Shown: piece after piece, positions 1 through 64,000 of the stretch | How positions within the stretch are numbered: position 1 is the first letter of the stretch | How the letters are laid out: each line of letters opens with the position of its first letter | Origin: Phenylobacterium sp. | GTDB taxonomy: Bacteria > Pseudomonadota > Alphaproteobacteria > Caulobacterales > Caulobacteraceae | Length of the DNA: 64,000 bases | Reading direction: 5' to 3' | Assembly: GCF_024508875.1 (NCBI RefSeq) | Contig: NZ_JANINU010000355.1 | Span: 1,027 to 65,026, forward strand | Notes under the pieces: model-generated | What the model was told of the DNA's origin: nothing | Database searches by the model: none | What the model saw: the letters and a program-made list of their open reading frames with translations, nothing else | Program-made: the position numbers and the translations under genes

Positions 1-199
1 ACAGCGCGAAGAAGCTTGGCCAGAACCAAGGGGAATCGCCGAGCCCGTCAGGAGCGATGCTCTCGAGCCAAGCTACGTAGCCAGCTTCCAGAGCCACTAG
101 CGGCCCGACGATCCAGCCGAACTGGGAGCGCTCGCTTCTACCCTTAAAGCTAAGCAACTGGATGGCTTGCAAGCTATCTGCTGCCTTGGCGCGTACCAT
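1..199 (-). CDS. DUF805-like membrane protein (runs off left edge); candidate immunity/partner of upstream toxin-like ORF
   Basis: Not in ORF track. ATG at 199 with GGAG 5 nt upstream; manual translation MVRAKAADSLQAIQLLSFKGRSERSQFGWIVGPLVALEAGYVAWLESIAPDGLGDSPWFWPSFFAL. LLSFKGRSERSQF followed by a hydrophobic stretch resembles the DUF805 N-terminus. Overlaps the end of the upstream ORF by 26 nt. Confidence 0.55.
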   Translation of the reverse strand, partial: MVRAKAADSLQAIQLLSFKGRSERSQFGWIVGPLVALEAGYVAWLESIAPDGLGDSPWFWPSFFAL

Positions 200-839
200 T
201 GCGCTCCATTCCCGCCTTCGCTGCTCCGGCTGGATGTCCGACAGCCGCCGCGCTGCCGACCTTGGCCCATGGGGGCGGCCCATGCCAGAGCTGTTCGGGG
301 AGCGTAAGCGGCGGTTTTCCATCCCAAGACTTGTTCATCCGCATATGGATCGCAGGGTCCTTCATGGGATGGATGTTCCACGGTTGGTTCTTGATGGCGT
401 CTGGAACAGATTTGCCCCATCCATTCTGCGGTATCGCCCAATGGTGGCCATGCTGGCCAGGCGCGAGATAACCCTTCTCGCCCATCCATGCGCGCACACC
501 GTTGCGGCCCTTCCATGCATGGGAGCCTGCTACTTTGAAGGCCCCTTTGCCCACTCCCTTCACAACTGCGCCGGCAAGAAAGAGATCAGAAGCCGCAAGC
601 GCGCCGTTTAACGCCGCACCCGCGATGTCCCCCTCGTAAGCGTCCGCGACCGCCTCGCGAGCTGAACCCCAGACGGGCACCACCGACTCCACGACGCCGG
701 GATGCTTGCGCCACCACTCCTCCTCCTGCTTCGCATTGTAGGCCTTCTGCTTTTCGATCATCGCGGCGTAAGCGGGACCATCAGGGTCGGGAACCGAGCG
801 CGGTTGATCGCCTCGGGCGTAAGAGCCGGGGCCAGCCAA
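174..839 (-). CDS. Orphan polymorphic-toxin-like protein with His-rich HNH-like C-terminal domain
   Basis: Trimmed from ORF 174..968 to TTG at 839 (GGAG upstream). Pre-toxin-like hydrophobic segment (VPVWGSAREAVADAYEGDIAGAALNGALAASDLFLAG) followed by GQHGHHWAIPQ..KNQPWNIHPM..IH, resembling Rhs-type toxin tips. Confidence 0.5.
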   Translation of the reverse strand: MAGPGSYARGDQPRSVPDPDGPAYAAMIEKQKAYNAKQEEEWWRKHPGVVESVVPVWGSAREAVADAYEGDIAGAALNGALAASDLFLAGAVVKGVGKGAFKVAGSHAWKGRNGVRAWMGEKGYLAPGQHGHHWAIPQNGWGKSVPDAIKNQPWNIHPMKDPAIHMRMNKSWDGKPPLTLPEQLWHGPPPWAKVGSAAAVGHPAGAAKAGMERNGTRQGSR

Positions 840-925
840 ATCTTCTCTCCATGTTTTCGCTTGTAGCGGCGCGGTCACCCTTCGAGCTACGCCAACGCAA
901 TGGCATAGCTTGCAGCGAAAATCAA

Positions 926-940
926 GAACAAAAAGGGAAC
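926..940 (-). promoter_or_regulatory. LexA (SOS) box
   Basis: Minus strand GTTC-CCTTTTT-GTTC is an exact match to the alphaproteobacterial GTTC-N7-GTTC consensus; intergenic, 87 nt upstream of the TTG at 839. Confidence 0.75.
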
Positions 941-948
941 ATATGCCT

Positions 949-1443
949 TTAGCTGGCGATGGGCTCACCCAGCTCCACCGTCACCTTCCCATCCGTCCCC
1001 TCCACCACCTTGAGTTCTGACCGCGGATCGATCTCGCCGAGATCCACGTCCTCCTTCGGCGTGACGACCCACGTCCGCCGCCCGGCGACCGCCACGACCA
1101 GCTTGCCCTTGCCCCAGTGCTCGGTCGCGAAGGCCTTGAGCGCCGCGTACATCGGGTTCCGGCGCCAGGCCTGGGGGTTGGCCACGTCGCAGCGGGCGAT
1201 GAGCCAGACGCCTTCGGGGTCCTGGTCGAGGACGACCTTGGTCTGGTCGGGCCGGAAGCGGTGGGGCATCTCGGGGTCCATCAGCCAGACGCACTCGAAG
1301 GTGCGGCAGCTATGCGGGCGGGTCGCGTAGATCCCGCAGCCGGCGCCGGGCTTCGCGTGCGCGCAGAGGCGGCCCATTGGCTTCTCCAGCTCGGCCACCG
1401 CCAGCACCCGGCAGCATTGCACGCACGGCCCGCAGGACTTCAC
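949..1443 (-). CDS. YkgJ-family cysteine-cluster (Zn/Fe-chelating) protein
   Basis: CGPCVQCC..LCAH..GCGIYATRPHSCRTFECVW pattern; GTGA overlap with upstream gene. Confidence 0.8.
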   Translation of the reverse strand: MKSCGPCVQCCRVLAVAELEKPMGRLCAHAKPGAGCGIYATRPHSCRTFECVWLMDPEMPHRFRPDQTKVVLDQDPEGVWLIARCDVANPQAWRRNPMYAALKAFATEHWGKGKLVVAVAGRRTWVVTPKEDVDLGEIDPRSELKVVEGTDGKVTVELGEPIAS

Positions 1444-2111
1444 CGCGAGACGCCCACCCAGATCACGTGGCGCGGACCCTTGCCCGACGGGCTGGCGCCC
1501 ACCTTATGTTCGGTCACGTTGAAGCCCGCGTTGGAGAAGCGCCTGGCGAAGGCCGGGTCCGGCCCCGCCGACCACACCGCCACCACGCCGCCCGGCCGCA
1601 CGGCCCGCTTCAGGTTGGCGAGGCCCCGCAGGCCGTAGAGGGCGTCGTTGGCGTCACGGTTCAGGCCGTCGGGGCCGTTGTCCACGTCCATCAGGATCGC
1701 GTCATAGGGCGGCTTCGCCTCGGTCAGCCGGTCGGCCACGTCGCCCTGGATGATCCGGCCGCGTCGGTCGGCGAGCGTGTCGCCGTAGAGCGGCGCCAGA
1801 TGGCTGCTGGCCCAGCCGATCACCTCGGGCACCAGCTCGGCCACGGTGACTTGCGCGTCCTTGGGCAGGTCGGCCAGCGCCGCGCGGAGGGTGAAGCCCA
1901 TGCCCAGGCCCCCGATCAGCACGCGCGGCGCTTTCCCTTCCGCGAGCTTGGCCCAGGCCAGTTTGAAGAGCGCGACTTCGGAGCCGCAGAGTCGGCTGTT
2001 CATCAGTTCGATGCGGCCGGACATGATGGAATAGTCCTGGCCGCGCTGCATCAGCTTGAGCTCGCCGCCGCCGGGGATCTGGGCCGTGTCGAGATGGATC
2101 CAGGGGTTCAT
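1440..2111 (-). CDS. Spermidine-synthase-like SAM-dependent methyltransferase
   Basis: VLIGGLGMGFT SAM motif, VAELVPEV, AILMDVDNGP. Confidence 0.85.
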   Translation of the reverse strand: MNPWIHLDTAQIPGGGELKLMQRGQDYSIMSGRIELMNSRLCGSEVALFKLAWAKLAEGKAPRVLIGGLGMGFTLRAALADLPKDAQVTVAELVPEVIGWASSHLAPLYGDTLADRRGRIIQGDVADRLTEAKPPYDAILMDVDNGPDGLNRDANDALYGLRGLANLKRAVRPGGVVAVWSAGPDPAFARRFSNAGFNVTEHKVGASPSGKGPRHVIWVGVSR

Positions 2112-2478
2112 CGCCCCTGCATACAGCCTTACGCGCGGGCCGGCGCGCGTTCACACGGTTCGTCGGACTTCGAATTCGCGGGCGCGCTCAAGGGCATTGG
2201 CCGCAGGGGCACGCGGCCCGCCAGGAAGCATCGCTCGTTCAGGACGCGGGCCAGAAAGCAGCGGCGGTCGAGGGCGGCGAGGGAGGCCATGGTGGGGTCT
2301 TCGAGGGCGGCGTTGGGGAACGGCGGCCCGTATGACCGACCCGCGCGCGCCGCCCTAGTTAAGCTTGCGTAAGAATGCCGCTCGTCTTCGGGCTTCTCTG
2401 CCGCCGCGTCAGCGGCGCTAAGCCTCGGTTGATTGCATGCCCGCGAGCCGTAAGCTGGCGGAAACTGGAGGAAATCCC

Positions 2479-3687
2479 ATGGCCGACTTCGGCGGCGACA
2501 CCGATCTCGAAGCCTTCCGCAGCGAAGCGCGCGGCTGGCTTGAGGCCAACTTCCCGGCCTCGCTGAAGGGCAAGGCCAGCCTGGGCACGGCCGAGGTGCG
2601 GGTGAAGGATCCCGATCTCGAAACGTGGCGCAAGGCCATGGGCGAGAAGGGGTGGGGCACGCCCACCTGGCCGAAGGAGTACGGCGGCGGCGGGCTGTCG
2701 CCGCAGCAGGCTCGTGTCCTCCTGCAGGAGATGACGAAGCTGGGCGCCTTCAACCCGCTGATGTTCGGGATGGGCGTCACGATGGTCGGCCCGACGATCA
2801 TGGACTACGGCACCGAGGAGCAGAAGAAGAAGCACCTGCCCCCGATCATCCGCGGCGAGGTCCAGTGGTGCATCGGCTACTCCGAACCCAACGCCGGCTC
2901 CGACCTGGCCAGCCTGCAGACCAAGGCCGTCGACAACGGCGACGGCTGGACCGTGAACGGCAGCAAGATCTGGACGAGCGGCGCCCAGTATTCCGATTGG
3001 TGCGGAGCCCTGGTGCGGACGGACCCTTCGGCCAAGAAGCACGAGGGCATCAGCTTCATGCTGATCGACATGCATCAGCCGGGAATCGAGGTGCGGCCGA
3101 TCCCGCTGATCGCTGGAGCCTCGCCCTTCTGCGAGACCTTCTTCACCGACGCCAAGGTGGCGCGGGACGGCCTGCTGGGGCAGCTCAACGTGGGCTGGAC
3201 CGTCGGCAAGCGCCTGCTGCAGCACGAGCGCGCCAGCCAGACCGGGGCCTCGACGGGCGCGAAGCCGCCGCCGCCGCTGTCGGTCATCGCCAAGAAATAC
3301 CTGGAGCTGGACGGCCAGGGCCGGATCGCCGACACCGACCTGCGCTCGCGCCTGACCCGGCACGAGATGGACGCCAAGGTGCACGGGCTGACGCTGGCCC
3401 GGGCGATGGCCGAGGCCAAGGGCAACAACAGCCCCGGAAACGCCGCCTCGGTTCTGAAGAACTCGGCGACCCACGTCGCCCAGACCCGCGCCGAGCTGAC
3501 GCTGGAGATCATGGGCGCCCAGGGGCTGGGCTGGGAAGGCGACGCCTTCAAGCCCGAGGAGATCGAGACGGTGCGTGGCTGGCTGTTCGGCAAGGCGATG
3601 TCGATCTACGGCGGCTCGTCCGAGATCCAGAACAACATCATCTCCAAGCGCATCCTGGGCCTGCCTGACACGACCCAGTCCACCTGA
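2479..3687 (+). CDS. Acyl-CoA dehydrogenase family protein
   Basis: GYSEPNAGSDLASL, NGSKIWTSGA, IYGGSSEIQ motifs; GGAGG SD before ATG 2479. Confidence 0.95.
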   Translation: MADFGGDTDLEAFRSEARGWLEANFPASLKGKASLGTAEVRVKDPDLETWRKAMGEKGWGTPTWPKEYGGGGLSPQQARVLLQEMTKLGAFNPLMFGMGVTMVGPTIMDYGTEEQKKKHLPPIIRGEVQWCIGYSEPNAGSDLASLQTKAVDNGDGWTVNGSKIWTSGAQYSDWCGALVRTDPSAKKHEGISFMLIDMHQPGIEVRPIPLIAGASPFCETFFTDAKVARDGLLGQLNVGWTVGKRLLQHERASQTGASTGAKPPPPLSVIAKKYLELDGQGRIADTDLRSRLTRHEMDAKVHGLTLARAMAEAKGNNSPGNAASVLKNSATHVAQTRAELTLEIMGAQGLGWEGDAFKPEEIETVRGWLFGKAMSIYGGSSEIQNNIISKRILGLPDTTQST

Positions 3688-3693
3688 CTTGAG

Positions 3694-3722
3694 CGCCCTT
3701 CTCCCGCACAGGGAGAAGGGCG
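3694..3722. terminator. 12-bp-stem hairpin between convergent genes (CCCTTCTCCC-N5-GGGAGAAGGG type)
   Basis: CGCCCTTCTCCC GCACA GGGAGAAGGGCG lies exactly between the stops at 3687 and 3723; same motif class as the arms of the element inside asnB. Confidence 0.7.
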
Positions 3723-4673
3723 TCAGGCTGCCGGAGCCTTCAGTCCCGCCAGGAATGCCCGCAGGTCCGCCGCCGACCTGTCCGGGAGCTGCTCCATCGG
3801 CACGTGGCCGCCCTCGGGATAGACCACTAGCTTCGCGCCGGGGATCGCACCGGCCAACTTGCGGGAGTTGTCGGCGGGGATCACCTGGTCCTTCTCGCCG
3901 ACCATCACCAGCGTAGGGACGGTGATCGCCCGGAAGGTATCGGGCGTGACCCTGTGTTGGGGCGCTCCGCCGCGGCCGCCGGTCAGGATCGCGCGATGGC
4001 CCGGCGCGCGGGCGAGCTCGGTGTAGCGCGTGACGAGATCAGGCGTGACGAGGCGCTTGTCCTCATAGGCCTTTTCCAGTCCGCCCTTGGCCATCAGGCC
4101 CGGGTCGGCGTTACGCAGCATCCAGCGGCCGACAGGATTGCCCAGCAACTTGAAGACGGCCGGCTGCCCCTTCGGGCGCTCGCCGGACGGCCAGCCGCCG
4201 GCGTCGACCAGGACGAGGCCGTCCAGCTTGTCTTGGTGGGCCAGGGCGTAGTTCCACGACACCCCGCCGCCCATCGAATTGCCGCCCAGGACGAACTTCT
4301 GGACGCCCAGCTTCGTCACCACGTCGTCGACGACCTGCACGCTTCGGTCGGTCGAAGGGACGTAGTCGTCGGGCGCACGCGTCAGGCCGTGGCCCGGCAG
4401 GTCCAGGGTGATGACGCGGTAGTCCGGCAGCCGCTGCACCCACGGCTCCCAGGCATGCAGCGAGGCGGAGAAACCGTGCACCAGCACGACGACCGGCGCG
4501 TCGCGCGGGCCCTGATCGCGGTAGTGGACGCGCAGGCCGCCCGGAAGGTCCATGAAGTGCGATGCCGGACTGGCGTATTTCGCCTCCAGCTTCGGATAGG
4601 GAATGTCGCGGGCGCACGCGCCCAGGGACGCGGCGGCGAGGCAGAGGGCGAGGATCCGCGGCAGGGCCTTCAT
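3723..4673 (-). CDS. Alpha/beta hydrolase lipoprotein
   Basis: Lipobox (SLGAC), HGFSAS, GNSMGG nucleophile elbow, GHVPMEQ catalytic His. Confidence 0.9.
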   Translation of the reverse strand: MKALPRILALCLAAASLGACARDIPYPKLEAKYASPASHFMDLPGGLRVHYRDQGPRDAPVVVLVHGFSASLHAWEPWVQRLPDYRVITLDLPGHGLTRAPDDYVPSTDRSVQVVDDVVTKLGVQKFVLGGNSMGGGVSWNYALAHQDKLDGLVLVDAGGWPSGERPKGQPAVFKLLGNPVGRWMLRNADPGLMAKGGLEKAYEDKRLVTPDLVTRYTELARAPGHRAILTGGRGGAPQHRVTPDTFRAITVPTLVMVGEKDQVIPADNSRKLAGAIPGAKLVVYPEGGHVPMEQLPDRSAADLRAFLAGLKAPAA

Positions 4674-4675
4674 CG

Positions 4676-5092
4676 TCAGGTCTCGCTCAGGGCCTTGCAG
4701 GCGAAGGCCATGCGAACGGCGCCGACCGACGCCGGCTGAGGCGCGGTCCAGGGCGTGGCCTGGAAGCGCGGCGAGCGCCAGGACTTGCCCTTCAGGCCGG
4801 GCTCCTCGTGGAAGATCTCGTCGACCACGCGGGAGACGCCGCGGCGGCAGTCGAACTCGCCCAGACTCTCGACCGACCGAAAGGCGAAGCCGTCGCGCTC
4901 CAGACGCTTCTCGGCGTCGTAGGCGGTCCAGGCCTGGCGCACGCCGTCCTCGCCGTTTGCGTGGTGGCGCATGAACACCCAGGTGTCGTCGCTGGCCGTG
5001 ATGAGCGTCCAGCCGGCGCGTTCAAGACCGAAGGGCGCGGCCACGGCGGGCGCCGCAGCGAGCAGGGCGATGGCGAGGGGGACAATCCGCAT
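4676..5092 (-). CDS. Secreted surface-adhesin-E-like protein
   Basis: Signal peptide MRIVPLAIALLAAAPAVAA; RQAWTAY..EFDC..WT..QP.S..A..MAFAC pattern. Confidence 0.6.
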   Translation of the reverse strand: MRIVPLAIALLAAAPAVAAPFGLERAGWTLITASDDTWVFMRHHANGEDGVRQAWTAYDAEKRLERDGFAFRSVESLGEFDCRRGVSRVVDEIFHEEPGLKGKSWRSPRFQATPWTAPQPASVGAVRMAFACKALSET

Positions 5093-5240
5093 GTCGGAAC
5101 AACGCCTCGAATGGCGCCGTCTGTCCAGGCGCCGCAAGGTCAACTACCGCTCGTCGCAGAACTGAACGCGTTCAACGACCCTGAAATATCGGCGCGCATT
5201 TCGCGTGTTAGCGCGCGTTCACTCCCCCGAGTTGAGTTGA

Positions 5241-6272
5241 GTGAACGTGATCAATCCCGAGGATCTCCAGATCCGCCAGCTCGTCGAGGCCATGGAGCCC
5301 GGCGATTTCCGGACGCTGGTCCTGACGGCGCTTCAACACGAGGTGCGCGGCGAGCGCCGCGCGGCGGCCGCGACCTACCGTACGGCCCTGCAGCGCTTGC
5401 CCCGCTTCATGTCGCCGTCCCTGCGGCCGGTGCTGGAGCACGCCAAGGCGGTGAGCGATGCGAACGACGCCGAGCTCGAAGGCTTCCTCGCGGATCGGCT
5501 CGCGGGGCTGCGTGCGCGCCACCACAACGCCCGGCTGGATCGCGTCGACAGAAGCCTCGACATCCTCCTGCGCAAGCGCCGCGTCTATCGCCCGCAGCCC
5601 AGTTTCATGTACGTGCCGGAATTGCCGGCTATCGAGTTCTACGACCGCGACCTCTTCCCGTGGCTCGACGCGCTCGAGGCCGCGACAGCCGATATCCGAA
5701 GCGAGCTGCTGGCGGTGCTCGCCGACGGTCCGGAGGCGATTGAGCCGTACGTCGCAGTCGATGGGCTACCGCAGCCGCGCTGGGCCCAGCTCGCCAACTC
5801 GCGGCGCTGGGGTGTGTTCTACCTTTGGAAGGCCGGGGAGCCGGTCGCGGAAAACCTGGCGCGCTGCCCGAAGACGGCGAAGGCGCTGGAGGCGTGGCCC
5901 CAGTGCCGCCTGGAAGGGACCGGCCCTTCGGCCGTGTTCTCCATCCTGGAGCCGCACACCCGCATTCCCCCGCACGTTGGGGTCAACAATGCCCGCCTCA
6001 TCGCGCACATCCCTCTGATCGTGCCGGCCGGATGTGGCTTCCGGGTCGGGGCCGAAACCCGCGAGTGGGAGCCGGGGAGGGCATTCGTCTTCGACGACAC
6101 TATCGAGCACGAGGCGTGGAACGACAGCGACCAACCCCGCGCCGTCCTGATCGTCGATTGCTGGAACCCCTACCTCAGCGAAGCCGAGCGTGAGGCGGTG
6201 ACCGCCATGACGGAGGGCGTCAGCGCCTACTACGGCGAGCTTCCGGCCTACGCCCGCGGCGCCGAAGGCTGA
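5241..6272 (+). CDS. Aspartyl/asparaginyl beta-hydroxylase family (2OG-Fe dioxygenase) with TPR-like N-terminus
   Basis: FSILEPHTRIPPHVG, HIPLIVP, FDDTIEHEAWN, VLIVDCWNP motifs. Confidence 0.9.
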   Translation: MNVINPEDLQIRQLVEAMEPGDFRTLVLTALQHEVRGERRAAAATYRTALQRLPRFMSPSLRPVLEHAKAVSDANDAELEGFLADRLAGLRARHHNARLDRVDRSLDILLRKRRVYRPQPSFMYVPELPAIEFYDRDLFPWLDALEAATADIRSELLAVLADGPEAIEPYVAVDGLPQPRWAQLANSRRWGVFYLWKAGEPVAENLARCPKTAKALEAWPQCRLEGTGPSAVFSILEPHTRIPPHVGVNNARLIAHIPLIVPAGCGFRVGAETREWEPGRAFVFDDTIEHEAWNDSDQPRAVLIVDCWNPYLSEAEREAVTAMTEGVSAYYGELPAYARGAEG

Positions 6273-6373
6273 GATATCCTGAACCGAACCTAAACGGCGG
6301 CCTCAGCAATTCCTCAACGCTATGCGGCGATGATCATCCCGAACCGCGCAGGACGCGCAGCAAAAGACGCAAG

Positions 6374-6598
6374 GTGATGACAATGGCGGTCTCTCACGCC
6401 ATCGACTGGGTTCTCCTCGACCACGCCGCCGAACAACCTGTCCACGTGGGCGACGTGGTGTCGGCCGAGCCGGGTGGAATGCCCATCTACAAGGTGATGG
6501 CCGTGGCGGGCCGGGAGGTGCAGTTGGCCAACGAGCGCAACGCGCCGGTCGGCGCGCTGCCTCTGGACCGCTTCCGCTGGCGCGGATCGGAGCACTGA
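6374..6598 (+). CDS. Small hypothetical protein
   Basis: 74-aa ORF with AAGGTG SD-like context and non-shadow amino-acid composition; fills the gap between neighbours. Confidence 0.65.
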   Translation: MMTMAVSHAIDWVLLDHAAEQPVHVGDVVSAEPGGMPIYKVMAVAGREVQLANERNAPVGALPLDRFRWRGSEH

Positions 6599-6601
6599 CG
6601 C

Positions 6602-7774
6602 CTACATCGCGTTCGCCGCGGCGCGGGCCGCGTTCAGGAATGCGGCGCGGGCCAGGCTGAGCTCGCGTCCGGTCGCCTGGGGCCAGGCGGCGTTGGTCAC
6701 GATGACGATGCGCTCGTCGCGGAAGACGGTGATCGACTGTCCGAAGATGCCGCGCGCTTCGAACGCGCCGTTGTCGGGCATCCACCAGAAGTAGCCGTAG
6801 CCGCGCTCGCGCGTGCCGTTGGTGATCTGCGGGGACGTCGCCTCGTCGACCCAGCCGGCGGGGAGGATCTGCCGGTCGCCGGCCTTGCCGCCCTCCAGCA
6901 TGAACTGCCCGATCCGCGCATAGTCCCGAAGCGTGATCGACATGCAGCAGCCGCCGCGTTCATGGCCGGCCGGATCCACCACCCAGATGGCGTCGCGCTC
7001 CATGCCGTACGGCTTCCAGATCTTCTCGGAAGCGTACTGAGACAGGCTCTTGCCCACCGCGTTGGAGACCAGGATGCCCACCAGGTCGGTCTCACCGGTG
7101 TTGTAGTTGAAGAACGTCCCGGGCTCATGGGCGCGCGGCAGGCGGCTCATGTAGGCGACCAGCGGGTTCTTGCCCGGCTCGAACGGCAGGGTCGCCGACT
7201 GGGCCACGTCCGACTTAGGGTCGGTGTAATCCTCGTTCCACTTCACGCCGGAGCTCATCATCAGGAGCTGGCGCACCGTGACGCCGTCGTAGCCGGAGCC
7301 CTTGAGTTCCGGAATGTAGTCGGTCACCGGCGCGTTCAGGCTCTTGATCTTGCCGTCCTGGATCGCGGCGCCGACGAGGGTCGAGGTCACGGACTTGGCC
7401 ACGGAGAACGAGGTCCAGCGATCCTCGGGCTTGCGGTCCAGGCCGTACCGCTCCAGCACCACCTTGCCGTCCTTGAGCACGATCACGCCGGAGCTCTTAT
7501 AGGCCTTCATGTAGTCGTCGACCGACCAAGTCTTGCCGCCGTATTCGAAGGTGAAGTCGATCTGCTTGTCGGCCTTCGGCAGCGGATGGACTTTGTCGCC
7601 GCGCTTCACCGTCTCGACCCGATAGACGCTCTCGATGTCCCGGTACCAATCGGACTGCTGCTGCGGCGCCCAGACCAGGATCGAAGGAATTCCCGGCCGT
7701 GTGGGGACCTGGGCCTGCGCCACGCCCCCCGCCAGCGCCGCCGCCGCCAAAGCCACTCCGAGAATTCCACGCAT
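6602..7774 (-). CDS. Serine hydrolase, beta-lactamase/class C-like family (secreted)
   Basis: SFSVAKS (SxxK), FNYNTGET (YxN-like), RGIFGQ; signal peptide; GGGGAGG SD before ATG 7774. Confidence 0.9.
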   Translation of the reverse strand: MRGILGVALAAAALAGGVAQAQVPTRPGIPSILVWAPQQQSDWYRDIESVYRVETVKRGDKVHPLPKADKQIDFTFEYGGKTWSVDDYMKAYKSSGVIVLKDGKVVLERYGLDRKPEDRWTSFSVAKSVTSTLVGAAIQDGKIKSLNAPVTDYIPELKGSGYDGVTVRQLLMMSSGVKWNEDYTDPKSDVAQSATLPFEPGKNPLVAYMSRLPRAHEPGTFFNYNTGETDLVGILVSNAVGKSLSQYASEKIWKPYGMERDAIWVVDPAGHERGGCCMSITLRDYARIGQFMLEGGKAGDRQILPAGWVDEATSPQITNGTRERGYGYFWWMPDNGAFEARGIFGQSITVFRDERIVIVTNAAWPQATGRELSLARAAFLNAARAAANAM

Positions 7775-7851
7775 GCCGAACGCCTCCCCGATTTTGGCGG
7801 GGAGGCTAAGGGCGTTGGCGTGAGTGAACAACGCCAACCTGAGCGCCGAGG

Positions 7852-9162
7852 TTACGCCGCGATGGCCGGGGTCTTCGGTGTGGTGAGCGGCTGGGCCCCG
7901 TCCCGTTCGGCAAGCAATGCTGCGTGCAGGCTGTCGTCGCCGGAGAGCCGTGCGGCGGAGAGGAGCGTGAGGTCCAGCACATCGCGCTGGGCGTGGCTGC
8001 CGCCGAACCGATGGTGCTTGCCGCGCAGGCCCCTCAGCAGGTCCGTGGCCTGGCCGTAGCGGCCCTGGCCGAAGGCGTGCAGCGCCTGGATCGCCGGCTG
8101 GCCCACTTCGCGCACGAAGTAGGCGTTATCGCCCGGCCCGTTGAGGGCGGCGGACTGGGTTTCGAGCAGCGCCCGCGCCTGCGCCTCGCGGCCGGCGCCC
8201 ACATAGGCCATCATCGCGTGGGTATCGACGAAGGCGCTGAGGCCGGCAGGCTCGCGGGCGAAGTTGTCGGCCAGCCCGGCCCACCGATCGCCCACGTCCA
8301 CGCCGGCGAGCTTCAGCCGCCAGAGCATCGCCGCGGCGTCGACCATGTCGAAGCTGAAGGTCGTGGCGGCGCCGTAGATGGGGCCGTCGTAGAGCCGGAG
8401 CACCTCTTCGGTCTCGCCCAGGCCGATATGGAAGAGCGCCGTGTGCCACCAGTTGTGGACGCCCAGCATGGCCTCCGCCTGCCAGGCCTCGTTCTCGTGG
8501 CGCATCCAGCGCACGCCGTCGGCGTGGCGGCCCTGCATGAGCAGGGCATGGGCGACACCGTGCTGCGCCCAGTTGTTCCGGGGCTGGAGCGCGATGGCTT
8601 CGCGGCCGCAGGCCTCGGCGCGGGCGTAGTCGCCGGCCTCCTCGTAGCCGAACGAAAGCAGACCCTGGATCGCGTGCCAGCCGGGCGTGTCGGCCGTCCA
8701 TGCCGGCAGCACGCGGACGATCCGGTCGCGCAGCATCCGCGCATCGCCCAGCAGGAAGTCCAGCGTCTGGCCGACCTGCAGCGCCAGGACGTCCCGCGGC
8801 CACGCCAGGTTCACGTCCTCCAGCAGCCGCGCCGCGGTGCGAACCTCGCCAGCCAGCAGGCTGCCGATAGCCGCCAGGTGCCCCTGCTCGCGGGCGTTCG
8901 CGCCGGGCAGGTCCTTGGCGACCGCGAAAGCCTGAGCGCCCATCGCCGCGGTCTCGGCGTTGGACCCGATGAGGGTCATCCAGGCCTGCAGGACATAGCC
9001 CATGACGCAGCCGGGGCTTTCACTCAGCGCCGCCGCCAGCGGGGTCATCGCATCGCCCGCGTAGCAATGGTAGGCGTCCAGCGCCTTCTGATATAGTCCG
9101 GCCGCCGCCGCGCTCGCGCCGGTCAGTTCCAGGCCGTGGTGATCCTTCACCTTCATCTGCAT
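7852..9162 (-). CDS. TTC38-like tetratricopeptide-repeat protein
   Basis: WAQHGVAHALLMQG, HNWWHTALFH, GGSHAQRDVL motifs; AAGGAG SD before ATG 9162. Confidence 0.85.
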   Translation of the reverse strand: MQMKVKDHHGLELTGASAAAAGLYQKALDAYHCYAGDAMTPLAAALSESPGCVMGYVLQAWMTLIGSNAETAAMGAQAFAVAKDLPGANAREQGHLAAIGSLLAGEVRTAARLLEDVNLAWPRDVLALQVGQTLDFLLGDARMLRDRIVRVLPAWTADTPGWHAIQGLLSFGYEEAGDYARAEACGREAIALQPRNNWAQHGVAHALLMQGRHADGVRWMRHENEAWQAEAMLGVHNWWHTALFHIGLGETEEVLRLYDGPIYGAATTFSFDMVDAAAMLWRLKLAGVDVGDRWAGLADNFAREPAGLSAFVDTHAMMAYVGAGREAQARALLETQSAALNGPGDNAYFVREVGQPAIQALHAFGQGRYGQATDLLRGLRGKHHRFGGSHAQRDVLDLTLLSAARLSGDDSLHAALLAERDGAQPLTTPKTPAIAA

Positions 9163-9298
9163 CTCCTTTTCTCGGACGGAGAGGGGTACGGCCTCGGAGA
9201 TTTCGGCTCTAGCGGTTGCGCGGTCGGTTCTTCGAACGTGCCGGTTTCCATCGTGTTTTGAAAGCCTTGTCGCGGCTCCGTCAGAAGGGTGAAGGACA

Positions 9299-9961
9299 AT
9301 GCCGACGCCGCCTCCGGAGAAAACCGTACCTATGGTGCAGCCGGCGCGGCGCACGAAGGGCGAGCGCACCCGCGAGCGCATCCTCGACCTGGCCTATGAG
9401 GCGGTGATCCGGAAGGGCTTCGCGGCGACGTCGATCGAGGAACTGGTGGAGGCGGCGGGCCTCACCAAGAGCGGCTTCTTCTACCACTTCAAGGACAAGA
9501 CCGACCTCGCGCGGCAGCTCATCGAGACCTACACCGGCCGAAACATGGATTTCCTGGACACCCTGGCGCTGCGCGCGCGGGAGCTGTCCGATGATCCGCT
9601 GCACAGTTTTCTGATCTTCCTGAAACTCTATGCCGAGCAGATGGAAGAGATGACCTCCGCCCATCCCGGATGCATGGTGGCCACCGTGACCTTCCAGGAT
9701 CACGCCTGGGACCAGAGCGTGCGGCAACTCCTGATCGATCAGGTCGTCGCCTGGCGGGGACACTTCATCGGCTGGCTGGAGGAGATCGCGGCCGCCTATC
9801 CGCCGAAGGGCTACGCCCGCACCGTGGACATGGCCGACGCGATCCTGGCCTTCACCTACGGCGGCATGACCATCGCCCGTGCTCTGGCCGACGAGACCGC
9901 CATCAGCCGCCAGACCATGATGTTCCGAGAAACGGTCCGGCTGCATTTCCTCGGCGCCTGA
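9299..9961 (+). CDS. TetR/AcrR family transcriptional regulator
   Basis: N-terminal HTH GFAATSIEELVEAAGLTKSGFFYHFKDK; divergent from the TTC38-like gene. Confidence 0.93.
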   Translation: MPTPPPEKTVPMVQPARRTKGERTRERILDLAYEAVIRKGFAATSIEELVEAAGLTKSGFFYHFKDKTDLARQLIETYTGRNMDFLDTLALRARELSDDPLHSFLIFLKLYAEQMEEMTSAHPGCMVATVTFQDHAWDQSVRQLLIDQVVAWRGHFIGWLEEIAAAYPPKGYARTVDMADAILAFTYGGMTIARALADETAISRQTMMFRETVRLHFLGA

Positions 9962-10037
9962 CGATCCGGCGTCATTCGACGCGCATTCGCGACGGCGCGA
10001 GGTTTCCTGCCGCAGCATTCCGCGTTAGGCGGAGGGC

Positions 10038-11156
10038 ATGGCCGAGTTCGATTTCGATGCGGTGGTCGTTGGCGCGGGCGCCGTCGGGCTGGCCTGCGGG
10101 CTGGCGCTGTCCAGGCGTGGCTTGGCGGTCGCGGTGCTGGAACAGGACGCCGCGATTGGCCAGGGCGTCTCGTCGCGCAACTCCGAGGTGATCCACGGGG
10201 GGCTTTACTATCCGACCGGCTCATTGAAGGCGCGGCTCTGCGTCCAGGGGCGGCGGATGCTGTACGCCTTCTGCGACGCGCATCACGTCGAGTACGACCG
10301 GTGCGGCAAGCTGGTCGTGGCCGAGGCGGTCGACGATCTGGAGCGGCTGGAAGCGATCCTCGCCCAGGCGCTGGAGAACGACGTCGAGGGCATAGCGCGG
10401 CTGACGAAGGCGCAGGCGCTGGCCCTGGAGCCCGAACTGTCCTGCGAGGGCGCGCTGCTCTCGCCCGAGAGCGGTGTGTTCGAAAGCCATGCCTACATGC
10501 TCGCGATGCAGGGCGAGATCGAGACCGCGGGCGGCGCGGTGGTGCTGTCTACCCCGTTCGAGGGCGCAACCCCGCTGGAGGCCGGCGGCTTCGAAGTGCG
10601 CGCGGGCGGCGCCGAGCCGACCGTGCTCACCTGCCGGTACCTGGTCACCGCGCCCGGGCTCTCGGCGCAGCACGTGGCGGGCGAGATCGAGGGGTTCCCC
10701 AAGGCGGTGATCCCGGAGGCCCATTTTGGCAAGGGCATGTACTTCCGACTGGCGGGCAAGGCGCCGTTCGCGCGCCTCATCTATCCACCCCCGATCCCCG
10801 GCGCGCTGGGCACCCATTACCGCCGCGACCTGGGCGGGCAGGGGGTGTTCGGGCCCGACCTGACCTACGTCGACGAGCCGGACTACACGGTCGATCCGTC
10901 GGCCGCCGCGGGCTTCTACAGCTATATCCGCAAGTTCTGGCCGGGCCTGCCGGACGGCGCGCTCAGCCCCGACTACGCGGGGGTTCGGCCGAAGATCCAC
11001 GGGCCGGGCGACAAGCAGCCCGACTTCCGCCTGGACGCCGCCGACGTCCATGGCCTGCCGGGGTTGGTGGCGCTGTTCGGGATCGAAAGCCCCGGCCTCA
11101 CCTCCTCGCTGGCGATCGGCGAGGAGGTGGCGGCGCGCCTGGGGCTCGGCGCCTAG
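10038..11156 (+). CDS. lhgO: FAD-dependent oxidoreductase, L-2-hydroxyglutarate oxidase family
   Basis: VVVGAGAVG dinucleotide fold, SSRNSEVIHGGLYYPTGSLKA, GIESPGLTSSLAI. Confidence 0.8.
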   Translation: MAEFDFDAVVVGAGAVGLACGLALSRRGLAVAVLEQDAAIGQGVSSRNSEVIHGGLYYPTGSLKARLCVQGRRMLYAFCDAHHVEYDRCGKLVVAEAVDDLERLEAILAQALENDVEGIARLTKAQALALEPELSCEGALLSPESGVFESHAYMLAMQGEIETAGGAVVLSTPFEGATPLEAGGFEVRAGGAEPTVLTCRYLVTAPGLSAQHVAGEIEGFPKAVIPEAHFGKGMYFRLAGKAPFARLIYPPPIPGALGTHYRRDLGGQGVFGPDLTYVDEPDYTVDPSAAAGFYSYIRKFWPGLPDGALSPDYAGVRPKIHGPGDKQPDFRLDAADVHGLPGLVALFGIESPGLTSSLAIGEEVAARLGLGA

Positions 11157-11854
11157 ACGAACCGGGCCGATCCGCAGCGCGCACGCCTTTGCCGCCGCAT
11201 CGCGCCGCCGACGCCGGCGAAGCCCAGGATCATCATAGCCCAGGTCGCCGGCTCCGGCACCGCGGCGGCGCCCGTCGGGCGGACGTCGAACGCGATGTTG
11301 TCCAACGCGACGTTGTAGCCGTCCGGCCCCCAGCTCAGCACAATGCCGTCCGTCACCGCGGCGCTGTTCACCGCGAGGTGATTGTGGCCACCCGGATTGG
11401 TCCCGAGTGTCTCCGAGAAGAGTGTCGTCCCGCCAAGCGTCCGGATCGAGATCGGTGTGGAGGACGTCAGGTTCTTGAACGTTGCGAAGTCGAACGATAG
11501 CAACGAGATCTCGTACCCCGGCAACGCTTTCAACACGATCTCCGAACGGAAGTCGGTCGAGTTCTGGCCGCCGAACACCACGCGCTCAAGGTCGCCATAG
11601 CCGCTGTACCAGAAGAAGAGGCCGGGGGTCACCGCGCCGGTCTTTACATTGACGTACTGATAGCTCACGTCGACGCCTGGTCCGTCGCCGTACGAAGCCG
11701 GGATGCCCGCGACGCCTTCGAAGTCTAGGATCGTCGTCGCCGCGTGGGCCGAAGCAGCGCCGAATGCGGTAAGTGTGAGCGCCAGAGCGAGCGGAGCAGC
11801 AAGCCGGCGCGGCCCTCCCAGGGCGGGCGGATTTGCCGAAGAACGCTTTGTCAT
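11153..11854 (-). CDS. PEPxxWA-CTERM sorting-domain protein
   Basis: Signal peptide ending AHA; C-terminal VPEPATWAMMILGFAGVGGAMRR. The upstream part of ORF 11153..12721 is a shadow of the next gene. Confidence 0.9.
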   Translation of the reverse strand: MTKRSSANPPALGGPRRLAAPLALALTLTAFGAASAHAATTILDFEGVAGIPASYGDGPGVDVSYQYVNVKTGAVTPGLFFWYSGYGDLERVVFGGQNSTDFRSEIVLKALPGYEISLLSFDFATFKNLTSSTPISIRTLGGTTLFSETLGTNPGGHNHLAVNSAAVTDGIVLSWGPDGYNVALDNIAFDVRPTGAAAVPEPATWAMMILGFAGVGGAMRRQRRARCGSARFV

Positions 11855-12043
11855 GAAACACCTGTGAGCGGTTAAACGGATGCACTGATCCGCACCTAGC
11901 TTCGTCGCCTGCCGGAGGCGCGCGCCGTTCGACGAAGGCCCGACTTTCCCGACGAACGCCGAATTCTTCGCCTGTGAGGTGCTCGAACGCGCGTTTGAAA
12001 TTCCCAGCCAAACGAGGATAGTCGGCCCAAACCGGAGGATCCC

Positions 12044-12994
12044 ATGAAGAACCGCATCACCGACCTGCTGGGCGTCGAGTATCCGATCGTTCAAGCGCCG
12101 ATGGGGTGGATCGCGCGCTCGCAACTGGCCAGCGCGGTTTCGAACGCCGGCGCGCTCGGGATCATAGAGACGTCTTCGGGCCGACTCGACGAAGTGCGCG
12201 AGGAGGTCGCGAAGATGAAGACCCTCACGGACAAGCCCTGGGGGATCAACGTGGCCCAGGCCTTCGTGCGCGACCCGGACATCGTGAGCTTCGTCGCGGA
12301 CCAGGGCGTGCGGTTCGTCACCACCTCGGCCGGCGACCCGAACAAGTATTGCGACGCGCTCAAGAGCAAGGGGCTGACAGTGTTCCACGTCGTGCCGTCG
12401 CTGTCGGCGGCGGAGAAGGCGATCGCGGCGGGCGTTGATGGCCTGGTCGTGGAAGGCGGCGAGGGCGGCGGCTTCAAGAATAGCCGCGAGGTGGCGACCA
12501 TGGTGCTGCTGCCGCTGGTCTGCTCGAAGACAGACCTCCCGGTGATCGCGGCGGGGGGCATCACCGACGGCCGCTCGATGGCGGCGGCCTTCGCCCTGGG
12601 GGCCGAGGGCGTGCAGATGGGCACGCGGATGGTTTCCGCGGCGGAGAGCCCGGTGCACCAGAACTGGAAGGACATGATCGTGGGCGCCAAGGAAACGGAC
12701 ACCGTCTTCCTGAACCGCCACGGGCCGGGGCCGGCGCTGCGGGCGCTGCGCACGGAGAAGACCAGCCGCTTCGAGCTGGAGCCGCCGCCGAACATCATGG
12801 CCGAGATGGCGAACGCCCTGTCGCTCTACTTCGGCGGGGACATGGAGGCCGCGATCGCGCTGACGGGCCAGGTGGCCGGGCGGATCGACAGCGTGCGGCC
12901 GGTGGCCGACATCATCCGCGACACGGTTGAGGAGTTCGAGGCGGTCGTGACGAAGCTGGGCCGCCAGTACGGCAAGGCGCCCCAGCCGGCCTGA
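12044..12994 (+). CDS. Nitronate monooxygenase family flavin oxidoreductase
   Basis: PIVQAPMG, EGGEGGG, AAGGITDGR, GVQMGTR motifs. Confidence 0.92.
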   Translation: MKNRITDLLGVEYPIVQAPMGWIARSQLASAVSNAGALGIIETSSGRLDEVREEVAKMKTLTDKPWGINVAQAFVRDPDIVSFVADQGVRFVTTSAGDPNKYCDALKSKGLTVFHVVPSLSAAEKAIAAGVDGLVVEGGEGGGFKNSREVATMVLLPLVCSKTDLPVIAAGGITDGRSMAAAFALGAEGVQMGTRMVSAAESPVHQNWKDMIVGAKETDTVFLNRHGPGPALRALRTEKTSRFELEPPPNIMAEMANALSLYFGGDMEAAIALTGQVAGRIDSVRPVADIIRDTVEEFEAVVTKLGRQYGKAPQPA

Positions 12995-13867
12995 CTACTT
13001 CGGCAGCGTCGCCAGCCAGTTGAGGATCTCGGTCTCCAGCCGGATGCGGGCGGTGTTCCAGCCGTGATCGGTGCGGGCGTGAACGATGGCCGCGCGCCCG
13101 CCCCGCTGCTTGACGTCCATGAACAGCTTCTCGGCCTGGGGCGCGAGGCCGTCGTCCGATGTGAGCACCAGCAGCGGCTTCTTCGCCAAACCCGGCGCGG
13201 CCGCGGCGAAGGTGTAGGCGCCCAGCGTCGTCATCTGGTCGGCCATGCTCTCGGCGGTGACGCCGGCCAGCGCCTCCATGTTGTCGGCGGCCACAGCGAC
13301 GAGCTGGGCCTTCGGCGCGCCCGCCCGGTCGCCCATGTCGGCCGCCGAGATCAGCGCCGCGCCCAGGAGGCCATCGTCCGAGGCGGCCACCTGCGAGGTC
13401 ACCCAGCCGCCCATGCTGTGGCCCATGATGACGATCCGCCTGGGGTCGATCCGAAGGCGTTTCGCCGTGGCGGGGTCGCGGAGGTAAGCCAGCACCGCTT
13501 TCGCGTCGTCGAGGTTGCCCGCGAAGCTGAAACTGCCCGGGCTGCCCCACGAGCCGCGGTAGTTGAACGTGATGGCGTTCCAGCCGGCGCGGCGGACCGC
13601 CTGGGCCAGGTCGAGGTTCTTCTCGTTGCCCGGTAGGCCGTGGAGGATGACCGCTGTCGGATGCGGCCCGGCCCCAGCGGCGAGATAGGCCAGGCCATTG
13701 ATCTGCACGCCGCCGGAGGGGATATGCAGCACTTCGGACCGGGCCGGGTTGAGGGCGTCCGCGGGCGGGTCGGTGAAGATTGCCGCCGGGGGCCGCGTCT
13801 GGGCCGTGGCGCCCGAGCCGATCGCGAGCGCGGCGCAGGCCGCCAGCAGCAGAGACTTCATCGTCAT
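12995..13867 (-). CDS. Secreted alpha/beta hydrolase
   Basis: Signal peptide, LHGLPGNEKNLD, YRGSWGS, GHSMGG, TDHGW. Confidence 0.85.
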   Translation of the reverse strand: MTMKSLLLAACAALAIGSGATAQTRPPAAIFTDPPADALNPARSEVLHIPSGGVQINGLAYLAAGAGPHPTAVILHGLPGNEKNLDLAQAVRRAGWNAITFNYRGSWGSPGSFSFAGNLDDAKAVLAYLRDPATAKRLRIDPRRIVIMGHSMGGWVTSQVAASDDGLLGAALISAADMGDRAGAPKAQLVAVAADNMEALAGVTAESMADQMTTLGAYTFAAAAPGLAKKPLLVLTSDDGLAPQAEKLFMDVKQRGGRAAIVHARTDHGWNTARIRLETEILNWLATLPK

Positions 13868-13899
13868 CCCTTGGGTTCGAACCGGCGCCAGCGTAGCAG

Positions 13900-15153
13900 C
13901 TATTTGCGCGGCGCAACGCGGATCACGCGGCCCTTGTCGCTGTCGGTGGCGAGGTAGAGTGCGCCGTCCGGTCCCTGGACCACGTCCCGCAGCCGCTCGC
14001 CGACGTCGGTCAGCAGGCGCTCCTCGCCGACGACCCGGTCGCCCTTCAGCGTCAGGCGCGACAGGTACTTGGGGCCGAGGCCCGAGACGAACAGGCTGCC
14101 TTTCCAGGCCGGCGCCGCGTCCGAGGTGTAGAACGCCATGCCGCCGGGCGCGATCACCGGGTCCCAATAGTAGATCGGCTGTTCCATGCCGGCCTTCTGG
14201 GTGATGCCGCCCGTGATCGGGCCGCCGGCGTATTCGATGCCATAGGCGATGGTGGGCCAACCGTAGTCCTTGCCCTTGCGCACGATGTTCAGCTCGTCGC
14301 CTCCGCGCGTGCCGTGCTCCACTTCCCAGAGCTCGCCGGTGGTGGGATTGATCGCCGCGCCCAGCACGTTGCGATGGCCCAGGGTCCAGATCTCCGGCTT
14401 CGCGCCCGCGCGGCCGACGAAGGGATTGTCCTTGGGGATCGAGCCATCCGCATTGATGCGGACGATCTTGCCGAGGGTGGCGTCCAGGTTCTGGGCCTGC
14501 ATCCGGCCCTCGGTGATCGAACGCTCGCCGCCGGTGACATACAGCTTGCCGTCGCGCCCGAAGACCAGGCGGCCGCCGAAGTGCTTGGTCGAGGCCATTG
14601 GCGGCGTCTGACGGTAGATGACGGTCACGCTTTCGAGCCGCGGCGCGCCGCCCTCCATGGCCAGCCGGCCGCGAGCCACGGCGGCGTTGTTGGTCCCGTC
14701 GCCCTTCGGTTCCGCATAGGCGAGATAGACGAGCCCGTTCTTCGCGAACTGCGGGTCGATGGCCAGGCCCAGCAGGCCGCCCTGGTCGCGCGCGTCCACC
14801 GCGGGCACGCCGGCGATGGGCTCGGACAGCTTGCCGTCCTTGAACAGCCGCAACCGTCCCGGCCGCTCGGTGATCAGCAGACCGCCATCCGGGGTGAAGG
14901 CCAGCCCCCACGGGCGCTGCAGACCTGTCACGTAGTCGGTCACGTCGACGGCCACGTTCGCCTTCATCTCGGGCGCGCGCGTCTGGCCGGCGAAGGCGGG
15001 CTTCTGGTCCTTGCCGTTGGGCGGGCGGGTTTCGACCGGCGCGCCCGCCTGTTGCGCTGGGTTCGTCTGGGCCTGGCCGGGCGGCCCGCCGCAGGCGGCG
15101 AGCAGGACGGCGGCGCCGGCGGTCAGCAGGAAAGACTTCATCCACATCCCCAT
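13900..15153 (-). CDS. PQQ-dependent aldose sugar dehydrogenase (YliI-like) lipoprotein
   Basis: Lipobox LLAAC; [47 protein letters not shown]. Confidence 0.92.
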
Positions 15154-15155
15154 CT

Positions 15156-16907
15156 TCAAATTCCCGTCGCGGCGGCCAGCGCGTCTGCCGGCGATGCGCC
15201 CTCCAGGTGGATCAGCGCCCACACGCCGAAGAACAGCCAGGGCCAGAGGGTTCCCTCGTCCCTCGGCGGACCGCCCAGCCTCCGCACGGCCTCGATGCGC
15301 CCCAGGCGCTCGCCGATCTGCGTGGCGCGAGGTGCGATCCAGGCTTCGACCGGAACGGTGAAGCCCTGCTTCTTCGCCCAGGGTTCGGCGGCGGGACAGG
15401 CGCGTTCCAGCCATTTGCGCAAAAGCCATTTGCCGTAGCCGCCGCGCACCTTGGCGCGGTCGGGCAGGCTCCAGGCGAAGGCGGCGACCTCTGCGTCCAG
15501 GAACGGCGTGCGCCCCTCCAGCCCGTGGGCCATGAGGCAGCGGTCCAGCTTCAGCAGCAGGTCGTTCGGCAGCCAGGTCACCACGTCGGCCCACTGGGCG
15601 GCCTGCAAGGATGAGAGGCCGCGCGGCGCGCGGGCCTGCTCGCGCCAGGCCGCAAGCACTTCGGGCGTCGCGCCCCGCGGCTCGGCCGGCCGGCCGCCGA
15701 GCAGCCTGGGGCGCAGGGCGCGGCGATAGCGGCCGTAGCCGCCGAAGAGCTCGTCCCCACCTTCGCCGGTCAGAACGACGGTGAGGGTTCCCTTGGCCGC
15801 CTCGGCCAGCTTGTAGGTGGGCAGGGTCGCATAGTCCGCCGTCGGATCGTCCAGCGCCCATGCGACCTGCGGCAGGATCCGCCAGAAGTCCTCCTCGCCG
15901 AAGGTCGTCTCCCGCCAGTCGAGCTCCAGCGCCCGCGCCACCTTCTCGGCCTGGGCCCGTTCGTCCTTGGCGCCGGGCGCATCAAAGCCGCAGGTGAAGG
16001 CGGTGACTGGCCGCGAGTTGAGACGCGCCATAAGCGTGGCGATGGCCGCCGAGTCGATACCGCCCGACAGGAAGAGGCCGTACGGCACGTCCGACCGCTG
16101 ATGCACCCGCACGCTGTCCTCCAGGACGGCGTCGAGGCGCTGGAGCAATTTTCCCTCCCCTTCGGGGGGAGGGTGACGAGCGCCAGCGAGACGGGCGGGG
16201 AAGTCACGACCGGGCTCCGGGCTTGAACCTGTATCCCCCGCCCGTCCGCTCCCCATAAGGGGGAGGGACAGCGCCGCCCTGCGCTTGCCGCTCACGATCC
16301 GTCCGTCGCGGACCTCCATCACCTCGCCGGGGGCGAGGCGGCGCAGGCCCTGGAACGGGCTCCGCTCGCCCAGCACATAGTTGAGCTCGACGAGCTCGCG
16401 CGCCGCGCCTTCGTCCAAGGCGCGCTGCACTAGGCCGGCGGCGAAGAATGCCCGCGGCTCGGAGGCGAAGGCCAGGCCGCCCGCGTGCTCCATGATGTAG
16501 AGCGGCTTGATCCCGAATGGGTCGCGCGCGAGCCATGCGCGGCCGTCTGCGCCGATCAGGCAGAAGGCGTACATGCCCCGCAACCGACGGAAGGCGGCCT
16601 CGCCCTCCCGGGCGTAGAGGTGCAGCAACGGCTCGAAGTCGGAGCCGGTGGCGGTGGTGAGCCCGAAGTCGCGCGCCAGCTCGACGTAATTGTAGATCTC
16701 GCCATTGCCGATCACGGTCCCGCCGGCCGCATGCAGAGGCTGCCAGCCGCCGTCGAGGTCGATGATCGAGAGGCGCGCGTGTGCGAGGCGGGCGCCGGCA
16801 GCCGCCTCGGTCCGCACGCCGTTCGGCCCGCGATGGCCCAGGGCGTGGATCATCCGTTCGGCCGAGGCGTTGTCCGCCCCGCCGAGCTGGCCGGCGATGC
16901 CGCACAT
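15156..16907 (-). CDS. asnB: Asparagine synthetase B-family amidotransferase (carries an in-frame 39-aa palindromic insertion)
   Basis: N-terminal MCGIAG (Ntn Cys), [34 protein letters not shown]; TGATG coupling to the upstream glycosyltransferase. Confidence 0.9.
16152..16268. repeat. 117-bp palindromic miniature element inserted in frame in asnB
   Basis: Terminal inverted repeats TCCCTCCCCTT..AAGGGGGAGGGA; each end also forms a local hairpin; inner inverted repeat ACGGGCGGGG (16191-16200) / CCCCGCCCGT (16236-16245); length is 39 codons. Confidence 0.8.
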
Positions 16908-17935
16908 CAGGCGGCCCCGTAGTCGGCGAACAGCGCCTTCCACTGGGCCACGACGGCGGCCTCCGAGAACTCCGCCTCCACCCGGGCGGCGCCTGCGGCT
17001 GCGAGCCTTGCGCGCAGCATGGGCTCGTCCAGCAATTGCCGGACGGCCAGGGCTAGCGCCCCGGCGTCGTCGACCGGGATCAGCAGGCCATCATCGCCGT
17101 CCTCGATCAAAGCCTTGGGCCCCTGGCTCGCGGCGGCGACCACCGGCAGGCCGTGGGCCCAGCTTTGGATCACCACATTGCCCAACGGTTCGTATCGCGA
17201 GGGGAAGACGCAGACGTCGGCGCTTCGGTAGAGCGCGGAGGCGTCGGTGCGCCAGCCGAGGAACCTAACCCGGCCCGCCACGCCCAGCGCCTCGGCCATG
17301 CCTTTCAGCTTGGCCTCCAGTGGGCCGGCGCCGGCGATCCAGAGCCAGGCGTCGGGCAGTTCGGCCAGCGCCTGCAGCGCGACATCGTGGGCCTTGTTCT
17401 CATGCAACCGGCCCATGGCGAGGAGGAGCGGAGCCTCCTCGGGCGTGCCGAGGCTGGCGCGATCGACGGGCGCGGCGTCGGGCGGGGCGGCGGCGAAGTT
17501 GGGGATGCAGGTCACCCGGCCTGCCGGCCAGCCTTGGTCCACGATCCACTCGGCGATGTCCTCGGTGTTGGCCACCAGGTGGTCGAAGCCCTTGTAATAC
17601 TTGAGGCTGTAGTAGCCGCCGAGCCGACCGATCCGCGCCCACGGCCCGCGCGGCGTATGTCGCGCCGCCCGGTTCATCCACGCCACGGCCACCTTCGTGC
17701 GTTGCAGAGCTGCGAAGCCCGCCGCCGCGGGCCGGGTAAGGATGTCGAGGGGGCCGCCGAACCTCAGCACCTTGCAGGGGACGCCCGCCCGCCTCAACCG
17801 GGCCTCCCGTCCGGCGTTGCGTCGGACGGCGGCGGCCTGGGACATGCCTGCCCGCTGCAGCGCCTCCACGAGGTCGACGAAATAGGTCTCAGCGCCGCCT
17901 TCGCCGGCTGTTCCCAGGAGGTGCAGGACGCTCAT
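16907..17935 (-). CDS. Glycosyltransferase family 4
   Basis: GGAETYF, MGRLHENKAHD, PSRYEPLGNVVIQSW GT-B motifs. Confidence 0.92.
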   Translation of the reverse strand: MSVLHLLGTAGEGGAETYFVDLVEALQRAGMSQAAAVRRNAGREARLRRAGVPCKVLRFGGPLDILTRPAAAGFAALQRTKVAVAWMNRAARHTPRGPWARIGRLGGYYSLKYYKGFDHLVANTEDIAEWIVDQGWPAGRVTCIPNFAAAPPDAAPVDRASLGTPEEAPLLLAMGRLHENKAHDVALQALAELPDAWLWIAGAGPLEAKLKGMAEALGVAGRVRFLGWRTDASALYRSADVCVFPSRYEPLGNVVIQSWAHGLPVVAAASQGPKALIEDGDDGLLIPVDDAGALALAVRQLLDEPMLRARLAAAGAARVEAEFSEAAVVAQWKALFADYGAA

Positions 17936-17978
17936 CGCGGGTGCGACCCTAACGGCAGATCGTCCTTTGCCCAAGCGC

Positions 17979-18007
17979 TTGAAGCGGAGCGCATGTGCCC
18001 CTATAAA
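17979..18007 (+). promoter_or_regulatory. Sigma70-type promoter of tRNA-Met
   Basis: TTGAAG-N17-TATAAA followed by a GC-rich discriminator, 30 nt before the tRNA. Confidence 0.75.
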
Positions 18008-18037
18008 CCGCGCCTCGCGCGGCGAGCGCCCTGGCTT

Positions 18038-18114
18038 GGCTGGGTAGCTCAGCTGGTTAGAGCGGTGGATTCATAACCCACAGGTCGGCGGTTCGAGCCC
18101 GCCCCCCGCCACCA
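18038..18114 (+). tRNA. tRNA-Met (CAT), probably elongator
   Basis: Cloverleaf: GGCTGGG/CCCCGCC acceptor, AGCTGGTTAGAG D-loop, anticodon CAT at 18072-18074, GGCGG-TTCGAGC-CCGCC T-arm, encoded CCA. G1 start argues against initiator. Confidence 0.93.
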
Positions 18115-18153
18115 GGGCCTCGCCGCGCGATAGATACCCCGGAAAATCCAGCT

Positions 18154-18363
18154 TCAGGCCGCGTCGCGGGCCGCCGTCTCGGCGTCGGCTGGCGTGTTGA
18201 TGGTCAGCATGGCGTCGTAGCCCTGGACCTCGGCCTTGCGCGCGGCGTTGCTGGCGGCGGTGACCGCGGCGTCGAGGCTCGAATAGGGGCCGAAGTGCTT
18301 GCCGTTCAGGCCCACCTTCCAGGCGCCGTCGATCAGGTCGACCGTGTAGTTCACCAGGGCCAT
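18154..18363 (-). CDS. Small hypothetical protein (DUF2188-like)
   Basis: MALVNYTVDLIDGAWKVGLNGKHFGPYSSLDAAVTAA.., GAGGG SD, strong GC3 bias. Confidence 0.7.
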   Translation of the reverse strand: MALVNYTVDLIDGAWKVGLNGKHFGPYSSLDAAVTAASNAARKAEVQGYDAMLTINTPADAETAARDAA

Positions 18364-18389
18364 GACGCGTCCCTCGCCGATTGGTCGCC

Positions 18390-18405
18390 GAATCGAATCC
18401 GATTC
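18390..18405. promoter_or_regulatory. Cluster of three GANTC (CcrM) sites
   Basis: GAATC GAATC C GATTC within 16 bp in a divergent intergenic region. Confidence 0.55.
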
Positions 18406-18545
18406 GCGCGCAGAACGCGAGTGTTCAACGGTTCGATGACGGCGCGCCCCCCTCGCACAGAGGCGTCCTGCATCTGGCACGCGGCTTGTTGCGTAACGCG
18501 TTAGGCGAGCCAAAACGGCACGCCGGCCCGAATGGAGACCTTGCT

Positions 18546-18740
18546 ATGGTGTCTTCCGTTGTCGTGGCCCGGACCAAGTCGGACGGGCTTGAGTACCTTG
18601 CCGAAGCTGCGCCGGTCGCGTGGACCGACGCTTCGCATTCCGCCCAGCAGTTCCAGAGCGTTCGCGACGCGACCCGCGCCGCCATGCGCCTGCCCAGCCG
18701 CTTCCGCGCGTTCGCGCTGCCGGTGACCGAGGCGAATTAG
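18546..18740 (+). CDS. Small hypothetical protein (64 aa)
   Basis: GGAGA SD before ATG 18546; MVSSVVVARTKSDGLEYLAEAAPVAWTD..ATRAAMRLPSRFRAFALP. Confidence 0.65.
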   Translation: MVSSVVVARTKSDGLEYLAEAAPVAWTDASHSAQQFQSVRDATRAAMRLPSRFRAFALPVTEAN

Positions 18741-19357
18741 GTCGTCGCCTCGCCCCACTCGTTCCAGCCGGCGAACCGTGGGGTGCCCGGTACAAACATG
18801 CTGTCCTGCCGCTCGACCCTGAAGCCGGCGGCCTGGATGGCGCTGGTGACGGGGCGCGTGAGATGGCATCCGCCGGCCAGCCGTTTCCAGACCGGCTCGA
18901 TACGCCGTTGCCACTTGGCGACGCCGGGATCGGGCGCGAGCCCGTGCTCGCAATAGAGGAAGCGTCCGCCCGGCTTCAGCACCCGCTTCGCCTCCGCGAG
19001 CGCCGCCGCCGGCGTGTGGACCGAACATAGCGTGAAGGTGCACACCACGCAGTCGAATGCGCCGTCCGCGAAGGGGAGAGCCTCGGCGGTTCCGTCGTCC
19101 ACCCGCACGGTCAGCCTCGGATCGCGAGGGGCGGCCTCGGCGATCGTGCGCAGTTCCGGAGCGGGGTCGACGCCGGTCACGCTCTGCACCTTGTCGGCGT
19201 CGTAGAAGCCGAGGTTCAAGCCCATCCCGATCCCGAGCTCGAGCACATGGCCTTCGGCCTTGGGCACGACCTTGGCGCGCTGCTTCATCATCGGCTTGGC
19301 CGAGCAGGCGCATTTCAGCAGTTTCGGAAGGACGAAGCGGTCGTAGAGCGAGGCCAT
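18737..19357 (-). CDS. Class I SAM-dependent methyltransferase
   Basis: VLELGIGMGLN, GVDP, AEALPF, FDCVVCTFTLCSV, EHG. Confidence 0.92.
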   Translation of the reverse strand: MASLYDRFVLPKLLKCACSAKPMMKQRAKVVPKAEGHVLELGIGMGLNLGFYDADKVQSVTGVDPAPELRTIAEAAPRDPRLTVRVDDGTAEALPFADGAFDCVVCTFTLCSVHTPAAALAEAKRVLKPGGRFLYCEHGLAPDPGVAKWQRRIEPVWKRLAGGCHLTRPVTSAIQAAGFRVERQDSMFVPGTPRFAGWNEWGEATT

Positions 19358-19375
19358 CCGCGAACAATGGCGCCG

Positions 19376-20425
19376 CTAGTTCGGTTCGTACACCTTCGGC
19401 GCAGGGGCGATGGCGACCGGGCCCAGCGTCGTCTGGCCGGCTTCGAAGTTGATCGTAGCGCGCGCGACGTCGCCGTCCTGGCGGGCCTGAGCAACCGCCG
19501 TCGCCGCATCCGCGCGATCCTGCGGGATCGTCCCCGTGGCGCTCAGGGCGCCCAGGGCGCGCGGCGCCTGGCGCAGCGAGACGTCCAGAACGCCGACGGC
19601 CCGCCCGTCGGGCCCGACCCGCAGCGTGCCGGAGTTTACGCCGATCAGCGCGTCGCCGGCCGTCAGCCCGCCCCGCTTCACGCTCATCTGTCCGCCGGCG
19701 GCGGTCCAGTTGCGCACGGCGCCCGGCCAGTCCCGGCCCCGGAAGGCGCTGATCTTCGACATCCGGCCGTCCCACTCGATTGAGATCGGCTTCTCGCCCG
19801 CGATCCTGCCCAGCAGGCCCGACAACTGGGCCTTCCCATTTTTCACCGACAGCCAGACGCCGCCCTCGTCGCCCACCTCGGCTGGGGCCTGCCGCAGGTG
19901 GAATTCCACGCGCTCGGCCGCCTGCAGGCCAAATGGCTGGGCGCCCGCGGCGGGCTGGAAGGTCAGGCCCTCCCCCTCGAACGAGAGGTTGGGCGGCGTG
20001 TTCGTCAGGTGGCTGAGGCTGGCGCGGATCAGCTTTCCGGTCACCCTCACCGGGCCGCCGACCGGACGGACGAACGTCAGTCCCTGCGGCGCGGCGAGGA
20101 GCCAGGTGGTCGGGGCATGCATGAACGCCTGGCCCTCCAACTCCGGCGCCTCCAGGGCCCAGCCGGAGCGGTCGCGGATGCGCGCGTCCGTCAGGGTCAC
20201 GTTCAGACGGAAGGGATAGCCGCCGATCTCGCGACCCTTCCACGCGACCTCGTATCCGGCTGCGCGCAGCGCGGCGGCGCCGGCGTCCAGGCGCGCCTGC
20301 GCCTCGTTTCGCGCCCAGAACCAGGCGGCCGTCCACGCGATTATCGCCACCAGGGCGATCCCGAAGGCGATGTAGATGCGTAGGGGGCTGAGTTTGCGGG
20401 GCGCGGACGGATCGGGCACAGACAT
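19376..20425 (-). CDS. DUF2125 domain protein
   Basis: N-terminal TM with WTAAWFW, IGGYPFRL, C-terminal TLGPVAIAPAP. Confidence 0.8.
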   Translation of the reverse strand: MSVPDPSAPRKLSPLRIYIAFGIALVAIIAWTAAWFWARNEAQARLDAGAAALRAAGYEVAWKGREIGGYPFRLNVTLTDARIRDRSGWALEAPELEGQAFMHAPTTWLLAAPQGLTFVRPVGGPVRVTGKLIRASLSHLTNTPPNLSFEGEGLTFQPAAGAQPFGLQAAERVEFHLRQAPAEVGDEGGVWLSVKNGKAQLSGLLGRIAGEKPISIEWDGRMSKISAFRGRDWPGAVRNWTAAGGQMSVKRGGLTAGDALIGVNSGTLRVGPDGRAVGVLDVSLRQAPRALGALSATGTIPQDRADAATAVAQARQDGDVARATINFEAGQTTLGPVAIAPAPKVYEPN

Positions 20426-20460
20426 TCCGGGGGCTGGCAGGTGCGGGTTCGGGGGGGCGT

Positions 20461-20997
20461 ATGGCGTCGGAACGGTGGATCTTCGGCTATGGTTCGCTGA
20501 TGTGGCGGCCGGGATTCCCGTTCGTGGAGCGGCGAGGCGCCACCTTACACGGACGCCGCCGGGCCTTCTGCATCTATTCGGTCCACCATCGCGGGACCTA
20601 CGAGCGGCCGGGCCTGGTGCTGGGCCTGGCGCCGGGCGGGGCGTGCCGGGGCGCGGCGTACCGGGTCGACGAGACGGACTGGGCGGACGTCTATGCCTAC
20701 CTGCTGGAGCGCGAGCAGCCGACCGAGACCTATATTGAGGCGCGCCGGCACGTGCGGCTCGACGATGGACGCCGGGCCGAGTCGCTGGTGTTCCTGTCGG
20801 ACGTGCGTCACGCACAGTGGGCGGGCGCGCTCAGCCTGGAGCGCCAGGCCGAGCTGATCGCGGGGGCGAGCGGCCTTTCCGGAAAGAACGTCGACTACCT
20901 GCGCGACCTCGTGGAGCACCTGCGGGAAATGCGGGTGCGAGACGTCGGCATGGAGCGGCTGCTGGCGATGGTGGAGGCGGCGGAAGTCGCCTTTTAA
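20461..20997 (+). CDS. chaC: ChaC-family gamma-glutamylcyclotransferase
   Basis: WIFGYGSLMW, HRGTYERPGLVLGL, YLLEREQ. Confidence 0.92.
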   Translation: MASERWIFGYGSLMWRPGFPFVERRGATLHGRRRAFCIYSVHHRGTYERPGLVLGLAPGGACRGAAYRVDETDWADVYAYLLEREQPTETYIEARRHVRLDDGRRAESLVFLSDVRHAQWAGALSLERQAELIAGASGLSGKNVDYLRDLVEHLREMRVRDVGMERLLAMVEAAEVAF

Positions 20998-21698
20998 TTG
21001 CCCAGCAGGGCTTGGGACTTCGTCTCGATCCGCTCTTCCAGGATGCGCATGAATTCGGCGCGCTTGAGGCCCGGCGGGATGGGCTCCAGATATTCGTAGA
21101 CGATCAGGCCAGGCTTGAGCTTGAGCCCCTTGGCCGACCAGTGCTCGCCGGCGTTTGTGGCGACCGGGTAAACGGGCACGTCCAGCTCCCGGTACAGCGC
21201 GGCGATGCCGGGTTTGTAGTCGGGCGGCGCGCCGATCAACTGGCGTGTGCCCTCCGGGAAGATCACGAGCTGAGCGCCCCACGCGAAGCGTTCCTTGCCC
21301 TCGCGGATGAGCTGCCGCATCGCCTTGGCGGCGGCGCCGCGGTCGATGACGATGGCCCCCGCCTTCTTCCCGTACCACCCGAACCAAGGGATCCAGGCCA
21401 GCTCCTTCTTCATCACGAAGGCGTTGGCGGGTAGCCAACTGAACTGCGCGAAGACGTCCAGCATGCACTGATGCTTGGGCGCCACAAGCGCGGCCCCCGT
21501 CGGAATATGTTCGCGGCCACGCAGCTCAACCCGCACGCCCACCAGCGCCAGGAGGCCCACCACGCCCTTGCCCCAGACGTTGAACATCGCGTGCGACCAG
21601 CGGCGCGGGCCGAACAGGATCGGCGTGCAGACGACGGCGACCGTCGCCGTCCAAAGGCTGAACAGGATCACGTAGACGAAGGATCGTAGGGCGTTCAC
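20994..21698 (-). CDS. plsC: 1-acyl-sn-glycerol-3-phosphate acyltransferase
   Basis: KHQCMLD (HxxxxD), IDRG, IFPEGTR; GTG start with GTGA overlap. Confidence 0.9.
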   Translation of the reverse strand: MNALRSFVYVILFSLWTATVAVVCTPILFGPRRWSHAMFNVWGKGVVGLLALVGVRVELRGREHIPTGAALVAPKHQCMLDVFAQFSWLPANAFVMKKELAWIPWFGWYGKKAGAIVIDRGAAAKAMRQLIREGKERFAWGAQLVIFPEGTRQLIGAPPDYKPGIAALYRELDVPVYPVATNAGEHWSAKGLKLKPGLIVYEYLEPIPPGLKRAEFMRILEERIETKSQALLGN

Positions 21699-22324
21699 GA
21701 GCCGGCCTTCTGCTGCGCCGCGGGAGCGTCGCGGGGGCCGAGCCCCAGCACCGCCTCGCGGCCGAGGATCGCCAGATACTTGCAATACTCCACCACCATC
21801 AACCGGGCGGCTCGCGGATTGCGCCACCAGCGGCGGTCCTTGAGCGCGGCCGTGGGGACGGCGTAGGTCTGGGCCGTGATGCCGGTGTCGCGCAGCACGG
21901 CGTTCAGCTCCAGCATGGCGCGCGGCATGTGATAGTCGGCTGTGATGATGATCAGTCGGCGGTATCGCATGGCCTGGGCCCAGGCGAGGGTCTCGCGGGC
22001 ATTGCCCACGGTGTCGGCGGCGGTGAAGCCGAGGTCGACACAGCAGTCGTAGAGCCGCCGGACGGCGCGCGAGACGTTGCGGATGTCCTCGCGGCTCGCC
22101 TTGCGGTTGACGCCAGAGACGAGCACGCGCCGACCGTAGCCGTCTTCCAGCAATCCCATGGCCGCCGCCAGCCGCTCGTTCGAGCCGGCTCCGGTCAAGG
22201 CGACGATCCCCTGGGCCGGGGTGGGCGCGCGGGCGGGTGTCTGGTGCTGGACGCGGCTCGCGTAGGCCAGGAGGCCCGAGAACCAGATCAGCGCCACGAC
22301 CAGGAAGGCGGCGATCGACTTCAT
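21695..22324 (-). CDS. YdcF/DUF218 family envelope protein
   Basis: IVALTGAG, VLVSGV, DTVGNARET, IITADYHMPRA; position in the ftsE-ftsX-ydcF-plsC cluster. Confidence 0.88.
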   Translation of the reverse strand: MKSIAAFLVVALIWFSGLLAYASRVQHQTPARAPTPAQGIVALTGAGSNERLAAAMGLLEDGYGRRVLVSGVNRKASREDIRNVSRAVRRLYDCCVDLGFTAADTVGNARETLAWAQAMRYRRLIIITADYHMPRAMLELNAVLRDTGITAQTYAVPTAALKDRRWWRNPRAARLMVVEYCKYLAILGREAVLGLGPRDAPAAQQKAGS

Positions 22325-23214
22325 CAGAGTTTCTGTATCAGGCCCCGAGCCGTCACGCGCGCGGCGAGCGCCGCCACCAGCGCGGCCAGCAGCGGGCACG
22401 GCAGGACGGCCAGCAGGTCGATCCACGCGATGGGCAGCGCGGGCGTGATCCCCTGGCCTCCGCCAATCACCCGCAGGACGCCTCCCAGCGCGGCCGCCCC
22501 CGCCGCCCCGGCGGCGCCGGCCACCGCGGCGATGCGGGCGAACCGCAGTTCGAAGAGATTCGAGATCTGGCTGTCCTCGGCGCCGGTCAGGTGCAGCACC
22601 TCGACCACGTCGCGACGCGCCGCCAGGCCGGCCCGCGTCGCGTAGGCCACCACGGCCCCCGCCGCCCCGGCGATCAGCAGCAGCAGCGTCGCCGCGGTCC
22701 AGCTCACCACGCCGGCCGCATGGCGGATGTCCTCGATCCAGACGCTGTGGTCGTCGACGACGGCGTCGAGGCCCTGGCCTTTCAGCGCCGCGCTCAGCGT
22801 CGCAGCGGTCGCCGGCCGCTTGGCGTCCAGGCCCACGGCCACGAGCCGCGGCACGGGCAGGTCGTCGAGATCGGCCACATCGCCCAGCCAAGGCTTGATC
22901 AGCGCGTAGGCCTTTTCCTTCTCCAGGGCGCGCGCCTCGGTGACGCCGGGCACGCCGGCGAGGGCCTCGGCGGCGCGGGCGGCGGCGGCGTCCGGGGTCT
23001 CGCCCCCGCGGGCGCGCACGATGACCGTGGCCTCGCCCGTGAGCTGGCTGGCCCAGCCATGGGCCGCGCGCGTGCCGGCGATCACGCCGAGACCCGTCAG
23101 GCAGGCCAGGAAGCAGAGAACGGCCACCACGAACAGAAGGGCAGGGTCACGAGCGTCTTCCTCGGGCAGGAAGGAGGCCGGTCGCCAGCGCGAGGGATCG
23201 AACGGCTCGCTCAT
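22324..23214 (-). CDS. ftsX: Cell division permease FtsX
   Basis: Four TM segments, PVPRLV, VVDDH, VEVLHLTGA; directly downstream of ftsE. Confidence 0.92.
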   Translation of the reverse strand: MSEPFDPSRWRPASFLPEEDARDPALLFVVAVLCFLACLTGLGVIAGTRAAHGWASQLTGEATVIVRARGGETPDAAAARAAEALAGVPGVTEARALEKEKAYALIKPWLGDVADLDDLPVPRLVAVGLDAKRPATAATLSAALKGQGLDAVVDDHSVWIEDIRHAAGVVSWTAATLLLLIAGAAGAVVAYATRAGLAARRDVVEVLHLTGAEDSQISNLFELRFARIAAVAGAAGAAGAAALGGVLRVIGGGQGITPALPIAWIDLLAVLPCPLLAALVAALAARVTARGLIQKL

Positions 23215-23933
23215 TCGCCCGGCTCCGCCAGCGGGCCCTGGGGCGGCAGCGGGCGCAGGCGGCCCTTCTCGAGGTGCAGCACCGGGCGGGCCGAGCGCGC
23301 GACCAGGTCCTGGTCGTGGGTGGCGATGATCACTGTGGTCCCAAGCCGGTTCAGCTCGACGAACAGGCGGTAGATGCGCAGGGCCATCTCGTGGTCGACG
23401 TTGCCGGTAGGCTCGTCCGCCAGCAGAATCTCGGGGCGGTTGACCACGGCGCGCGCGATGGCCAGCCGCTGCTTCTCGCCACCGGCAAGGGTGGGTGGCA
23501 GCGCGTTCATCCGCTGGCCCAGGCCGACCCAGGTGAGCAGTTCGGCCACGTCGCCGCGGTATTCGGCCGGCTTGTGGCCGGCGATGCGCAGGGGCAGGGC
23601 GGTATTGTCGAAGGCCGACAGGTGATCCAGCAGCAGCAGGTCCTGAAACACCACGCCGATCCGCCGGCGGATGCGCGGGAGCTCGCGGGTCGGGGTGGCG
23701 GCGATGTCCTCGCCGAACAGGCGCACCGAGCCCGACGACGGCCGGGCCGCGAGGTAGATCAGCTTCAGCAGCGAGCTTTTTCCCGCGCCGGACGGCCCTG
23801 TGACGAAATGAAACGATCCGCGCGGCAGGCTCAGCGAAACGTCGCTCAGCACCTCGGGTCCACGGCCGTAGCGCATGGACACGCCGGCGAAACGGAGGAT
23901 CTCGTCGGCCGATGTATCAACCGGCGGCGTCAT
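23211..23933 (-). CDS. ftsE: Cell division ATP-binding protein FtsE
   Basis: GPSGAGKSS Walker A, GVVFQD, LAGGEKQR, LLADEPTGNVD, ATHD. Confidence 0.95.
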   Translation of the reverse strand: MTPPVDTSADEILRFAGVSMRYGRGPEVLSDVSLSLPRGSFHFVTGPSGAGKSSLLKLIYLAARPSSGSVRLFGEDIAATPTRELPRIRRRIGVVFQDLLLLDHLSAFDNTALPLRIAGHKPAEYRGDVAELLTWVGLGQRMNALPPTLAGGEKQRLAIARAVVNRPEILLADEPTGNVDHEMALRIYRLFVELNRLGTTVIIATHDQDLVARSARPVLHLEKGRLRPLPPQGPLAEPGE

Positions 23934-24005
23934 GGGCGTTTCTGGACATGGAGGCCGAAATCGGCGACCTCGGAGTGAGGGTGCTGGAGCGTCCGATTCG
24001 ACCGC

Positions 24006-24833
24006 ATGATACTGACCTGTCCAGAGTGCGCCACCAGCTATTTCGTCGACGACCTGCGCATCCCGCGGGGCGGCCGAATGGTCAAGTGCACGACCTGCGG
24101 GAACCGCTGGCGCGCCTTCCAGGACCGGTCGCTCGCCGAGCGTGAGCCGCCCGAGGAGGAGATGCTGGTCGAGGGGCCGCGCGAGCCCCAGCCTCCGACC
24201 GAGGAGGATATCGACTTTGTGGCCGCGCCGGCCACGCCGAGCCGCAAGCCCGCGCCCGAGAAGAAGGCCTCGCCGGCGCTGGTCGCGGGACTGACGGCGC
24301 TGGCGGTGGTGACGGCGGCCCTGGGCGCGGCGGTGATCTTCCGCCAGCAGGTCGTGGGGATCGCGCCCGCGACGGCGCCGATCTTCGCGGCGATCGGCCT
24401 GCCGGTGAACACCCTGGGCCTGGTGATCGAAGCCAAGTCGCAGCCGGCCTTCCAGGCCGGGCGGCCGGTGCTGTCGGTGACCGGCAGTATTCGCAACGTC
24501 AACAAGTCGCCGACCGAGGCGCCGCCGATGCGCATCAGCCTGCTGGATCGCAACGGCAAGGCGGTCGGCGGCATGGTGGCCCAGCCGCTCAACGCCAAGA
24601 TCCCGCCCGGCGCCACCCGCTACTTCGCGGTCACCCTGCCGGATCCGCCCGCCGGTGTACGCGAACTGGACATCGCCTTCGAGCCCGCCTCCAAGGGGAA
24701 GGCCGCGCCCGAGACGCATGGCGAGCCCGCGGCGCACGCCGAGGGAGCCGCGCCGCCCGCGCCCGCGCCGGTGGAGGCCCAGCCGCTTCCCGCAGATTCC
24801 CCGGACGCCCTGAAGAAACATGAGCAGCACTGA
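24006..24833 (+). CDS. zitP: Zinc-finger/DUF3426 polarity factor ZitP
   Basis: MILTCPECATSYFV..VKCTTCGNRW zinc ribbon, single TM, DUF3426-like C-terminus; divergent from ftsE as in Caulobacter. Confidence 0.8.
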   Translation: MILTCPECATSYFVDDLRIPRGGRMVKCTTCGNRWRAFQDRSLAEREPPEEEMLVEGPREPQPPTEEDIDFVAAPATPSRKPAPEKKASPALVAGLTALAVVTAALGAAVIFRQQVVGIAPATAPIFAAIGLPVNTLGLVIEAKSQPAFQAGRPVLSVTGSIRNVNKSPTEAPPMRISLLDRNGKAVGGMVAQPLNAKIPPGATRYFAVTLPDPPAGVRELDIAFEPASKGKAAPETHGEPAAHAEGAAPPAPAPVEAQPLPADSPDALKKHEQH

Positions 24834-25350
24834 GACGCCGACCGTCCTGATCTCCGAAGCCGAGATCGCAAGCCGCGTCGAGGCGCTCGCCGCCCGGATC
24901 GCCCCCCGCATCGACGACGACACCGTGGTGGTGTGCCTGCTCACCGGCGGCATCTGGTTCGCGGCCGACATCACGCGGGCGTTGGCGCGCCAGGGGCGCA
25001 TGGTGCGTTTCGACGCGCTGTGGCTGGCGTCCTACAAGGACGAGCGGCAATCCAGCGGGCGCTGCGAGGTGCGGGCCGATCTGCAGCGGCCCATCTCGGG
25101 CCGCAAGGCTCTGGTGGTCGACGACGTGTTCGACACGGGCCTGTCGCTCTCGGAGGCCGCGCGCCTGGTCCGCGATTCCGGCGCCACGGAAGTGCTGACC
25201 GCGGTCTTCGCCCGCAAGCCCTGGCCGACCCAGCGTGTCATCGAGCCCGACTTCGTGGCCTGGGAGGCGCCAGGGCGCTTCTTGGTGGGCTACGGGCTCG
25301 ACGTGGCCGGCACAATGCGCGGCCTGCCGTACATCGGAGCCATGGACTAG
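24820..25350 (+). CDS. hpt: Hypoxanthine phosphoribosyltransferase
   Basis: LVVDDVFDTGLSL PRPP loop, FLVGYGLD. Confidence 0.88.
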   Translation: MSSTETPTVLISEAEIASRVEALAARIAPRIDDDTVVVCLLTGGIWFAADITRALARQGRMVRFDALWLASYKDERQSSGRCEVRADLQRPISGRKALVVDDVFDTGLSLSEAARLVRDSGATEVLTAVFARKPWPTQRVIEPDFVAWEAPGRFLVGYGLDVAGTMRGLPYIGAMD

Positions 25351-25362
25351 ACACGTGCCGAG

Positions 25363-25382
25363 TCGTCTCTCATAAGAGACGA
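25363..25382. promoter_or_regulatory. Perfect 8-bp inverted repeat directly before the XRE regulator start
   Basis: TCGTCTCT CATA AGAGACGA; operator or RNA hairpin, role not determinable. Confidence 0.4.
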
Positions 25383-25949
25383 GTGGATACTTTAGTGGAT
25401 GATTCTTCCGTGCGGATCGCGCGCCGCATCCAGCTTGAACGCGAGGCGCGGAGCTGGTCGCTCGCTGATCTGGCCGAGCGGTCCGGCGTTTCGAAAGCCG
25501 CGATCAGCAAGATCGAACGCGCGGAGGTCAGCCCCACGGCGGTGATCCTGGTCCGGCTCGCTACGGCGTTCGACCTGACGCTGGCCGGCCTGCTGCTTCG
25601 CGCCGAGGGCGACTTGGGCCGCCTGACCCGGGCTGCGGAACAGTCGGTCTGGCGCGACCCCGACACGGGCTACACGCGCCGTCAAATCTACAACCGATCG
25701 GACCATCCGTTGGAGATGGTGACCGTCGATCTGCCTCCGGGCCGGCAAGTGGAATTCCCGGCCTCGGCCTACGCGCACATCCGGCAGGCGATCTGGGTGA
25801 CGGCGGGGGAACTGGTCGTGCACGAGGGCCCGGAGCGCCACGTGCTGCAGGCCGGCGACTGCCTGGGCTTCGGTCCGCCCGCGCCGGTGGTCATCGCTAA
25901 CCAGAGCACCCTGCCGTGCTCCTACGTCGTCGCCCTGGTGAGGACCTGA
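25383..25949 (+). CDS. XRE-family HTH regulator with cupin sensor domain
   Basis: WSLADLAERSGVSKAAISKIERAEVSPT HTH; C-terminal cupin (LQAGDCLGFG). Confidence 0.9.
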   Translation: MDTLVDDSSVRIARRIQLEREARSWSLADLAERSGVSKAAISKIERAEVSPTAVILVRLATAFDLTLAGLLLRAEGDLGRLTRAAEQSVWRDPDTGYTRRQIYNRSDHPLEMVTVDLPPGRQVEFPASAYAHIRQAIWVTAGELVVHEGPERHVLQAGDCLGFGPPAPVVIANQSTLPCSYVVALVRT

Positions 25950-25951
25950 CC

Positions 25952-26428
25952 ATGGATGTCGCTATCGCTCCCCTCGTCGTGCGCGAGGACGATCTCTCGG
26001 GCGCACAGACCCAGGACCTTCTGCGCCTGCACCTGGCGGGCATGCGTGACAGCTCGCCGCCGGGGCACTCGTTCGCCCTGGACCTGTCGGGCCTGAAGGT
26101 TCCTGAGGTCACCGTCTGGAGCGCCTGGCGGGGCGAGGCGATCGCCGGCATCGGAGCGCTGAAGGCGTTGGGCGGCGGCGCGGCCGAGATCAAGTCGATG
26201 CGCACCCATCCTGACCACCTGAGACAGGGGGTCGGCGCGGCGATCCTGGAACGGATCATCGAGACGGCGAAGGCCCGCGGCCTGAAGCGCCTGAGCCTCG
26301 AGACCGGCCGCGGCGAGGCGTTCGAGGCGGCGCTAGCCATGTACCGCGCGCGAGGCTTCGCGTCGGGCGGCGCGTTTTCGGACTACGTCGCCAGTCCGTT
26401 CAACCAGTTCATGCACCTGGACCTTTAG
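25952..26428 (+). CDS. GNAT family N-acetyltransferase
   Basis: EIKSMRTHPDHLRQGVGAAIL acetyl-CoA motif, LSLETG. Confidence 0.9.
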   Translation: MDVAIAPLVVREDDLSGAQTQDLLRLHLAGMRDSSPPGHSFALDLSGLKVPEVTVWSAWRGEAIAGIGALKALGGGAAEIKSMRTHPDHLRQGVGAAILERIIETAKARGLKRLSLETGRGEAFEAALAMYRARGFASGGAFSDYVASPFNQFMHLDL

Positions 26429-26435
26429 GGCGAGC

Positions 26436-27704
26436 CTAGAGCCAGGGCGCCGAGCGCTCCCGCTCCAGCATATCCTCGTAGGTCGGGCGGGGGCGGACGA
26501 CCGCGTACGCGTCGCCCTTGACCAGCACCTCAGGGACCAGCAGACGCGAGTTGTATTCGCTGGCCATGGCCGCGCCGTAGGCCCCAGCGCTCATGAAGGC
26601 CACCAGGTCGCCGGCCTGGAGCGGCGGCAGGATCCGGTCGCGGGTGAAGGTGTCGCCGGTCTCGCAGACTGGACCGACGACATCGTAGACGACCGGCTCG
26701 CCCTCGCGCGGTCGCACCGGCCGGATGTCGTGATAGGCGTCGTACATGGCTGGCCGCAGCAGGTCGTTCATGGCGGCGTCGAGGACCAGGAACTTGCGCC
26801 CCTCGGGCCGTTCGTGGACGTGGTTCACCCGGGCGACCAGGACGCCGGCGTTGGCGGCGATCATGCGGCCGGGCTCGAAGGCGAGCTGGACACCCAGGCC
26901 TTTCGTCACCCGTCCGATCATGGCGGCGTATTCCGACGGCGCCGGCGGCTCTGGCTGGTTGAAATAGGGCACGCCCAGGCCGCCGCCCAGGTCCAGCCGT
27001 TCGACCGAGAGGCCCTCGGCTTTCAACCGCTCGACCAGGCCGCGCATCTTGACGAAGGCGGCCTCCATGGGGGCCAGGTCGGTGATCTGGCTGCCGATGT
27101 GGCAGGCCACGCCCGCCGGTCGGACGCCGGCCATGTTCGAGGCGTTGGCATAGAGGCGCTCGGCCTCGGAGAAGCTGACGCCGAACTTGTTGTCAGCCTT
27201 GCCTGTAGCGATCTTCGCGTGTCCGCCTGCCGCCACGTCGGGGTTGACCCGGATCGCGACGGTCGCGCGCTTACCCATCTGCTGGGCCACGCGGTTGACC
27301 AGGTGCAGCTCGGGTTCGGACTCGACGTTGATCTCGGCGACGCCGGCTTCGACGGCGAAGGCGATCTCGCCCTCGGTTTTGCCCACGCCGGAGAAGACGA
27401 TCCGCTCGGGCGGCACGCCGGCGGCCAGCGCGCGGCGGACCTCGCCCTCGGAGACCACGTCCGCGCCGGCGCCAAGGTTGGCAAGGGTGCGCAGGACCGC
27501 GACGTTCGAGTTCGCCTTCACGGCGAAGGCGATCAGCGGATCCTCGATCCCCGCCGCCGCCATGGCGTCGCGCAGGACCGTGAAGTGCCGCTCCAGCGTG
27601 GCCGACGAATAGACGTAAACCGGCGTTCCCACCGCCTCGGCGATGCGGGAGAGGGGAACGTCTTCACAGGCGAGCTCGCCGTCCCGCAGCTCGAAATGGT
27701 TCAT
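26436..27704 (-). CDS. lysA: Diaminopimelate decarboxylase
   Basis: FAVKAN (PLP Lys), HIGSQ, EPGR, GPVCETGD, AGAYG..MASEYN. Confidence 0.96.
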   Translation of the reverse strand: MNHFELRDGELACEDVPLSRIAEAVGTPVYVYSSATLERHFTVLRDAMAAAGIEDPLIAFAVKANSNVAVLRTLANLGAGADVVSEGEVRRALAAGVPPERIVFSGVGKTEGEIAFAVEAGVAEINVESEPELHLVNRVAQQMGKRATVAIRVNPDVAAGGHAKIATGKADNKFGVSFSEAERLYANASNMAGVRPAGVACHIGSQITDLAPMEAAFVKMRGLVERLKAEGLSVERLDLGGGLGVPYFNQPEPPAPSEYAAMIGRVTKGLGVQLAFEPGRMIAANAGVLVARVNHVHERPEGRKFLVLDAAMNDLLRPAMYDAYHDIRPVRPREGEPVVYDVVGPVCETGDTFTRDRILPPLQAGDLVAFMSAGAYGAAMASEYNSRLLVPEVLVKGDAYAVVRPRPTYEDMLERERSAPWL

Positions 27705-28009
27705 CGCGGATTGGCGTAGGGGTCGGGCAAAGCGCTTTGCGGCGCGACCTTGCCGGGGCCCGTATTGGTCCCGGGGATCGGCAGGGTGCGCGGCGGCGCC
27801 GGGTCGGTCGAACGGTCCCGCGGATCGACGGTGTCGACAGGGCGAGTCGGGTCCTGCTGGCGCTGCGCATCGTCCGCGTCGCGCGTGCGGTTCCGCTCCG
27901 CGCCGAACAGTGGCCCGGGACGTTCGAGCTGGCCGACCTTGCCGCAACCGGCGAGGGCCGAGGCCGTCAGAAGCAGGGCCCCGGTCAGGGCAAGGGTGCG
28001 ACGGCTCAT
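27701..28009 (-). CDS. Small lipoprotein (LptM/YifL-like)
   Basis: Lipobox [14 protein letters not shown]; ATGA overlaps with both argH and lysA. Confidence 0.75.
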
Positions 28010-29442
28010 GCCAGGGCTTCCTTCCAACGCTTGATCTGCGCACGAACCTGGTCCGGCGCGGTTCCACCATAGCTCTTCCGGCTGGCCACGGAGGCCTCCG
28101 GCGTGAGCACATCGTAGATGGCCGAGGTGATCCGTCCATCCAAGGCCTGAAGTTCGGAAAGCGGCAGTTCGGGCAGGCCGACGCCTAGCTCCTCGGCCTT
28201 CTTCACGGCGGCGCCCGTCACGTGGTGGGCGTCGCGGAACGGCAGGTTCAGCTCCCGTACGAGCCAGTCGGCCAGGTCCGTGGCGGTGGAGAAACCGGCG
28301 CCGGCCGCAGCGGCCATCTTCTCGCGCACCGGCTCCAGGTCGGCGACCATTCCGGCCATCGCCCGCAAGCTCAGTTCCAGGGCGTCGAAAGCCTCGAAGG
28401 TCGGGACCTTGTCCTCCTGCATGTCCTTCGAATAGGTCAGCGGCAGGCCCTTCATCACCACGCTGAGCTGCGTGAACGAGCCCAGTAGGCGGCCCACCTT
28501 CGCCCGGATCAGCTCGGCGGCGTCGGGGTTCTTCTTCTGCGGCATGATCGACGAGCCGGTGGTGAACGCGTCGCTCAGCCTGATGAAGCCGAACTGCGGC
28601 GTCATCCAGATCACGATCTCCTCGGCCAGGCGCGACAGGTGCGTGGCGCAGATCGTGGCGGCGGCCAGGCTCTCCAGCGCGAAGTCCCGGTCGGCCACGC
28701 TGTCCAGCGAGTTGGCCGTGGGTCGGTCGAAGCCCAGCGCCTTGGCCGTCATATGCCGGTCGATCGGGAACGGCGATCCAGCCAGGGCGGCCGCGCCCAG
28801 GGGGCTTTCGTTCATCCTCGCCCGTGCGTCGGCGAAGCGGGCGGCGTCGCGGCCGAACATCTCCACATAGGCCATCAGGTGGTGGCCGAACGTCACCGGC
28901 TGGGCCGGTTGCAGGTGCGTGAAGCCCGGCATGACCGCGTCGGCGTGCAACTCGGCTTTGGCCAACAGCGCGTTTTGAAGCGCCTTTATCTGGGCTGCAG
29001 TCCGGTCGCAGGCGTCGCGAACCCACATGCGGAAGTCGAGCGCCACCTGGTCATTGCGCGACCGCGCCGTGTGCAGCCGGCCGGCTGCCGGGCCGATCAG
29101 CTCGCGCAGGCGGGCCTCAACGTTCATGTGGATGTCTTCGTACTCGTCGCGGAATGCGAAGGTCCCGGCCTCGATCTCGGCCTCGATCGCCGCCAGGCCG
29201 CCCTGGATCGCCGCCTCGTCCTCGCTTGTAATCACGCCCGCGGTGCGCAACATCGCGGCGTGCGCGCGAGACCCCGCCAGGTCCTGCGCCGCGAGCCGCT
29301 TGTCGAAGCCGATGGAGACGTTGATCGCCTGCATCAACTCGGCGGGCTTGTCGGAGAACCGGCCGCCCCACATGGCCTGTCCCGTCCCCGACGATCCAGG
29401 GGCGGACGGCCGGGCGGGCGATGCGGAGGAAGAGTCGGTCAT
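28006..29442 (-). CDS. argH: Argininosuccinate lyase
   Basis: [38 protein letters not shown]. Alternative start at 29373. Confidence 0.96.
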
Positions 29443-30084
29443 ATGAGCGAAGGTCCGAAGAGCGAGAAGGTGGCGGACAAGCCCAAGGCCAGAGCCTTGA
29501 CCTGGGGCCTCTGGGGCGCCGCCCTCGTGGGCGTCGCGGCGGTTCTCTACATCATCGCTTCCGCTTCCACCACGCCGACTCCGGCCACCGGACCGAAGAC
29601 CGGAGCTCCCGCGCCCATCGCGTCGCTGGCGAGCAAGCTGACGACCCCGGCCCAGCCCACGCCGCCGCCGGACTACACGTTCTACGACGGGGCCGGAAAG
29701 GCGATGAAGATCGCCGATCTGAAGGGCAAGGTGGTGGTCATGAACATCTGGGCCACCTGGTGCGGGCCCTGCGTGACCGAGATGCCGACGCTGGCCAAAC
29801 TGCAGGCGGCCTATGCCGACAAGCCGGTGGAAGTGGTGACCGTCAGCATCGATTCCGAAACCTCGGCGTCCAAGGCGCGGCTGTTCATCGCCCAGCATGC
29901 GCCGCTGAAGTTCTACCACGACCGGGAGATGAAGCTTCCGTTCAAGCTGTCGCCGCCGGCGCCGGGCGCGCCGACGACGGTGATCTACGGCAAGGACGGC
30001 CTGGAGGTCGCGCGGGTGGCGGGCGAGGCCGACTGGTCCGGCGCCGAGGCGCGGGCCCTGATCGACAAGGCGCTGGGCGGATAG
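29443..30084 (+). CDS. tlpA: TlpA-family thioredoxin-like disulfide reductase
   Basis: N-terminal TM anchor, [15 protein letters not shown] (CxxC). Confidence 0.88.
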
Positions 30085-30090
30085 AGCGTG

Positions 30091-30138
30091 GAGGCCTTCT
30101 TGTCAGGCGGGATGGCTGATCCTGACTGGGAAGGCCTC
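30091..30138. terminator. Long imperfect hairpin between convergent genes
   Basis: GAGGCCTTC/GAAGGCCTC outer stem plus GTCAGG/CCTGAC inner stem. Confidence 0.6.
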
Positions 30139-30148
30139 TAGCGCGTCC

Positions 30149-30577
30149 TCAGACCGGAACCTTCGCGCGCGCCTCTTCGGTCGTCTCGACCGGCTGGCTG
30201 GTCAGGGTCCGGACCAGGTTGACCAGCGAAGTGCGCACCTCCGGCGCCAGCCGCTCGTACGCGGAAAGCAGCTCCAGCGCCCCCGGGGTGCGCATTCGCG
30301 TCAGCAGGTCCAGGTCCTCGGCCGTTTCCTTGTCGGCGCCGTCGAAGACGTCCATCAGGTCGGTCACCCGGCAACGCAGCGCGCGGGCGATCTGAACCAG
30401 GCGCGAAAACGAGATGCGGTTCGCGCCGTTCTCGTATTTCTGAATCTGCTGGAAGCTGACGCCGCACTGCTCGGCGAGCGCCTCCTGCGACATCCCGATC
30501 GTCCTGCGCCGGATGCGCACCGCGGCCCCGAGCGCGATGTCCATCGGGTCAGGCGCCTTGGTCGAAACCTCGGCCAT
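30149..30577 (-). CDS. XRE-family HTH transcriptional regulator
   Basis: GMSQEALAEQCGVSFQQIQKYENGANRIS. Confidence 0.92.
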   Translation of the reverse strand: MAEVSTKAPDPMDIALGAAVRIRRRTIGMSQEALAEQCGVSFQQIQKYENGANRISFSRLVQIARALRCRVTDLMDVFDGADKETAEDLDLLTRMRTPGALELLSAYERLAPEVRTSLVNLVRTLTSQPVETTEEARAKVPV

Positions 30578-30792
30578 TTCCCTAGAGTCCTCTTGTAACG
30601 CGGTGTCCCCGTCCGACGCCGCAAGTTCAAGTTGCGACTAAAAATCCTTTGTTCCGGAACTGCAAAGCTTTTTCAGCCCTGAGGAGAGTGTCGTGCAACC
30701 AACTCGCCCCAGGCGATCAACGCGCGATCAAGGTCTTGGTAACCGAAGCACCGCCGAACTGCGGGTCGTTGGAGTTTCGATTCACCAAGGCC

Positions 30793-31044
30793 ATGCGCGT
30801 CATCCAGCTGCATCCTCCGTTCGACCACGGCGCCGCGCTCCGGGTCCCCCCGGCGCACGACAAGAAGAACTGGTCGGTGCTTTGGCAGTGGCTGGGCGAG
30901 GACGCCCGGTCCGTGGCCGAAGCCTCGGCCGTCCAGGTCCGCACGCCCGAAGGCATGGTCGTCGCTCACAGCGGCGACTGGATCGTGCTGTCACACTCGG
31001 GCGCGTTCCACGTGGCCCATGCGCTGCGGCCGCTCGACGCTTAA
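30793..31044 (+). CDS. Small hypothetical protein
   Basis: 83 aa from ATG 30793 (MRVIQLHPPFDHG..GDWIVLS), strong GC3 bias; divergent from the XRE gene. Confidence 0.65.
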   Translation: MRVIQLHPPFDHGAALRVPPAHDKKNWSVLWQWLGEDARSVAEASAVQVRTPEGMVVAHSGDWIVLSHSGAFHVAHALRPLDA

Positions 31045-31050
31045 GGCGCC

Positions 31051-32130
31051 TCAGCGGCGCCAGGAGATCCGGACGCCCAGCTTGTGGGGCTTCATCTCGA
31101 TTGACGGGTCGGGCCGCCACGCCGCCAGGGACGCGGCGTTCCAGGACAGCCTGTATCGCACCAGGTAGCCGTCGTGGTCGGACAGGGGGCGGCGCGCGCC
31201 GACGGTGGTGAAGATCGCCTGACTGCGGACCGGCTCGACGCGGACCGCGCCCTGGCTGAACGCCTGCAGGTCCTGGGTGCGCAGCCAGGGTTCGGAGGCG
31301 GCGTCTCCCGCTCCGTCGCCGCAGCCCGAGCCGGGCTGGCTGCAGAACTCGCCCACCACCGTGTAGGGTCGCTCCAGCGCGTCGTAGTAGTAGCGCGCCG
31401 GCGAGTTGCGGATGTTGAAGTCGCCGCCCAGCAGCAGCGGCGCGCCGGGCGCACGATTTTCCTCCAGGAAGGCGTTCAGTTCCCGAACCTGGCCGTTGTG
31501 GGCGGGCAGCGTGCGCGAGCGCGGCGCCATCGAGGCCTTGCGCGAGTTCATGTGCGTGTTGACCACGTCGATCGTGGTGGGCACGCCCTCGGGGGCCAGC
31601 CGGACCAGCATCGCGCCCTTGTTGGCCAGGCAGTCGAAGCCGGCGCAATTGTTGTAGGCGGCGCTTCGCACATCGAGGATGGGCGCGTCGCTGAACACGT
31701 GCAGCCCCCCGCCCATCAGCTTACCGACGCCCTCGCCTCGGAAGGCGTCGCGGGCGCCGAGCACCGCGCCTTCGAACCGGGTACGCTCCGCCCGGCCGGG
31801 GCCCTGGGCCCAGTAGCGGTAGCCGCTGGCCGCGAAGAGCTGTGCGACCTCGTCGCGGAAGCCCTCCTGAATCAGCACCACGTCGGGCTGGCGTCCCTCG
31901 CGCCGCAGTTCGGCCAGTTCGCGCCCGATCTCCCGGAGCGCCGCGCCGCGGCCGAGGGCGATGGGCCAGGGCAGGCCGCGGACGTTGTAGGTGAGCACGC
32001 TGATCTCGGCGGTCTGGGGCGACGCCGCAGAGTTTGGGTGCAACGGGACAGTCGCCGCGACTTGGCTGGAAGCAGTCTCCGCGGCAGGCGCCACATGGGC
32101 GGGCGGTGTCGCGCTGGGTTCCAAGTACAT
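31051..32130 (-). CDS. Endonuclease/exonuclease/phosphatase family (sphingomyelinase-like)
   Basis: LTYNV, LIQEG, NTHMN, GGDFN, SDHDG motifs. Confidence 0.85.
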   Translation of the reverse strand: MYLEPSATPPAHVAPAAETASSQVAATVPLHPNSAASPQTAEISVLTYNVRGLPWPIALGRGAALREIGRELAELRREGRQPDVVLIQEGFRDEVAQLFAASGYRYWAQGPGRAERTRFEGAVLGARDAFRGEGVGKLMGGGLHVFSDAPILDVRSAAYNNCAGFDCLANKGAMLVRLAPEGVPTTIDVVNTHMNSRKASMAPRSRTLPAHNGQVRELNAFLEENRAPGAPLLLGGDFNIRNSPARYYYDALERPYTVVGEFCSQPGSGCGDGAGDAASEPWLRTQDLQAFSQGAVRVEPVRSQAIFTTVGARRPLSDHDGYLVRYRLSWNAASLAAWRPDPSIEMKPHKLGVRISWRR

Positions 32131-32392
32131 CTCTCGCCGCTCCAGGACATGCGGGCCCGACGCTTGGCGGAAATCCCCCGATTCCTCAGCGCCGAAGCAA
32201 CGCGTTGTTCGAATACGGCCCGATGTCTTTTCGCTATTCTCCGGGCGAGCGTGGAAATGACCTGTGTCGTTTAAGGGTGTGTGACAGTTCGAATGTCGTT
32301 TCGCGACATGCTGTGTTTGCCGCAGCATACGGGTGACGCGAAGGCAGGCGCCGGCCGGGGCATAGTCGCGCTCAACGCATTCGGAGGACGGC

Positions 32393-33130
32393 ATGAGCGA
32401 TATCCTGACGGTCGAGGATCTGGAGGGCGGCGCCCAGCGGCTGACGATGAACCGGCCCGATCGATTGAACGCGATCAACCAGCCGATGGCCGAGGCTCTG
32501 CTGGCCTATTTCGAAGGACTTCGCCGCAATCGCGATGTCCGGGTGGTGATCGTGCGCGGGGCCGGCCGGGCGTTCAGCGCCGGCGCCGACCTGAAGGCCA
32601 TGGGCACCCCCGAGGCGCTGCAGGATGGACCCAGAGGAGACTGGGTGCTGCGCGACCTGATGCGAGCCATGCGGGTGTGCCCTCAGCCGCTGGTGGCGAC
32701 TGTGCGGGGGGCTGCGGCCGGCGGGGGTCTCGCCATCGCGCTGAACTGCGACATCATCCTCGCCAGCGAGAGCGCGGCGTTCCACTCGGCGTTCACCGCC
32801 ATCGGCCTGTCGGGCACCGAACTGGGCGTGAGCTGGCGTCTGCAGCGTATGATCGGCATCTCGAAGGCCCGCGAGGTGCTGATGGCCGGGCGGCCGCTGC
32901 TGGCCCAGGCCGCCCTGGAAGCGGGGCTCGTGTCTGCGGTGACGGCCGAGGATGGGTTGGACGAGGCAGGCCTGGCCATGGCGCGCGACATGCTGAAAGC
33001 GGCCCCCGACGCCCTGCGCCTGTCGAAGCGTGCGATGGACGCGTCGCTCGAGCAGCCCAGCTTCGACGCCGCCGTCGAGGCCGAGGAGCGCAGCCAGATG
33101 CTGATGATCGTCCGGCGCGGGCGCGAGTAG
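32393..33130 (+). CDS. Enoyl-CoA hydratase/isomerase
   Basis: LTMNRPDRLNAI, FSAGADL, AAGGGLAIAL. Confidence 0.92.
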   Translation: MSDILTVEDLEGGAQRLTMNRPDRLNAINQPMAEALLAYFEGLRRNRDVRVVIVRGAGRAFSAGADLKAMGTPEALQDGPRGDWVLRDLMRAMRVCPQPLVATVRGAAAGGGLAIALNCDIILASESAAFHSAFTAIGLSGTELGVSWRLQRMIGISKAREVLMAGRPLLAQAALEAGLVSAVTAEDGLDEAGLAMARDMLKAAPDALRLSKRAMDASLEQPSFDAAVEAEERSQMLMIVRRGRE

Positions 33131-33133
33131 GGC

Positions 33134-34192
33134 CTACCCCTTCACCCGCAGGATGGTCCGGAAGCCCACGTGGTCCGAGCCGGTGTCGGTCGGCCCAGCC
33201 TCCCGCGCCGGCGGCCGGTAGCGGAAGCAGAAGTTGTCGGCGCAGAGGAACGAGCCGCCCTTGATCACGTGGCGCTTCTCGTCCGGGGTCGACGGTAGGT
33301 AGGCCTCCCGCTCGGTCGGGCCGACCGGGTCGACGATCTGTGTCGGGTCGAGGTTCGGCGCGTACCAGTCCTTGGTCCACTCCCAGACGTTGCCGGCCAT
33401 GTCGACGAGGCCGTAGCCGTTGGCGGCGAAGCAGCCCGCGGGGGCGGTCTGCGCCTTGTACCCGTCCGTGCCGGCGTCGGCCTGGGGGAAGGGCCCTTGC
33501 CAGACGTTGGCCTGGGGCTTCTTCATATCGAGGGGCTGGTTGCCCCAGGTGTAGGCCGCATCCTTGAGACCGCCGCGCGCGGCGTACTCCCACTCGGCCT
33601 CGGTCGGCAGGTCGCGGCCCAGCCAACGCGCGTAGGCGAGGGCGTCGTCGTAGCCGATCTGGACGACCGGATGGTTCTCCTTGCCCTCGATGGAACTGCC
33701 CGGACCCTCCGGATGACGCCAGTCGGCGCCGCGGATCACGCGCCACCACTGCCCCGGCCCGTCGTTGGGGTTCTTCGCCCCCACGAACACGATGGCTGAG
33801 GGTTTCAGGTCGTCGCCCGCCAAGCCCGGATAGAGCTTCGGATCCAGCGGCTTTTCGGCCAGCGTCACATAGCCGGTCGCGGCGACGAACCGGGCGAATT
33901 CGGCGTTGGTCACCTCGGTCTTGTCGATCCAGAACGAACCCACCCGCGTGGCGCGAGGCGGGCCTTCCTCTCGCCGGGCTGGCGCCGCGCCCTGCAGGTA
34001 CTCGCCGCCCTTCACCAGAACCATTCCCGCGGTGGATGGCGCGCGGGCAGGGATGGGCTGCGGCGGCAGGCAATCGCTCTTCGGCGCCGTCACGATCTTC
34101 TGGGGCGCGGGCCGCCGATCGCAGGCGGCGAACGCTACCGAGAGGGTCGAGAGGGCGAGAAGGGCGGCGGCGGAACGGGACACTCTACGCAT
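33134..34192 (-). CDS. Formylglycine-generating enzyme (SUMF1/FGE) family lipoprotein
   Basis: Lipobox AFAAC; HPVVQI, LPTEAEWEYAARGG, GNVWEW, GGSFLCADNFCFRYR with both catalytic-type Cys. Confidence 0.9.
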   Translation of the reverse strand: MRRVSRSAAALLALSTLSVAFAACDRRPAPQKIVTAPKSDCLPPQPIPARAPSTAGMVLVKGGEYLQGAAPARREEGPPRATRVGSFWIDKTEVTNAEFARFVAATGYVTLAEKPLDPKLYPGLAGDDLKPSAIVFVGAKNPNDGPGQWWRVIRGADWRHPEGPGSSIEGKENHPVVQIGYDDALAYARWLGRDLPTEAEWEYAARGGLKDAAYTWGNQPLDMKKPQANVWQGPFPQADAGTDGYKAQTAPAGCFAANGYGLVDMAGNVWEWTKDWYAPNLDPTQIVDPVGPTEREAYLPSTPDEKRHVIKGGSFLCADNFCFRYRPPAREAGPTDTGSDHVGFRTILRVKG

Positions 34193-35084
34193 GGGCGGGT
34201 ACGGGATCTTCCTCCGGAATGACGTCCACCTCGACCTTGAGGGTTTGGACGCCCGAGGCCAGGATGACCCCGTCGATGGGCGCGACGTCGGCGTAGTCGC
34301 GGCCGATGGCCAGGACCAGGTGGTCGTTGCCGGCCAGGATGGCGTTCGTGGGATCGAAGCCGATCCAGCCGAGCCCGTCGCCGCACCAGACCGCGACCCA
34401 GGCGTGGGTCGCGTCGGCGCCTTCGAGGCGAGGCTGGCCGGGGGGCGGGATGGTGCGCAGGTAGCCCGAGACGTATTTCACCGGCAGGCCGAGCCCCCGC
34501 AGACCGACGATCATGATCTGGGCGAAGTCCTGGCAGACGCCGTGGCGGGCGTCGAAGGCCTGGGCGACCGGGGTGGAGACCTCGGTGGCTCCGGGGTCGT
34601 ACTTGAACTCCGCGAAGATCCGCCTGGTGAGCTCCAGCGCGGCGGCCACGACGGGTCGGCCGGGTGTGAAGCTTTCCCGCGCATAGTCGGTGATCGTAGG
34701 CGTGATGGGCGTTCGCGGTGTCGGGAAGAGATGGGACGCTGGACTGTCGGGACCGAGGTCGCACACGGTCAGGGCGCGCGCGCGGATGGCCTCCCACTGC
34801 GGGCTGGCTTCGGGATCGCCCGCCGGTGGGACGTGGACGTCGATGCGGGAATTGGCCTCGATGACCAACGAGGTGTGGGGCTGGTCGACCGTCACGGTCA
34901 GGATGTCGGCGCCGAACGGACCTGTGCGTTCGAGGCGCGCCGAGGGCTCTGGACTCACGGTGACGGCGCTTTCAAGCACCGTCTGGGTGGCCGACGAGCG
35001 GGGCGTCAGCCGCAGCACGCAGCGGGCGAAGGGCACCGCCTCCTGGTAGCTGTAGGTGGTGCGGTGGCGGAGCTTGTAGTTCAC
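34185..35084 (-). CDS. Transglutaminase-family protein
   Basis: YKLRHRTTYSY N-domain; triad GVCQDFA / THAW / FDPTN; GRDYADVAP. Confidence 0.93.
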   Translation of the reverse strand: MNYKLRHRTTYSYQEAVPFARCVLRLTPRSSATQTVLESAVTVSPEPSARLERTGPFGADILTVTVDQPHTSLVIEANSRIDVHVPPAGDPEASPQWEAIRARALTVCDLGPDSPASHLFPTPRTPITPTITDYARESFTPGRPVVAAALELTRRIFAEFKYDPGATEVSTPVAQAFDARHGVCQDFAQIMIVGLRGLGLPVKYVSGYLRTIPPPGQPRLEGADATHAWVAVWCGDGLGWIGFDPTNAILAGNDHLVLAIGRDYADVAPIDGVILASGVQTLKVEVDVIPEEDPVPAHA

Positions 35085-37588
35085 GCCAGCCCCACCAGCT
35101 TGACCGTGGGGACCGCGTTCGCGCCCTGCAGGAAGAAGCGATCGGCGATGGCGTTGGAAAGGCGCATCAGCGCGCGCTCGTAGCCCAGCACCTTGTCGGC
35201 ATGCAGCGCAGCGGCGTCCTGCGTCTCCAGTTCCGCGGCCAGCGGCAGCAGGATCTTCGACGGCTCTTCGAGGATGCCATCCTCCTGCAGGGTCGGCAGG
35301 ACGGCCAGGTGGTCCTTCAGCGCGGCCACCTGGAAGGCGACCGAGCGGGTGTTGAAGGGGTCCAGCATCACCAGGTCGCGGACGGCGGTGAGCGCCAAGC
35401 CCACGAGATAGCGGGCGCGATAGGTGATCTGGCTGTCGTTGAGGTCGAGCAGCAGGTCGAGGTCGTCGATGGTGGCGTTGTCGTGCGCCAAGGTGCGGGC
35501 GAGCTGGCAGGTGTTGGCGCCGCGCTCGATCCGTCGGCCCATGTCGAGGAAGCGCCAGCCGGCGACGCGATTCATGTTCTCCTGGGTGAGGCCGGCGAGG
35601 CCAGCGATGTGGCGAAGCGCGTTCTCGACCTGCTCAAGGGCCTGGGCCTCGGAATGGACGCCGTCGGCGCCGCCGGCCAGGTCGCCCTCTAGATCGACGA
35701 GCAACCCCCAGAAATCGGCCGACAGGCGTTCGCGCATGCCCGAAGCCGTCCGCTTGGCCGCGCGCACCAGATAGGTCACTGAACCCCAGGCGGTGGCGTC
35801 GTGCAGCGCGTCGCGGGCGGAATCGAGGGCGCGGGCCGGCCGAACCTCGCCGTTGAGGGCGCCCCAGTCGACTAGCACCTTGCGCAGGGATTCGAAGGTC
35901 TGCCCGCGGCCGTGCAGCGAGGATTCGGAATCCATCAGGCTGGAGCACAGGGCGCGGACCATGCGCAGTGTCGCCTCGGTCCGCTCGATGTAGCGGCCGA
36001 GCCAGAACAGGTTGTCGGCGGCCCGGCTGGGCAGGTGGCCCAGGATTCGGCGGACCTTCACCTCCTCGGCGCTGGCGATCAGGGTCAGCCGTTCCACCGG
36101 CTTGTCGTCGATGACCCAGACGTCGGCGGTGCGCGCGCCCTCGCCCATGGAGATCACCCGCGCGTCGACGTGGTCCGAGGTGCGGCAGAAGCCGCCGGGC
36201 ATGATCCGGACGCCCTCGGGCGTCATGGCCGCGAAGACGCGGAGCGTGAAGGGCGCCGGCTGGAGGCGGCCGTCCCGCAGTACGGGCATGGTGGAGAGCT
36301 GCGCGATCTCCTGTCCCACGAAATCGCCCGGGCGCTCGGTCATCCGCTGTCGCAGGACCGCCTTCTCGGCGGGGGCCAGGTCAGCCGCGAGGCGCGGGCC
36401 TCCGAAGAGGCCGGCGTTCTGGAAGGCGGGAGCGATCGCCAGTTCATCGAGGCGCTGCTCGACCAGCGCCTGCTCGGCGTGCTGGCCGCACCACCAGGTG
36501 GCGATGTTGGGCAGCTTCAGCGGCTCGCCCAGGAGCCGTTCGCTGAGCGAGCCCATGAAACTCATCAACGCACGCGATTCGACGAGCCCCGACCCTGGCA
36601 TGTTCAGCACGGTCACCCCGCCGGCGCGGATCGCCTCCAGCATCCCCGGGGTGCCCAGTCGCGAGGCGGCGTTCAGTTCCAGCGGATCGAGGAAGTCGGC
36701 GTCCACCCGGCGCAGGATCACGTCGGCCCGCTTCAGGCCGGCGATGGTGCGCACCCACACCTTCCCGTCGCGCGCCACCAGATCGTCGCCCTCGACCAGC
36801 AGGAAGCCGAGGTAGCGGGCGAGGTGCGCCTGCTCGAAGTAGGTCTGGCTGAAGGGGCCGGGCGTCAGCAGGCAGATGCGCGGCTCGGCCCGGTCTGCGG
36901 TGGCGGCGAGCCCTCGGCGCAGGCTGTCGAAGAAGGGCGCCAGGCGGTGGGCGTTCAGGCTGTTGTAGAGATTAGGGTAGGCGCGGCTGACCACCAGCCG
37001 GTTCTCCAGAGCGTAGCCCGCGCCGGACGGGGCCTGCGCCCGGTCGTCGAGCACCCACCAGCGGCCATCGGGGCCACGTCCAAGGTCTGCGGCGTAGATC
37101 TGCAGGTAGCGACCGGCGGGGGGCGCCACGCCCCGCATCGCACGCAGGAAGTCCGGACTCCCGGTGACCACCGCGGCGGGCAACACCCCTTCGCTCACCA
37201 GCCGGCCCTCGCCGTAGAGGTCTCGGAGGATCGCTTCCATCAACTCGGCGCGCTGGGTGACCCCAGCGGCGATCTGGTCCCATTCGGCCTGGGGAATGAT
37301 CAGCGGCAGCGGGTCCAGCGGCCAACTACGCTCCGTCTCCTCGCCGTAGATCCGGTACGAGGCGCCGCTGTCGCGGATGTGGCGCGCGGCCATGCCGAAG
37401 CGCCCGTCCGATTCGGCGTCCGGATAGCTCGCGAATTCGCGCAGGAACCCCAGCCAGTGCTCGCGCGGCTGGCCTTCGGCGTCGAAGAGTTCGTCGGGAA
37501 CGCCGGGCAGCGGCCGATAGCCGGCTAGCCAGGCGTCAAGACGACCGCCCGTGACGCTGCGCGCTGCTGTGGAGGTGCCTACCGCCAC
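35081..37588 (-). CDS. Circularly permuted type 2 ATP-grasp protein fused to alpha-E (DUF403) domain
   Basis: DRAQAPSGAGYALENR, RRVDADFLDPLELN, LRVFA..MPGG; C-terminal SRAADNLFWLGRYIERTE and GRRIER alpha-E motifs. Confidence 0.92.
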   Translation of the reverse strand: MAVGTSTAARSVTGGRLDAWLAGYRPLPGVPDELFDAEGQPREHWLGFLREFASYPDAESDGRFGMAARHIRDSGASYRIYGEETERSWPLDPLPLIIPQAEWDQIAAGVTQRAELMEAILRDLYGEGRLVSEGVLPAAVVTGSPDFLRAMRGVAPPAGRYLQIYAADLGRGPDGRWWVLDDRAQAPSGAGYALENRLVVSRAYPNLYNSLNAHRLAPFFDSLRRGLAATADRAEPRICLLTPGPFSQTYFEQAHLARYLGFLLVEGDDLVARDGKVWVRTIAGLKRADVILRRVDADFLDPLELNAASRLGTPGMLEAIRAGGVTVLNMPGSGLVESRALMSFMGSLSERLLGEPLKLPNIATWWCGQHAEQALVEQRLDELAIAPAFQNAGLFGGPRLAADLAPAEKAVLRQRMTERPGDFVGQEIAQLSTMPVLRDGRLQPAPFTLRVFAAMTPEGVRIMPGGFCRTSDHVDARVISMGEGARTADVWVIDDKPVERLTLIASAEEVKVRRILGHLPSRAADNLFWLGRYIERTEATLRMVRALCSSLMDSESSLHGRGQTFESLRKVLVDWGALNGEVRPARALDSARDALHDATAWGSVTYLVRAAKRTASGMRERLSADFWGLLVDLEGDLAGGADGVHSEAQALEQVENALRHIAGLAGLTQENMNRVAGWRFLDMGRRIERGANTCQLARTLAHDNATIDDLDLLLDLNDSQITYRARYLVGLALTAVRDLVMLDPFNTRSVAFQVAALKDHLAVLPTLQEDGILEEPSKILLPLAAELETQDAAALHADKVLGYERALMRLSNAIADRFFLQGANAVPTVKLVGLA

Positions 37589-37730
37589 CCTTCGCTTCCC
37601 CCTGCCCGATGTCTCGCCCCGGACGCTGGCCGCGACCCTAGCACAGACGTTTCGTGGGTCACCCGACCTCGCGGCTATGGCGCGGTTCCGAACTGTCTAA
37701 TATGGCGGCGCTTCAGCGCCGGGGGATTCG

Positions 37731-38516
37731 ATGCTTCGCCTGTTCCTGTCGGTCGACATGGTCGGATCGACCGAGTTCAAGGCCCGTTTCACCGGCCAGG
37801 GCTCCGAGGGCTGGCTGGGCATCTTCCAGACCTTCTTCACCAGCTTCCCACTGATGGCTGCCGGCCAGATCGGCATCGAGTTCCTGGACGACGACGCCAC
37901 GCCGGCGATCGACGTCTGGAAGGTCATGGGCGACGAGGTGGTGTTCGTCTGCCAGCCGTCGGCTCCGGAGGAATTGACCTCGATCCTGATCGCGCTGCTG
38001 CGGACCATGCGCCTCTACGAGGAGCGACATTTCGAGAAGCTGCCCCTTCGGCTCAAGGGCACGGCCTGGCTGGCCGACTTCGAGGGTCAGAACATCCAGA
38101 TCGAGATCCCGGAGCTGTCCAGCGGGACGGGCGCGCACCTCGATTTCATTGGCCCCGACATCGACCTGGGCTTCAGGATCAGCAAGTTCGCCAAGCCCGG
38201 CAGTCTCGTGATCTCGCTCGACGTGCTGGAGATCGTCCTGGGCGCACGCAACGCGGACAGGGCGGCGCTTTACGTCATCGGGCGCGAGCCGTTGAAGGGC
38301 GTGATGTTCGGTCGGCCCTATCCGATCGTCTGGATGCGGGCGGCCGACGACGGCTTCTCTTTCCTGCCGTGGGAGGTGGAGCAGGACCCGCTGATGGCCC
38401 GGGCGATGAACATGTCGCCTGCCTCGCCAGAAGACCTGCGCCGCCTGATCGAGGACATGCGCCACTTCCTGCGCAAGATGCACGGTCGCGACCGTCCGCC
38501 GCTCAAGCTCGGATAG
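37731..38516 (+). CDS. Stand-alone class III nucleotide cyclase-like protein
   Basis: SVDMVGST (metal Asp 1), WKVMGDEV (Lys plus metal Asp 2), DFIGPDIDLGFRI (D..G..xN/D.xxR). Confidence 0.7.
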   Translation: MLRLFLSVDMVGSTEFKARFTGQGSEGWLGIFQTFFTSFPLMAAGQIGIEFLDDDATPAIDVWKVMGDEVVFVCQPSAPEELTSILIALLRTMRLYEERHFEKLPLRLKGTAWLADFEGQNIQIEIPELSSGTGAHLDFIGPDIDLGFRISKFAKPGSLVISLDVLEIVLGARNADRAALYVIGREPLKGVMFGRPYPIVWMRAADDGFSFLPWEVEQDPLMARAMNMSPASPEDLRRLIEDMRHFLRKMHGRDRPPLKLG

Positions 38517-38524
38517 CGGGCCGT

Positions 38525-40153
38525 TCAGCCCTCGTAGCGGACGACCAGGATGGCGATGTCGTCGGACTGCGGCGTGGCCCCGACAAATACCCTAACATCG
38601 CCGGCCAGCCCCTCGGCCAGGGCCCGAGCATCGGTCTCGGCGCGCGCCGTCGCCAGCGCGGTCTCGATGCGGCCGGTGGTGAACAGCTCGTCCTCGGCAT
38701 TGGCCGCCTCCGAGACTCCGTCGGTAAACAGGACCAGCGCATCGCCAGGGTTCAGCCTGAAGGTCGCGGCCGGGTAGGGCGCATCCTCGATCACCCCCAG
38801 GGCCATGCCCTTCAGTTTCGGCAGCCGCTCCACCTTGCCGTCGGCGCGCCGCAGGAACGGCGCCTCGTGGCCGCCGTCCGAGTACTCCACAGTCCCGGTT
38901 CGCAGGTCCAGGATTCCGCAGAAGGCGGTGACGAACATCTCCTGGGCGTTGTCGCGCGCCAGCTCGTTGTTCACCCGAAACATCACCTCGGCGACCGAGT
39001 TCGCCGAGAGCGCCGTCGCTTTGAAGAGTGTGGTCGTCATGGCCATGAACAGGGCGGCCGGCACGCCCTTGCCGGAGACGTCGCCGACGACGAAAAACAG
39101 CCGGTCTCGGTCGAGCAGCGCGTAGTCGTAGAGGTCGCCGCCGACATGCTTAGCCGACTCCAGCAGGGCGAACAGGTCGAGGTCGCGCCGTTCGGGGAAG
39201 GGCGGGAAGACCCGGGGCAGCATGCCCACCTGGATGTCGCGCGCGGCCGACAGCTCGCCCTCGACCCGTTCGCGGGCCGCGGTGGCCTGCTGCATCTCCA
39301 GCAGATAGCGCTGCAGGCGGGCGATCATTGCGGTCATGGCCTCGGCCAGGCTGCCGACCTCGTCGGGGCGTCTGCGGCTGATGGCGTTCATGGCCGCCAG
39401 CTCGCGCTCGTCGGGTTCGAAGTTGCGCTGGCCCATGTTGCGGGTGAATTCGGTGAGCCGCATCAGCGGTCCGACGATGCGGTCGACCAATAGCCAGCCG
39501 AGCGCCATCGATAGGGCGAACATCGCGGCGCCCACGCCCACCGACAGCTCCATGGCGTCGGTCAGGCGCTTCTTCACCATGGCCAAGTCGACGTCGGCCC
39601 CGACGACATAGGTGCGCTCGTCCACGCCGCGTACGGGCAGGTAGATCGAGCGAAACCGTCCGAAGCTGTCGCTGTACTCGTCGTAGCGCACCTGAAGGTC
39701 GTCGAAGCTCTTCTTCAGCGTGTCCGGCGCCGTGTCGTAGAGCGCGAAGAACTTCGTCTGGTTGCGGGTCTCGATCTCGCGTGGGGTCGCGCTGGTGGAG
39801 ACGGTGCGGATCTGATCGCCGAACCGCATGTAGGTGTAGACGTAGACCAGGTCCGAGCGGGCGGCGAAGCGCGACAGCCGGTACTGCAGCCGGTCGTACT
39901 CGGCCTCGGGGATCGAATCCGGACCGATGATGCGGGCGTGATACTCATCGGGGACGATCTCGTTCACCGCCAGGACCGCCGTCAGCAGGCGCCCGTCGAT
40001 GCCGGCCATGATCTCCTTGCGGTCGATGTTGTAGAGCATCGCCGAATAGGCGCTGGCCGAAATCAGGCTGAGCGCGAACAGCAGGAGCAGGAGCTGCGTC
40101 TTCAACCCGAACCGCCGGCGGCGCGCGGCCATCTCTGCGGCGGGCTCGGTCAT
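38525..40153 (-). CDS. Membrane sensor-HAMP-PP2C (SpoIIE/RsbU-type) phosphatase
   Basis: Two TMs flanking a Cache-like periplasmic domain, HAMP (DEVGSLA), intact PP2C motifs GGDLYD, GDVSGKG, FTDGV, DDIAIL. Confidence 0.93.
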   Translation of the reverse strand: MTEPAAEMAARRRRFGLKTQLLLLLFALSLISASAYSAMLYNIDRKEIMAGIDGRLLTAVLAVNEIVPDEYHARIIGPDSIPEAEYDRLQYRLSRFAARSDLVYVYTYMRFGDQIRTVSTSATPREIETRNQTKFFALYDTAPDTLKKSFDDLQVRYDEYSDSFGRFRSIYLPVRGVDERTYVVGADVDLAMVKKRLTDAMELSVGVGAAMFALSMALGWLLVDRIVGPLMRLTEFTRNMGQRNFEPDERELAAMNAISRRRPDEVGSLAEAMTAMIARLQRYLLEMQQATAARERVEGELSAARDIQVGMLPRVFPPFPERRDLDLFALLESAKHVGGDLYDYALLDRDRLFFVVGDVSGKGVPAALFMAMTTTLFKATALSANSVAEVMFRVNNELARDNAQEMFVTAFCGILDLRTGTVEYSDGGHEAPFLRRADGKVERLPKLKGMALGVIEDAPYPAATFRLNPGDALVLFTDGVSEAANAEDELFTTGRIETALATARAETDARALAEGLAGDVRVFVGATPQSDDIAILVVRYEG

Positions 40154-40265
40154 CGTGCGGCGGCGCCTGTGTGTGAGGGTTCGGGGAATCCCCGCTAGTC
40201 TATAGAAAATTAGGGCGCGGTCGTTAACGCGGTGCGAGCGGCGGGGGCCGGGTCTGAGGAAGAAC

Positions 40266-42899
40266 GTGCAGGTCTTCTTGAACCGCCTGTTCCGGGTCGA
40301 GCGCGGCGAGTGGCCGAAGCTCCTGCAGTTCGGCCTGTTCGGCCTGCTGCTGCAGACCGGCATGGGCATCGGGTTCGCCGCGGGGGACGCCGCTTTCCTC
40401 ACGCACGTGGGCTCCGACAAGCTGCCGGTGATCTTCCTCCTGACCCCGGCGGTGATGATCGTCTACACGGCGATCTTCTCGTATCTGATGGTCCGCTTCT
40501 CCATCGACCACGTCGTCGACGTGACGCTGGCGGCGCTGATCGGGGGAGGCGCCGTCCTCTGGGGCCTAATCCAGATCGGGTTGCCCGAGCCGTTCCAGAC
40601 GGGCCTGTACTACGTGCTGAAGCTGTACCTCGCCATGTGGTACATCGCGCTCTACTCGCTGTTCTGGAATTTCACCGACGCCTATTTCGACATCCAGGAC
40701 GCCAAGCGGCTGTTCCCGCTCTTCGCCGCCTTCTGCGCCCTGGGGACGACCGTCGGCGCGCTGATCGTCAGCGGGCTCGCCGCCGTCATACCGATGCACG
40801 GCTTCCTGCTGGTTTGGGCGGGTGTCGCCCTGGCCACCGCCCCGGTGGCCGTGATGCTGCGCCGGCGCTGGCAGCGGATCTCCGACAGCGACACCGACCT
40901 GGACGGCGAGGACTCGGGCGTGGTGAGCCAGCTCGTCCAGGTGGCCAAGGCGTTCCGCGGTTCGGGCTATGCGGTCGCCCTTGTGGCGACCCTCTTCGTC
41001 ACCCTGCTGATGACCAACCTGGCCGAGTATCAGTACTCGACCGTCCTGCAGAAAGGGCGCTCGGAAGCCGACCTCGCCAAGCTCTTCGGCGAGCTCTACG
41101 CCGGCGCCAGCGTGTTCAACCTCGTGATCTGCCTGTTCGTGTTCAACCGGCTGGTCACGCGGATCGGCGTGCGCAACGTGGCCCTGGTCCTGCCGCTGAC
41201 ATATTTCGCGGTCTTCGCCTACTTCTTCCTGGCGGGCGGCGCGCCGGCCGCCTTGGCGGCCTTCTTCGCCTATCACGGCGTCCTGACCTCGATCGAATAC
41301 AACAACCAGAACCTGCTGTTCAACGCGACGCCGTCGCAGGTGAAGCGGCCCTTCCGAACCGTGGTGGAGGGCCTGGCCGAGCCGCTGGCCAGCCTGCTTT
41401 CGGGCGCCTTCCTGCTGCTCGCGGCCAAGAACGCCGACATGCGCGAGCTGTCCGGCATCGGCCTGCTGCTGGGCGCGGCCCTGATCGCGGTGGTGATGGC
41501 CCTGCGCCATCTCTATCCGGCGGCGATGGAAGCCAACATGCGGCGCGGCTGGCTGAATTTCGGCGACCCCAGCCTGCACGCGCCGGCGTTCGATGCGGAG
41601 GCCGAGGCGGCCCTTCGCGGCCGGCTCGCCGGGGCGGACTCCGGCGCTGCCGCGGCGGCGCGCGCGCTCCTCAATCCCCCGTCCCGGCAGGTCTCCGCCC
41701 GTGAGGACGCGCCCGATGCGTCCGACGCTACCGAGGCGTTCGCCGCCAGGCTGGACGATCCTTCGCCCGCTGCGCGGCGCTCGGCGCTGCAGGCGCTGAC
41801 CAGTCTCGTGGGCCCGGGCGACATCGGCCTGGTGGAGCCCTTGGCGCGTATTCTGCCCGCGATGGATCGCGAGAGCCGCGGAACCATCCTGCAACTCCTT
41901 GGCGCCATCGGCGACGTGGAGGCGATCCCGCAGATCCTGACGGCCGCCGCGCGCCTCAGCCCGCGCGAGCTGCGCGCGGTCGAAGCCCTGCTGGTGGGCC
42001 TCGGCGAGGCGGCGATCCCGCGCCTCATGCAGGCGCTCACGAGCTATCAGACGCCCTACCGGGCGCGGGCCGTGGCGGCCCGGGCGCTGAGCACGCTCTC
42101 GCACGCCCAGTTCGTCTCCCAGCTCGACAAGCTGGTCCGGGAGGAGCTGGACGAGACCAGGCGCCGGCTGGCGGTCGCCGCACGCTTCGACCGGGAAGCC
42201 GGTCGCTCAGCGGCGCTCGGCCTTCTGGCGGAGGCCTATCGCCAACAGATCGGCGAGTCCGTGGACTTCACGCTGGAGTTGCTCGCCCTTGGCGGTCTGC
42301 TGCCCGACTTCGACCTGCTGATCGTCTCGCTGCACTCGGCCAACCCGAAGGTCCGCGGCAATGCTGTCGAGACCATCGCCAGCGGGGTCGGCCACGCGAC
42401 ATGGCGGCGGCTCGATCCCCTGATCCGGCGCTCGGGCGAGACCGCGCCGGCGCTGGGCGAACTGGCCCACCTGCTGAAGGCGGCGGTGGCGGGTGGGCGC
42501 GGCTTCGAGGCCGCCGCCGCGGCCCAGGCGCTGCGCGAGATGGTTCCGCCGGGAGAACTGGCCGCCGCCCTGCGCGACGGGCTTCGTCCCGGGATGGCGC
42601 CCATCTTCCGCGACAGTTTCGCCAGCCTGCTCGCGCTCGACTCCGGACGTCCGACGGTGGTCGACCTCGTGGCGGCGGTGCGTGCGAGCCCCGACCTCGC
42701 GGCTGCATCCATCGACGCCCAGGTGGCGCTCGCCGAGCGCGCCACGCCGGAACCGCCCGCCCGCCGTCCGGTGGAGCTGCGGCTGGCCGGACGTTCGTTC
42801 TGGCTCAGCCGGGCCGACGTGGACGAGGTGGCCGCCCGCTACGCCGACCTCGCGCTCAGCATGCTCAAGGCCAGGGACGATCGATCCTATGCGCTCTGA
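40266..42899 (+). CDS. NTT/TLC ATP-ADP translocase-like transporter fused to HEAT repeats
   Basis: About 12 TM N-terminal half (LFWNF..YFDIQDAKRLFPLF, RIGV), Ala/Leu-rich HEAT repeats (VRGNAVE), C-terminal cNMP-like remnant. Confidence 0.75.
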   Translation: MQVFLNRLFRVERGEWPKLLQFGLFGLLLQTGMGIGFAAGDAAFLTHVGSDKLPVIFLLTPAVMIVYTAIFSYLMVRFSIDHVVDVTLAALIGGGAVLWGLIQIGLPEPFQTGLYYVLKLYLAMWYIALYSLFWNFTDAYFDIQDAKRLFPLFAAFCALGTTVGALIVSGLAAVIPMHGFLLVWAGVALATAPVAVMLRRRWQRISDSDTDLDGEDSGVVSQLVQVAKAFRGSGYAVALVATLFVTLLMTNLAEYQYSTVLQKGRSEADLAKLFGELYAGASVFNLVICLFVFNRLVTRIGVRNVALVLPLTYFAVFAYFFLAGGAPAALAAFFAYHGVLTSIEYNNQNLLFNATPSQVKRPFRTVVEGLAEPLASLLSGAFLLLAAKNADMRELSGIGLLLGAALIAVVMALRHLYPAAMEANMRRGWLNFGDPSLHAPAFDAEAEAALRGRLAGADSGAAAAARALLNPPSRQVSAREDAPDASDATEAFAARLDDPSPAARRSALQALTSLVGPGDIGLVEPLARILPAMDRESRGTILQLLGAIGDVEAIPQILTAAARLSPRELRAVEALLVGLGEAAIPRLMQALTSYQTPYRARAVAARALSTLSHAQFVSQLDKLVREELDETRRRLAVAARFDREAGRSAALGLLAEAYRQQIGESVDFTLELLALGGLLPDFDLLIVSLHSANPKVRGNAVETIASGVGHATWRRLDPLIRRSGETAPALGELAHLLKAAVAGGRGFEAAAAAQALREMVPPGELAAALRDGLRPGMAPIFRDSFASLLALDSGRPTVVDLVAAVRASPDLAAASIDAQVALAERATPEPPARRPVELRLAGRSFWLSRADVDEVAARYADLALSMLKARDDRSYAL

Positions 42900-43977
42900 C
42901 GGCACGCCGATCAAAACCCTGCTGTGGCGGACGATCACTCCCGCCATCCTGGTGCTCGCCGTGGCCCTTGGCGCGCTGGTCTACAGCCGGCTGTACGAAA
43001 CGATCCTGGACGGCTTCTCGCGCAAGCTCATCGCCACAAGCGCGCTTACCGGAGCCCTCATCGACCCCGCCGATCACGACTTCCTGCTGCAGGCGGCGAT
43101 GGTCAAGGCGCCGGCCGACGCCGTCGAGGCCATGCCGCAGTACCGGCGCAACGTGGAGCCGATGCGGCGCATCCGCCGTGAACTGGGGCTGACCTACCTC
43201 TACTCGCAGGCGCTGGGCGGATTGAAGGACGTGGTCTACGTCTTGGACTCCACGGTCGGGGACGAACACTCTACCTTGGGGTCGGAGGACGAACTGACCC
43301 CCGAGACCCGGGCCGGCCTGCGGCGCACGATGGACGGCGGCCCGATATACGTGTCGCCGATCGAGTTCCAGGAGCACTGGGGCCTGCTGAAGACCGCCGC
43401 TGCGCCCATACGCGACCGCGCGGGGAAGATCGTGGCGACGGCCGGGGCCGACGTGAACATCTCGGTCATCGAGGTCGCCACCCAGAACGCCCTGTTCGCC
43501 AGCGCCCTGATCGGCGTGGCGTCGCTGGCGGCCTCGGCGTTCGTCACCTTCCTGATCGTGCGCTGGGTGGCGGCGCCGATTGAAGGCCTGAAGGCCGACG
43601 CCCTGCGCATCGCCGCGGGTGATCGCGCTCCGCCGGCGCGCCTCAAGGGCCCGCGGGAGGTCTCCCGGCTTCGCGACGACCTCGGCGAGTTGGCCACACA
43701 CCTGACGACGGCCATGCGCCAGGCGTGGAGCGATACGCTGGCTGCCGACCGCGTGCGAAACTCCGCGCGCCTGGAAACGGCGCTGCCGCCCGCCGTGCCG
43801 GTCAACTTTCCGGACGGCGCGGTTTGGAGCCCTCTCGACGACGGCCTTGAGGCGCGCCTGGAGCATCGGGCCATGGCGGACCTGGCGCGCCGCGTCGCCG
43901 CCGACCCGGCCCTTGCGAAGGCCTGGCGAGGTCTGGCGCTCGTCGTACACGGCGAGCTCACGGACGCGTCGGCATGA
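42889..43977 (+). CDS. Membrane sensor (Cache-like plus HAMP) without a recognisable output domain
   Basis: TM-periplasmic (LTYLY..WGLLKTAAAPIRD..AGADV)-TM-HAMP (REVSRL), then a short tail. Confidence 0.75.
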   Translation: MRSDGTPIKTLLWRTITPAILVLAVALGALVYSRLYETILDGFSRKLIATSALTGALIDPADHDFLLQAAMVKAPADAVEAMPQYRRNVEPMRRIRRELGLTYLYSQALGGLKDVVYVLDSTVGDEHSTLGSEDELTPETRAGLRRTMDGGPIYVSPIEFQEHWGLLKTAAAPIRDRAGKIVATAGADVNISVIEVATQNALFASALIGVASLAASAFVTFLIVRWVAAPIEGLKADALRIAAGDRAPPARLKGPREVSRLRDDLGELATHLTTAMRQAWSDTLAADRVRNSARLETALPPAVPVNFPDGAVWSPLDDGLEARLEHRAMADLARRVAADPALAKAWRGLALVVHGELTDASA

Positions 43978-44363
43978 TCGGCGTCGATGTCGTCCAGCGC
44001 CTGTTCGCCCTGCGCGAGGCCGGGCCCTTCCGCCGGCTCGATGACGCCGAGCTGCTGCTGATCGCCCGCCACGCGCGGCCGCGCGCCTATGGCCCCGGAA
44101 AGCTCGTGCTTCCCGCGGGGACGGTGGCCGAGGCGCTGTTCGTCACCCTGGCCGGACATGCTGAGACGGCGGGGAGCGCCGCGCCGGCGGTGTTCGATGC
44201 GCCGGGGTTGCTGTTTGGCCTCGCCGTACGGACCGACCACGTGGCGGGGCCCGACGGACTGGAGGCGCTGGTCATCGCAAAGCCGCACGTCTTCACCATC
44301 GCCCGGGAATGCCCCGAGTTCGTCGTCGGCCTGCGCGATCTGCTGGACGGGGCCGCCGGATGA
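43974..44363 (+). CDS. Stand-alone cyclic-nucleotide-binding (Crp-like) domain protein, degenerate
   Basis: LREAGPFRRLDDAELLLIA..YGPGKLV..G..LFV..G; ATGA overlaps on both sides. Confidence 0.7.
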   Translation: MIGVDVVQRLFALREAGPFRRLDDAELLLIARHARPRAYGPGKLVLPAGTVAEALFVTLAGHAETAGSAAPAVFDAPGLLFGLAVRTDHVAGPDGLEALVIAKPHVFTIARECPEFVVGLRDLLDGAAG

Positions 44364-45604
44364 GTATCCGTCGCACCTTCCTGCTGCTGATCGCGCCCCT
44401 GTTCCTGCTGTTGGCGGGTGTGAACGGGGCGCTGCTCTACATCTGGGAGCGGGCCGAGGCCGAACGGGGCCTCGCCAACCAGGCCATCGCCGCGGCGGTC
44501 ACGGTAGCGGCGTTCGCCGACGCCTCCGAAGACCTTGCGCGCGCCTTGGCCGATCCGGTCCGCGGCGCGGCGCTGAGCGATGCCGTTCGGCGGGTGAAGG
44601 GGCTACAGGGCCTTTACCTCGTCAGACCCGATGGCCGGACGTTACGGCTCGCCGGCGACCCGTCCCGCGACTGGCCAGGCCGCTTCGAGACGCCAAGGAC
44701 GCCGGCGGCGGCCGGCGTCAGAGCCGATTCCAAAGGTCTTCGGCGCGCGACTGGCCTGGCTCCGGTGAGGGGCGGGGGCTTCGTGATCGCCCAGATCGAC
44801 GCCGAGCCGCTGTTCGCCCAGGTGAAGGGTCTTCAGAGACTGGTGGCCGGACTTGTCGCGGCCGCGGGCCTCGTCGGCCTCGTCCTGGCGCTCGCGATCT
44901 CGCGGATCATCACGGGCGAGCTGGCGCGCAACAGCGGCGCGATCGCGGCCATCCGAGCCGATGGGTCGGCTCAGACCACGGGGCGCTTCGCGATCCGGGA
45001 GACCGGAGACCTGGCCCAGGCGGTCCGGCTCATGGCGACAGGTGTGGCCAGCCGCATCGCGCGAGGACGGCGCGAACTGGCCCGGCGCGATCGTGCGCGG
45101 GACGAAGCCGTCAGCGCCGCGGCCTACCGCGACGCGGCCTTCCCCGCGGAGGCGGCCGAGGCGGCGGGCGCCAGCGTCGCGATGCGCGTCATGGGCGGCG
45201 CTCCCCCAGGCGTATTCCATGCGCTGTCGCTGGTCGCGGGACGCGCGGCGGTGGTCGTCGGCGAGTGCGGCGGGGAAAGCCCCTCCGCCGCGCTGGCGTC
45301 GGCCCTGGCGGCCAGGCGCCTGTTCGAGGCGCGGCTGGCGGGCGAGGGCGAAGCCTTGATCGCGCAGGCGACCGCCGCGTTCGGGATCACCCGCCTCGCA
45401 TGGCGGGCGTGGGCTAGCGGCGATGCGCCTTCCGGATTGCTTTTGGTGATCGACGGCGACAAGGCGCAGCGCGCCGAAGTCTACGACGCCGCTGCGGCCC
45501 AGCTGGGGGCGGCGGCCGTCCTGGACGACCTGTCGACGCTGCTGGAGCCGGTGGGTGTCGCGGCGGCGATCCGGCCGCGGTCAGGCCAGCGCGGCGAGGG
45601 CTGA
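44360..45604 (+). CDS. Membrane sensor-HAMP protein with degenerate PP2C-like domain
   Basis: Two TMs, HAMP-like (IRETGDLA); AVVVGECGGESPSAALASA aligns by eye with FVVGDVSGKGVPAALFMA of the neighbouring phosphatase. Confidence 0.6.
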   Translation: MSIRRTFLLLIAPLFLLLAGVNGALLYIWERAEAERGLANQAIAAAVTVAAFADASEDLARALADPVRGAALSDAVRRVKGLQGLYLVRPDGRTLRLAGDPSRDWPGRFETPRTPAAAGVRADSKGLRRATGLAPVRGGGFVIAQIDAEPLFAQVKGLQRLVAGLVAAAGLVGLVLALAISRIITGELARNSGAIAAIRADGSAQTTGRFAIRETGDLAQAVRLMATGVASRIARGRRELARRDRARDEAVSAAAYRDAAFPAEAAEAAGASVAMRVMGGAPPGVFHALSLVAGRAAVVVGECGGESPSAALASALAARRLFEARLAGEGEALIAQATAAFGITRLAWRAWASGDAPSGLLLVIDGDKAQRAEVYDAAAAQLGAAAVLDDLSTLLEPVGVAAAIRPRSGQRGEG

Positions 45605-45913
45605 CTCCACGTCGAGCTCGATGGCGAAGATGCTGGTGAAGCCCGAGATGTCGAACACCTCCTGGACGGAGGCCGACAGGCCGGTCAGCACCAGTTTGTG
45701 GCCCTTGCCACGGGCGGCCTTGGCCCCGATCAGCAGCACGCGCAGCCCCGCAGAACTGACGTAGGGCACCTCCGCCAGGTCCAGGACCACCTTCTCGCTC
45801 GCCTGGACGCGCGGAGGCAGGACGGCCTCCAGCTCTCCGGCCGAACCGGAATCCAGCCGCCCGGACGCCGTGAGCAGGAGTACGCCGCCGCGGGTCTGTT
45901 CGTGGATCTGCAT
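45581..45913 (-). CDS. STAS anti-sigma-factor antagonist (RsbV/SpoIIAA-like)
   Basis: GRLD, VVLDLAEVPYVSSAGLRVL (phospho-Ser motif), VFDISGF. Confidence 0.93.
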   Translation of the reverse strand: MQIHEQTRGGVLLLTASGRLDSGSAGELEAVLPPRVQASEKVVLDLAEVPYVSSAGLRVLLIGAKAARGKGHKLVLTGLSASVQEVFDISGFTSIFAIELDVESALAALA

Positions 45914-46018
45914 GGGACACCTCGCGGGTCCGGCCTTCGCGCGGCCGTTGAGATAATTCGCGGGCCGACTAGACTGGCAACCGTGAGTCCCCGCAAGGGC
46001 CCCGAGCCGGCGAGCGCT

Positions 46019-46465
46019 ATGGAACCCGACTTCGCCCATACGCTGCCTCCCGGCGGCAAGGGCCCCTCCGTCCTGCTCGACACCCTGGAAGAGGAACTGG
46101 CCGGCCGCGGCGTGCCCATGGCGACGGTGAGTTCCGTCCTGCTGGCGGTGGACGAACTCGTCAGCAACGTGCGCAACCACGGCGGAGCGGATGCCTCGGT
46201 GGAGGTGGCTGGGCAAGTCACCGATGAGCAGGTCACCCTGACGATCACCGACGATGGACCCGCCTTCGATCCGCTGGCGGCGGAGGCTCCCGACACCACG
46301 CTGGGCGTGGATGAACGCGAGGTCGGCGGCCTGGGAATCCATCTCGTGCGCCGCATGATGGACCGGGTGGTCTACCGGCGCGTGGGCAACCATAACTGTT
46401 TGCAGTTTTCCAAGAGCTATGCGCCACCGTCGCCTTCCCGACAGAGGGCGGGCGGGACATCCTAG
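46019..46465 (+). CDS. Anti-sigma factor/Ser kinase (RsbW/SpoIIAB-like)
   Basis: DELVSNVRNHG N-box, DDGPAFDP, GGLGIHLV G-box. Confidence 0.92.
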   Translation: MEPDFAHTLPPGGKGPSVLLDTLEEELAGRGVPMATVSSVLLAVDELVSNVRNHGGADASVEVAGQVTDEQVTLTITDDGPAFDPLAAEAPDTTLGVDEREVGGLGIHLVRRMMDRVVYRRVGNHNCLQFSKSYAPPSPSRQRAGGTS

Positions 46466-46471
46466 GGCGAT

Positions 46472-46930
46472 ATGCCGACACCCAACGAATCGCAGGCCCG
46501 CGGCGCGCCGGATGAGGCCCTGGAAGTCTGTGACACGGACTCCGAGTACGGCCTTGGCGTCCGCACGCTGAGGGCGCGGCGCAAGGGCGAGGTGATCCAC
46601 CGGTTCACCGGCGTCGTCGGGCCGGAGCTGAAGCAGCACAGCCTGCAGGTCCAGCCGGGGCTGCATATCTCCGAGACCAGTATCATCGGGTTCTTGTCGC
46701 ATAGCTGCGACCCCGACTGCCGGCTCGACATGGAACGCTCGGAGCTTGTGGCGCTTCGCGACATCCCCGCCGGCGACCTGCTCACCATCGACTATGCTGA
46801 GACCGAGGACGTGCTGTTCCGGCAGTTCGCCTGCCACTGCGGCGCGCGGACCTGCCGCCACTGGATCACGGGCCGCCTCGAAGGGCCGAACGCGGAGGGG
46901 CGGGCCTACATCGCCCGGCCGGCGCCTTGA
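46472..46930 (+). CDS. SET-domain methyltransferase with post-SET Cys cluster
   Basis: GLGV, SHSCDPD (NHSCxPN variant), LTIDY, CHCGARTCR. Confidence 0.88.
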   Translation: MPTPNESQARGAPDEALEVCDTDSEYGLGVRTLRARRKGEVIHRFTGVVGPELKQHSLQVQPGLHISETSIIGFLSHSCDPDCRLDMERSELVALRDIPAGDLLTIDYAETEDVLFRQFACHCGARTCRHWITGRLEGPNAEGRAYIARPAP

Positions 46931-48153
46931 GCGGCCCGCAGCCCGCCGCCGCCTTCTGGTGGACCCGCGACGACCTCGGCTTCATCGAGGGCCGTCTGCA
47001 CCTGGGCGGGCGCGACCTCGGCGCCCTGGCCGCCGCGGTCGAAGGGCCGCTGCACGTGGTCAGCGAGGCGCGCGTCCACGCCAACCTCTCCCGACTGCGG
47101 GAGGCGCTGGCCTCCAGCGGCTGTCCCACGCGCGCCTATTACGCGATCAAGGCCAACCGGTTCGAGCCGCTGCTGCGGTCCATCGCCAGGACGAGCCGCT
47201 GGGGGGCGGATATCTGCTCGCCCAACGAATTGGATCGGGCCCTCGACTGCGGATTCGCCCCGGCCGACATCAGCTTCACCGGGACGGCGGTCGCCAATCG
47301 CGACCTGGAACGACTGCTCGCCGAGCCCGATCTGACCATCAACTGCGATTCCGTGGGCATGATCCGGCGCATCGGCGAGCGGGCCCCGGGCCGGGCGATC
47401 GGCGTGCGGGTCAATCCCGAGCGCGGCACGGGCTACGCTGGCGCCGAGAAGCTCACCTATGCGGGCGCCGCCGTAACCAAGTTCGGCATCTACCGCGACC
47501 AGTGGGCCGACGCCCTTGCGATGGCCCGGGCGCACGGCCTTTCCATTACAAGCCTGCATTTCCACGTGGGTTGCGGGTACCTGAGCCGGGAGTTGGACGC
47601 CTGGGAGGCGGCGGTGGCGTCGGCGGCGAGCTTCCTTGAGGCCTGCCCCGGGGTGCGGACGGTCAATGTCGGCGGTGGTTTGGGTGTCCCGCACCGCGAG
47701 GGCGACGTCCCGCTCGACCTCGCGGCCTGGAGCGCCGTTCTGCGGCGCCGGTTCGCGGGCCGCGGGGTGACGGTCGCGGCCGAGCCTGGGGAGTACATCG
47801 TCAAGGACGCCGGCGTCCTGCTGCTGCAGGTGGTGGACGTCGAGCGCAAGAAGGACGTGATGTTCGCCGGGCTGGACGGCGGCTTCAACCTCGCGCCCGA
47901 GCCCGCCTACTACGAGCTGCCTTGCGAGCCCGTGGCCTGTGCGCCCCGAAGCCTGGACACCTCGACGTGGCGACCGGTCAGCCTCGCCGGCAACATCAAC
48001 GAAGCGCTCGACGTCTGGGCGCATGGCAAGCTGATGCCTGAGCTGGCCGAGGGCGACCGCATCGCCCTGATCAACGCCGGCGCGTACGGCGCCTCTATGG
48101 CTTCGAACCACTGCATGCGGGGCGACTTCACCGAGATGCTGCTGCCGGCGTGA
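46927..48153 (+). CDS. Group IV PLP-dependent decarboxylase (LysA-like, atypical active site)
   Basis: YAIKAN, HFHVG, GGGLG, EPGE, GNINEALD, AGAYG; TTGA overlap with the SET gene. Confidence 0.85.
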   Translation: MSGPQPAAAFWWTRDDLGFIEGRLHLGGRDLGALAAAVEGPLHVVSEARVHANLSRLREALASSGCPTRAYYAIKANRFEPLLRSIARTSRWGADICSPNELDRALDCGFAPADISFTGTAVANRDLERLLAEPDLTINCDSVGMIRRIGERAPGRAIGVRVNPERGTGYAGAEKLTYAGAAVTKFGIYRDQWADALAMARAHGLSITSLHFHVGCGYLSRELDAWEAAVASAASFLEACPGVRTVNVGGGLGVPHREGDVPLDLAAWSAVLRRRFAGRGVTVAAEPGEYIVKDAGVLLLQVVDVERKKDVMFAGLDGGFNLAPEPAYYELPCEPVACAPRSLDTSTWRPVSLAGNINEALDVWAHGKLMPELAEGDRIALINAGAYGASMASNHCMRGDFTEMLLPA

Positions 48154-48216
48154 CGCGCCAAGCTCCCGTTAAGTGAATCGGCTGCTGATAGGCCCATGGT
48201 TTCGCAAGGACGCCGC

Positions 48217-48906
48217 ATGACCCTTCGCAAGAAGCCCTTCGCCCTCGCCGCGCTGGCGACGCTGGCGTTCGCAGTCCCGGCCGCCGCACAGGACGCGCCG
48301 AGCTTCAGCTTCAACCTGGGCGCGGCCAGCGACTACGTCTTTCGGGGCGTGAGCCAGACCGACGAGCACCCAGAGGTGTTCGCCGGCGCCGACCTTTCGA
48401 TGGGCCAGTTCTACGCCGGGACCTGGGTCTCGAACGTGGACTTCAACGACAGCACGGACGCCGAGTTCGACCTCTACGCGGGGTTCAAGCCGACGGTCGG
48501 CCTGTTCTCGCTGGACCTGGGCGTCCTCTACTACGGCTACGTCGATCAGCCCTCGGGCGCCGATCTGGACTACTTCGAGTTCAAGGCCGCCGCCGCCCTG
48601 CCGTTGGGCCCGGCCACCCTGGGCGCCCAAGCCTACTATTCGCCGAACTACTACTCGGGCATGGATCACGGCTTCTACTACGAGGTGAACGGCTCGATCT
48701 CGCCGACCGAGAAGGTGTCGTTCAGCGCCGCCCTGGGCCGCCAGGAAGTCAGCGGCGCCGGTGACTACACCACCTGGAACGTGGGCGTCGGCTACGCGCT
48801 CACCGACCACCTGGGCGTCGATCTGCGCTATCACGACACCGACAAGCACAGCTTGGGCGACACCTACGGCAGCCGCGTGGCGGTAAGCCTGAAGGCCAGC
48901 TTCTAG
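48217..48906 (+). CDS. TorF-family putative outer-membrane porin (TIGR02001-like)
   Basis: Signal peptide, [28 protein letters not shown]-terminal Phe. Confidence 0.85.
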
Positions 48907-48914
48907 AGGATCCC

Positions 48915-49844
48915 ATGAGCGCCAGCCTTGCCCAGATCGTCGCCGAGGTGGGCAAGCAGGTCGCCGACGCCCATCGCGGCGAGGGCAAGGTCGCCGACTA
49001 CATCCCAGCGCTGGCCCGAGTGGACGCCAACCGCTTCGGCCTGGCGGTGATCACCTGCGAAGGCGAGATGGCCGAGTACGGCGACGCCTGGATGCCGTTC
49101 TCGATCCAGAGCATCTCCAAGGTCTTCACGCTTACGATGGCGCTGCAGCGGATGGGTGAGGCGCTGTGGGCGCGCGTCGGCCGCGAGCCGTCGGGGTCGC
49201 GCTTCAACTCCATCGTCCAGCTCGAAGCCGAGAAGGGCGTGCCCCGTAACCCCTTCATCAACGCTGGCGCCATCGTGGTGACGGACGCGGTGCTGGCCGG
49301 CCGGACGCCCGATGAGGCCGTCGCCGACATCCGCGACACCCTGCGGCGGCTGGCCGACAACGAGACCATCGACATCGACAAGGAGGTCGCGACCTCCGAG
49401 GCCGCCACCGGCTTCCGCAACTACAGCCTCGCCAACTTCATGAAGGGGTTCGACAACCTCAACAGTCCGGTCGAGGACGTGCTGCAGACCTATTTCCACC
49501 AGTGCTCGCTACGCATCACCTGCCGCCAGTTGGCGCGGGCGGGGCTGTTCCTGGCCAACGAGGGAACGGACCCCCTGAGCGGCGAACATGTGATCAGTCC
49601 CGAGCATGCGCGGCGCATCAACGCCATCATGATGACGTGCGGCCACTACGACGCCTCGGGGGAGTTCGCCTTCCAGGTTGGCCTCCCCGGCAAGAGCGGC
49701 GTGGGCGGTGGCATCCTCACCGTCGTGCCCGGCGTGGCGGCGGTGGCCGTCTGGTCGCCCGGCCTCAACGAGGTGGGAAACTCCCAGGTCGGCACGCTGG
49801 CGCTGGAGCGGCTGGCGATGCGGATGGGTTGGTCAGTGTTCTAG
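48915..49844 (+). CDS. glsA: Glutaminase A
   Basis: [18 protein letters not shown] (SxxK), [19 protein letters not shown]. Confidence 0.95.
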
Positions 49845-50662
49845 CGCCCCACGAACACCGGCTCGCGCTTCTCGACGAAGGCCCTGGCCGCTTCCTTGTG
49901 ATCCGCCGTCTGGCCGCAGTGGACGTGGTGGGTGGCCTCCAGGTCGAGGCAGTCGTCCCAGTCGCCGGCCATCGCGCGGTTCAGGTTCTCCTTCATGTAG
50001 CGGTAGGCGATGGTCGGCCCGTTCGAGAGGCGTCGCGCGATCTCGCGTGTCCTGGCCTGCAGCTCGTCGAACTCGCAGACCCAGTTGGTCAGGCCCAACC
50101 GCAGCGCCTCGTCCGCCGCGATGCGGTCCGAAAGGAAGTACATCTCCCGCGCCTTCGCCGAGCCCACGAGCTGGGTGAGGAAGTATGTGCCACCGTAGTC
50201 GCCCGAAAAGCCGACCTTGGCGAAGGCGGTGGTCATGATCGCGCTGGAGGCCATGATCCGCAGATCGCAAGCCAGCGCCAGGCCCAGGCCCGCGCCGGCG
50301 GCCGCGCCGGGCAGCGCGGCCAGCGTGGGCTTCGGCATCTTGAACAGCTTGCCGGCGGTGGCCCGCTGGTTGACGCGCTGGCGGTGGATGGCCGCGTCGA
50401 TGCCTTCGCCGGCGCCGCCGCCTTCGTTGCGGCTGTTCATGCCCTTCACGTCGCCGCCCGCGCAGAACCCCTTGCCCGCCCCCGTCAGCACCACGACCTT
50501 CACCGAGGCCTCCAACTCGGCCCAGGCAAGGGTCTTGGCCAGCGCGTCGTTCATCTCGCCCGACATGGCGTTGCGCGCCTCGGGCCGGTTGAGCGTCAGC
50601 GTCAGCACGCCCGCCTCCAGATTGGCGAGCAGGTCGTTCGTGCCGGTGTCGATGTCGGCCAT
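49841..50662 (-). CDS. Enoyl-CoA hydratase/isomerase
   Basis: [36 protein letters not shown]. Confidence 0.93.
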
Positions 50663-50764
50663 GGCGTTCCTCCGTCCGTTCGTTGGCGGCACGATACGGC
50701 GGGCGCGCTTGACCGTCATCCCGGCCGCTCCTCTAGTCTGGGCAAAAGACAGGGGAGGAAGAAG

Positions 50765-51508
50765 ATGCGGCTTCGGCAGATCGCATTGGTGGGCGCCGAC
50801 CTGGAGGCGGCCCGCGCCGAGATCACCGACGTCTTGGGCCTGGGCGCGGCCTATGCCGACCCGGGCGTCGGCAAGTACGGCCTGCACAACGCGGTCTGGC
50901 CGGTCGGCGACACGTTCCTGGAAGTGGTCTCGCCGACCCAGGACGGCACGACGGCCGGCCGCCTGCTGGACAAGCGTAGCGGCGACGGCGGCTACATGGT
51001 CATCCTCCAGACCGACGATCTGGCCGGCGCCCGCGCGCGAATCGCCGAACAGCGCGTCCGGATCGCCGACCAGTTCGACGGCAAGGGCGTCGCATTCACC
51101 CACCTGCATCCGAAGGATGTCGGCGGCGCCATCGTCTCCGTCGACTGGATGGAGCCGCGCGAGCGCTGGGAGTGGGGCGGTCCCGATTGGCGGAAGAACG
51201 TGAAGACCGACACCTCGCTGGAGATCGTCGGCGCCGAGGTCCAGGCCGACGACCCCCCGGCCATGGCGAAGCGCTGGGGCGAGGTGCTGGGACTGCCGCT
51301 CCGCGACGGCGGGGTGAGCCTGGGCCTGGACGGCGGCGAGATCCGCTTCGTGAAGGCTTCGGACGGCCGCGGCGAAGGGCTTAGGGCCTTCGACGTGAAG
51401 GTGCGGGATGTGGCCGATGTCCAAGCGAGGGCCGAGCGACGCGGCACTCTGAACGCCGCCGGAGAGGTTACGCTCTGCGGGACCCAGGTGCGGTTGGTGC
51501 AGGGGTAA
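50765..51508 (+). CDS. VOC/glyoxalase-like family protein
   Basis: RQIALV, NAVWPVGDTFLEVV, GGYMVILQ, HLHPKDVGG. Confidence 0.8.
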   Translation: MRLRQIALVGADLEAARAEITDVLGLGAAYADPGVGKYGLHNAVWPVGDTFLEVVSPTQDGTTAGRLLDKRSGDGGYMVILQTDDLAGARARIAEQRVRIADQFDGKGVAFTHLHPKDVGGAIVSVDWMEPRERWEWGGPDWRKNVKTDTSLEIVGAEVQADDPPAMAKRWGEVLGLPLRDGGVSLGLDGGEIRFVKASDGRGEGLRAFDVKVRDVADVQARAERRGTLNAAGEVTLCGTQVRLVQG

Positions 51509-51599
51509 CCTCCGCACATCTTTCGCTCGCAAGAGAAGGAGGAGTTCCCCTCTCTCCGTAAATATGTAGAGTTCTAAGTAATAACGAGGAGGGAGCGCG

Positions 51600-52085
51600 A
51601 TGGAGGGCCTGAAGGCTCAACCGCTGTGCGTGGCCGACATCCGGCTGGAGGACAACGCGCCCCTGCCGCTGGGCAAGTCGCCGTGGCGCAACCGGCGGGT
51701 CAGCTACATCGCGGGCGGCGTGGTCGAGGGCGAGCGGCTGCGCGGCGAGGTGATGGCTGGCGGCGGCGACTGGTCCGAGCTGGGTCAGGGCGCCGACGGC
51801 GCGGCGCTGACGCTGGTGGACGTCCGCTCGCTCTGGAAAACCCACGACGGGGCCCTGATCGACGTACGGTACGGCGGGCGTTTGGTGATCCCGCAGGCGG
51901 TGCTGGCCGACTTCCGCGATCCGGCCAAGGTCGAGGCGGTGAGCGAGGACGACTATTACTTCCGCATCCAGCCCATCTTCGAGACGGCCGACCCTCGTTA
52001 TGATTGGCTGAACGCTCAGGTGGCGGTTGGCTACGGAAAGCGCACCGCCAAGGGCGTGCGCTATCGGATCTTCGGCGTTGAATAG
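51600..52085 (+). CDS. DUF3237 (UPF0311) protein
   Basis: IAGGVVEGERLRGEV, GGGDW, DVR, YYFR..FETADPRYDWLN; GAGGAGG SD. Confidence 0.88.
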   Translation: MEGLKAQPLCVADIRLEDNAPLPLGKSPWRNRRVSYIAGGVVEGERLRGEVMAGGGDWSELGQGADGAALTLVDVRSLWKTHDGALIDVRYGGRLVIPQAVLADFRDPAKVEAVSEDDYYFRIQPIFETADPRYDWLNAQVAVGYGKRTAKGVRYRIFGVE

Positions 52086-53388
52086 CGCGCCGCGCGGCGG
52101 CGCCTACGCCTGGTACGTCGTCGCCGTCCTGCTGCTGGCCTACACGCTGTCGTTCATCGACAGGATGATCCTCAGCCTGCTGGTCGGCCCGATCCGCGCC
52201 GACCTAGGGATCAGCGACACCCAGATGAGCCTGCTGATGGGGTTCGCCTTCGCGATCTTCTACAGCGTGCTCGGGATACCGCTCGGCTGGCTCGCCGACC
52301 GTGGTAGCCGGCGTAGCCTGATGGCGGCCGGGGTCGCCGCCTGGAGCGTCATGACTGCCATCTGCGGCCTTGCGAAGGGTTACGTAGGCCTGTTCCTGGC
52401 GCGCATCGGCGTGGGTGTGGGCGAGGCGACGCTTTCGCCAGCGGCCTATTCCCTGCTGGGTGACTACTTCCCACGCGAAAAGCTGGGCCGGGCCATGGCG
52501 GTCTACTCCATCGGCGTGCCGCTGGGCTCCGGCATCGCCCTGGTCGCCGGCGCCCTGGTGGTGAAGTTCGTGACCGAGGGCGGAGCGCTGGCGGTTCCGC
52601 TGCTGGGCGCGATGGAGCCCTGGCGGCTCACCTTCGTCGTCATCGGCCTGCCCGGACTTCTGGTGGCGGCCCTCATCGCCCTTACCGTTCGCGAGCCGCA
52701 ACGGGCCGCCGCGAAGGACGGTGTGGCGCGAGGGGAGTTCACGGCTTTTCTCCGCACGCACGCACGGGCCATCGGCGCGCACTTCGCCGCGATGTCGATG
52801 ATCACCTTGGTGATGTACGGCGCCATGGCGTGGATTCCTCAGTTCCTGCACCGGACCTACGCCATGCCGGTGGCCGAGGCTGGCCTGTGGTTCGGCGCGG
52901 CAACGGCCCTTTGCGGGGCCGCGGGCCTGATGCTCGGCGGGTGGATGGCCGACCGGATGTACGACCGGGGACAAAAGGACGCCCACCTGCGCGTCATCCG
53001 CCTCAACGCGCTGCTTCTCTTGCCGCTGCTCTGCGGAATGGCGCTGGCGCCGAGCGCGAGCCTCGCGCTGGGGCTGATGGTCCTGATGATGCTGATCGGC
53101 ACGATCCATGGCGGCGTCGCCGGCGCCGCCCTACAGATGATCACGCCGTCCCGTCTGCGCGCCCGCATGGTGGCGCTCTACTTCTTGGTGGCGAACCTGA
53201 TCGGCCTGGGCTGCGGCCCGACGGCGATGGCGCTGGTGACCGACCGGGTGTTCGGCGACGACGCCTCGCTGCGCTACGCCATAGCCCTCGTGACGGCGCT
53301 CGCGATGCCGGTCTCGGCCGTCGCGGCGACGCTGGGCCTCAAGCCCTTCGCGCGCGCCGTGGAGGCCGCGGAAGCAGGCGCGGCATAA
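52078..53388 (+). CDS. MFS transporter (spinster-like)
   Basis: LSFIDRMILSLL, GWLADRGSRR motif A, GVGEA; TTG start overlapping the previous stop. Confidence 0.9.
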   Translation: MNSAPRGGAYAWYVVAVLLLAYTLSFIDRMILSLLVGPIRADLGISDTQMSLLMGFAFAIFYSVLGIPLGWLADRGSRRSLMAAGVAAWSVMTAICGLAKGYVGLFLARIGVGVGEATLSPAAYSLLGDYFPREKLGRAMAVYSIGVPLGSGIALVAGALVVKFVTEGGALAVPLLGAMEPWRLTFVVIGLPGLLVAALIALTVREPQRAAAKDGVARGEFTAFLRTHARAIGAHFAAMSMITLVMYGAMAWIPQFLHRTYAMPVAEAGLWFGAATALCGAAGLMLGGWMADRMYDRGQKDAHLRVIRLNALLLLPLLCGMALAPSASLALGLMVLMMLIGTIHGGVAGAALQMITPSRLRARMVALYFLVANLIGLGCGPTAMALVTDRVFGDDASLRYAIALVTALAMPVSAVAATLGLKPFARAVEAAEAGAA

Positions 53389-53400
53389 ATGCTTAGCATT
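53388..53400. promoter_or_regulatory. Palindrome upstream of TonB receptor (possible operator)
   Basis: AATGCT-T-AGCATT in an AT-rich patch about 75 nt before the ATG. Confidence 0.35.
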
Positions 53401-53474
53401 CTATCGAATATGCTGTAGCGTCCCTTTCCCTGAGGCCTCGCCTTGAGACGAGGCCCTGCAAAGGGGAGAATGCA

Positions 53475-55649
53475 ATGCTCAGGTCGCTGGCGCATGGCGC
53501 CTCGTGGTTGGCGTTCGGGACGGCGGTGTTCGGGGCGGGGCAGGCCGCCGCCCAGGCCAGGGAGGCCGAGGTCTCCGAACTCGTGGTCACTGCCCAGCGT
53601 GTCGAAGAAAACATCCAGCAGGTGCCGATCGCGGTCAGTGCGTATTCGGCCGCCGCGCTGGAGAAGCAGTCGATCGAGACCATCCAGGACATCGCGATCC
53701 GCACGCCGGGCTTCAGCGCGGGCGCCGTCGATCCGATCCAGACCAACTTCGCCATCCGTGGGATCGGCTCGGCCTTCGGCATCAGCCAGAACGCCGGCGG
53801 CGACGCTTCGGTGGTGGTCTTCGTGGACGGGGTCTACGCAGGTCGTGGCGGCACGCCCGACATCGACGCCCTGAACCTGGAACGCGTGGAAGTGCTGCGG
53901 GGGCCGCAGGGCACTCTCTTCGGCAAGAACACCGTGGGCGGCCTGATCCAGTACGTGAGTAGGAAGCCGTCGGCGGAGCCGTCGTTCCGCATTGAGGGCC
54001 AGTACGGAAACTATGACCGCCGCCAGCTCAACGCCCGGGGCAACCTGCCGATCGGAGACAAGGTGTTCGTCTCGCTGGGCGGCTCGATGAAGAAGCGCGA
54101 CGGCTACGAGTTCAACGAGACCACGGGCAACGACGTCAACAACCAGGAGCTGAAGACCGCGACCGTAGCGGTCCGGTTCCTGCCCAGCGAGAACCTGGAC
54201 ATCGTCCTGGCCGCCGACTTCACCGACCAGGACCAGAAGGGCAATCCGCGCCACAACAACTGCGACCGCAGCTTCGACAACGGCATCCATTGCGTCGGAA
54301 TCAACCCCGACCCGCGGGTCGTGAACGCCTTCACCGACGGCTACCTGCGTCGGTGGCTGCGGACCTATCGTGGCGAGGTGAACTGGACGACGCCGTTTGG
54401 CGTGGTCACCTCCATCACGGCTCTCCGCGACGTCACGCTGAACTTCCGCACGCCCTTCTTCTCCAATCCCGTGCGGCCGCCGGCCCAGATCGAGTCCACC
54501 GAGACCGATCACGAGAACAACAGCCAGTTCAGCCAGGAACTGCGTCTGGCGTTCGACGCCATGGACGGGCGCCTCAAGGGCCAGCTGGGGGCCTACTACC
54601 TGCGCGAGGACAATGAGCGCATCGAGGACCTGCGGCAGGATTTCCCCGCGCCGGCCTCGACCGGGATCGCGACCTATCCGCAGGAGGTTCTGGGCAAGAG
54701 CTACGCGCTCTTCGGCCAGTTCAGCTATGCGATCACCGATCAGCTCACCGCCACGGCGGGCATCCGCCAGACGTGGGAGGAGAAGAGCGGCCACTTCATC
54801 GGCCGCAAGGTGTCCGGCCCGGGCATGCCGCCGCCGCTAGCCGCGAACTACGACGTGCGCGCCTCCGAGAAGTGGAACGCGCTGACGCCGCGCTTTGCGC
54901 TGGACTATCAGATGACGCCGGACGTGCTGGTCTATGCGTCGGCCACGCGCGGCTTCAAGAGCGGCGGCTTTCAGGGCATCGCCGGGTCCGCGCTCAGCCA
55001 GTCGACGCCTTACGACCCCGAGTACGCCTGGAGCTACGAGGGCGGGTTCAAGAGCCAGTTCTGGGACCGCAAGGCGCTGTTCAACGCCTCGCTGTTCCAG
55101 ACCAACTACAAGGACCTGCAGGTCTCGCAGCTCGTCCCGCTGTGCTGCGTCGTGGTCGGCAACGCCGCAACCGCGAAGATCAAGGGCGCCGAGTTCGAGT
55201 TAATGATCCGGCCCGTCGGCGGGCTGCAGATCGACGGCAGCTATGCGCGCCTGCAGGCGGAGTTCACCAGCTTCGCCAACGGCGCCACCGCGAACTACAG
55301 CGGCAACGACCTTCCGCGTTCGCCGAAGGACAAGGTTCACCTGGGCGTGCAGTACACGGCCGACCTCGAGGGCTGGGAAGCGCTGGCGCGGGTCGATTAC
55401 ACAAACCAGTCGCACATGTTCTTCGAGGCCTCGAACATTCCGGCCCAGAAGCAGGAGGGCTACATCAACGTTGACGCCCGCGTCTCGTTGACCTCACCCG
55501 ACAAGCGCTGGCAGGTGGCCGTCTGGGGCAAGAACCTGACGGACGAACTGGTGGCGACCTACGTCACCTATTTCGGCGCCTATCGCCAGACCCTCGTACC
55601 CTACGCGCCCCCGCGCACGTACGGCGTGACCCTCGTCTGGAAGATGTAA
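53475..55649 (+). CDS. TonB-dependent receptor
   Basis: Signal peptide, ELVVTAQR TonB box, RVEVLRGPQGTLFGKN, SATRGFKSGG, GKNLTDE, PRTYGV. Confidence 0.95.
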   Translation: MLRSLAHGASWLAFGTAVFGAGQAAAQAREAEVSELVVTAQRVEENIQQVPIAVSAYSAAALEKQSIETIQDIAIRTPGFSAGAVDPIQTNFAIRGIGSAFGISQNAGGDASVVVFVDGVYAGRGGTPDIDALNLERVEVLRGPQGTLFGKNTVGGLIQYVSRKPSAEPSFRIEGQYGNYDRRQLNARGNLPIGDKVFVSLGGSMKKRDGYEFNETTGNDVNNQELKTATVAVRFLPSENLDIVLAADFTDQDQKGNPRHNNCDRSFDNGIHCVGINPDPRVVNAFTDGYLRRWLRTYRGEVNWTTPFGVVTSITALRDVTLNFRTPFFSNPVRPPAQIESTETDHENNSQFSQELRLAFDAMDGRLKGQLGAYYLREDNERIEDLRQDFPAPASTGIATYPQEVLGKSYALFGQFSYAITDQLTATAGIRQTWEEKSGHFIGRKVSGPGMPPPLAANYDVRASEKWNALTPRFALDYQMTPDVLVYASATRGFKSGGFQGIAGSALSQSTPYDPEYAWSYEGGFKSQFWDRKALFNASLFQTNYKDLQVSQLVPLCCVVVGNAATAKIKGAEFELMIRPVGGLQIDGSYARLQAEFTSFANGATANYSGNDLPRSPKDKVHLGVQYTADLEGWEALARVDYTNQSHMFFEASNIPAQKQEGYINVDARVSLTSPDKRWQVAVWGKNLTDELVATYVTYFGAYRQTLVPYAPPRTYGVTLVWKM

Positions 55650-55659
55650 CGCCTCAGCC

Positions 55660-55690
55660 TCCCCCGCCGCCGCGCATTGGTGGCGGGGGA
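55660..55690. terminator. GC-rich hairpin between convergent genes
   Basis: TCCCCCGCCGCC GCGCATT GGTGGCGGGGGA. Confidence 0.65.
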
Positions 55691-55703
55691 CGCCGCCGAT
55701 CCG

Positions 55704-56018
55704 TCAGCGCTCGGGGAGCCGCACGATCATCTCCACGGCGATCCGGTCGCCTGCCGTAACGTTCGCCTTGTGGCGCACGGCGTCCTTCAACGGCAGCAGG
55801 TAGGTTCCGTCGCGTGGGAAAAGCGAGGTGGTGAAGACCGCCTCGCCGATCGTGGCTTCCACCGGGATCACCCCCCACCCATAGCTGGCCGCGCGGGCGA
55901 CGCGGCGGATCTCTTCGGCGCCGTCGGCCGGCAGCGGCGCGAAGAAATAGGGCGCCGGCCCCCGCCACACGATGACTTCCGCAGCGAAGCTGAGATGGAC
56001 GGGCGGTGCGGTCGGCAT
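55704..56018 (-). CDS. DUF1905 domain protein
   Basis: WRGPAPYFF, YGWGVIPV, TTSLFP, YLLPLKDAVR. Confidence 0.85.
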   Translation of the reverse strand: MPTAPPVHLSFAAEVIVWRGPAPYFFAPLPADGAEEIRRVARAASYGWGVIPVEATIGEAVFTTSLFPRDGTYLLPLKDAVRHKANVTAGDRIAVEMIVRLPER

Positions 56019-56201
56019 GTCGCCACCCTGCCGGATCGCCCCCGCCCCTTCCAGGGCCGACGACGAGCCGACGCAAGCAAGCCTGTGGGCCGAGGACCTG
56101 CAACCGCCGGTCCCTATCGGGTGGGCAATTTAAATCATAACATCATTCATTCTCGAACTATCGGAGTGAGGGTCGAACCCGCACCCGCGGAGGGAAGGCC
56201 G

Positions 56202-57200
56202 ATGCCGCACGCAGGAACGCAGGGGGGGCGGTCCATGCCAGCGCTGACCATCGAGGACTCCGTCCGGCAGGCGTTCCAGATCATGGCCGTCGGCGGCCGT
56301 GGGGACGCTGGAGCCCTGGCCGCGGGGCTTCGGCGTGACGTGACCGGCCTTGGCCTGCGCGCGCTCGCGGCCAAGCTTCTGCATGTTTCGGTCTGCACCC
56401 CCGAACGGCTGCTCGACGTGTACGACGCGGCCGCGCATGGCTGGCTTTCAGGCCAAGTCTATCCGCCAAGCACCCGCAACACCCGGGACAACGGTCCGCC
56501 CGACGCCTTCTGGCGGGATTTCTGGAAGCTTCTCGAGGGGGCGGCCGCCGAGCGGCGCCGGGTCCCGTTCACCCGGGCGGCGATCAGGCTGACGCGCCTG
56601 CTCGACAAGCAATTGGACGAGCGCGTCGCGGCGACGGCGCTCGACTATCGCGGCGCGCGCGAGGCGGCGGCCAAGGGGCTTCTCGAACACCTAGACGTCC
56701 GCGAACTGGCTCACGCGGCTCCGAGCCACTTGGGCGGCCTCATCTATCGCGAGGCCATGCTGCGGGAGCAGCAACAAGATTGCATCCACCCGGCGGAGTG
56801 GGGGTTCGACCGGATGCCGCCGCCGCTGGGCTATCTCAACGCCCGCATCCTCGAGAGCCACGTCGCCTGGGCGGTGGTCGGCGGATACAGCCACGCCGAA
56901 CTCGACGAGCTGGCGCTGGCGGCGTTCCAGACGGCGCAATTCGGCCATCATTATTCCTCGGTGGTCCTCGCGCTCACCATGGCGACGGTGGCCATCGAGC
57001 GGCCAGCGGGGCTGGAAATCGTGCTGGAGAGCGTGTTCCGCGGCTGGCTTCACGGCCGCCAGACACCGCCTCTGCTTGGTGTGGCCTGGCGCGAGCTGCT
57101 GGACTTGCCCCTCGATGCGGTGCGTCAGGCGTTGGGCGTCGTTCCGTTCGCCTCACCGCTGGCGGCGGCCGTGCGGCTCTCGGCTCGCGGCGCTCGCTGA
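56202..57200 (+). CDS. COQ4-like protein with degenerate metal-binding motif
   Basis: ILESHVAWAVVGGY..DELALAAFQTAQFGHHYS resembles the HDxxH..GY..E..AFQ.AQ region; GGAGGG SD before ATG 56202. Confidence 0.55.
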   Translation: MPHAGTQGGRSMPALTIEDSVRQAFQIMAVGGRGDAGALAAGLRRDVTGLGLRALAAKLLHVSVCTPERLLDVYDAAAHGWLSGQVYPPSTRNTRDNGPPDAFWRDFWKLLEGAAAERRRVPFTRAAIRLTRLLDKQLDERVAATALDYRGAREAAAKGLLEHLDVRELAHAAPSHLGGLIYREAMLREQQQDCIHPAEWGFDRMPPPLGYLNARILESHVAWAVVGGYSHAELDELALAAFQTAQFGHHYSSVVLALTMATVAIERPAGLEIVLESVFRGWLHGRQTPPLLGVAWRELLDLPLDAVRQALGVVPFASPLAAAVRLSARGAR

Positions 57201-57214
57201 AGCGGAAACGAATA

Positions 57215-57241
57215 AGGCCCCGGCACGGGACACCGGGGCCT
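57215..57241 (-). terminator. Intrinsic terminator of the PEP-CTERM gene
   Basis: AGGCCCCGG-N9-CCGGGGCCT followed by TATTCGTTT on the minus strand. Confidence 0.7.
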
Positions 57242-57269
57242 CCTTCGTCGCGTCGAGTTTACGGGGTCT

Positions 57270-57929
57270 CTACGCGAGAACCATTCGGCGGCGACGCAGG
57301 GCGGCCCCCGCAGCGCCGAAGCCCAGGATCATCAGCGCCCACGTGGTGGGTTCCGGCACGGCGGTCAGCGCGCCGAGGCGGATCTGGCCGACGGCCACGT
57401 CCCCGGACGTCTGGAAACTGACGTGCGTGAACACGTCACCGTCCGTCGCCTTGAAGTTGAAGAAGCTGTTGTTCGTGATGTCCTCGAACCCAACCGGACC
57501 GGCGGGGTAGGGGTTCATGTTCTTGTCGACGTACTGGGTGAACGCCACGCCGGCGGCGTTGAAGCCTTGCAGCGTGATCGACCACAAGGTTTGCCGCGGC
57601 GCGTTGATGTTGATCTCGGCGGCCGTGAACGTCGCGCCCGGGGTCGAGATGTCGAGGTAGGTCAAGCCGCCGTCGGCGCCCGCGACCCAAACCTGGCCGC
57701 CGCCGTGGTTCGACGGGACGATCACTTCGTCGCCGGTGACCTGGACCGTCCAGCCTTCGTTGCTGAGGCCCAGGATCACATTGTCGGTCCCGGTGTCGGC
57801 GCCGTCGATCAGCACCGTGTCCAGGCTGCCGGGCAGGTTGCCTTGCGTGATGATCACCGCGGCCGACGCCGCGTTCGCCGCGGCCAGGGCCGCCGCCGCC
57901 ACCGCAGCCGTCGTAAGAAACTTCTTCAT
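57270..57929 (-). CDS. PEPxxWA-CTERM sorting-domain protein
   Basis: Signal peptide MKKFLTTAAVAAAALAAANAASA; VPEPTTWALMILGFGAAGAALRRRR. Confidence 0.93.
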   Translation of the reverse strand: MKKFLTTAAVAAAALAAANAASAAVIITQGNLPGSLDTVLIDGADTGTDNVILGLSNEGWTVQVTGDEVIVPSNHGGGQVWVAGADGGLTYLDISTPGATFTAAEININAPRQTLWSITLQGFNAAGVAFTQYVDKNMNPYPAGPVGFEDITNNSFFNFKATDGDVFTHVSFQTSGDVAVGQIRLGALTAVPEPTTWALMILGFGAAGAALRRRRMVLA

Positions 57930-58005
57930 CACAGATCCCCGTCTGTAGGTAGAGAACGAGGATACGTCGATCTCAAGATGCGCTCTCATCGCTCCCCTAA
58001 GGCGC

Positions 58006-58042
58006 GAGTCCGGGGCGTGAATCTTGGTTAATCAGTGGTTTA
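58006..58042 (-). promoter_or_regulatory. Near-consensus CtrA box next to two GANTC sites
   Basis: Minus strand TAAA-N7-TTAAC (58042-58027), one mismatch to TTAA-N7-TTAAC; GAGTC at 58006 and GAATC at 58019. Confidence 0.5.
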
Positions 58043-58221
58043 CGTGTATCGGCGTTCGCGGAGGCCGGCGCGACAACTGCGACGCCCACGAGACGATGGG
58101 CAGGGCCCATCGACCAGCTACACGCCGATCAAGCCTTGCTCGGCGTCGGCCCTGCGCAAAATTCTGCGAAGTCTCGCGGCGCACGAGAACGCCAGATGTA
58201 CGCCGCGAGGCGACTCTTGGG

Positions 58222-58866
58222 CTACCTCGTCCTGTTGGGGCTCAGGAAGTCCGACGCGTTGAAGCCTTCCGGCGCGGCGACCTCGACGATCGGATCTTCG
58301 CGGTTGTCGTACTCCATGCGCAGGGCGCGGGTGATCACGGCGTGCATGGCGTACAGGGTCGTGATGTACGTGAACTCGAAGATCTCCTCGTCGCCCCAGA
58401 AGGTGCGGAGCTTCTCGAACACCTCAAGCGGGGTGCGGCCGTCGCCCGAGGTCAGGCAGTCGGCGTAGGCCAGGACCGCGCGCTCCTGGTCGTTGTAGAC
58501 CTCCGACACCTGCCAGTGCGGGATGGCGGCGATCTTCTCGTCCGAGACACCCAGGCCACGTAGCGACTTGCAGTGCTGGGAATAGACGAACTGGCTGCCC
58601 TTAACCCATCCGGCGCGGGTCTGGCCCAGTTCGCGCAGGACGGGGTCCAGCTTGCGGTCGGGGTGGCGGTAGACCGCGAAGCCGTCGACGGCGTGCTTGA
58701 AGATGTCGGGCGCGATGGCGAAGACCGTCCACCAGTCGCCGGGCGTGCCGGTGGCGGTGCCGGGGCTGGCCACCGGGTCGCGGTCGGGGCCGAACAGGCG
58801 GTCGTAGTAGGCCTTCACGACCTCCGAGGTCACTTCGGCGCGGGGGATCTGCTTCAGGACGGGCAT
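58222..58866 (-). CDS. Carboxymuconolactone decarboxylase/AhpD-like protein
   Basis: LDPVLRELGQTRAG..SQFVYSQHC..ERAVLAYAD pattern. Confidence 0.8.
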   Translation of the reverse strand: MPVLKQIPRAEVTSEVVKAYYDRLFGPDRDPVASPGTATGTPGDWWTVFAIAPDIFKHAVDGFAVYRHPDRKLDPVLRELGQTRAGWVKGSQFVYSQHCKSLRGLGVSDEKIAAIPHWQVSEVYNDQERAVLAYADCLTSGDGRTPLEVFEKLRTFWGDEEIFEFTYITTLYAMHAVITRALRMEYDNREDPIVEVAAPEGFNASDFLSPNRTR

Positions 58867-58885
58867 CTGAGGTTTCCTCGAAATT

Positions 58886-59275
58886 TCAGGCGTATTTGCG
58901 GAATTCGGCGACCCGGGCGGAGTCGAAGTACTCGTCCAGGCGGGTGATCTTGCCGTTCTTCACGGCGCAGACGATGCAGGCCGGCAGGTTGACGCGCACG
59001 CCGTCCTGGACGCGGGTTCCGCGCAGGACGTGCTGCTGGACGAAGCCGCCGGGAAACACCTCCACCCGGCGGTCGTCGTACACGCGGTCGACGATGCGGG
59101 TGACCATGCCGGCCAGGGTCTTCCTGTTGTCTTCCGGGCCCTGGATCAGTTCGTCGGTGTTGTGCCAGATCTCGGCGTCGGGCGCGTAGCACGCCACCAG
59201 GCCGTCGATGTCGCCCGCTTCCACGCAGTCGAAGAAGCGTTTCGCCAACATGCGGATGTCGTCGAGCTCGGACAT
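58886..59275 (-). CDS. SnoaL/NTF2-like (ketosteroid-isomerase-like) protein
   Basis: FFDCVEAGDID..YAPDAEIWHN..GKITRLDEYFD. Confidence 0.88.
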   Translation of the reverse strand: MSELDDIRMLAKRFFDCVEAGDIDGLVACYAPDAEIWHNTDELIQGPEDNRKTLAGMVTRIVDRVYDDRRVEVFPGGFVQQHVLRGTRVQDGVRVNLPACIVCAVKNGKITRLDEYFDSARVAEFRKYA

Positions 59276-59298
59276 GGGTGTTCTCCTCTGAAGGGGTT

Positions 59299-60192
59299 CT
59301 AGCGGCCGACCGCCACGTTCATGCGCTTGGCGCCGTTCGCCGCCACCAGGCTCGCGATGTCGTCGCCCGGATAGGCCGGGTCGGCGGACTCCCCGAAGGC
59401 GGCCAGCATCTCGGCGAAGCCGGCCTCGGCCATGACCTTCCACTCGGGGTGGGTGAAGATAAAGAACTCGCCGGCTTCGATGGCGCGGGCCACCCGCTCG
59501 CCGATGGGGCCGGGCGCCATGCCCCCGGCCAGCACCCCGGACATGTTCTGTGCCGTCTGGGCCGCGGCGCCCTGCTCGCTTGCGCCGGGTCGCAGCTTGG
59601 CGGTGGTGGCGACGATGTTGGTGGCGGACATGCCCGGGCACAGCACCGAGATGCCGACGTCGGTGTCGGCCAACTCGTTGCGCAGCGCCATGGCGATGCC
59701 CAGGGTCGCGAACTTCGAGGAGATGTAGGCCACCGAGATAGGCGGCGGCACGATGGCGACCATCGAGGCGGTGATGGCCAGGTGGGTCGGCTCGCCCGCC
59801 GCCTTCATGCCGTCCAGGAACGTGCGGCAGGCGTAGAGGTGGGCGTGGGCGTTGACGGCATAGGCCCAGCGCCAGACGTCGGTGTCGTAGGTCTCGAACT
59901 TGCCGGAGCCGCCGCCGACGCCGGCGTTCGACAACAGGATGCGGACGTCGCCGAACTTCGCCGCTTCCTCGCCGGCGCGCGCCCAGTCGGCCTCCTCGGC
60001 CACGTTGAGCTGCAGGCCGATGGCGTCGGCGCCTTCGGCTCGCAGTTCGGCGGCTGCGGCTTCGGCCCGGGCGCCCTCGATGTCGGCCAGGATCGGGCGG
60101 ACGCCGCGTTTCGCCAGCGCGCGGGCGGTCTCCAGGCCAATGCCGCTGGCGCCCCCGGTCACGAAGGCGGTCTTGTCCTGCAGGTCCTTCAT
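59299..60192 (-). CDS. Short-chain dehydrogenase/reductase (LigD-like architecture)
   Basis: TGGASGIG, SNAGV, YISSK (YxxxK), VLCPG. Confidence 0.9.
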   Translation of the reverse strand: MKDLQDKTAFVTGGASGIGLETARALAKRGVRPILADIEGARAEAAAAELRAEGADAIGLQLNVAEEADWARAGEEAAKFGDVRILLSNAGVGGGSGKFETYDTDVWRWAYAVNAHAHLYACRTFLDGMKAAGEPTHLAITASMVAIVPPPISVAYISSKFATLGIAMALRNELADTDVGISVLCPGMSATNIVATTAKLRPGASEQGAAAQTAQNMSGVLAGGMAPGPIGERVARAIEAGEFFIFTHPEWKVMAEAGFAEMLAAFGESADPAYPGDDIASLVAANGAKRMNVAVGR

Positions 60193-61502
60193 GCGGCGGC
60201 TTCCTTGAGAGCGGCTTCGGCGTCGCGGCTCACGACACGTGTCACGGCCCAGTAGCCGAGGGCGGAGAGCACGGCGACAGGCGTCGCGCAGAGCAGGGCG
60301 GTGCGCAGCGGCGCCTCGGCGCCGGCGGCCGACAGCGCGTCGCTGACGATGCCGATCACCAGCGGCCCGCCGCCCAGCCCCACGATGTTGAAGGCCAGCA
60401 ACACGAGCGCCGTGGCCGTCGCGCGCGCGTTCACGGGCATCAGGTTCTGCACCAGCGCCAGGACGGGGGCGGTGAACATCGTGCAGGCGATCATTGGGAC
60501 CAGCATCAGCAGCAGCGAGACCTGCCAGGACGAAGCCATCACCGCCAGCGCCAGGGTCGGCGCGGTGACCAGCACCGCCAGGCCGGGGACATAGGCGAAG
60601 GCCCGCAGATCGCGCTTGCCCAGCCAGTTCACGAGGGCTCCGCCGCCCCAGATGCCGAGGCCCATGCAGAGCCCGGCGGCGGGCCCGAACCACTTGGCCA
60701 CTTCGCCGAGTGGCATCTGCTGCACGCGCATCAGATAGGCCGGAATCCAGTTCAGCATGCCGTAGCTGACGAAGGCCGAGAGGCCGCTGGCGAGCAGCAG
60801 CAGGCGCAGGCTCGGCCGCGACATGAAGAGTGCGAGCGTGGGCCCGAGTCGGGCCGGCGCCTGTGGCGTCGCGGGGGCCGGGTCGAGCGCGCCGCGTATG
60901 GGCTCGCGGACGAACAGGGCCAGCAACAGCGCCGCGACGGCGCCGATGGCGGCGACCATCACAAAGGCTCCGCGCCAGCCGTACTGTTCGGCCGCCCAGC
61001 CGCCCAGGCTGGCGCCCACGAAGACGCCGAGCGGACCGTTGCAGGTGAAGAGGCCGATCACCGCCGCCCGTTGGGACGGTGGGTAGTAGTCGGCCAGGAT
61101 CGAGAGCGAGGGCGCCGTGCCGCCGGCCTCGCCGACCCCCACCCCGAAGCGAGCCAGGGTAAGCTGCCAGAACGACCCTGCCAGCGAACAGGCGCCCGTG
61201 AAGCCGCTCCAGATGAGGCACGCCAACGCCACCAGGCGGACGCGGTGGACCCGATCCGCCAGCATCGCGGCGGGCACGCCCATCACCGCGTAGAACAGCG
61301 CGAAGGACAGGCCGGTCAACAGGCCGAGCTGGGTATCGCTGAGATGCAGTTCCTGACGGATCGGCTCGGCCAGGACGGAGAGGATCTGGCGGTCGACGAA
61401 GTTCACCGTGCCGACCGCTGTCAGCAGCAGGAGCGCCAGCGTCCGCCCCGGGCGGGCCGTGGCGACGGGTGGGCTGATCGCGGCTGTGGCGGCCTGGTCC
61501 AT
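60189..61502 (-). CDS. MFS transporter (spinster-like)
   Basis: NFVDRQILSVL, MLADRVHRVR, GVGEAG; paralogue of 52078..53388. Confidence 0.9.
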   Translation of the reverse strand: MDQAATAAISPPVATARPGRTLALLLLTAVGTVNFVDRQILSVLAEPIRQELHLSDTQLGLLTGLSFALFYAVMGVPAAMLADRVHRVRLVALACLIWSGFTGACSLAGSFWQLTLARFGVGVGEAGGTAPSLSILADYYPPSQRAAVIGLFTCNGPLGVFVGASLGGWAAEQYGWRGAFVMVAAIGAVAALLLALFVREPIRGALDPAPATPQAPARLGPTLALFMSRPSLRLLLLASGLSAFVSYGMLNWIPAYLMRVQQMPLGEVAKWFGPAAGLCMGLGIWGGGALVNWLGKRDLRAFAYVPGLAVLVTAPTLALAVMASSWQVSLLLMLVPMIACTMFTAPVLALVQNLMPVNARATATALVLLAFNIVGLGGGPLVIGIVSDALSAAGAEAPLRTALLCATPVAVLSALGYWAVTRVVSRDAEAALKEAAA

Positions 61503-61633
61503 CTCACTCCCAACGGCGTCGTGTCGCGCCTTGCGGGCCACCCTATGGCGGGGTCCCCTAGTGTCAATCAAGTTTACGGTTCAATCCGCTGCGGGCTAGG
61601 CTGGCTGCAACGAGAGCAAGGGAGTTGGACGCC

Positions 61634-62419
61634 ATGGAGATCGAGGGCAGGACGTGCGTCGTCACCGGTGCGGCCGCGGGCATCGGCCGCGCCGCAGCGC
61701 TCGCCTTCGCAGCGAAGCGGGCCAGCGTGATCCACATCGCCGATGTGGACGAGCCAGGCATGGCCGAGACGATCCGTCTGATCGACGAACTTGGCCTCCA
61801 GACGCGCGCCCGTAGCTGGATCGTCGACCTGGCCGACTTGAAGGCCGTTCAAGGGTGGATGGCCGCGCTGGCCGACGAGGGCGGCTACGACGTGCTGTAC
61901 AACAACGCCGGCGTCGTCCTGGGGACGCCGCAGTTTCCCGATGCGCCGGTCGAGCGGCTGCAGTGGATCATCGACGTGAACCTGACGTCGCTGGTCGCGG
62001 CGACCCAGATCGCGGCTAACGCGATGCGGGCGCGGGGCGGCGGGGTGATCGTCAACACCGTCTCGACGGTGGCGCTGGGCAAGGGCTTCTCGGACGTGAT
62101 GTACGCGACCACCAAGGCCGGGGTGATGATGTTCACCCGCAGTTGCGCCAGCCTGAAGGAGAGCTGGAACGTCCGCGTCTGCGGCGTGCTGCCGGGGCTG
62201 ACGAAGACGCCGATCCTGAAGAAGACCGGGGCCGACGGCGACTACGCGCCGTGGATGGCGCCGATCCTGGCCAACAACGCCATGTGCATGCCGGAGGACA
62301 TCGCCGCGGCGGTGATCGACCTCGTCGAGGACGACAGCCTCCCCGGCGGCGACTGGGTGGCCGTCCGGCACGTCGACGGGAAGATCGAACGCCAGTGGGG
62401 ACATGACGAGGGCGGCTGA
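61634..62419 (+). CDS. Short-chain dehydrogenase/reductase
   Basis: TGAAAGIG, NNAGV, YATTK, VLPG. Confidence 0.9.
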   Translation: MEIEGRTCVVTGAAAGIGRAAALAFAAKRASVIHIADVDEPGMAETIRLIDELGLQTRARSWIVDLADLKAVQGWMAALADEGGYDVLYNNAGVVLGTPQFPDAPVERLQWIIDVNLTSLVAATQIAANAMRARGGGVIVNTVSTVALGKGFSDVMYATTKAGVMMFTRSCASLKESWNVRVCGVLPGLTKTPILKKTGADGDYAPWMAPILANNAMCMPEDIAAAVIDLVEDDSLPGGDWVAVRHVDGKIERQWGHDEGG

Positions 62420-62435
62420 GCTTTCCCCATCAGGG

Positions 62436-62543
62436 CTCGTCATGGCCGGGCTCGTCCTGGCCATCCAGATGCGCTGAACGTCCAGGCAGATCCGCCGAGC
62501 ACCCGCGCGTCTGGATTCCCGGGACGAGCCGGGCGACGACGAG
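62436..62543. repeat. REP-like palindromic element (GTCATGGCCGGG..GGCCATCC / GGATTCCCGGGACGAGCC type)
   Basis: CTCGTC..GACGAG ends, two arm hairpins, inner inverted repeat ATCCAGATGCGC / GCGCGTCTGGAT; lies between convergent genes. Confidence 0.7.
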
Positions 62544-62562
62544 CCGGAGGGCGCGCTTCGGC

Positions 62563-63276
62563 TCACGCCTCCGCGCTCTTCAGCATGTTCTCGCCGAAGA
62601 GGTTGGACCACTGCTCGGGCGTCAGCGTCGGACGCAGGCTCGCGAGGTTGGGGGCGTTCTTGACCTCGGTCCCGCGCTGGACGGCGGGGCGGTCGCCGAC
62701 GGCGGCGAACCAGCGGCCGATGTGCGCGTAAGGCGCGAGGTCCAGGGCGATGGCGCGGGTCGCACGCACCCAGGGCCAGGCTGCCATGTCGGCGACCGAG
62801 TATTCGCCGGCCAGGTATTCGGCATCGGCCAACCGGCGGTTCAGCACCGCCAGCAGGCGCTTGGCCTCGTTGGTGTAGCGGGCGACGCCATAGTCCTGGC
62901 CCTCGGGGGCATAGCGCACGAAGTGATGGGCCTGGCCGTGCGAAGGGCCGAGGCCCGACATCTGCCACATCAGCCATTGCAGGCAGAGCGAGCGGCCGCG
63001 TGGGTCGGTGGGGACGAAGGCGCCCCCTGCCTTCTCCGACAGGTAGAGCAGGATGGCGCCCGACTCCATTACGCTGAACGGGGCGCCGCCGCCCACGGGA
63101 TCGTGGTCGACGATGCCCGGGAGCCGATGGTTGGGGTTCACGACCCGGTACTCGGGCTTCAGGTGGTCGCCGGCCAGCATGTCGTACGGGATCAGCCGAT
63201 AAGGCAGGCCCGTTTCCTCCAGCATGATGCTGACCTTGTGGCCGTTGGGCGTCGGCACGAAGTGGACGTCGATCAT
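62563..63276 (-). CDS. Glutathione S-transferase, Nu-class/YfcG-like
   Basis: TPNGHKV, ESGAILLYL, WLMWQM.GLGP..GQAHHF, YSVADMA.WPW. Confidence 0.92.
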   Translation of the reverse strand: MIDVHFVPTPNGHKVSIMLEETGLPYRLIPYDMLAGDHLKPEYRVVNPNHRLPGIVDHDPVGGGAPFSVMESGAILLYLSEKAGGAFVPTDPRGRSLCLQWLMWQMSGLGPSHGQAHHFVRYAPEGQDYGVARYTNEAKRLLAVLNRRLADAEYLAGEYSVADMAAWPWVRATRAIALDLAPYAHIGRWFAAVGDRPAVQRGTEVKNAPNLASLRPTLTPEQWSNLFGENMLKSAEA

Positions 63277-63740
63277 GAGGCGCTCTCGAACCTTGCGCGG
63301 GCCGCGTCGAAAGCGGCGTCGAACGCCGCGCGCCCGCCCTGGTGGCCCGCCAGCCGGAAGGCACAGGCGACGATCTTCCACGTGGCGCCGTGGCGGCGGA
63401 AACGGTGGACGTAGGTCCCGCAGGCGAAGCCCTGCAGCTCGCCGATGAAGTGGGCCGCGTCGACGTAGGACGTCACGGTCGCCGTCTCGCCGGCGATCTC
63501 GACCTGGAAATTGGTGACCTTGTGATGGGTGGCGTCGAAGGCGCCCAGGACGCGGCAGCGGTCCGCCCAGGCCTGGGCCGGCATCTTCGTGTGGATCGAG
63601 CCGAGGGAGCTGTAGTCGACCTCGATCTCGTCTTCGAAAAGAGCGCGGAACACCGCCCAATCGCCGGCGTCCAGCGCCATGGCGTAGGCGGTGACAGCAT
63701 CGGTCAGGGCGAGGCGAACGGCGAGCGCTTCGGAATTCAC
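63273..63740 (-). CDS. SnoaL-4/NTF2-like dehydratase-family protein
   Basis: YAMALDAGDW, THHKVTN, GTYVHRF..WKI. Confidence 0.85.
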   Translation of the reverse strand: MNSEALAVRLALTDAVTAYAMALDAGDWAVFRALFEDEIEVDYSSLGSIHTKMPAQAWADRCRVLGAFDATHHKVTNFQVEIAGETATVTSYVDAAHFIGELQGFACGTYVHRFRRHGATWKIVACAFRLAGHQGGRAAFDAAFDAARARFESAS

Positions 63741-63760
63741 GCTCGCCGCCCTTCCTCGGA

Positions 63761-64000
63761 CTAGAACTTCAGGCCGCCTTCGATGGCGACGCTGCGGGTT
63801 TCCTCAAGATAGAGGATCGCGCGCGGCGCGGCGGTGATCGGTGCGGGCAGGTTGAAGGCGCTGCCGGTGGTCAGCTCGTCGGTTAGGTTCTTGCCGACGA
63901 CGGCCACGTGCCAGCGCTCATCGGTCGGGCCGTACTGCACGCGGGCGTCCAGCTTGGCGTAGCCCTTCTGGCGGCCGAACAGCGGGCTTTCGTTGTCGCT
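63761..64000 (-). CDS. TonB-dependent receptor, C-terminal fragment (runs off right edge)
   Basis: Manual translation ..GYAKLDARVQYGPTDERWHVAVVGKNLTDE..ETRSVAIEGGLKF*, ending in Phe. Confidence 0.85.
   Translation of the reverse strand, partial: SDNESPLFGRQKGYAKLDARVQYGPTDERWHVAVVGKNLTDELTTGSAFNLPAPITAAPRAILYLEETRSVAIEGGLKF

Follow-up and report, generated by a model that had tools for sequence, protein, structure and literature searches.

The 15-nt sequence GTTCCCTTTTTGTTC at positions 926-940 (minus strand) is very probably a genuine LexA site, as judged by sequence comparison. It stands ahead of an acquired two-gene cassette. We consider it likely that a LexA operator on the -35 side of the promoter controls this cassette, which would comprise a stand-alone Rhs-type toxin, likely a nuclease, and an immunity-like partner, used with the logic of SOS-induced bacteriocins. 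The cassette is very probably one of several damage-switched toxin cassettes in this Phenylobacterium-type genome. It can be read as a variant of the SOS-induced toxin/immunity modules. The analysed window, that is, the whole 64-kb stretch of DNA, covers positions 1027-65026 of contig C355 in an assembly of 4.81 Mb (69.5% G+C, 359 contigs). The features are compiled in Table 1.

Table 1. Features of the cassette in the window, its sister cassettes and other boxed elements of the genome. Plain numbers are window positions; C numbers are given as contig:position.
Feature	Position	Strand	Remarks
LexA operator (SOS box), candidate	926..940	-	Exact motif and conservation in orthologues
Candidate -35, TTGATT	920..925	-	Adjoins the 3' half-site (GTTC, then TTGATT); read from the sequence
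Candidate -10	897..907	-	CATTGC (902-897), 17 nt past TTGATT, or TATGCC (907-902)
Shine-Dalgarno GGAGAG	845..850	-	5 nt ahead of the TTG start; read from the sequence
Toxin-like CDS, 221 aa, TTG start	174..839	-	Domain shared with the tips of Rhs/YD proteins
N-terminal tag, residues 1-45	705..839	-	Conserved MAGxGSYARGDQPRSVPDP, then a helix
Putative catalytic domain, residues 105-200	240..527	-	Alignments and AF2 model
Partner, DUF805 inner-membrane protein, 149 aa	1..199 (first 66 codons in the window)	-	Pfam E=5e-13
Sister cassette, Endonuclea_NS_2 nuclease (Pfam)	C81:4822		Partner: double SUKH/SMI1_KNR4 immunity protein
Sister cassette, PD-(D/E)xK-like protein	C141:4370		Motif by eye, no HMM match; partner DUF4304
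Sister cassette, PD-(D/E)xK-like protein	C71:5576		Motif by eye, no HMM match; partner DUF4304
Candidate pairs	C230:14170, C230:10279		No family match; one with MGHHF, one with HHPVPLHMGG
Small-terminase boxes	C18:1058, C64:30384, C138:3982, C251:1433, C314:2739, C338:4123, C231:14595		
Multi-copy element, contig ends	C7:14249, C95:8205, C96:9, C129:9, C245:3125, C273:2499, C297:284, C305:1865		
Box-at-start paralogues	C322:16217, C93:5002, C79:8287, C351:11685, C265:22889, C71:7420		

Conservation of the box and its promoter

The original prediction had placed the direct repeat GTTC-CCTTTTT-GTTC on the minus strand at 926-940. Re-reading of the sequence and a scan of the window recovered it there as an exact match. 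The count in the window is by itself no evidence beyond chance: one GTTC-N7-GTTC was observed versus 1.2 expected, and 65 of 100 shuffles contained at least one. The box is convincing because of comparative evidence, not because of this single match. A profile of the protein encoded downstream recovered 79 loci in species-representative genomes, mostly from Phenylobacterium, with a few Caulobacterales MAGs and distant phyla. Conservation was counted on the 40 loci that encode a full-length stand-alone protein, all from Phenylobacterium and its kin. A perfect box in the same orientation lies 51-98 nt upstream of the start in 37 of these 40 loci, a count that overstates independence because the loci are mutually related. 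The background in the same loci is 0.001 box per 80-nt window. The real argument for conservation is the divergence of every base around the box, not the number of loci. The original prediction had proposed a look at the orthologues as a check, and conservation, not absence, was found.

When 31 upstream sequences are aligned, both GTTC half-sites and the T-rich 3' part of the spacer stay invariant, and no other column does. Next to the box comes TTGAC, and after it a weakly conserved -10. Both closest metagenomic relatives are boxed, one being 82% identical overall and the other 66-71%; the latter has the same TTGATTTTCG after the box. No box was found upstream of the homologues outside Alphaproteobacteria, which are mostly Rhs fusions.

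The whole genome contains 145 GTTC-N7-GTTC sites, 53 of them with at least five A/T in the 7-nt spacer, compared with 38-46 sites, one or two of them T-rich, for reversed or permuted control motifs. The T-rich sites have the extended consensus (A)TGTTC-YYxTTTT-GTTC, often with TTGAC next. The lexA gene, recognised by a TIGR00498 N-terminal match, has the perfect box TTGACATTAACGCGGAACACCTAGAGAAC about 40 nt ahead of its start, and recA has the perfect upstream box GAACGTATTGCGAAC. Perfect boxes also precede comM/YifB (TIGR00368) and a PA0069-family radical-SAM gene. GTTCN7GTTC is the experimentally defined LexA operator of C. crescentus (PMC9578287 Table 1; PMC12700426), and both of these papers cite da Rocha et al. 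2008 for the C. crescentus SOS regulon with GTTC-N7-GTTC. The earlier identification of the motif as the alphaproteobacterial LexA operator fits its occurrence at lexA, recA and comM and its retention in the orthologues.

Two further observations concern the motif in this genome. GTTC-N8-GTTC is unexpectedly common: 459 sites were counted, of which 24 are AT-rich in the spacer, whereas N7 and N6 yield 145 and 107 sites, respectively. To judge by the 12-nt period, a coding or repeat effect may lie behind this excess. A perfect box also stands 4 nt ahead of a DUF559 (Vsr-like) endonuclease gene at C69:46. C. crescentus offers a parallel in CCNA_02876 and CCNA_02930, two Vsr-like genes that are SOS-induced (PMC12907096). 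An equation of BapE with a DUF559 Vsr-like protein was considered and rejected; these are different genes (PMC12907096).

Around the box, the local promoter could be read in part. The box lies inside a gap of 109 nt between the stop codon of a ykgJ-like ORF (949-1443, minus strand; its CxxCxxCC match is sub-threshold only, E=0.1) and TTG 839. Two distances in the original prediction were each one nucleotide too long: the box is 8 nt, not 9, from the ykgJ-like stop (949-951) and 86 nt, not 87, from the TTG at 839. TTG 839-837 is the most likely start, opening a 221-codon frame with GGAGAG upstream, and GGAGAG-N5-6-TTGGC(T/A)GGC is kept in the upstream alignment of the orthologues. The choice of this TTG is supported because the N-terminus MAGPGSYARGDQPRSVPDP aligns from residue 1 with the homologues.

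The promoter proposed earlier, TTGTTC-N18-TATGCC, was found at 931-926 and 907-902 (minus strand). TTGATT (925-920) is the better -35 candidate. The orthologue consensus at the junction of box and -35 is GTTCTTGAC, and the junction GTTCTTGA(C/T) recurs at many boxes of the genome, comM among them. The -10 assignment of the window promoter is weak: in the orthologue alignment, A at position 2 and T at position 6 of the hexamer are nearly invariant, and the window keeps the A only. A scan of positions 1-1500 with a strict E. coli-type sigma-70 consensus found no promoter. We infer the promoter in the window from the conserved TTGAC and from the pattern in the relatives.

The toxin-like protein and its partner

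The two genes behind the box differ in composition from their surroundings. GC3 is 0.68 in the toxin gene and 0.67 in the partner gene versus 0.92-0.93 in three flanking genes. The cassette sits between ykgJ-like and iorB-like genes, and in several other species the toxin occupies this ykgJ/iorB site as well, paired there with a DUF1963 protein. The two-gene cassette is evidently horizontally acquired. Of 38 sampled genomes of its own genus, 27 had a toxin homologue; in four other large genera of the family, with 38 genomes sampled from each, none was found. No named Caulobacter is among 88 relatives of the toxin.

The 221-aa protein has 273 close homologues, every one annotated as hypothetical, and had no match in Pfam, NCBIfam, PADLOC or PHROGs. 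When 1.84 billion representatives were searched with a profile, at least 1000 matches were obtained. In proteins of 746-3590 aa, the match to profile positions ~44-215 stops no more than ~20 residues short of the C-terminus, and these carriers contain RHS_repeat, a teneurin-type YD-shell, DUF6531 or DUF6443. This location at the extreme C-terminus of Rhs/YD proteins points to a polymorphic-toxin domain, of which the window would hold a free-standing copy. Some Rhs proteins are fused to the 88-205 half alone, that is, the HH..N..H part without the hydrophobic segment, so this half is the likely warhead. In an Aquidulcibacter protein (locus L063, ~2240-2500), the HH..N..H half directly follows the end of the canonical Rhs core (..YDVNTGRYIQADPIGLAGDDNPYAYARGNPLRYMDPTGE), a junction that puts the warhead boundary near residue 88 in the numbering of the stand-alone protein.

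The chemistry of this domain was approached by conserved residues and by structure prediction. In alignments of 58-89 sequences, H132, H133 and N151 are invariant, and the conservation of N155 and H165 is 90% or higher. Such a set of conserved His and Asn/His residues is compatible with HNH and Endo VII nucleases but not specific to them. The AF2 model has a pLDDT of 82 for the whole protein and of 87 for residues 101-205. Its N-terminal part consists of a disordered tag (1-20) and helices (21-97). The C-terminal part has a strand at 130-133 with H132 and H133, a second strand at 156-159, a helix at 162-167 with H165 and a long final helix. The model and the alignments agree with a beta-beta-alpha-metal nuclease, which we take to be the most likely nature of the putative HH..N..N..H domain.

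Family and fold searches gave no support for a more specific name. No Pfam match up to E=10, whether to HNH, AHH, Tox-GHH and similar profiles or to any other, was obtained for any of 89 family members. A PDB sequence search with the toxin returned spurious haemoglobin and cytochrome matches only. Foldseek found nothing significant with the full model against PDB and BFVD; with the trimmed domain, the sole match was NucA 2o3b, which is non-significant (E=10, 40 columns). Of the HNH-like nuclease toxin in the original prediction, the toxin-like character stands, by virtue of the Rhs/YD tip domain and a co-varying partner, whereas HNH found no HMM, PDB-sequence or significant fold match. The label 'HNH-like' is an unproven, motif-level hypothesis drawn from the conserved residues and the predicted beta-beta-alpha unit only. 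The broader proposal of a DNA-damage-inducible nuclease toxin module divides in the same manner: box and toxin-likeness are supported, and the word nuclease stays a guess.

The partner CDS runs 250 nt past the left edge of the window and encodes TM segments. Its ATG at 199 gives an overlap of 26 nt with the end of the toxin gene, which suggests joint translation of toxin and partner. Partners were surveyed in 41 loci, namely 38 of the 40 full-length loci plus L057, L092 and the window. A directly downstream gene is found in all 41, and the products fall into three unrelated classes. Class A combines an N-terminal TM helix with DUF1963 (19 loci), class B is an unknown soluble protein of ~165 aa (19 loci) and class C is DUF805 (3 loci: the window, its 82% relative and L010). 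The toxin domains of 34 of the 41 loci could be placed on a maximum-likelihood tree, on which the partner class follows the toxin with 4 changes versus 13.3 in shuffles, and none of 200 shuffles was as low. DUF805 was acquired twice on this tree. A partner class that tracks the toxin subclade shows the behaviour expected of a cognate immunity gene. Most likely, the DUF805 partner is an immunity protein that shields the producer. To our knowledge, DUF805 is not a recognised immunity family.

Sister cassettes, the N-terminal tag and other boxed elements

The same box and promoter stand ahead of at least three more toxin/partner pairs in the genome, plus two candidates. The promoter common to the cassettes is GTTC-N7-GTTCTTGA(C/T)-N12-13-GCTnTGAGA. 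The C141 toxin and the window toxin have residues 1-50 only in common (58% identity, E=5e-15), and the rest is unrelated. This N-terminal tag occurs in the variants MAGxGSYARGDQPRSVPDP or MAxMPxGxPRSVPDP, each with a helix after it, and is swapped between unrelated boxed toxin domains. In two other genomes, the same tag with a different C-terminus is encoded behind a box. Three more genomes have divergent members of the window-toxin family, boxed and paired with class-B partners. A second type of N-terminal leader, read by eye, is also common to different C-terminal parts. The promiscuity of the tag is documented by genome searches only; a word-index search with the tag alone matched only within the same toxin family.

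As a long shot, the tag might serve as an address label that sends polymorphic toxins into an undescribed, SOS-coupled delivery route in bacteria without type VI secretion. One possibility for such a route is loading into phage- or GTA-like particles with LexA-boxed small-terminase genes. Type VI delivery of the toxin was considered and rejected as unlikely, given that the sheath gene (TssC) is absent from the 92%-complete genome.

Boxes also occur at other elements. At about seven sites, Sf6-type small-terminase-like genes are preceded by a perfect box, and the promoter there is nearly the same each time (GTTC..GTTCTTGACATTCGCGCGC..TTTGAGA). The gene on C251 matches PF20901 (E=4e-41), and the others were assigned by eye. 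On C338, a large-terminase-like ORF comes after the boxed small-terminase gene. With these boxed terminase genes, a single genome could hold several packaging modules of phage- or GTA-like type under LexA control. A multi-copy element starts with the box GTTCTTCTTT(C/T)GTTC, has an ATG immediately next to it (ATGTCGCACAATGCGGAC...) and encodes a short helical protein (MSQPANIAERRAF...) that had no family match. Since this element lies at many contig ends, it probably breaks the assembly. Paralogous proteins of ~200-220 aa start 0-2 nt after a perfect box, and here the box overlaps the start codon. The box at C71:7420 is the same 15-mer as that at 926-940. Two members of these paralogues were tested and had no Pfam match, and one of the two had no NCBIfam match either.

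Proposed function and comparison with known systems

In the undamaged cell, a LexA dimer bound to GTTC-N7-GTTC would occlude the -35 and block RNA polymerase. DNA damage would lead to RecA-stimulated self-cleavage of LexA, which would release the promoter. Toxin and partner would then be transcribed and translated together. The first gene would provide a protein composed of the tag (~45 residues), a helical, partly hydrophobic segment (46-100) and the ~100-residue HH..N..N..H domain. The second gene (DUF805) would provide the cognate partner, with a likely role in immunity of the producer. The damage-triggered toxin/immunity pair would be used against neighbours, as in SOS-induced bacteriocins. 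The tag may mediate a step of release or uptake and is a candidate handle for export. The sequences show the motif and its enrichment in the genome, its retention ahead of the orthologues, the link with Rhs proteins, the co-varying partner class and the foreign base composition; that LexA binds, that damage induces the pair, and that toxicity, nuclease activity, immunity and export follow is what we infer.

The LexA regulation could be real and the pair could still act inside the producer, as a suicide or chromosome-fragmenting nuclease similar to BapE or as a growth brake similar to HigBA, not as an exported weapon. BapE and HigBA are the intracellular, SOS-induced toxins described under LexA control in Alphaproteobacteria, and both come from the bacterial family to which the window belongs (PMC12700426, PMC9578287). 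The small size of the toxin (221 aa) would agree with such a role, as would the lack of a visible export, uptake or lysis function and of TssC in the 92%-complete genome. However, the toxin domain is common to Rhs proteins, which are delivered toxins by established knowledge, and the exchange of a tag between unrelated toxin domains is a hallmark of a trafficking module. A suicide nuclease would also be neutralised by co-expressed immunity. The partner families SUKH, DUF4304 and DUF1963 are, as we take them to be, immunity-protein families of polymorphic toxins and not antitoxin families. We consider an intracellular role somewhat unlikely. A toxin that is not a nuclease and acts on the membrane, as a pore former or depolariser via segment 46-100, with membrane-anchored partners blocking it there, is unlikely as well. 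It would agree with the membrane character of two partner classes (DUF805; TM plus DUF1963) out of three, and it would fit the Kyte-Doolittle mean of 1.6 for residues 75-93, the many invariant residues in the first half of the protein and the failure of every search run to find a nuclease family. Yet the third partner class is soluble, and the Rhs proteins with the HH..N..H half only are devoid of the hydrophobic segment. The invariant H132, H133 and N151, the near-invariant N155 and H165 and the predicted strand-strand-helix arrangement fit a beta-beta-alpha-metal site, and the sister toxins are nuclease-type, one by its Endonuclea_NS_2 Pfam match and two PD-(D/E)xK-like by eye.

A fortuitous match, or binding by a regulator other than LexA, is very improbable. 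One match per 64 kb is the chance rate, and about 90 of the 145 genomic matches are GC-rich in the spacer and probably non-functional. At the orthologous loci, however, position, orientation and sequence of the box are kept in 37 of 40 while all flanking bases have diverged, and lexA and recA themselves carry the same extended motif. The preferred reading is that of a LexA-controlled toxin/immunity pair directed against neighbours. One portable LexA-boxed promoter would serve a set of free-standing Rhs-type toxin domains, each with its own partner, and a short N-terminal tag is common to two unrelated toxins of the set. If true, the logic of 'damage-triggered warfare' would reach a further bacterial class as well as polymorphic-toxin domains, and a toxin domain that is so far uncharacterised and has more than 1000 relatives would be added. 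DUF805 and DUF1963 would possibly be new immunity families. The cassettes would also pose the question how small toxins exit the cell and enter their targets without a known secretion system.

The box is identical to the alphaproteobacterial LexA operator in half-sites and spacing, is promoter-proximal and has a T-rich spacer as in the published GTTCttgttatGTTC. The described Caulobacter LexA regulon is without the regulated gene seen here, where the box belongs to a portable promoter that appears to travel with toxin cassettes. BapE (CCNA_00663), the SOS-induced apoptosis-like endonuclease of C. crescentus, is likewise a small LexA-boxed protein of Caulobacteraceae and shares the nuclease activity proposed here. 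Judged by distribution alone (0 of 38 genomes in each of four other genera), the evidence argues against the window toxin being a BapE orthologue. HigBA is a LexA-regulated toxin-antitoxin pair of C. crescentus according to PMC9578287, which cites Kirkpatrick et al. 2016 for it. It resembles the proposed cassette as a two-gene operon of toxin and antidote under LexA in the same bacterial family, but HigB acts as an RNase and its antitoxin binds DNA, whereas the window cassette has a membrane partner and a polymorphic-toxin-type toxin. The literature search found LexA-controlled colicins, HigBA and BapE, and no account of LexA-boxed free-standing polymorphic-toxin cassettes in Alphaproteobacteria.

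Rhs/YD-repeat polymorphic toxins reportedly carry C-terminal toxin/immunity cassettes, as Zhang, Aravind and co-workers are said to have described in 2012. They have the same domain as C-terminal tip and, as here, a variable, clade-specific partner gene after the toxin. The window copy lacks Rhs shell, PAAR and VgrG; the domain stands alone after the 45-residue tag, and a LexA-type box lies upstream.

SOS-induced protein toxins are textbook knowledge for enterobacterial colicins and Pseudomonas pyocins. The analogies with BapE and the colicins in the original prediction hold as functional likeness and not beyond it, as homologues were not found in the four other genera sampled and neither uptake domains nor a lysis gene are present. 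Colicin-type receptor-binding and translocation domains and a lysis gene were not found in the two-gene operon, and the next gene is convergent. The 45-residue tag is all that precedes the toxin part of the 221-aa protein. Colicins and pyocins have no sequence relationship to the window toxin and a different operator type, and the window cassette is chromosomal with a toxin of the Rhs-tip type. The proposed arrangement is nevertheless alike. Nuclease colicins (E2/E7/E9) and S-type pyocins have the order that we propose for the window cassette, namely a damage-controlled promoter, a toxin and then a tightly coupled protective gene, and colicins and pyocins also resemble it in the presence of several cassettes per genome and in their foreign composition.

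Follow-up and report, generated by a model that had tools for sequence, protein, structure and literature searches.

Mutagenesis of mammalian adenylate cyclase and of Rv1625c has made clear that normal catalysis by class III nucleotide cyclases requires the canonical Asn of the transition-state site, and the nearest precedent for another residue at this site is Rv1900c, which has a His. Control of a nucleotide cyclase by partner switching is exemplified by HsbA-HsbD, in which the unphosphorylated partner binds and activates the cyclase, a GGDEF protein. Binding and activation by the unphosphorylated partner have likewise been described for SiaABCD of P. aeruginosa (PMC8457831, PMC7647112). In the literature that we searched, the outputs of partner switches were sigma factors, a few other proteins and GGDEF cyclases, and no class III-fold cyclase was among them; searches on a class III cyclase under such control, or on the protein family described here, returned only two-hybrid uses of adenylate cyclase, SiaABCD and DUF2652. 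The members of DUF2652 (Rv2561-type) are soluble, stand-alone and divergent cyclase-like proteins, related to cyclases by remote homology and having a residue other than Asn at the transition-state position, and some of them have neighbours with a CNB domain (PMC4886424). Finally, Major et al. (2017) suggested that the proteins of the NTT-HEAT(-cNBD) fusion family are regulated by cyclase-made cAMP (PMC5381601).

The window, i.e. the whole stretch of 64,000 nucleotides of Phenylobacterium sp. that was analyzed, contains a gene for a cyclase-like protein (P0001), which the original prediction had described as a class III cyclase without sensor or TM domains that would supply nearby cNMP domains. 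The gene and its upstream region are:

37589..37730, no strand: intergenic region of 142 bp, separating P0001 from a divergent CP-ATP-grasp operon
37731..38516, forward strand: cyclase-like gene P0001, 261 aa, an ORF translated without internal stops; residues 1-205 are predicted to form a class III cyclase fold and residues 206-261 a clade-specific helical tail

The reading frame has a GC3 of 90% and a Shine-Dalgarno-like GGGGGA run is located 5 nt upstream of the ATG. As the promoter scan upstream of the gene found no sigma-70 consensus, we infer the promoter, which presumably lies in the 142-bp intergenic region 37589-37730. A partial paralogue of P0001 was observed on another contig (C345), close to the contig end.

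By its AlphaFold2 model (pLDDT 93.8, pTM 0.92), P0001 has a class III cyclase fold: the best 50 Foldseek matches in the PDB were all class III AC/GC catalytic domains (E down to 5e-11; target TM 0.6-0.81), the uridylate cyclase structure 8jsz appeared among the weaker matches, and an earlier, shallower structure model gave the same result. Structure prediction had been set beforehand as the check on a cyclase fold, and the protein passed it. The assignment to class III nevertheless holds at the level of fold and residue map and not at that of the family profile, as PF00211 gave no match at E<=10; more generally, P0001 was not detected by any of the Pfam, NCBIfam and PADLOC models. It fails the PF00211 gathering threshold, and just 2 of 60 relatives reach an E of 0.011. 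Sequence-level homology to Rv1900c is weak (E 0.014), a phmmer search against the PDB returned insignificant matches of which the best was a cyclase, and hhalign placed P0001 in the expected register with four canonical cyclases at a probability of just 2.6%, so that weight was placed on the fold search. Several other identities were considered. A GGDEF identity was ruled out on the basis of the best folds, which are class III domains, and the lack of a GGDEF match, and membership of DUF2652 (PF10851) was ruled out as no Pfam family matched at E<=10. A Pycsar identity was discarded, since there was no PADLOC match to PycC and the adjoining genes encode PP2C and ATP-grasp proteins. CBASS membership was rejected as well, and a match to SitI3 (E 0.14) was considered noise.

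The residues that characterize class III domains (PF00211; CyaC of Spirulina, Ma1120 and Rv1900c), with which P0001 shares the predicted fold, could be located in register. In class III domains the two metal Asp residues belong to beta1 and to the turn between beta2 and beta3, and the terminal Lys to the beta7-beta8 hairpin. The first metal Asp is D9 of DMVGST (codon 37755-37757), the element WK-x2-GDE supplies K64, the second metal Asp D68 and E69, DFIG supplies D138, and LKG supplies K189. In the element D-LGF-R, where class III cyclases read N-xxx-R, D145 is encoded at 38163-38165 and R149 at 38175-38177. The spacings K-x3-D and D-x6-(N/D)-x3-R are canonical, and the metal Asp pair, the Lys...Asp pair, the Arg and the terminal Lys thus follow in the same order and spacing as in class III domains, together with the GST phosphate loop. 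The replacement of Asn by Asp that had been predicted was borne out by two independent alignments: D145 aligns to the Asn/His position in the HMMER alignment to Rv1900c, which shows His there, and to the Asn position in the hhalign alignment to the four canonical cyclases encoded in this genome, whose motif is D-x6-N-x3-R. In the structure model, D143, D145 and R149 sit on helix 142-153, equivalent to cyclase alpha4. P0001 differs from class III domains in having this invariant Asp for Asn, GDE for GDA/GDG/GDC, an added K17, N121 and G-F, a beta4-beta5 arm that is around 9 residues longer, and a 55-aa C-terminal helical tail, which is the sole addition to the cyclase domain. As had been claimed, sensor and TM domains were not found: the highest 19-residue Kyte-Doolittle value was 1.39, giving no TM segment, and there was no additional Pfam domain. 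Its soluble, stand-alone and divergent character and the non-Asn residue are shared with DUF2652, but the signature of the latter is different (H or none at the Asn position; K/E or E/K pairs).

When clustered at 50% identity, the family to which P0001 belongs has at least 1,656 clusters. Its members are spread over several phyla and also occur in temperate phages, and they are labelled 'hypothetical' in all sources. Conservation was counted in 135 representatives with a pairwise identity of <=50%. We found D68, D145, G147, F148, R149 and G141 each in 135/135, D9 in all 131 sequences without a gap at that position, K/R64 and D/E138 in 135/135 and K/R189 in 128/135. The presence of both metal Asp residues, the adenine-specifying Lys/Asp pair and the Arg, listed in the original prediction, is confirmed, at canonical spacing. 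A Glu (E69, in GDE) invariably comes after the second metal Asp, and K17, N121 and the G-F preceding the Arg are also fixed. Because these residues are invariant in 135 representatives at such low identity, the motif pattern is far beyond chance. Judged from these alignments, the Asn-to-Asp change is an invariant hallmark of a large separate family and not a local mutation, and the family is a large, unnamed sister family of the canonical class III cyclases. Nucleotide-related fusions within the family include a Nudix domain (3.3e-5) and a weak match to an HD-type PDEase.

The invariance of D145 and E69, next to a cyclase machinery that the family has otherwise retained, could be taken to mean that the same fold performs a chemistry other than 3',5'-cyclisation, the site having been re-tooled by Asp145 and Glu69. 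Examples would be a nucleotidyl transfer between molecules that yields linear or cyclic oligonucleotides, a different regiochemistry, or a mechanism with three metals; the Glu69 that follows the metal Asp recalls GG[DE]EF. We consider this unlikely, though worth keeping in mind, as P0001 resembles mononucleotide cyclases and not GGDEF proteins in its GST phosphate loop, its K/D pair and its best structural matches, and Rv1900c works with His at the Asn position. The missing catalytic Asn could also point to a pseudo-enzyme that binds NTP and metal without turnover and acts as a sequestered RsbW partner or an NTP-sensing adaptor, and it is consistent with such a role that a gene of the P0001 family takes the operon slot of the sigma factor in RsbU/V/W-type operons. 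That the metal Asp residues, Arg149 and K/R189 are strictly invariant among divergent clusters, at least 135 of them, fits catalysis and not mere binding, which makes the pseudo-enzyme very improbable.

The strongest signal was missed in the original prediction and concerns the conserved linkage of the cyclase gene to a PP2C/RsbW-like kinase/STAS module, which in the window is constituted by:

38525..40153, reverse strand: membrane sensor phosphatase with two TM segments, HAMP and PP2C/SpoIIE (Pfam SpoIIE 1.3e-51, HAMP)
45581..45913, reverse strand: STAS anti-sigma-antagonist-type protein, 110 aa (Pfam STAS 5e-17; TIGR00377 2.3e-18)
46019..46465, forward strand: RsbW-like serine kinase/anti-sigma-type protein, HATPase_c_2 (Pfam 8.1e-22; NCBIfam RsbA/RsbW)

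A PP2C phosphatase, a HATPase_c_2 kinase and a phosphorylatable partner are thus encoded with the cyclase and constitute a partner-switching gene set. The functional motifs of all three proteins are retained: the phosphatase, which also matches the SiaA-like NCBIfam model (5.7e-13), has intact metal motifs, the kinase has the N, G1 and G2 boxes, and the STAS protein carries the phosphorylatable-Ser motif YVSSAGL. The phosphatase gene is convergent with P0001, the stop codons being 8 bp apart; its ORF is open to 40420 and the start at 40153 was picked from orthologues of 542-545 aa. The STAS and kinase genes are found 7 kb from P0001, beyond another operon, and the linkage in this window therefore rests on orthology and synteny. 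The window STAS is 42-43% identical to cyclase-adjacent STAS proteins of other lineages and, within its genome, is ahead of the next match by 19 orders of magnitude, the kinase is the orthologue of the cyclase-adjacent kinase of one of the compared loci (L080), and together they are the unique orthologues of the cyclase-adjacent STAS and RsbW genes found elsewhere.

Within 10 kb of the cyclase gene a PP2C gene was present in 66 of 83 loci, a STAS gene in 61 and an RsbW gene in 49, the 80 loci from a narrower family alignment being skewed to close relatives, and in about 50 loci the PP2C gene adjoins the cyclase gene. Of 30 distant loci, with 33-54% identity, some 20 had a STAS gene, verified with Pfam, immediately next to the cyclase gene and in the same direction. 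The gene orders observed include PP2C-RsbW-STAS-CYC, RsbW-STAS-CYC, STAS-CYC and CYC-RsbW-STAS-PP2C, and the adjacency of STAS extends over Alpha- and Gammaproteobacteria, Acidimicrobiia and others, despite the rearrangements. All the cyclases with this context form one clade with P0001 (support 0.992). On the basis of these comparisons, the partner-switching module probably controls the 261-aa branch of the cyclases, although gene neighbourhood cannot show which proteins bind each other, nor whether the cyclase acts upstream or downstream of the switch.

Like the SiaABCD and HsbA-HsbD systems, the window has a HAMP-PP2C phosphatase, a HATPase_c_2-type kinase and a phosphorylatable partner encoded with a nucleotide cyclase, but the cyclase of those systems is a GGDEF diguanylate cyclase whereas that of the window has the predicted class III fold. 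Moreover, SiaC is not a classical STAS protein, whereas the partner in the window is a canonical one, whose interaction with the cyclase is predicted from gene adjacency. For DUF2652, unlike for P0001, no linkage to a partner switch has been reported.

A second set of genes, located between the phosphatase and STAS genes and continued beyond the kinase gene, relates to the claim that cNMP domains are encoded nearby:

40266..42899, forward strand: NTT-HEAT type membrane protein, 877 aa, an NTT/MFS-like part with 12 TM segments followed by HEAT repeats
42889..43977, forward strand: membrane protein, 362 aa, with a Cache-like region and HAMP (weak Pfam matches, HAMP 0.0011 and dCache 0.15)
43974..44363, forward strand: p129, a stand-alone cyclic-nucleotide-binding-like domain, 129 aa (profile against the PDB)
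44360..45604, forward strand: p431, a two-TM membrane protein, 414 aa, with conserved synteny
46472..48153, forward strand: SET-domain protein and LysA-like decarboxylase paralogue, at the distal cluster end

The NTT-HEAT protein matches HEAT_2 (5.5e-9), MFS_1 (1.1e-4) and, below threshold, TLC (0.046). PDB searches with its C-terminal 317 aa and its N-terminal 445 aa returned nothing useful, and a second CNB domain in this protein was unsupported by them. The gene of the 362-aa HAMP protein overlaps the NTT-HEAT gene by 11 nt and is conserved in synteny, p129 overlaps the HAMP gene by 4 nt, and p431, which had no Pfam or NCBIfam match, overlaps p129 by another 4 nt. The p129 protein was recognised by eye and afterwards by profile: the profile of its family matches CNB domains in the PDB (PKG/PKA 4e-18, MlotiK1 5e-6), a weak match to PF00027 was found in 12 of 31 orthologues and the RefSeq name of an orthologue is 'Crp/Fnr family', while p129 of the window itself is without a Pfam match. 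Of the cNMP domains that had been claimed there is hence one CNB-like gene, 5.5 kb downstream of P0001; it is the sole CNB-like domain found on the contig, where no canonical PF00027 was detected even at E<=10 and where a search of the neighbouring proteins for the cassette GE...R[ST]A was negative. The phosphate-binding cassette of p129 is degenerate, in that its Glu and Arg are not conserved, which makes canonical cAMP/cGMP binding doubtful and implies that p129 may not bind the product of the cyclase.

The module of NTT-HEAT, HAMP, p129 and p431 genes recurs with the cyclase gene in Sphingomonadales, Phenylobacterium and, rearranged, Lysobacterales, and the SET/LysA-like pair is kept as the distal part of the cluster in the two orders of Alphaproteobacteria. 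The proposed co-occurrence with NTT-HEAT genes was thereby recovered in two proteobacterial classes, Alpha- and Gammaproteobacteria, and the operon is a candidate downstream receptor/effector module. Like the NTT-HEAT(-cNBD) family, it has an NTT/MFS-like transporter with HEAT repeats, and a CNB-type gene lies in the same operon. It differs from that family by the sub-threshold TLC match, the HAMP gene between the NTT-HEAT and CNB genes and the degenerate cassette, and further by a dedicated non-canonical cyclase and a partner switch that are co-encoded.

The vicinity of the CNB-like gene at 5.5 kb would also suit, in the sense of the original prediction, an unregulated, stand-alone and homodimeric adenylate (or other NMP) cyclase that feeds canonical cNMP to nearby domains, with the partner-switch genes being unrelated. 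The gene of P0001 is preceded by an intergenic region of its own, no sensor is fused to the protein, K64/D138 is the adenine-specifying pair and all other catalytic residues are present. However, the adjacency to STAS is retained, through all rearrangements, in Alpha- and Gammaproteobacteria, Acidimicrobiia and further groups, the STAS and kinase of the window are specific orthologues of cyclase-adjacent genes, the p129 cassette is degenerate, and four canonical cyclases and 13 canonical CNB domains are already encoded elsewhere in the genome. We therefore judge such an enzyme quite improbable. The remodelled cassette of the co-conserved p129 is in line with the other-than-3',5' chemistry discussed above, and so is the sister branch of the P0001 clade, found in temperate phages, where the protein is Nudix-fused and adjoins CapP-like peptidases, a type of context in which unusual nucleotide signals are common.

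The same phage branch raises the question of an anti-phage or mobile-element conflict gene. P0001 matches phrog_18024 (E 4.7e-34) and phrog_6174 (2.6e-9), phage proteins of unknown function, relatives occur in temperate phages of C. difficile and Leptospira beside the peptidases, and the distribution is patchy, with presence in 2 of 24 congeneric species and on a megaplasmid in S. paeninsulae. Nevertheless, the P0001 clade is separate in the tree from the phage sequence tested, there is no PADLOC match, and the neighbours are membrane sensors and partner-switch genes and not effectors, peptidases or mobile-element genes, so that a role in conflict appears hardly likely at all. Pycsar PycC is comparable in that it is also a class III-fold cyclase outside classical cAMP signalling, but P0001 has no adjacent TM/TIR effector and keeps the purine-type K/D pair.

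From the residues, the predicted fold, the invariance within the family and the conserved gene linkage, it is rather probable that P0001 is a cyclase-like enzyme, predicted to be catalytically competent, that serves as the output of a partner switch. It would most likely bind ATP via Lys64 and Asp138, while Asp9 and Asp68 would bind two metal ions, in an active site that may span the two subunits of a homodimer like that of other class III enzymes, and would convert the ATP to a nucleotide second messenger, cAMP or a non-canonical product. As the canonical Asn is needed for catalysis, the chemistry may differ or the protein may be slow. The enzyme is unlikely to be constitutively active: whether the STAS protein is phosphorylated would depend on the membrane HAMP-PP2C phosphatase and the RsbW-like kinase, and the STAS protein or the kinase would bind the cyclase, possibly via the clade-specific C-terminal helical tail, and turn it on or off, much as SiaC does with the diguanylate cyclase SiaD.

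The P0001 family combines a cyclase fold with a fixed change at a residue thought to be essential, which suggests a tolerated alternative mechanism or a new product, and a class III-fold cyclase is a possible new kind of partner-switch output. To our knowledge, no function has been assigned to the NTT-HEAT(-cNBD) proteins, whose conservation ranges from cyanobacteria to Chlamydia and oomycetes, in the time since their description in 2017, and a cluster with NTT-HEAT, a dedicated cyclase-like enzyme and a CNB-like protein is a tractable system in culturable, non-pathogenic sphingomonads. The culturable carriers include Novosphingobium mathurense SM117, Sphingopyxis witflariensis DSM 14551 and Phenylobacterium kunshanense BUT-10. 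A doubtful but far-reaching extension is that the Asp-for-Asn family makes a messenger other than 3',5'-cAMP/cGMP, which in the 261-aa clade would be STAS-gated and read by p129 to control NTT-HEAT, the phage clade using the same chemistry in lysogeny or defence. If true, this would be a new second-messenger pathway of which the writer, the regulator and the reader are encoded together.

The gene of the cyclase-like protein P0001 runs without interruption from ATG to TAG over 261 codons (window 37731-38516, +), with a GGGGGA run just 5' of the ATG and a GC3 of 90% in its frame, as compared to 69% GC for the window. All motifs quoted in the original prediction of a stand-alone class III cyclase with an Asn-to-Asp change were found in the translation, namely SVDMVGST (D9), WKVMGDE (K64, D68), LDFIG (D138) and D-LGF-R (D145, R149), to which LKG (K189), absent from that list, can be added. 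The spacings K-x3-D and D-x6-N/D-x3-R are those of class III cyclases. A HMMER profile alignment with the Rv1900c cyclase domain placed D145 at the Asn/His position and R149 at the Arg, and the same register was obtained with hhalign against the cyclases of the own genome, the four canonical members of which read DY-x-x-G-D-x-V-N-x-A-x-R at the corresponding place. The predicted lack of a TM segment was borne out, as hydrophobicity is too low throughout P0001 for a membrane helix.

P0001 has 248 close relatives, all annotated 'hypothetical protein', in Phenylobacterium and the Sphingomonadales, and when 1.84 billion cluster representatives were scanned exhaustively with phmmer, 1,656 clusters were recovered at E ≤ 1e-3 (925 at E ≤ 1e-10). 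Conservation was scored in an alignment of 135 full-length representatives with a pairwise identity of at most 50%.

Table. Conservation of P0001 positions within the family alignment
G67, D68, G141, D145, G147, F148, R149: 135/135
K/R64 and D/E138: 135/135
N121: 134
E69: 133
K/R109: 132
K17: 131
D9: 131/131 (non-gap)
K/R189: 128/135

The substitution of Asp for Asn is therefore fixed throughout the family and does not mark a single mutant. Further hallmarks are GDE where GDA/GDG/GDC is usual, an additional Lys following the phosphate loop, an Asn within the long arm and a G-F pair ahead of the Arg. The fact that the metal ligands and the Arg are invariant at this depth points to catalysis and not to a decayed site; judged from these residues, P0001 is likely to be catalytically active.

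P0001 is a cyclase domain by predicted structure, not by sequence libraries. Searches of Pfam, NCBIfam and PADLOC gave no match at E ≤ 10, and PF00211 was reached by only 2 of 60 relatives, at E 0.011. A first AlphaFold2 model, with 28 close homologues as input, had a pLDDT of 80.6 and was uncertain for residues 121-160; a second, with 39 sequences down to 29% identity, reached a pLDDT of 93.8 and a pTM of 0.92 and resolved helix 142-153, which bears D143, D145 and R149. The top 50 Foldseek matches in the PDB were exclusively class III adenylate/guanylate cyclase catalytic domains, namely those of CyaC, CyaB, Ma1120, Rv1900c, Rv1264, Cya2, RhGC, soluble GC and mammalian AC (E to 5e-11, target-normalised TM to 0.81, rmsd 3.2-3.8 Å over ~205 columns), and a search of a viral structure library also led to cyclase-domain proteins. 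The order of elements in the model (beta1, alpha1, alpha2, beta2, beta3, alpha3, beta4, beta5, alpha4, beta6, alpha5, beta7, beta8) is that of the cyclase homology domain, with a beta4-beta5 arm that is ~9 residues longer and a 55-residue helical tail (206-261) as extras. The predicted fold and family assignment are almost certainly correct. P0001 would work like a class III cyclase; it differs from these enzymes in the Pfam model and the Asn, but agrees in the fold and in five residue tests. Membership of the GGDEF, PycC, CD-NTase or DUF2652 families was considered and rejected. A conceptual precedent is offered by DUF2652, whose members are likewise remote, soluble and cyclase-like and have residues other than Asn (PMC4886424).

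A FastTree tree of 162 sequences (208 domain columns, midpoint root; representatives below 200 aa and most close homologues left out) separated a short clade of 51 tips (support 0.992, median 260 aa), holding P0001 and every sequence with a known partner-switch context, from 111 other tips with a median length of 322 aa. This long clade includes proteins of Leptospira phage LE1 and of Leptospira plasmids, as well as gp43 of phiCDHM19, a phage of C. difficile, which has counterparts in phiCD27, phiC2 and CDKM9; these phages are temperate. In gp43 (528 aa) the cyclase-like domain is fused to Nudix; its gene belongs to the lysogeny module, flanked by the lysis genes and the integrase (gp44-gp43, L087:3327-5410), and the overlapping gene 5' of it encodes a CapP-like M78 peptidase, scoring as CapP (3.6e-25) and as phage metalloprotease. 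P0001 itself gives a match (4.7e-34) to the phage family phrog_18024, which has no assigned function; phage members of the family are tied to phrog_6174 and phrog_18024. The long clade looks like one of conflict or lysogeny biology, and the Nudix-fused phage gene like one for conflict or lysogeny under DNA-damage regulation. In one further locus (L084:9435-10954), a 317-aa long-clade member has a one-base overlap with the Peptidase_M78 gene upstream of it, in surroundings rich in transposases and prophage genes with N6/N4 methylase and Bro-N/ANT genes. The fusions seen within the family are nucleotide-related. One is with Nudix (3.3e-5); the other is a weak match of the C-terminal region of the short-clade metagenome protein P0131 (521 aa) to an HD-type 3',5'-cyclic-nucleotide phosphodiesterase (E 0.0018), which, if real, would make P0131 a writer-eraser fusion.

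Downstream of P0001 the window encodes:

38525-40153 (-), PP2C phosphatase
40266-42899 (+), NTT-HEAT protein
42889-43977 (+), Cache/HAMP protein
43974-44363 (+), p129, a CNB-like protein of 129 aa
44360-45604 (+), p431, a membrane protein with two TM segments
45581-45913 (-), STAS protein
46019-46465 (+), RsbW-like kinase
46472-48153 (+), SET protein and LysA-like paralogue

The gene order recurs in two relatives with annotation, one a Phenylobacterium chromosome and the other Novosphingobium mathurense: cyclase-like gene, convergent HAMP-PP2C phosphatase, MFS/HEAT protein (~878 aa), HAMP protein, 128-aa protein, ~410-aa protein, STAS, HATPase_c_2 kinase, SET and decarboxylase. The RefSeq annotation of the 850-kb plasmid of Sphingomonas paeninsulae has the same order, and a tblastn synteny table of 83 loci contains the whole block in ~50 loci of Phenylobacterium and Sphingomonadales. 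The upstream ATP-grasp/transglutaminase operon is common only to Phenylobacterium and therefore not part of the system. In the Lysobacterales, where the cyclase has 38-41% identity to P0001, the PP2C, HAMP, 129-aa, 431-aa and MFS/HEAT genes lie within 10 kb of it, on the opposite strand and in a different order. In distant loci (Stellaceae, Bauldia, Acidimicrobiia, unclassified Alpha- and Gammaproteobacteria and others) the cyclase gene (CYC) is co-directional with adjoining partner-switch genes, the orders being PP2C-RsbW-STAS-CYC, RsbW-STAS-CYC, STAS-CYC, CYC-RsbW-STAS-PP2C and CYC-RsbW. The 110-aa ORFs at these loci are STAS proteins by Pfam (E 1e-19 to 1e-21), and HATPase_c_2 was verified for one of the kinases (7e-28). 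With HMMs built from these proteins, 66 of the 83 loci had PP2C within 10 kb of the cyclase, 61 had STAS and 49 had the kinase; STAS lies within 700 bp in ~20 of the 30 loci with an identity of 54% or less. The window STAS shares 42-43% identity and the serine motif YVSSAGLRVLL with the cyclase-adjacent STAS proteins and is their best match in its own genome (4e-23 vs 3e-4), as is the window kinase for the cyclase-adjacent kinase (2e-18 vs 3e-7). The functional motifs are kept in the window STAS, kinase and phosphatase, the last scoring as SiaA-like. Adjacency and orthology together put the cyclase-like protein in the sigma-factor position: its gene takes the place of the sigma factor in RsbU/V/W-type operons. 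The SET protein and LysA-like paralogue, which end the same cluster in Phenylobacterium and Sphingomonadales, are possibly part of this system too, and the LysA-like gene also adjoins the cyclase at one locus of the Lysobacterales (L070).

The cyclase had also been proposed to supply cNMP domains encoded 2-6 kb away, and the presence of such domains nearby is borne out in part. PF00027 gave no match on the window's contig even at E ≤ 10 (13 matches elsewhere in the genome), but p129 resembles a CNB domain: the profile built from 31 orthologues matches the CNB domains of PKG, PKA and MlotiK1 (4e-18; MlotiK1 5e-6), 12 of the 31 match PF00027 weakly, and an orthologue bears the name 'Crp/Fnr family' in RefSeq. 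Within the cassette, Gly-Glu is replaced by Asp-Ala and the residues at Arg-Thr-Ala vary, so that the conserved Glu and Arg, and with them the canonical phosphate contacts, are missing. This stand-alone CNB-like protein, overlooked by Pfam, is kept with the cluster in Alpha- and Gammaproteobacteria. Overlaps of 11, 4 and 4 nt between the NTT-HEAT, Cache/HAMP, p129 and p431 genes suggest a single translationally coupled operon. The 877-aa product of the first has an MFS-like domain (1.1e-4) followed by HEAT repeats (5.5e-9), and its TLC match (0.046) stays below threshold. This agrees with the NTT-HEAT(-cNBD) family, which has no assigned function and for which cAMP regulation is a speculation of Major et al. 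(PMC5381601). The C-terminal GGAPPGVF...VVVGECGGES...AAL of p431 resembles the PP2C/SpoIIE core with the metal Asp replaced; p431 may be a pseudo-phosphatase, without a supporting library match.

The family is sparse and patchy, with a match in 8 of 301 evenly drawn alphaproteobacterial genomes and an orthologue in 2 of 24 other species of the genus. Four of these 24 and one species from a different genus of the order had only a distant, longer-frame relative, like the partial second member on another contig of the own genome (C345:38-319, -; 36% identity over residues 2-96, ending at the contig end). Given the patchy occurrence and the megaplasmid copy, the cluster is an accessory, horizontally mobile signalling island. 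Two short contigs with 75-84% identical gene copies, L004 (Rhodocyclaceae MAG, 1.3 kb) and L063 (Chloroflexi MAG, 3.5 kb), are probably mis-binned, as their taxon labels are unlike those of all other close relatives.

The role of the Asn in class III cyclases is normally to hold the ribose ring oxygen while the in-line attack takes place. The confident predicted fold and the invariant residues suggest that P0001 is a soluble enzyme whose active site is of the class III type, in which Asp145 and the additional Glu that follows the metal Asp could coordinate one more metal, serve as a base or alter the acceptor. ATP is the probable substrate, because the Lys/Asp pair specifies adenine in canonical enzymes; plain cAMP as the product is somewhat less likely than not. 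As a single chain carries all residues, the family rule predicts a homodimer with two symmetric sites. Control by the partner switch is reasonably probable. In response to a cue from the envelope or periplasm, the membrane HAMP-PP2C phosphatase would dephosphorylate STAS, which the RsbW-like kinase would re-phosphorylate. The cyclase would be bound by one form of STAS, favoured because of gene adjacency, or by the kinase, and might be docked at its clade-specific helical tail. Among worked examples, the control of the diguanylate cyclase SiaD by SiaA/SiaB/SiaC (PMC8457831, PMC7647112) comes closest; in open-access texts, we found no paper on the P0001 family or on a class III-fold cyclase under partner-switch control. 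Taken as a whole, we lean towards a class III-fold enzyme controlled by a partner switch, for which the CNB-like p129 and its NTT-HEAT operon would be candidates on the reader side.
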